Below, one piece after another: positions 1 through 11,769 of a stretch of DNA of 11,769 bases. How positions within the stretch are numbered: position 1 is the first letter of the stretch; each line of letters opens with the position of its first letter. The DNA lies in assembly GCA_045105515.1 (NCBI GenBank), contig JBGCDR010000153.1, forward strand, positions 1 to 11,769. Reading direction: 5' to 3'. The notes beneath the pieces were generated by a model. That model searched no databases and was not told the origin of the DNA. It saw nothing but the letters and a program-made list of their open reading frames with translations. Origin of the DNA: Oligoflexales bacterium (lineage in GTDB: Bacteria > Bdellovibrionota_B > Oligoflexia > Oligoflexales > Bog-1112). A program made the translations under genes and the position numbers.

Positions 1-136
1 GTTTAATCATAGCATGTTGATATTACATATATATTATATGGCGGTTTTTTCTGTTTTTACATCATATCTTTTGCGGTTTCAGTGATTATACATGGAAAGT
101 AGGTGTTAATGGGAGCTTAATCTTCGTCTTGCCAGT
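1..136. repeat. Left arm of a perfect 136-bp inverted repeat bounding the window (possible end of an IS or other repeated element)
   Basis: 1..136 (GTTTAATCATAGCATG...TCTTCGTCTTGCCAGT) is the exact reverse complement of 11632..11767. Identity stops abruptly at 137/11631. No transposase is visible in the window, so the IS interpretation is inference. Confidence 0.97.
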
Positions 137-701
137 AATAATAGTGTGGAGCTATGAGAACGGTAGCAGCTTGACGAAAAACAGTGTTTTTAGGTTTATT
201 TGGGGCAAGTAGGATATCAAGGATTTTGGTCCCAAGCTTACTTTCAAAATTTAAAACCCCTTGATAAACCCTTTGTTCGGGTTTAAGGCTTTCTTCATAT
301 CTTTTTACATTTTCCAAGTCACTCTCTGACTTGATCATGTAAGCTTTTAATTCATTGGTTCTTAGTTTCTCAGCAGGTTGGGTTCTCTTAACTTGTTTCT
401 CTTCGGGGGGTGATTCTATGGCTTCTTCCTCAGTAGATGTAGATTCATTGTCTTCTTCTACAACAGGTGTGGAGATATTATTTTCTTCTTGTGAGGGGCT
501 TTCGATGTCTTCAGCAGCAGGTGTGGAGTCAACACCTTCTGCTAGAGATGTGGATTCTACGGCTTGTTCCTCTACAGAGATGGAATCAGTTACTTGTTGC
601 TCTGCATGTAAGGTATTTGAGAAAATCGCCATGCAAACTATAAACCAAAAGGTATTGATAATAAGTTTTGTTCTATTCCAGTAAGCATTCGCAGTGCTCA
701 T
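117..701 (-). CDS. Secreted hypothetical protein with an acidic Glu/Ser/Thr/Pro repeat linker; possibly 3'-truncated by the terminal repeat
   Basis: ORF track gives 117..746. ATG at 701 is preferred because it has an upstream GGGAG RBS and begins a signal-peptide-like segment (RTK-LIINTFWFIVCMAIFS-NTLHA|EQ). The last codons (WQDED*) lie inside the inverted repeat. Confidence 0.75.
   Translation of the reverse strand: MSTANAYWNRTKLIINTFWFIVCMAIFSNTLHAEQQVTDSISVEEQAVESTSLAEGVDSTPAAEDIESPSQEENNISTPVVEEDNESTSTEEEAIESPPEEKQVKRTQPAEKLRTNELKAYMIKSESDLENVKRYEESLKPEQRVYQGVLNFESKLGTKILDILLAPNKPKNTVFRQAATVLIAPHYYYWQDED
396..575 (-). repeat. Degenerate intragenic tandem repeat, about six units of 27-33 bp (9-11 aa)
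   Basis: Peptide units VEEQAVESTSL/AEGVDSTPA/AEDIESPSQ/EENNISTPV/VEEDNESTST/EEEAIESPP. At DNA level CAGGTGTGGAG occurs at 464..474 and 518..528, and 412..431 matches 553..572 at 18/20. Confidence 0.75.
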
Positions 702-868
702 GAGTAGTCTCCCATATACTCTATTTAATATTTGCTGCCGAAACATAGCACACTCAAAAGTGATATTCTATATGTTTTTATGGGTAGTTTTAGGTTTATT
801 TTTTACTTATTTAAAACAGATGCTTAAGGATCTTGAAATCGAGAGGATGATAGATTTTTGTTGGATTT

Positions 869-1282
869 TCAGGTGTGCCCTTGCCCATCATCTAGGATCA
901 GATCGAGGTAATACTGCTCCAATAAGCGGTGATGGTCTGCAGAAATCTGAGTGATTTGTAGGCTTAGGAGTGCCATGATAGGTTTTCTGAACTTAATTGA
1001 GTTGTTGAATTCCCTGACCAAAGGAGAGGGGGACTTCTCCATTCGGGTGATTGTTCCACAGCAGTTGATGCATTCTGACAACTTTAGAGAGCGTGGGTCA
1101 ATGCTTAACTCAATTAGGGTTTGTTCGTTAAATGGAATAGGCTTAAACGATATCGATAAGATACTTGCTGTAGAAAGACTTAAGCAATAGAAAGCATACT
1201 TGTTTTCGTTTCCAAAGGTGGAGGCCTCTAGTTCCAGCATATCTTCTAAGGAAGGGATCATTTTAGGTATTTTAAATTTCAT
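869..1282 (-). CDS. Hypothetical protein, degenerate PilZ-like domain
   Basis: 137-aa ORF with a PilZ-like beta-barrel pattern: CLSLSTASILSI (vs T-x-D/N-I-S-x-x-G), PFNEQTLIELSIDP, INCCGTITRME (vs I-x-x-x-G-x-V-V-R) and a terminal LQITQISADHHRLLEQYY helix. The RxxxR and DxSxxG motifs are absent. Recognised by eye only. Confidence 0.55.
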   Translation of the reverse strand: MKFKIPKMIPSLEDMLELEASTFGNENKYAFYCLSLSTASILSISFKPIPFNEQTLIELSIDPRSLKLSECINCCGTITRMEKSPSPLVREFNNSIKFRKPIMALLSLQITQISADHHRLLEQYYLDLILDDGQGHT

Positions 1283-1344
1283 AGAACTCTTTTGTTATAG
1301 GTGTGTATCTAATATTTTAAAGCACATCTAAATTTTTGCAAGTT

Positions 1345-3195
1345 TTAGTCCCTTACTCCCTCTACATAGGCAGTGTAAGGTTTGCCGGTATTAGAATCTA
1401 GATCTCCAGGAATGCGGTAGGTCCTTTTTCCTTTTTTCCAGTTTTCATTAAATCCATCGGTTCTGTGATTGTGGTCAGAGCCAAACCTCCACTTCCCCTT
1501 AATAAAATCCCACTTGTTTTTACAGTTCGGACAAATAACGTAATTGCATTTATCGTCTTTCATGAAAGGTTTATAACAATAAGGGCAAGGCCTTAGGTCA
1601 CTTGCCGGATCGTGCATTTTTTGGCCAAATGGATTTTTAGCAAGATATTTTTTATTATCTTCGTGAGCCTGACAATCGACACCTCGGTGATTCTCTCCGC
1701 AGCTAAAACAATAGGTAGACCCACATAAACACTGATAGTGGCCCTGATTATCACAGTCTATTTCGCGAATTAGGTTAGAACAATTAGGTGTAGAACAGTT
1801 TTTTGCTGTTGGGAACATTTCTTTAAAGTAAGCTATGTATGTTTGGAGTTCGACATCTTCTGTAAATTCTTGTAATCCAAGTTGGTGAATATCTTCTCTT
1901 GAAAAAATTTGTTCAACCCCACAGTGGTCGCAATGCAATGGATAGGCATAATCTTTGATTTGTATCTTTAAACTATCTTTAAGACAGTTGAAACATATCT
2001 TAAAAGGTTGGTCGCCAAACTTGCAATTACTATTCATGCAGCTGTGGGCATTGTGCTGGAAGGGCTCGAAGCATATGGGGCAATCATCATCACCGTTTCC
2101 TTCTGGGTGGGGCATTTTGAGATGCTCAAAGCCTTCAAATAGCTTATAAAAGTGGACCTTAGCAGTGGGAGCAGTATAACTTTCTAAGTCTAGTTTTGGC
2201 AACTGATTGTAAAGAATATTTTGAAGTTTATCCAAGATTTTTTTTTGAACCAAGTACGCAGAGAGTGCATAAATTTTTTGATCATTTATGATTTTTTTAG
2301 CGCTGAGACCTTTGGCATTTCTTTCTTCGAGATTTGCGCCCATACTGATTAGAGCCTTGGCAACACGGTAAGACTTTTGCTCGATGGCTAGATGTAAAAA
2401 GCTTTTTTGTTGCCTATCAACTTTCATACCCCGGTGAATATCTGCTCCATTTAAGATTAACAAGATCGCAATTTGATCGTTTTTTTTTAGCATCGCATTT
2501 TGTAGTGGTGATATGCCATTCACTTGTTGATTTACTTGGGCTCCAAAATTGATTGCAGTTCGCACCAAATCTGAAAGAGAATTTTCTATGGCCCATGATA
2601 GAATGCTGCTATGGGTTTTAGCCATAAAATCTTGAACTTTATTGTATTGTCCTGAATTTAGGATTTCTATGATGGTGTCTTCGCTTTTGTTTCTAAGTGC
2701 ATCTCCGATTTCTTGATAGCCAAAAATATTTTCTAGCTGGATTTTGCTCTCCTCCGAGAATACCTTCCATCCATTATCAAAAATATCTGCTTCTGATTTA
2801 GTGAGTTCTTGGGTTCCGTCGGGGAGGGAGTCAAGATTTTTCAGTAATACATCAAGTGATTGCCAATCATGGTTTTTTAATGAAATATCCCATATTTTTT
2901 CATAATCCGAATTTCGGTCACTCTGCTCACCGTGCTCAATTATAATTTCTACAGACTGTGGATGACGCTTATTTAATGCATATAAAATTGGGCTGATATC
3001 TTTATATGGATGGTGAGAATTGCTTAATTCAGGATTAAGGGATAATAGTTTATTAAGTTTGTGGTGCTTTTTTTTCTTAATATATTTGAAGACTTTGGTT
3101 TGAAGAGTGCTGGAAAAATCAAGACTCCATGCAAAGACATTTTTAGGAAGGCTAATAGATAAAACAATAAAAAACAATGATACTAGAGCCTTCAT
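1345..3195 (-). CDS. Secreted ankyrin-repeat + RING1-IBR-RING2 (RBR) E3 ubiquitin ligase-like protein
   Basis: ORF track gives 1345..3204 (GTG). ATG at 3195 follows an AAGGTG RBS and begins the signal peptide MKALVSLFFIVLSISLPKNVFA|W. Ankyrin repeats: SPILYALNKRHPQSVEIIIEHG, SILSWAIENSLSDLVRTAINFGAQVN, SPLQNAMLKKNDQIAILLILNGADIH, SFLHLAIEQKSYRVAKALISMGANLE. RING1 1921..2082 (CPIC...C..C...CFNCLKDSLKIQIK...CDHC). IBR 1672..1797 (CSTPNC...CLCGSTYCFSCGENHRGVDC). RING2 from 1587 downward (RPCPYCYKPFMKDDKCNYVICPNC). Confidence 0.88.
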   Translation of the reverse strand: MKALVSLFFIVLSISLPKNVFAWSLDFSSTLQTKVFKYIKKKKHHKLNKLLSLNPELSNSHHPYKDISPILYALNKRHPQSVEIIIEHGEQSDRNSDYEKIWDISLKNHDWQSLDVLLKNLDSLPDGTQELTKSEADIFDNGWKVFSEESKIQLENIFGYQEIGDALRNKSEDTIIEILNSGQYNKVQDFMAKTHSSILSWAIENSLSDLVRTAINFGAQVNQQVNGISPLQNAMLKKNDQIAILLILNGADIHRGMKVDRQQKSFLHLAIEQKSYRVAKALISMGANLEERNAKGLSAKKIINDQKIYALSAYLVQKKILDKLQNILYNQLPKLDLESYTAPTAKVHFYKLFEGFEHLKMPHPEGNGDDDCPICFEPFQHNAHSCMNSNCKFGDQPFKICFNCLKDSLKIQIKDYAYPLHCDHCGVEQIFSREDIHQLGLQEFTEDVELQTYIAYFKEMFPTAKNCSTPNCSNLIREIDCDNQGHYQCLCGSTYCFSCGENHRGVDCQAHEDNKKYLAKNPFGQKMHDPASDLRPCPYCYKPFMKDDKCNYVICPNCKNKWDFIKGKWRFGSDHNHRTDGFNENWKKGKRTYRIPGDLDSNTGKPYTAYVEGVRD

Positions 3196-3352
3196 AGCAT
3201 TCACCTTTTATTCCGAATTTTAATAAGTGATTAAATCACGGCTTCTCATTCTTTATAAATTTAATATATTAATTACAATAGATTTGTTGGATATGGATTA
3301 TAGAGATGATTTTTAATAAAATAGCATGGGTTTCTATAAAGCACTTTTTTAA

Positions 3353-3406
3353 GGGGATCTCTCTATTTCTCCACTTCGCTAAGCTACATGAGGTCAGTCG
3401 GGGTGA
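3353..3406. repeat. Decayed REP-like palindromic repeat remnant
   Basis: GC-richer patch GGGGATCTCTCTATTTCTCCACTTCGCTAAGCTAC...CAGTCGGGGTGA in an AT-rich spacer. It resembles the units at 10887..10926 and the reverse complement of 11041..11080 (…TCCACTCGCT…GTCGGGATGA). Confidence 0.45.
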
Positions 3407-3555
3407 ATAGGTCTGTTTGGTTCTTATTTCAAGTTTTTTGGAAGTCATTTTGATCTATTTAGATCTTATTTCTAAAAGTTTGGAGCTCATCCCGGGATTA
3501 GACGAGAAATAACCATGTTTTAAATCAGGGACAAATGTTCATGATTATTTGTATG

Positions 3556-4341
3556 CTATTTAATTTTATCAAAGTGTTCCCGCTCCATCAGAAACAGTTC
3601 ATGCATGATCTGTTCTGATAGTTCTTTCATTGCTCGGAGGCCCTTTTTTTGGCTTGTTGGCTTTATTTCTTTTATTGCGCCCGTGAACACTTCATTTTTT
3701 TTAGGAAAAAATGAAAATCTTTTTTGCTGAGCCCCTCTTAGATAGAAACAAACGACCCTAGTTTCAGGTCTTTTTTGCAGGATTTTTCCAACACCATAGG
3801 TTCCAGATTTTGGTTCAATGAGTCCGCTTCTGCTACGAGTTCCTTCAGGAAAAACCATAAAGGTATCTCCTAAGCCTAAAAGATAAAAAACTTTGGCAAA
3901 CACTTTTTGTGTTTCTTCTACAGGTCCTTTGCGAGTGATGGGGAGGCATTTTCCTATAAAGCACAAGAACCTGGAAGCCAAATTACCAGTAAAATTCTTT
4001 TTTTCAGGAAGGTTCCAAGGGAAGGCCTTGTAGTTATGGACAAAACTAAAATTAGAGCCAAGTGCCCAGGTGATAAGAAATGAATCGATCATGGTTAGAT
4101 GATTAGCACAGATCAAAAAAGCTTGCTGAGATGGTCCTTTAATCTTCGCAAACTCCCTTCTCAATTCTTTCACTTGCGGAAATCGGTATCCTAAATAAAA
4201 GTACATCCAGGCCCATATAGCGAAATAAGTAAAAATGACCAATGTGTGGCCAATAAATCTTTGATAGTGAAGCATGCATTTTTCAAGGAAGCTTACATGC
4301 TTGTTTTTTTCTCTTGCCTGCTCAGTAATGGAACGTTCCAT
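3556..4341 (-). CDS. Lysophospholipid / 1-acyl-sn-glycerol-3-phosphate acyltransferase family protein (PlsC-like)
   Basis: Catalytic NH-x4-D motif (CANHLTMID), block III FPEGTRS, PITR block and an N-terminal TM segment (TLVIFTYFAIWAWMYFYLG). ATG at 4341 with upstream AAGGACGGGA is preferred over the ORF-track start at 4425. Confidence 0.92.
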   Translation of the reverse strand: MERSITEQAREKNKHVSFLEKCMLHYQRFIGHTLVIFTYFAIWAWMYFYLGYRFPQVKELRREFAKIKGPSQQAFLICANHLTMIDSFLITWALGSNFSFVHNYKAFPWNLPEKKNFTGNLASRFLCFIGKCLPITRKGPVEETQKVFAKVFYLLGLGDTFMVFPEGTRSRSGLIEPKSGTYGVGKILQKRPETRVVCFYLRGAQQKRFSFFPKKNEVFTGAIKEIKPTSQKKGLRAMKELSEQIMHELFLMEREHFDKIK

Positions 4342-4425
4342 AGTCCCGTCCTTTTCTTGTGAGACATACATTACTATAGGAATCCCTTCTTGCCAAAAAG
4401 TCAAAAGCAAATTCGATATATTCAT

Positions 4426-4549
4426 TAGGACGAACGTTTGACTATTTGTTGAGTGTGGACTACTCTAACTAGGGACCTAAAACAAAGATGCTAAAAATTT
4501 TTAGCCAAATATATAGAACGAACGTATGAATAAAAAGAACGAACGTTTA
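4426..4549. promoter_or_regulatory. Three candidate TetR-family operator sites
   Basis: TAGGACGAACGTTTGA (4426..4441, overlapping the -35), TAGAACGAACGTATGA (4514..4529) and AAGAACGAACGTTTAA (4535..4550). All share an ACG-AA-CGT palindromic core. The last two are 21 bp apart. Confidence 0.7.
4438..4466 (+). promoter_or_regulatory. Sigma70-type promoter of the TolC-RND-TetR operon
   Basis: TTGACT (4438..4443), 17-bp spacer, TACTCT (4461..4466), about 115 bp upstream of the TolC start. Confidence 0.6.
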
Positions 4550-4581
4550 ATTTTCTCCAAGCCTCGGTGGGAGTTTTTAAG

Positions 4582-6042
4582 ATGAGACAAAAATATCTGA
4601 TGACATTAATCATTTGTTTATCTTGGGCCTTTACTTCTTTGAGCAATGTTAGAGAACTGGAGGAGTCTGATTTGCCGGAGCTGCTCAAAAAAAGCACCCA
4701 TAGCGGCCTGGCAGCAAGCAAAGCAAAAGAATCCCTCAGCCAATTTCAATCTGAATCTTTCTCTAATCAATACGATCCACTTGGGTTTATAGATGGTAGC
4801 TATGAAAGTCACACTGGCAACTGGAACCAAATCAACCCAAATGGGAAACCAAGCCCCCTTATAAACACTACTGTAGGAGTTCGCAAGAAATTAGCTTATG
4901 GAGCGCAGATTGAAGGCAGCTTTAACCAGTACAAAAACATGGTAAATATCCTAGGTAATCGCTCTTCAATTTATGGTTTTATTCCACAAATATCGGTGAG
5001 CTTAAACCTTTGGAAGAATCTAGCTGGTTCTTTCGACCAAAACCAGAAGGCTCAGCTGGAAACCCAAATTAAGATAGCTAATCTTGAGTCTCAGGTACGA
5101 AAGAGTTTATTACTCAATCAAGCAAGGATCTTATTTTGGGAGATTGCTGGAGTTGATAAACGCATGAGCATTGTCAAAAAAATGCAGGAAGCTTCACATA
5201 CCCAGGAAAGGCTTGCAAAACAGCGTCAAGCAATGTCTATCGCAGATGCCGGGGAATTAGCACTATATTCTTCTCAAAGTGCAGAACGACATGCAAGGTT
5301 GCTAAATTTAGAGTATCAGCGTAGTGCTCTTGTAGAAGCACTTTCACAGGTAATCCCTAGCTTGGAAGGAAAAGAGATAGTTATAGCATCCGGTAAGGTC
5401 GACGCTGTCAGTGAGCAGGTCTTTGCTTGCACTAAAATAATTAAGAGTCATCCCAAAGCTCCTATCAAGTTTTCCATTTATGAGGGTTTGATAAAGTTAT
5501 TAGAAGAAAAACTTACTTTTGACCAGCAGCTAAATAAGTCCTATCTGCAAGGAGACCTAAGTTTGACAGGGGTGTACTCTCGAACTGGGAGTGAGGGTCA
5601 ATATGCAGATGCTGTAAGCGACTCATGGGATTCTAATCGTAATACCAGTAAACTATTTCTTAATTTTTCATATCCTCTGGGTGAACGTCAAAAAGCTTAT
5701 GATTATAAGCAGGCAGCAGATATGCTAGGTTTTCAATCCCAAAAGTCAGATTGGGAGCTAAGACTTGCTGCAAAACATCAGCATATGTTGAAGTCTGTCG
5801 ACTATCTGCTGCAGGCTGTTCAGGCTCAGAAGATGAATGCTCAGTATCTCAGAACGAGCCTCAAATCAGTAGAAAAAAAGTATGCACAAGCTCGGCTTGA
5901 CGTTTACCAACTCATTGGTGAGCAAGAGCGTAGTCTTAGTAATGATCTTGCGATGATCGATACCCAACTACAAATTGTGAAAGCAGTATTAGAATATTTA
6001 AGTTTGTTTTCAGAGTTTCCATGCAAATTTAATCAACTATAG
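4582..6042 (+). CDS. TolC-family outer membrane efflux protein
   Basis: Signal peptide MRQKYLMTLIICLSWAFTSLS. Two repeats of beta-strands followed by long helices (PQISVSLNLW; LFLNFSYPLG; EKKYAQARLDVYQLIGEQ, vs the TolC-type 'Y..G......L....' motif). It lies directly upstream of an RND gene. GGGAG RBS precedes ATG 4582 (ORF track start 4567). Confidence 0.85.
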   Translation: MRQKYLMTLIICLSWAFTSLSNVRELEESDLPELLKKSTHSGLAASKAKESLSQFQSESFSNQYDPLGFIDGSYESHTGNWNQINPNGKPSPLINTTVGVRKKLAYGAQIEGSFNQYKNMVNILGNRSSIYGFIPQISVSLNLWKNLAGSFDQNQKAQLETQIKIANLESQVRKSLLLNQARILFWEIAGVDKRMSIVKKMQEASHTQERLAKQRQAMSIADAGELALYSSQSAERHARLLNLEYQRSALVEALSQVIPSLEGKEIVIASGKVDAVSEQVFACTKIIKSHPKAPIKFSIYEGLIKLLEEKLTFDQQLNKSYLQGDLSLTGVYSRTGSEGQYADAVSDSWDSNRNTSKLFLNFSYPLGERQKAYDYKQAADMLGFQSQKSDWELRLAAKHQHMLKSVDYLLQAVQAQKMNAQYLRTSLKSVEKKYAQARLDVYQLIGEQERSLSNDLAMIDTQLQIVKAVLEYLSLFSEFPCKFNQL

Positions 6043-6061
6043 TCCTAGAAGGAGGATTAAA

Positions 6062-9000
6062 GTGGAACGATTAGTCAGGTTTTTTATTGAAAATAATCGC
6101 TTAACAATCTTGTTGATGATTTTTTCGGTGGTCACCGGTATCATCGGCGCAACTTCCTTAAATAGGCAAACCTTTCCTTCAGTGGATTTTGCTACCCTCA
6201 TCATTACTACTCCTTATGGGGGAGCGAGTGCTGAAGATATTGAGTTGAAAATTACCAAACCCATAGAAGATGAACTTAAGGCAATCTCGGGATTGAAGGA
6301 TGTAACCTCCACGAGTATGCCTGGTCTCAGCCTTATTAAAGTCCGTATCGATCTCGATGCTCCAAAAAAGAATGAAATTGTTGACGATGTACAAAAAGCC
6401 GTTGATAAGGTTTCTGATTTACCGGTGGACTTAGCCAGTTCGCCACAGATTACAGAACTCAACAGTGATGAAATTTCGGTAGTAGAAATTGGTGTGGTGG
6501 GCCCAAATGATAAAGGCCAGTTAAATCAACTTACGGAAAACTTGAAGGACCAATTAGAGGATATAAAAGGTACCAGTTCAGTAGCGAGTGTTGGTTTTCA
6601 GAAAAGACAATTTCGCATTTACCTCGACAAGGATAAATTAAGTAAATATCACATAGGAATTGACGAAGTTCTCGGGCGTATTCAAGCGAGAAATATCAAT
6701 GTTCCAGGAGGCCTTTTGTCTGAAGTATCAGGGCATAAACTGGTGCGTTTAGATGCAAAGGTGAGCAACCGTGAGGATCTAGCTAAATTATTCATCAGAG
6801 CAAATTTTACTGGAAATAAGATCTATCTTAAAGATGTTGCTGTGGTGGAGGATGCTCGGGAAAAGGCTGAAGTTATGGTTAGCATCAATGGTCAAACAGG
6901 ACACTTGCTTACTGTCACTAAAGCAGCAAGCGCTGATTCGATCGACCTTGCAAAAGATGTTTTGCAGCTCTTAGATTCTGTACAGGCTAAGTGGCCTGAG
7001 CATCAGCTTATTGTGTACCATAACGAAGCACAAAAAATTGACAATAAGCTGTCAAACTTGAGCTCTAATGCAATTTCTGGGTTCATCTTGGTGGTGTTCT
7101 TTTTGATGCTTTTTCTTCCTGGAAAACTAGGATTTATGGCCTCCTTATCACTACCTATCACGGTCCTTCTAACTTTTGCACTGATGCCTTACTTTGGAGC
7201 AACCTTTGATACTATTTCAGTTTTAGCCCTCGTTATTGCACTGGGAATGCTTGTAGATAACTCTGTAGTAGTCACTGAAAATTACACCCGTCTGCTGGGA
7301 ACGGGGCTTGAAAAAAAAGAAGCTGCAGTGGAAGCTGTATCCCAGCTGTGGCTACCAATCAGTGCTACAGTTATGACGACTATCGCGGCGTTCCTCCCCA
7401 TGATGGTGACAAAAGGAGTGATGGGTGAATTTATTAGATTTATTCCGGTGGTCGTGAGTATCTCGCTCCTCGTAAGTTTGTTGGAATCCTTCTTTCTTTT
7501 ACCCTTAAGGCTACAGATATCGGGAAAATTAAAACAATCTGCAAGTGGTGAACCCGTAGATTGGTTTCATGCAGTCCGTTCGAAATTTGAAGGTTTTATG
7601 GGCTATTGTCTTAGATTTCGCTATTTGGTCGCCATAATTTTTGGTCTGATGATTGGGGGGTCTATCGCTTTAACCATTTGGGGCAATAAGTTTATTCTTT
7701 TTCCCCCTGGGGATACTGAAAGGTATGTTGCCCGTTATGAACTTAAGAGTGGGACTCCTGTTGATAAAACTTATTTAGAGTCGCAAAAACTCGTCAAAAA
7801 AATACAAATGGTACTTGCTGATGATGTGGAAAGCATCATCAATAAAGCTGGAGATGGGCAATTTAACCTGATGGATTCTAAAGGTACGAAAGGAGAACAA
7901 AGTGGTCTGGTTATGATAAACCTCACCACTGAAGCAGCGAAAACAAGCAAACATGAGGAAATACTTGCTAAGTTGAGGACTATTGATACGGGATCTTTTC
8001 AAGATTTGCGATTTGAGGCAGAAGTTAATGGACCTCCTGTTGGCTCAGCAATAAAGGTAACATTTAGATCACCTGATTCAGAGCAATTAGAGGGAATGAC
8101 CACACTTATAATGGAACAAGCTGCTAAAATACCGGGAATCTTAAACCTCAAGTTTGCTGAGCAAGCTGGAGGTACGGAGCTTTGGGCGGATTTCGATTAC
8201 GATAAGATTGCTAGGCTTGGGCTAGATGTGGGAGCAATAGGCAATACTGTAAGAACAGCATTAGAAGGAAGTGAGGTTTCCAATGTTGTACTAAATAATA
8301 AGGTGGTAAAAATTAAAGTAGAGCTTAAGGAAGAACAGAAAAGGAATATTGCCCAGATCATGGGGCTTAAGGTTATGGATAAAAAAGGTAACTTGATCCC
8401 TCTCGCAAAGCTGCTGTCCTTTGAGAAAAAACCAGGATCAAAAAATATCAAACATTTTGACTATCAACGTTCGCGAACTTTGGTAGGAGATGTCAACACG
8501 GAAAATACGACCAGCCAGCTTGCAAATGATAGGCTTAAGAATCTTTTCTGGGCTCAGTCCGCACAGTTTCCTCTTGTGAGCTATACAGTGGGAGGTGAAG
8601 AGGAAAGTACTAAAGAATCAATGGAATCTCTAGTTATTGCAATGGGTCTTGCGCTTTTAGGAATTTTTTCCTTGCTTGTGTTTTTGTTTAAATCCTATTT
8701 GCGGCCTGCAATCATAATGCTTTGTATACCATTTGGGTTTATAGGTTATGCCGTTGCCTTCTATTTTCATCAACTACCTGTGAGCTTTCTTTCATTGATT
8801 GGAATGGTGGGTTTGTCTGGTATTGTTGTAAATTCAGGTATTGTGTTGATTAGTTTTATTGACCAAATGCGCCTTGAAGGTTATATGTCGCTCAATGAAC
8901 TACTGAAGAAGGCAAGTGGTATGCGGCTTAAGGCTGTTTTGGTCACAAGTTTAACTACTTTTAGTGGTCTCATTCCCACGGCTTATGGATTAGGGGGTTC

Positions 9001-9232
9001 AGACCCAATGTTGATACCCATGACCATGGCGATGGCTTGGGGGCTTGCAAGTGGGACGTTTTTTACCTTAGTATGGGTGCCATGCGGTTATGCTATTTTA
9101 GAGGATATGTTCTGTCTAACTAAAAATGTACGCGCGTGGTTGAGGCCTGGAAGCACAGCTGTCTTTGGTGATGGTTCAAAAAAGGCGATTCTAAAAGATC
9201 AGGGCAAGGTAGCTTCACAACTCCCAGGTTAG
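6062..9232 (+). CDS. RND efflux transporter permease subunit (AcrB/AcrD/AcrF family)
   Basis: 1056 aa with the (1 TM + periplasmic domain + 5 TM) x2 layout. Motifs YGGASAEDIELKITKPIE, TM4 ALGMLVDNSVVVTEN, TTIAAFLPM, GIVVNSGIVL, RLKAVLVTSLTTFSGLIP. GTG start with AAGGAGG RBS at 6049..6055. Confidence 0.96.
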   Translation: MERLVRFFIENNRLTILLMIFSVVTGIIGATSLNRQTFPSVDFATLIITTPYGGASAEDIELKITKPIEDELKAISGLKDVTSTSMPGLSLIKVRIDLDAPKKNEIVDDVQKAVDKVSDLPVDLASSPQITELNSDEISVVEIGVVGPNDKGQLNQLTENLKDQLEDIKGTSSVASVGFQKRQFRIYLDKDKLSKYHIGIDEVLGRIQARNINVPGGLLSEVSGHKLVRLDAKVSNREDLAKLFIRANFTGNKIYLKDVAVVEDAREKAEVMVSINGQTGHLLTVTKAASADSIDLAKDVLQLLDSVQAKWPEHQLIVYHNEAQKIDNKLSNLSSNAISGFILVVFFLMLFLPGKLGFMASLSLPITVLLTFALMPYFGATFDTISVLALVIALGMLVDNSVVVTENYTRLLGTGLEKKEAAVEAVSQLWLPISATVMTTIAAFLPMMVTKGVMGEFIRFIPVVVSISLLVSLLESFFLLPLRLQISGKLKQSASGEPVDWFHAVRSKFEGFMGYCLRFRYLVAIIFGLMIGGSIALTIWGNKFILFPPGDTERYVARYELKSGTPVDKTYLESQKLVKKIQMVLADDVESIINKAGDGQFNLMDSKGTKGEQSGLVMINLTTEAAKTSKHEEILAKLRTIDTGSFQDLRFEAEVNGPPVGSAIKVTFRSPDSEQLEGMTTLIMEQAAKIPGILNLKFAEQAGGTELWADFDYDKIARLGLDVGAIGNTVRTALEGSEVSNVVLNNKVVKIKVELKEEQKRNIAQIMGLKVMDKKGNLIPLAKLLSFEKKPGSKNIKHFDYQRSRTLVGDVNTENTTSQLANDRLKNLFWAQSAQFPLVSYTVGGEEESTKESMESLVIAMGLALLGIFSLLVFLFKSYLRPAIIMLCIPFGFIGYAVAFYFHQLPVSFLSLIGMVGLSGIVVNSGIVLISFIDQMRLEGYMSLNELLKKASGMRLKAVLVTSLTTFSGLIPTAYGLGGSDPMLIPMTMAMAWGLASGTFFTLVWVPCGYAILEDMFCLTKNVRAWLRPGSTAVFGDGSKKAILKDQGKVASQLPG

Positions 9233-9253
9233 TGTTTGTATAGGGTTTTTATA

Positions 9254-9883
9254 ATGCAGAGTGTTGTCGATACAAAAACAAAGATTCTTCAGGCAGCTTT
9301 CAAATTGTTTTCCGATAATGGCTTTGAAGGCACCTCGATGCGAGAAATTGCAAAACAAGCTACAGTTAATTTATCTGCAATTAACTATCATTTTCAGAGT
9401 AAGGAAAAGCTCTGTAGCGAAGTTTTAAATAAGGCAGGGTATGATTTAAGGGAAGAGTTAAAGGAGATCGCTGAAAACCATCCTGACTTAAGGTTTGTCG
9501 AACTAGTCCCTGAGGTTTACCAACACCTTGTGAGTATTTCAGACCGATTTCAGTCATGTTTTCGCATCTTGTCGACTGGTAACGTGGTGCTTGACCTTAG
9601 CTCAGATGTGGATGGTCAAATGGGTGGAGGGCCAGGTGCGCAGTATTTGATGGAAAGGTTGACCAAAGAAGTTGGGGATCAAGTTCCCTTCGAAGATCGT
9701 TGCTGGGTTGTGAATGCAGTATATTGTCAAATGACCCACCTTATCTTACTCTGTAATACTAGCATTGCGCAGATGGAATATGTCAAAGCACAATTTGAAA
9801 CTGAAAAAGTGCAGCATAGACTCCGGAGGCTTTGCCAAGCTCTCGTGCGTGAAATTACTGATCCAATTGAAATGATTCATTAA
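9254..9883 (+). CDS. TetR/AcrR family transcriptional regulator
   Basis: N-terminal HTH TKTKILQAAFKLFSDNGFEGTSMREIAKQATVNLSAINYHFQSKEKL. ATG 9254 is preferred to the TTG at 9236. Confidence 0.95.
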   Translation: MQSVVDTKTKILQAAFKLFSDNGFEGTSMREIAKQATVNLSAINYHFQSKEKLCSEVLNKAGYDLREELKEIAENHPDLRFVELVPEVYQHLVSISDRFQSCFRILSTGNVVLDLSSDVDGQMGGGPGAQYLMERLTKEVGDQVPFEDRCWVVNAVYCQMTHLILLCNTSIAQMEYVKAQFETEKVQHRLRRLCQALVREITDPIEMIH

Positions 9884-10758
9884 GAACGACTTAACAGTTG
9901 GTTGGGCAGACTCCTAATCAAATTTAAGCTTTCCCAGGTGCCTGTATACTGATGGTCTAAAATGGTGTTGCGGGCAAAAATCGGAACTTTTTTAAAGCTA
10001 ACAACTTTGATGGACAGATGAAATGTATGCTGGCCTTTGATATTGTAGTAAAAGTTGATGGTGCGTCCACCCACCGAGTTTTTGTTGGGAGTAATATCAT
10101 ATTTTCCAGAGCTTGTGGTGGTGATTCGTTCTAGTGGTAGAGGAATACTCCCAGCTATTTCGGTCCAGGTGGACTCCATGTTAATCGGAACCTCAGCACC
10201 AAGAAAGCTATCTAAATCCTCATAAATCTTTACACTCACTCTGGTTTCAATGGATGCGAGTTTGATTCCTAATATTTTAATTTTAGTCAGAGTGCTAACT
10301 TGCAAATTTTTTCGGTCAATAGATTGAACGGTGGTACCATTAAAAGCACAATCGAGGTAGCTTGAGGTCAAAAAATGCTTACGGCTAAAAAATTTTGGTA
10401 GTCTATTTTGGTAGATGATTGCAGACTTTCCCAAAGTTAAAAATCCTGAATCTAAGTCAGTATCTAGATGTAACCTGTCAATATCCCAGTCTGCAAAGTC
10501 TCCGAGATTTTCCGGATAAAACTCCTCAAGAGCCATTTGCATCTTGCCCTTGCTTAACCAATGAATATCGGGAAAAAATTCTAGGAGCGGCTCTTTCTTG
10601 ATCTGTTTATGATGAAAGTTAACTCCCACAGATTTTTTTACATCCATTCTTTTTTGGAGGAATTCGTAAATTTCGTTAGCGTTAGATTCGCCTGTGAGAA
10701 TACATACCATAATTAAAAAGATTGATAGTTTTAGACAATTTTTTTCCCATACCATCAT
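9880..10758 (-). CDS. Secreted hypothetical protein
   Basis: 292-aa ORF with an AGGAG RBS upstream and a signal-peptide-like N-terminus (KLSIFLIMVCILTGESNA|NE). Its stop overlaps the TetR stop (TTAA 9880..9883). No family recognised. Confidence 0.8.
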   Translation of the reverse strand: MMVWEKNCLKLSIFLIMVCILTGESNANEIYEFLQKRMDVKKSVGVNFHHKQIKKEPLLEFFPDIHWLSKGKMQMALEEFYPENLGDFADWDIDRLHLDTDLDSGFLTLGKSAIIYQNRLPKFFSRKHFLTSSYLDCAFNGTTVQSIDRKNLQVSTLTKIKILGIKLASIETRVSVKIYEDLDSFLGAEVPINMESTWTEIAGSIPLPLERITTTSSGKYDITPNKNSVGGRTINFYYNIKGQHTFHLSIKVVSFKKVPIFARNTILDHQYTGTWESLNLIRSLPNQLLSRS

Positions 10759-10886
10759 TTCGGTTTACTCCTTTTTAAATTTTTATAACATTAGCCATTA
10801 ATTGGTAAACCATGTCAAAAAAAAAAGATCTAGTTAATTTTAGCTTTATTAAAAACTATGGCCTATAATTTTTTATTGAACTGGAG

Positions 10887-11080
10887 GCGATTTATCCGTT
10901 CGTATGACTCAGTCGAAATGACAGTTTGTGATGATAATTGGTTTTTAATGTTATCCCTCGGCTGCGCTCTCGGGATAACATTGGAGGCTCCTCTTTTATA
11001 GTCTGAGTGATGAGATTTTTGTCGACGGATCAGAGGCATCTACTGTCATCCCGACGGAGCGGAGCGAGTGGAGGGATCCC
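10887..11080. repeat. Cluster of three REP-like (TGTC/CGTC-tagged type) palindromic units
   Basis: 10887..10926 aligns without gaps (25/40) to the reverse complement of 11041..11080 (TACTGTCATCCCGACGGAGCGGAGCGAGTGGAGGGATCCC). The middle unit 10947..10982 (ATCCCTCGGCTGCGCTCTCGGGATAACA) forms a perfect 11-bp stem AATGTTATCCC/GGGATAACATT. Confidence 0.7.
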
Positions 11081-11097
11081 TAGCAATAAATTAAGCT

Positions 11098-11589
11098 TCA
11101 AAAAGATTCTTCATTCAGGATTTTTTCTATCACCTTCTCTGATATTTCCTCGGAAACTACACTCCAAGTTTGCTCTGATTCATTAAACTCTAAGAACCTA
11201 ATTTTCTCTTCCTTTAGTATGCTGAGGATATCTTTAACAATGTGGGCTTTGTTTTTTTTATCAAGAGTTTGATAAATAAATCGATTTGCTACAATCCGAT
11301 TTATAAATTTTGAATTCCCGGGATGTTTATTCGTTTTAAAATATTTCCCGATAACAATGTCATTCTCAGTACATTTGATTGGATCTGTGAAAAATTCGCA
11401 GAAAGGTAAAGCTTCGTCTTGATTGAGATTGAGTAACGGAGGTAATTCAAAATTATTATTGCTGACATCATTAAATGCATCTTTTTCAATCAAATCATCA
11501 AATGATCTTTCATGAACAATTTCTGGAAATGGAGAGGAAAAACAAACAGTAGAAACCGAAATTTGAGTAATCAAGTAAAAGATTTTCAT
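11098..11589 (-). CDS. Secreted protein with a C-terminal DUF6824-like (diatom/stramenopile-type) domain
   Basis: GAGG RBS and a signal-peptide-like N-terminus MKIFYLITQISVSTVCFS. Residues 74-160 (ENDIVIGK...NKHPGNSKFINRI...Y...DKKNKAHIVKDILSIL....RFL.......WSVVSEE) match the recalled pattern DVLxGRG..NxHPGNxxFRxxI...Y....K..I..xI...GRFL....W.EV. Match is by eye. Confidence 0.7.
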   Translation of the reverse strand: MKIFYLITQISVSTVCFSSPFPEIVHERSFDDLIEKDAFNDVSNNNFELPPLLNLNQDEALPFCEFFTDPIKCTENDIVIGKYFKTNKHPGNSKFINRIVANRFIYQTLDKKNKAHIVKDILSILKEEKIRFLEFNESEQTWSVVSEEISEKVIEKILNEESF

Positions 11590-11631
11590 AAGCGCCTCAT
11601 TATATAGTTTAAAGAAAGGATGAGATATTTA

Positions 11632-11767
11632 ACTGGCAAGACGAAGATTAAGCTCCCATTAACACCTACTTTCCATGTATAATCACTGAAACCGCAAAAG
11701 ATATGATGTAAAAACAGAAAAAACCGCCATATAATATATATGTAATATCAACATGCTATGATTAAAC
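11632..11767. repeat. Right arm of the 136-bp inverted repeat (probably continues to 11769 and beyond)
   Basis: Exact reverse complement of 1..136. It begins ACTGGCAAGACGAAGATTAAGCTCCC, 42 bp upstream of the start codon at 11589. Confidence 0.97.
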
Positions 11768-11769
11768 GA

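Follow-up and report, generated by a model that had tools for sequence, protein, structure and literature searches.

A candidate exported RBR-type E3 ubiquitin ligase encoded by an uncultured Oligoflexales bacterium

We describe here a protein of an uncultured Oligoflexales bacterium that is, in our judgement, probably an exported and host-directed E3 ubiquitin ligase of the eukaryote-like RBR type that depends on a catalytic cysteine. The gene is bacterial, and sequence profiles and predicted structures indicate that its product is a true homologue of the eukaryotic RBR ligases. We put at about even the chance that it represents the first homologous bacterial counterpart of the eukaryotic transthiolating E3 class, namely an Oligoflexia-centred family of exported RBR proteins with swappable targeting domains (ankyrin, beta-solenoid, TIG) and a RING2 rebuilt to one zinc site and a conserved beta-tail (PRxYRVPGD), active through Cys550 with host E2s. 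A review dated 29 Oct 2026 says of the HECT, RBR, RCR, and RZ ligases that bacterial counterparts 'have not yet been identified', which agrees with the sequence-only reading of this DNA, whose author knew of no characterised bacterial RBR. Of the papers checked that pair 'RBR' with bacterial terms, one deals with a Legionella ligase whose target is host ARIH2 and in the other RBR stands for rubrerythrin; neither describes a bacterial RBR ligase.

Gene and coordinates

The gene lies on the reverse strand of the 11,769-nucleotide stretch analysed here (the window), and its features are collected in Table 1. Translation from the ATG at 3195 gives 616 residues, and three full-length orthologues (72, 63, and 57% identity) all begin at the same MK. 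Residue numbers follow this form and are lower by three than those used previously, such that C540, C543, C553, C558, and C561 of the sequence-only reading are C537, C540, C550, C555, and C558 here. The description of an intronless gene preceded by a Shine-Dalgarno site holds. A promoter and terminator scan found nine promoter-like sites, with 8.7 expected, and no terminators. Among the four orthologues the proportion of invariant columns is 94% in Rcat, 70% in the tail, 67% in the IBR, 60% in RING1, 29% in the ankyrin region, and 9% in the signal peptide.

Table 1. Features of the gene and its product, as positions in the window.
Feature	Positions	Strand	Basis
Whole gene, 616 aa plus stop codon (1345..1347)	1345..3195	-	Intact ORF, three full-length orthologues
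ORF from alternative GTG start (3204), 619 aa	1345..3204	-	ORF reading
Shine-Dalgarno-like AAGGTG, 6 nt upstream of ATG	3202..3207	-	Direct sequence reading
Signal-peptide-like N-terminus, residues 1-22 (MK, hydrophobic core, VFA|WS)	3130..3195	-	Sequence
Ankyrin-type helical-repeat solenoid, residues 30-305	2281..3108	-	Pfam and model
Pfam Ank_2 core, residues 199-292, E 6.5e-13	2320..2601	-	Pfam
Long connecting helix, residues 309-334	2194..2271	-	Full-length model
RING1, residues C372-C425	1921..2082	-	Eight Cys, fold alignment
IBR domain, residues 458-508	1672..1824	-	Pfam
RING2/Rcat, single predicted zinc site, residues 537-569	1489..1587	-	ARIH1 alignment, family alignment
Cys550 codon, predicted catalytic cysteine	1546..1548	-	Aligns with ARIH1 C357
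Tyr552 codon, at ARIH1 His359 position	1540..1542	-	ARIH1 alignment
Family-specific C-terminal tail, residues 570-616 (47 aa)	1348..1488	-	Orthologue and family alignment

Homology and fold of the RBR module

Three Cys/His clusters in RBR order had been noticed in the sequence, and profile and fold comparisons bear this out, with RING1, IBR, and RING2 in order and homology extending across the whole module. The Pfam IBR model PF01485 scores 27.3 bits against a cut-off of 24.3 (33.1 bits in the genome-wide search), and a phmmer search of the PDB with the single sequence aligns residues 397-590 with ARIH1 204-400 (E 1.2e-5). A profile of 35 family members places ARIH1 first (E 5.4e-26), followed by ARIH2 (3e-23), HOIL-1 (1.4e-16), Parkin (2.6e-10), HOIP (3.2e-10), and RNF216 (4.1e-10), with CUL9 also matched, and all 46 of its PDB matches are RBR or RING proteins. 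AlphaFold models of the protein, proposed earlier as a check, have pLDDT values of 87.0 and 87.9, and all 50 Foldseek matches in the PDB with E up to 0.001 are RBR ligases; the RING1-IBR fold aligns with HOIL-1L, ARIH2, and Parkin at Z 8-9. The closest ESM Atlas clusters are eukaryotic RBR transferases throughout, and the named top two-zinc matches of a large protein search are Ariadne proteins.

The eight RING1 cysteines are conserved and spaced C-x2-C-x10-C-x4-C-x9-C-x2-C-x17-C-x2-C, which is atypical at ligands 3-5, and the domain matches the RNF144A-type structure 1wim (Z 7.7, rmsd 2.9 over 88 residues) and HOIP RING1 (Z 6.7). Predicted IBR ligands are C467, C472, C489, C491, C496, C499, H503, and C508, the first four of which are invariant across the 35 family members.

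RING2 and the C-terminal tail

RING2 has the pattern C537-x2-C540-x9-C550-x4-C555-x2-C558, followed by KNKWDFIKGKW, and its cysteines fall on ARIH1 C344, C347, C357, C362, and C367 when counted along the phmmer alignment. Cys550 thus occupies the position of ARIH1 C357, which we take to be the ARIH1 active site, and this is the residue to which the sequence-only reading had assigned the catalytic role. The same column holds a cysteine in 113 of 113 aligned RBR modules, and, according to the available part of PMC5462532, the active-site cysteine of RBR ligases sits on RING2.

The proposed likeness to the HHARI RING2 stands for the spacing of the first-site cysteines, although not for the canonical form, since the domain has one zinc site, a tyrosine at position 552, and an added tail. 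Of the second-site ligands, ARIH1 C372 corresponds to Asp563 and C375 to a gap, with no cysteine further on, and the two-zinc pattern is found in none of 32 tail-type sequences compared with 79 of 153 overall. Two residues past the catalytic cysteine the protein lacks the histidine (ARIH1 H359) needed for fast discharge. This position is tyrosine in all four orthologues; it is histidine in 13 of 25 tail-type sequences and 49 of 64 two-zinc RBRs, five of which have tyrosine. RING2 scores under every Pfam Rcat cut-off (IBR_1 reaches 17.1 bits against 27, over profile positions 4-31 of 47), and this, together with the lost second zinc site and the exchange of His for Tyr552, counts against the reading of the protein as a cysteine-dependent ligase.

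The tail carries the motif RTYRIPGD...TGKPYTAY, a version of the family form PRxYRVPGD, and in the full-length model has pLDDT 82-89 at residues 590-616 and 49-56 at residues 570-589. It has no Pfam match at E up to 10, and the family profile aligned it to no PDB chain; fold searches barely covered it. The tail and the greater length of the solenoid are features absent from the sequence-only reading.

These departures invite the view that the protein is a degenerate RBR with no ligase activity, serving as a decoy, inhibitor, or scaffold through its binding of host E2~Ub or ubiquitin chains and retaining the cysteine for structural reasons. The second zinc site and the histidine are gone, the RING2 scores are low, and two paralogues in the same genome keep part of the module only, one (C56) with ankyrin-RING1-IBR and no RING2 downstream and the other (C355) with an IBR plus USP. 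Nonetheless, we regard this as unlikely, because conservation in the protein peaks in RING2, whose cysteine is present in every module aligned. The catalytic RING2 cysteine is not known to be a zinc ligand in solved RBRs, and the case for a purely structural retention is thus weak. In HHARI, substitution H359A makes the E3~Ub intermediate detectable, and the thioester still forms (PMC5462532, in the part available).

A second possibility is that the protein acts as a plain RING-type E3 in which E2~Ub activated by RING1 passes its ubiquitin straight to lysine, with RING2 and the tail binding substrate or ubiquitin only. Zn-loop II of RING1 (C422-D-H-C425) has the C-x2-C spacing of canonical RINGs rather than the extended C-x4-C of HHARI, and Dove et al. 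(2017), in the part available, link the loop extension to keeping E2~Ub open. However, the same source gives a range of C-X2-4-C for RBR loops, within which C-x2-C falls, and describes HOIP as short-looped yet a true RBR. The strict conservation of the RING2 cysteine also argues for a thioester step, and we consider the plain RING reading quite unlikely. UBE2L3, as described in the available part of PMC5462532, is an E2 that is unable to transfer directly to lysine.

Export signal, ankyrin solenoid, and genomic setting

The putative Sec-type export signal proposed in the earlier reading is supported by a signal-peptide-like N-terminus whose [YF][AS]WS junction is conserved in all four orthologues, and residues 2-15 form a helix in the full-length AlphaFold model. 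Hydrophobic N-termini are present in 15 of 22 tail-type sequences and 9 of 14 other one-zinc relatives, compared with 5 of 56 two-zinc (mostly eukaryotic) RBRs, and some relatives have lipoprotein-type signals (L-x-G-C). We note that passage by way of Sec and type II secretion would take 21 cysteines and five predicted zinc sites through the oxidising periplasm, which speaks against the host-directed ligase reading.

Pfam confirms the ankyrin assignment along with that of the IBR, although the count of at least four repeats proves too low: the solenoid in the full-length model comprises about 9-10 helix pairs across residues 31-305, with pLDDT mostly above 90.

The genome is an Oligoflexales MAG estimated at 90.9% completeness. 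No match to an E2 (UQ_con) or to ubiquitin was found in it or in the window, for which the sequence-only reading had already reported none. It has seven ORFs that match the RBR family profile (RBR/IBR-like), six USP/UCH loci encoding USP-type deubiquitinases (one fused to an IBR), and six full-length TLC nucleotide transporters. The USP genes in a genome where no ubiquitin of its own was found point to the ubiquitin system of a host, and the bacterium carrying the gene probably lives with a eukaryotic host.

The genome encodes a GspC-C-D-D-E-F-G-J-K cluster for type II secretion; a weak match to T2SS-L on contig C60 turned out to be PilM, encoded in a type IV pilus cluster. In the 90.9%-complete genome, the model of the type III secretin matches only below its cut-off, and TssC has no match. 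Type II secretion delivers proteins outside the bacterium and not into the host cytosol; this weighs against a host-directed ligase, as do the results for the type III secretin and TssC.

An envelope or surface protein that has no contact with ubiquitin and re-uses the zinc modules in the periplasm or at the cell surface for other binding or for thiol chemistry would suit the signal peptide, the lipoprotein-type signals of some relatives, and the secretion-system searches of the genome, which found no route into the host cytosol. Retention of the full three-domain RBR order and of the catalytic cysteine argues against it, as do the six USP-type genes, one IBR-fused, alongside no ubiquitin found in the genome. 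We give this explanation little credence.

Relatives and phylogeny

The gene is no isolated case: about 30 sequence clusters share the one-zinc RING2 plus tail form, the named ones being from Oligoflexia, and there are the six further RBR/IBR-like genes in its own genome. In relatives, different N-terminal modules (YdcK beta-solenoid, TIG) precede this RBR-plus-tail core. A word-indexed protein search with the RBR region alone returned orthologues only, and searches with the orthologue alignment returned no relative among the genome contigs or the metagenome contigs scanned. No orthologue was detected in a genome of the same genus or in a further 14 genomes from the family; the gene is therefore accessory, a point against the reading we prefer.

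The RBR tree was built by a quick search from 113 modules with the RING2-end and tail columns left out, and is unrooted. Twenty-three of the 25 tail-type rows fall in a 32-row group together with eight other one-zinc rows and one two-zinc row (SH-aLRT 86), and this group adjoins a 46-row, mostly Ariadne-like group (SH-aLRT 92), within a tree whose backbone is poorly supported (47 of 110 inner branches open).

Bacterial origin of the locus

The clearly bacterial neighbourhood reported from the sequence is substantiated. One 11,547-nt Logan contig spans window positions 112..11658 with no differences in each of two of the three runs, and each of these contigs carries the gene and the AcrB and TetR genes without a joint. 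GC content is 0.385 compared with 0.383 for the genome, and the tetranucleotide distance lies at the 29th percentile. A repeat of ~140 nt at both contig ends has 31 matches in the genome, 30 of them at contig ends, and read depth equals that of the contigs sharing this repeat in all three runs.

Mis-assembly or mis-binning of eukaryotic or giant-virus DNA into a bacterial genome might be entertained because RBR ligases are otherwise known chiefly from eukaryotes, the bin has 4.8% estimated contamination, and the three runs containing the DNA may themselves be the source of the assembly, but the gapless contigs, typical composition, matching depth, end repeats common to about 29 other contig ends of the same genome, intron-free gene with its Shine-Dalgarno site, and the origin of all relatives with an organism name in Oligoflexia MAGs (one on a 162-kb contig) make this extremely improbable and close to refuted.

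Discussion

For a host-directed, cysteine-dependent RBR ligase, the following course of action can be proposed. The bacterium would live with its eukaryotic host, probably inside it, and the signal peptide would direct the protein through Sec, with the type II secretion system of the genome as the most likely route across the outer membrane. Once in the host cytosol, RING1 is expected from homology to bind a host E2~ubiquitin conjugate, and ubiquitin would pass to Cys550 in RING2, where the residue and its conservation are observed and the chemistry is presumed, and then to a substrate bound through the ankyrin solenoid. An aromatic W-x-[FW] stretch and the conserved C-terminal tail stand in place of the second RING2 zinc knuckle; the tail may buttress the catalytic domain or form an acceptor site, rather like the LDD extension of HOIP. 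With Tyr in place of His after the catalytic cysteine, discharge may be slower or directed at another acceptor, and the remodelled acceptor side (Tyr for His and a new tail) might give an unusual acceptor or linkage preference.

The observation made from the sequence alone is confirmed, and its interpretation is supported as regards homology, bacterial DNA, and the export signal, although the accounts of RING2 and of the relation to ANKIB1 needed correction. Hijacking of ubiquitin by bacterial effectors is a prominent subject in host-microbe research. An RBR that naturally combines a single-zinc catalytic domain with a new C-terminal element would test which features of the RBR mechanism are indispensable, and the protein would offer a compact, autoinhibition-free RBR for study. 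The seven RBR/IBR-like, six USP, and six nucleotide importer genes would also point to heavy manipulation of host ubiquitin by an Oligoflexales lineage about which little is known.

Comparison with known systems

The Ariadne ligases ARIH1/HHARI and ARIH2 (PDB 4kbl, 5udh, 7od1) have the same RING1-IBR-RING2 order and are the best sequence and fold matches, and ARIH1 has the first RING2 zinc site and the catalytic cysteine at the same spacing. However, the Oligoflexales protein has neither the UBA-like domain nor the Ariadne autoinhibitory domain, of which Pfam detects none in the 47 residues that remain after RING2. It also differs from ARIH1 in its missing C372/C375 site, in Tyr for His359, and in a RING1 loop II of C-x2-C rather than C-x4-C, and it adds a signal peptide and the 47-residue tail to what is, in this case, a bacterial gene.

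ANKIB1 is a eukaryotic ankyrin and RBR protein, compared here by architecture, in which the ankyrin repeats are N-terminal to the RBR module as they are in the Oligoflexales protein. The sequence-only reading noted this layout. There is no Ariadne domain after RING2, and in relatives the core is joined to different N-terminal modules, so the likeness is probably convergent.

The LDD of HOIP shapes its acceptor site. The HOIP/RNF31 RBR-LDD (PDB 5edv) resembles the present protein in that RING2 is followed by a C-terminal extension, and also in its short RING1 loop II (Dove et al. 2017, in the part available). The 47-residue tail nonetheless has no detectable sequence or fold likeness to the LDD, in comparisons where the profile alignment stops before the tail and the fold searches barely cover it.

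Cysteine-dependent E3 effectors of bacteria include the NEL (IpaH/SspH), HECT-like (SopA/NleL), and SidC classes, which are type III or type IV substrates. The review dated 29 Oct 2026 describes distinct bacterial classes of this kind that are not homologous to host ligases. By analogy, the Oligoflexales protein would be expected to share their mode of action, in which ubiquitin is taken from a host E2 onto a cysteine of the effector itself. Unlike them, it is by sequence and fold a true homologue of a host class and has a predicted Sec-type signal.

Results

The query, the product of the window's RBR-like gene, is a member of the RING1-IBR-RING2 (RBR) class of E3 ligases both by sequence and by fold. 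In a single-sequence search its residues 397-590 align with residues 204-400 of ARIH1/HHARI (E 1.2e-5), and ARIH1 is the sole non-ankyrin family in the best 60 matches listed. A family profile of 35 relatives matches ARIH1 at E 5.4e-26, together with ARIH2 (3e-23), HOIL-1 (1.4e-16), CUL9 (1.9e-15), Parkin (2.6e-10), HOIP (3.2e-10) and RNF216 (4.1e-10), and its 46 PDB matches are all RBR or RING proteins. An AlphaFold2 model of residues 355-616, a check proposed in the sequence-only reading, has a mean pLDDT of 87.0, and all 50 Foldseek matches of the predicted fold in the PDB (E up to 0.001) are RBR ligases. When the modelled RING1-IBR portion (model residues 13-166) is superposed with VIA-align, it resembles HOIL-1L (Z 9.1, rmsd 4.1, 138 aa), ARIH2 (Z 8.9) and Parkin (Z 8.2, rmsd 3.1), and the closest ESM Atlas clusters are without exception RBR-type transferases from eukaryotes, with a top score of 0.95.

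The RING2 cysteine spacing noted in the sequence-only reading is confirmed by the residue register, read off the HMMER alignment of the C-terminal 250 residues with ARIH1, in which query C537, C540, C550, C555 and C558 fall on ARIH1 C344, C347, C357, C362 and C367. ARIH1 C357 is the active-site residue. The single open frame has a likely start at an ATG that is preceded by AAGGTG, and the same MK opens all three orthologues. The earlier residue numbers exceed ours by three because they were counted from the upstream GTG, and the residue then called C553 is Cys550, with its codon as originally placed.

Coordinates of the features discussed
Feature	Sequence	Position (strand)	Remarks
Open frame of the query	window	1345..3204 (-)	GTG at 3204
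Query gene	window	1345..3195 (-)	616 aa; likely start ATG at 3195, AAGGTG 6 nt ahead
Cys550 codon	window	1546..1548
Downstream ORF	window	117..746 (-)	no family match
Downstream ORF	window	869..1282 (-)	no family match
ORF immediately upstream of AcrB gene	window	4567..6042 (+)	491 aa; matches no Pfam family at E up to 0.01
DUF6824 protein	window	11098..11589 (-)	163 aa; E 4.7e-14
End repeat	window	1..~140 and 11626..11769	same ~140-nt sequence, inverted orientation
RING1-IBR protein	contig C56	4804..7182 (-)	792 aa
IBR-USP protein	contig C355	3521..7045 (-)	1,174 aa
Type II secretion cluster	contig C36 (L099)	43000..62000

The profile search suggested earlier finds both expected domains, with a Pfam IBR match at residues 458-508 (27.3 bits, curated cut-off 24.3) and an Ank_2 match at residues 199-292 (E 6.5e-13). 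In a full-length model (pLDDT 87.9, pTM 0.71) a signal helix is followed by a solenoid (31-305), a long helix (309-334), the RBR and a tail; the solenoid is predicted to be of ankyrin type with about 9-10 helix pairs, longer than Pfam detects. The N-terminus, MKALVSLFFIVLSISLPKNVFA followed by WS across the putative cleavage junction, resembles a Sec signal peptide in form, as previously suggested: it opens with a short charged segment, continues with a hydrophobic core and carries small residues at -3 and -1. The orthologues keep the junction as [YF][AS]-WS. Just downstream on the same strand are two ORFs that may be co-transcribed with the query gene, and a 209-aa ORF there has a hydrophobic segment and then an acidic Glu/Ser/Thr-rich stretch.

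When 1.84 billion representative proteins were searched with HMMER, 164 matched at E up to 1e-3, 23 of them at up to 1e-10 and five at up to 1e-30. In a set of 153 sequences (the best 150 of the 164, with the query and its orthologues), a tail motif, R.Y[RLSK][VIL].G[DE], is present in 32 and a canonical two-zinc RING2 in 79, and no sequence has both. The tail-type relatives, which have a one-zinc RING2 that frequently matches Pfam IBR_1 or IBR_2, vary in their N-terminal parts (ankyrin, YdcK beta-solenoid, TIG, or nothing recognisable). Among Met-starting proteins with a full RBR, 15 of the 22 that are tail-type have a hydrophobic N-terminus, as do 9 of the 14 other one-zinc proteins and 5 of the 56 two-zinc proteins. 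Twenty relatives were looked up. An organism is named for four, in each case 'Oligoflexia bacterium'; these derive from two MAGs, and one lies on a 162-kb contig. A cluster bears the label '[bacterium]', none of the 20 is eukaryotic, and the annotations are 'hypothetical protein' and once 'ankyrin repeat protein'. The best ten two-zinc matches include three from Caenorhabditis brenneri, one from Planoprotostelium and three named 'ariadne-1'. A quick tree is compatible with a tail-type clade beside Ariadne-like RBRs, and does not establish it. Across the query and its three orthologues, the invariant columns amount to 94% in RING2, 70% in the tail, 67% in the IBR, 60% in RING1, 29% in the ankyrin region and 9% in the signal peptide, the gradient one would anticipate if a conserved catalytic core were coupled to a rapidly evolving targeting region. 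Two further genomes from this bacterial family, G005 (stretches L009, L014 and L017) and G006 (L010), encode RBR-like proteins in which RING2 has a long insert, with long pentapeptide-like repeats or a sulfatase-modifying-factor-like C-terminal part, as judged by eye.

The genome carrying the window (6.29 Mb, 461 contigs, 90.9% complete, 4.8% contamination) has seven loci with Pfam IBR, and seven ORFs match the RBR family profile, including two of different construction. The C56 protein has many ankyrin repeats, RING1 and IBR and ends right after the IBR, with no RING2 downstream in any frame, which makes it a truncated RBR or else a form with two domains. The C355 protein, predicted to be exported, links an IBR, with neither RING1 nor RING2, to a deubiquitinase domain of the USP type, an unusual case of ligase and deubiquitinase elements combined in one protein. 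USP/UCH domains occur at six loci, versus none in 14 control genomes. Profile searches of the 90.9%-complete genome give no match to UQ_con (E2) or ubiquitin, which extends the absence of E2 and ubiquitin genes originally noted for the window. Six full-length TLC/NTT nucleotide transporter genes (contigs C74, C181, C166, C40, C393 and C190) are unusually many for 6.3 Mb and are compatible with energy or nucleotide parasitism. A complete-looking type II secretion cluster encodes GspC and GspD (two copies each, tandem duplicates), E, F, G, J, K and pseudopilins; no type III secretin scores over the cut-off and TssC was not found in the genome. DUF6824, which may be another host-related family, is present at five loci, versus none in the 14 control genomes.

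Beyond this genome IBR is rare. In the sample of the window's phylum, it is found in 5 of the family's 15 other genomes and in none of 115 genomes from 18 other families; it is likewise absent from 401 evenly drawn genomes of the class holding Thiomicrorhabdus and from the 14 control genomes. No orthologue of the query turned up in the genome of the same genus or in the family's 14 remaining genomes, which marks the query gene as accessory.

Discussion

We consider it reasonably probable that the query is a Cys550-dependent, host-directed ubiquitin ligase. The protein would leave the cell by Sec export and then type II secretion and reach the host cytosol, where RING1 would bind a host E2~Ub, a ubiquitin thioester would form on Cys550, and the ankyrin solenoid would hold the substrate that finally receives the ubiquitin. 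Dove et al. (2017; PMC5462532) locate the active-site cysteine on RING2 and discuss H359. ARIH1 His359 is replaced by Tyr552 in the query; as HHARI H359A makes the E3~Ub intermediate detectable (same source), this histidine matters for discharge and not for loading. That the query is instead an inactive binder or decoy we regard as unlikely. RING1 has eight cysteines with unusual spacing of ligands 3 to 5, and its Zn-loop II is C-x2-C, which does not exclude RBR membership because it lies inside the C-X2-4-C range that Dove et al. give for RBRs, with HOIP named as a short-loop RBR. A RING-type mechanism that bypasses Cys550 is less probable still, and an envelope role unrelated to ubiquitin equally so. 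In the window the gene is accompanied by genes for an acyltransferase, an AcrB-type pump (E 2e-169) and a TetR regulator (Pfam). Immediately upstream of the AcrB gene, where one would expect a membrane-fusion or outer-membrane partner, lies instead the 491-aa ORF that matches no Pfam family.

The least probable reading by far, and one we set aside, is that the query is an artefact. The gene is bacterial and belongs to the Oligoflexales MAG: the contig has a GC content of 0.385 versus 0.383 for the genome, and its tetranucleotide distance lies at the 29th percentile among genome contigs of at least 5 kb. The nearest relatives of the genome's RpoB are 'MAG: Oligoflexales bacterium' (72%) and 'uncultured Oligoflexia bacterium' (64%). 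Three runs of one study, labelled plant metagenome and possibly the source of the assembly, contain the window. Continuity with the neighbouring bacterial genes, a point raised by the sequence-only reading, is borne out in two of them, where one 11,547-nt Logan contig spans window 112..11658, free of both differences and joints; the third run has a 2,787-nt contig that spans 112..2898. Of the 31 places where the genome matches the end repeat, 30 lie at the ends of contigs. Summed over the end bins, the depth of the repeat reaches about 850-1,450 in two runs, which exceeds the contig's own 36-43 by a factor of some 25-35. The repeat is probably one end of an insertion sequence that is present in many copies and breaks up the assembly. 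Such proliferation of insertion sequences is typical of bacteria in the course of host adaptation. The contig's depth agrees with that of contigs sharing the repeat in all three runs (36.1 against 37 and 34.3 in X1, 42.8 against 43.5 and 40.6 in X2, and 11.3 against 13 in X3).

Full-text searches of the literature gave no report of a bacterial RBR ligase, in line with the initial impression that none has been characterised; supplementary tables of effector surveys might list IBR domains. The sole full-text match to bacterial-RBR phrases was rejected, as Rbr there denotes rubrerythrin, and PMC7971504 names RBR only as a host class. Compared with known RBRs, the query has neither an Ariadne nor a UBA-like domain (Pfam), and the second RING2 zinc site, which in ARIH1 includes C372 and C375, is lost (Asp563 and a gap), with no cysteine downstream of Asp563 in the sequence or the ARIH1 alignment. 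RING2 is followed by a 47-aa tail with the motif RTYRIPGD...TGKPYTAY, which matches no Pfam family at E up to 10 and lies beyond the point where family-profile alignments to PDB chains stop; in the full-length model its pLDDT is 49-56 at residues 570-589 and 82-89 at 590-616. On the ligase reading that we favour, the tail would stand in for the lost zinc knuckle and perhaps form an acceptor site, and the query extends a known enzyme class to a new domain of life, in a form whose catalytic domain has been rebuilt.

Follow-up and report, generated by a model that had tools for sequence, protein, structure and literature searches.

A DUF6824 domain typical of diatoms in a family of predicted exported proteins of an Oligoflexales bacterium

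How does a protein domain that is characteristic of diatoms come to stand behind an export signal in a bacterium, and what might it do there? This question is raised by a short gene at positions 11098 to 11589 on the minus strand of a contig from an Oligoflexales genome. The window, i.e. the whole stretch of DNA analyzed here, is 11,769 nt long and represents the complete contig C153 of a metagenome bin of 6.29 Mb in 461 contigs, with a completeness of 90.9% and an estimated contamination of 4.8%. Most likely, the domain was acquired from a eukaryote and is used outside the bacterial cell, as we infer from the distribution of the family and the layout of its bacterial members. That the gene belongs to a horizontally acquired family of Sec-exported, eukaryote-like effectors is a reading to which we give moderate credence.

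According to the ORF list, the sequence and the Pfam search, the gene (11098..11589, minus strand) encodes a DUF6824 protein of 163 amino acids, the range including the TGA stop codon at 11098-11100. It is intronless and starts with the first ATG of its open frame. A Shine-Dalgarno-like GAGG (11595..11598, minus strand), read from the sequence without a statistical test, is located 5 nt upstream of this ATG. Scans of the region 10700-11769 yielded no terminator sites and 2 promoter sites versus 4.4 expected, and Rfam models gave no matches in the whole window. None of the sequencing runs listed as containing DNA of the window was an RNA run.

Three parts of the protein can be distinguished. 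Codons 1-20 (11530..11589, minus strand) specify the signal-peptide-like N-terminus MKIFYLITQISVSTVCFSSP, which aligns with the N-termini of the paralogues and comprises K2, a hydrophobic core and the small residues C-F-S-S, followed by P20. The best 12-residue Kyte-Doolittle mean of this N-terminus is 1.67, the weakest hydrophobicity of a signal core in its family, yet above the 95th percentile of 141 eukaryote-like hits (1.37; median 0.24). A signal-peptide-like N-terminus had been proposed from the sequence alone, and this comparison is in line with it; cleavage of the signal and its cleavage site are predicted. Codons 21-71 (11377..11529, minus strand) form the acidic linker that the same sequence-only reading had described. 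Its residues 22-72 carry a net charge of -9 with a pI of 4.05, and it is predicted to be disordered, the pLDDT being below 50 at residues 9-67 of the full-length AlphaFold2 model (residues 1-67 were likewise given as below 50). The DUF6824 domain occupies codons 72-160 (11110..11376, minus strand), as delimited by the Pfam match and the AlphaFold2 model. A reading as lipoprotein was rejected, since C16 is preceded by S-T-V, which does not fit the lipobox consensus, and the paralogues are devoid of that cysteine.

PF20710 (DUF6824) was the sole Pfam-A family matching the protein (E 4.7e-14, 53 bits versus a gathering cut-off of 27 bits). The match covers residues 77-153 and profile positions 1-78 of 84, and thus falls within the stretch of residues ~74-160 for which the domain had been anticipated. 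A six-frame search of the genome placed the same family at 11131-11361 on the minus strand with 54.4 bits. All residues of the ordered motif set listed earlier were present in the sequence, namely D77-I-V-I-G81-K-Y, H89-P-G-N92, F95, Y106, R131-F-L133 and W142, including the replacement of GRG by GKY. In an alignment of 41 sequences, eight columns were conserved to at least 90% (D, G, H, G, N, R, F, and an A in the last helix). The window copy keeps seven of these (D77, G81, H89, G91, N92, R131, F132) and has S150 instead of the alanine. The GRG following the first strand, represented here by G81-K82-Y83, is common in most DUF6824 hits and stays below 90% conservation. It is also missing from several paralogues, which show GGG, GSN, NEN or NTD at this site, and hence it is no strict requirement of the family.

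The domains differ considerably in charge. Eukaryotic DUF6824 domains are basic, with a median pI of 9.8 (353 domains), whereas the window domain has a net charge of 0 and a pI between about 6.9 and 8.0, which varies with the domain limits chosen. The latter takes an intermediate position among bacterial copies, whose pI values are 9.75 (paralogue C282a), 10.2 (P0141, from another assembly), 5.2 (paralogue C435) and 5.0-6.1 (P0048, also from another assembly). This spread fits diversification after acquisition. As the window copy is near neutral and carries K-Y for R-G, it may act unlike the basic eukaryotic domains. The suggestion that a basic domain together with the acidic region mimics a nucleic-acid-binding regulator of the host is weakened by this result.

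An AlphaFold2 model of residues 69-163, built from the 41-sequence alignment, reached a pLDDT of 93.5 and a pTM of 0.84. The modelled elements follow the order strand, short helix, three helices, beta-hairpin and C-terminal helix. A structure search in the ESM Atlas, with predicted models on both sides, gave a TM of 0.52 over residues 68-162 to a cluster of which 98% are PF20710 members. Searches among solved structures were less productive. By sequence, the best PDB hit had an E of only 0.34. Foldseek found nothing in the PDB at E<=0.001 (best TM 0.35), and VIA-align against 48,161 chains resulted in a best Z of 5.2 (8k42_A), which is inside the stated background range. Viral structures in BFVD also gave nothing at E<=0.001. 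Judged from the predicted model, the fold of the DUF6824 domain appears to match no solved structure, these searches being no proof of a new fold.

The gene is a member of a sizeable family in its own genome. The PF20710 model yielded 8 domain matches, 5 of them above the cut-off, in 7 ORFs. A profile made from the domains of this genome detected 11 loci among 19,401 stop-to-stop ORFs, of which 4 were new to that profile (C138, E 4.1e-14; C41, 2.6e-12; C335, 9.5e-9; C132, 3.9e-8). A paralogue count had been suggested as a check, and about 11 DUF6824 loci are its outcome. Nine of the 11 loci open with MK, a hydrophobic stretch and (F/L)-A-S-like small residues. Behind the N-terminal consensus of the paralogues, MKxxIxFxLxFxxSxxFASP, lies a short linker, which is acidic in most cases. 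Judged by sequence comparison, these loci are best described as a lineage-specific expansion of a diatom-type domain. Two other searches recovered little of it: a word-based search with the single window protein returned only the self match, and P0002 was the one paralogue to emerge when longer proteins were sought with a profile. Two loci are damaged, one of them a fragment (C41). The other, C335, has a domain that ends early, past the RFLEF strand, and therefore probably is a truncated copy. In this C335 paralogue (G000:C335 7757-8206, plus strand) the linker consists of a run of Ser-Asp and Gly-Ser repeats, (SD)n.

Outside this genome, the domain is rare in bacteria as far as the searches reach. 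Among 41 relatives as well as among 131 phylum genomes, sets that both include the own genome, PF20710 was detected in just 1. When 185,579 species, each represented by one genome, were scanned twice for patterns, 201 and 34 pattern matches were obtained, none of which was confirmed; a blank in these scans is weak evidence, because near-exact patterns of 7-10 residues were needed. The view that the family is atypical of bacteria agrees with these counts. Among viral contigs, 32 pattern matches and no confirmed case were obtained. Metagenome contigs contributed 7 loci with 25-36% identity on contigs of 1.7-4.2 kb.

An exhaustive profile search retrieved 13,804 cluster representatives at E<=1e-3. 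Among the 150 matches listed of these, 9 were short and signal-bearing, 5 of them from the own genome and 4 from other assemblies. The latter (P0141, P0048, P0015, P0017) derive from metagenome assemblies with contigs of up to 60,858 nt, and all four show the N-terminal signal pattern. Two of them closely resemble the window protein. P0141 (157 aa) and P0048 (248 aa) are likewise built from a signal, an acidic linker and the domain, with whole-protein identities to the window protein of 41% and 35%, respectively, and each of the two trees places them as sisters of the window domain. The domains of the window protein and P0141 share 41-46% identity. P0141 differs in that it keeps GRG and is basic (pI 10.2), while P0048 differs in having two domains.

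The remaining 141 of the 150 matches listed are mostly long proteins with 2-8 tandem domains, and 135 of these 141 have no hydrophobic N-terminus. Organism names were available for 8 hits, from 30 proteins looked up and 16 rows of one search table, and all 8 were diatoms: Nitzschia sp. Nitz4 (3), Nitzschia inconspicua, Seminavis robusta, Leptocylindrus aporus, Amphora coffeaeformis and a JGI 'Psemu1' model, which we take to be Pseudo-nitzschia. The neighbours found in the ESM Atlas by features and by structure were DUF6824 clusters which were 100% eukaryotic, with Bacillariophyta as the commonest group. The assumption of a diatom-dominated family is thereby supported. No literature naming DUF6824, PF20710 or its motif words was found.

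The diatom proteins, such as those of Nitzschia inconspicua (KAG7353295.1, P0006) and Nitzschia sp. Nitz4 (EP00934_P006785, P0004), have the same domain and share the D, G, HxGN, RF(L) and W with the window protein. They are 300-1700 aa long and contain 2-8 tandem domains, low-complexity spacers and NLS-like basic patches, and they are devoid of a signal peptide. In contrast, the window protein of 163 aa combines a signal-peptide-like N-terminus with an acidic tether and one near-neutral domain that has GKY for GRG. Pfam searches with 63 eukaryote-like hits found DUF6824 alone, except for one HSF DNA-binding domain (5.8e-21) and one BED zinc finger (9.4e-7). Several eukaryotic DUF6824 proteins end in KKRAR-like patches, and one Seminavis protein of the family carries the name polyubiquitin fragment. 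These features provide hints that eukaryotic DUF6824 may be a nuclear module linked to nucleic acid or chromatin. Nucleic acid or chromatin is likewise hinted at as the ligand of the eukaryotic copies, whose basic charge is lost in the window copy.

In the mechanism that we propose, transfer from a diatom-like eukaryote would have started the family, an export signal would then have been fitted, and duplication to about 11 loci would have come after. The protein would be exported via Sec, possibly followed by passage through a type II secretion system, and would meet a eukaryotic host or prey cell. There, the domain would stand in for, or compete with, the DUF6824 proteins of the host at their binding partners. 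A diatom target, delivery to the host, the ligand and export beyond the periplasm are the parts of this scheme that we infer.

Eukaryote-like genes in host-associated bacteria are already well known as a general principle. The eukaryote-like effectors of intracellular bacteria, for instance the F-box, ankyrin and U-box proteins of Legionella, are a comparable case: their domains are likewise mainly eukaryotic, patchily distributed in bacteria and multiplied in one host-associated lineage. The DUF6824 family is found in a similar setting, with F-box, ankyrin and RBR-like genes nearby. Such effectors of intracellular bacteria use type IV or type III signals. The family described here differs from them by a predicted N-terminal Sec-type signal, and it resides in a genome that encodes two GspD-type secretins above the curated cut-off, while neither TssC nor a type III secretion secretin above the cut-off was found in the genome scan.

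Closer in taxonomy are the FD111-like Oligoflexales, which belong to the same order and have a life cycle inside a stramenopile alga, where exported proteins would meet the contents of the host (PMC12865303). According to this report of 2026, such bacteria attach to, enter and consume the alga Nannochloropsis, and recent work connects Oligoflexales with the crash of algal cultures (PMC12865303). It gives no effector genes, and the host it names is Nannochloropsis and not a diatom (PMC12865303).

Several DUF6824 genes of the genome are accompanied by other genes with a eukaryotic appearance. A protein with two HA (helicase-associated, PF03457) domains (E 1.4e-36) and a signal-like N-terminus is encoded on contig C282 (G000:C282 11714-12358, corresponding to L006 1785-2429, plus strand). 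Further predicted exported proteins with two HA domains are encoded on C41 (345-968) and C188, and two of the three genes lie directly downstream of a DUF6824 gene. Since the pairing occurs on both C282 and C41, both genes were apparently duplicated together. Of the 131 phylum genomes, 4 contained HA domains. On contig C402, an F-box protein of 291 aa (L003 95-970, plus strand, on G000:C402) with a signal-peptide-like N-terminus was identified at an E of 1.4e-4, just above the Pfam cut-off; its gene is located upstream of a two-domain DUF6824 gene. The window itself contains, at 1345-3204 on the minus strand, a gene for a protein of 619 aa with a signal-peptide-like N-terminus, Ank_2 (E 6.5e-13) and an IBR half-RING (E 3.8e-6), which looks like a eukaryote-like RBR-type ubiquitin ligase.

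If the reading of an effector family applies, its members would help to trace the eukaryote on which this uncultured Oligoflexales lineage lives or preys. Few domains have multiplied in diatoms as strongly as DUF6824 (13,804 cluster representatives), a domain without known function, and the small single-domain bacterial copies are compact enough to lend themselves to work on its structure and binding. Export by a bacterium would suggest that DUF6824 is important enough in the host to be worth mimicking. A more specific picture, which we put forward as speculation and hold to be rather doubtful, is that of a bacterium which parasitizes diatoms or preys on them, perhaps on benthic raphid pennates such as the Nitzschia, Amphora and Seminavis species that dominate the named hits. 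Such a bacterium would have captured a nuclear or chromatin module, added a Sec signal and an acidic tether, and produced about eleven exported mimics or decoys of host DUF6824. No effector family directed at diatoms would have been known before, and one of the largest uncharacterised domain families of diatoms would for the first time become accessible to experiments.

Among the competing explanations, service in the bacterium's own periplasm or envelope, with the eukaryotic look being irrelevant to the present role, survives best and nevertheless appears unlikely to us. A Sec-type signal by itself leads only to the periplasm, the neighbouring genes are related to the envelope (RND pump, outer-membrane factor and another exported protein), and the window copy is free of the basic charge of the eukaryotic domains, all of which is in line with such a role. 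On the other hand, a family that none of the other 130 phylum genomes shares, not even the one of the same genus, would be unusual for an envelope function, and its paralogues adjoin other exported eukaryote-like proteins (HA, F-box).

It could also be argued that the window copy arose by duplication and now drifts, with hardly any function left or none. The change of GRG to GKY, the serine at consensus position A150, the neutral charge and the weak signal would be expected of such a copy, and two other loci (the C41 fragment and the truncated C335) are clearly damaged. However, the frame is intact, the most conserved columns are kept with one exception, and the model of the domain is confident. 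Moreover, domain identity and layout are shared with P0141 from another assembly. We regard decay of this copy as improbable.

Part of the effector reading is that the domain moved from a eukaryote into the bacterium. In a FastTree phylogeny of 368 domains, the window domain joined P0048 (support 99) and P0141 (96), and these three were placed inside an all-bacterial clade of 7 (support 96). The 15 bacterial domains formed 4 groups in this tree, compared to 14.8 expected from shuffled labels. In an IQ-TREE analysis of 87 rows, the bacterial domains needed 3 changes. A single clade of all 17 bacterial domains was not rejected (AU p 0.81), and its likelihood was above that of the free search. 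One acquisition followed by duplication is a possible history, as far as such comparisons of sequences go. With about 95 columns and no root, the phylogeny is poorly resolved, and the direction of transfer is read from the distribution alone. Acquisition from a diatom, as claimed by the sequence-only reading, is thus consistent with where the family occurs, while its direction is not given by the tree.

The opposite course would be an origin of DUF6824 in bacteria such as this one, entry into a diatom ancestor and expansion there. Diatom genomes contain many genes of bacterial origin, and since all 17 bacterial domains can sit on one side of a branch, the position of the root is open, which leaves room for this scenario. 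It fits poorly with the distribution, as those of the 13,804 representatives that were inspected are overwhelmingly eukaryote-like, the bacterial carriers are limited to one of 131 phylum genomes and four metagenomic proteins, and the species-genome pattern scans found none, though at low sensitivity. A transfer into diatoms appears to us about as improbable as decay of the window copy, and transfer from a eukaryote is the direction retained here.

Finally, the surroundings of the gene bear on whether it is bacterial at all. Besides the gene of an RND pump (ACR_tran, E 2e-169), the contig carries genes for a TetR regulator, an acyltransferase and an outer-membrane factor. The neighbour of the DUF6824 gene (9880..10758, minus strand) encodes a protein of 292 aa with a signal-peptide-like N-terminus and no Pfam family, which shares 72% amino acid identity with G001:C295 1873-2754 of a genome of the same genus. 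At the nucleotide level, this contig of G001 aligns to window positions 9068-10842 with 72% identity, and TetR is 83% identical to its G001 counterpart at the protein level. Positions 10759..10842 (no strand assigned) are the last stretch that aligns, the synteny ending at 10842. Beyond this point G001 has a spacer of about 730 bp followed by a LuxR-type response regulator, and no remnant of DUF6824 was detected in this genome (tblastn E above 2, HMM E above 0.4). As G001 is 94% complete and has no copy, the DUF6824 family is no stable trait of the genus.

The composition of the DUF6824 contigs is inconspicuous, with a GC content of 35.6-39.6% versus a mean of 38.3% and an ordinary tetranucleotide composition. 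Three per-run assemblies join the gene to the neighbouring bacterial genes with 0 differences; the three runs that fully contain the locus belong to a single study, from which the DNA of the window may itself have been derived. Two contigs of 11,547 nt from separate runs cover 9000-11640 at even depth, again with 0 differences. The only sample label seen was 'plant metagenome', with no label of a diatom culture. The marine run X4 contributed just two 151-nt pieces of the neighbouring gene and is uninformative on the DUF6824 gene, because its coverage is limited to that neighbour.

The contig ends in a repeat. According to blastn against the genome, positions 11632..11769 (no strand assigned) represent the end of a multi-copy repeat, which extends from a point 43 nt upstream of the start codon to the contig end. 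The same 136-nt repeat is found in inverted orientation at window positions 1-136, at the opposite end of the contig. A further 28 contigs contain copies of 130-148 nt with 97-100% identity, almost always in a terminal position, and the repeat-bearing contigs include the DUF6824 contigs C402 and C41. The repeat probably is the end of an unassembled multi-copy mobile element. Misbinning or misjoining of eukaryotic DNA, for which only the nature of the genome as a metagenome bin with some estimated contamination and the terminal repeat could be quoted, was rejected as extremely improbable on grounds of typical composition, the bacterial pump, regulator and acyltransferase genes on the contig, synteny reaching 84 nt past the neighbouring gene, the continuity of the per-run contigs across gene and neighbours, and an intronless gene whose bacterial-type signal is unlike its eukaryotic relatives. 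The window gene is a real bacterial gene for a DUF6824 protein.

Some further observations concern the remainder of the contig. The RND pump (6062-9232, plus strand) shows 47% identity to its best match in G001 and also to a paralogue on contig C113 of its own genome; as the G001 contig breaks inside the pump gene, the true orthologue may be unassembled. An ORF of 209 aa at 117-746 on the minus strand has one hydrophobic segment, a long acidic, repetitive region rich in Ser, Thr and Glu, and no Pfam family. In the spacer downstream of the DUF6824 gene, a stretch of 34 nt (11045-11078) is found again with 94% identity in G001:C21, and runs X1 and X2 contain it in small contigs of low depth; parts of 10885-10941 and 11037-11081 are repeated in four other contigs of the genome. 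These sequences look like short dispersed intergenic repeats.
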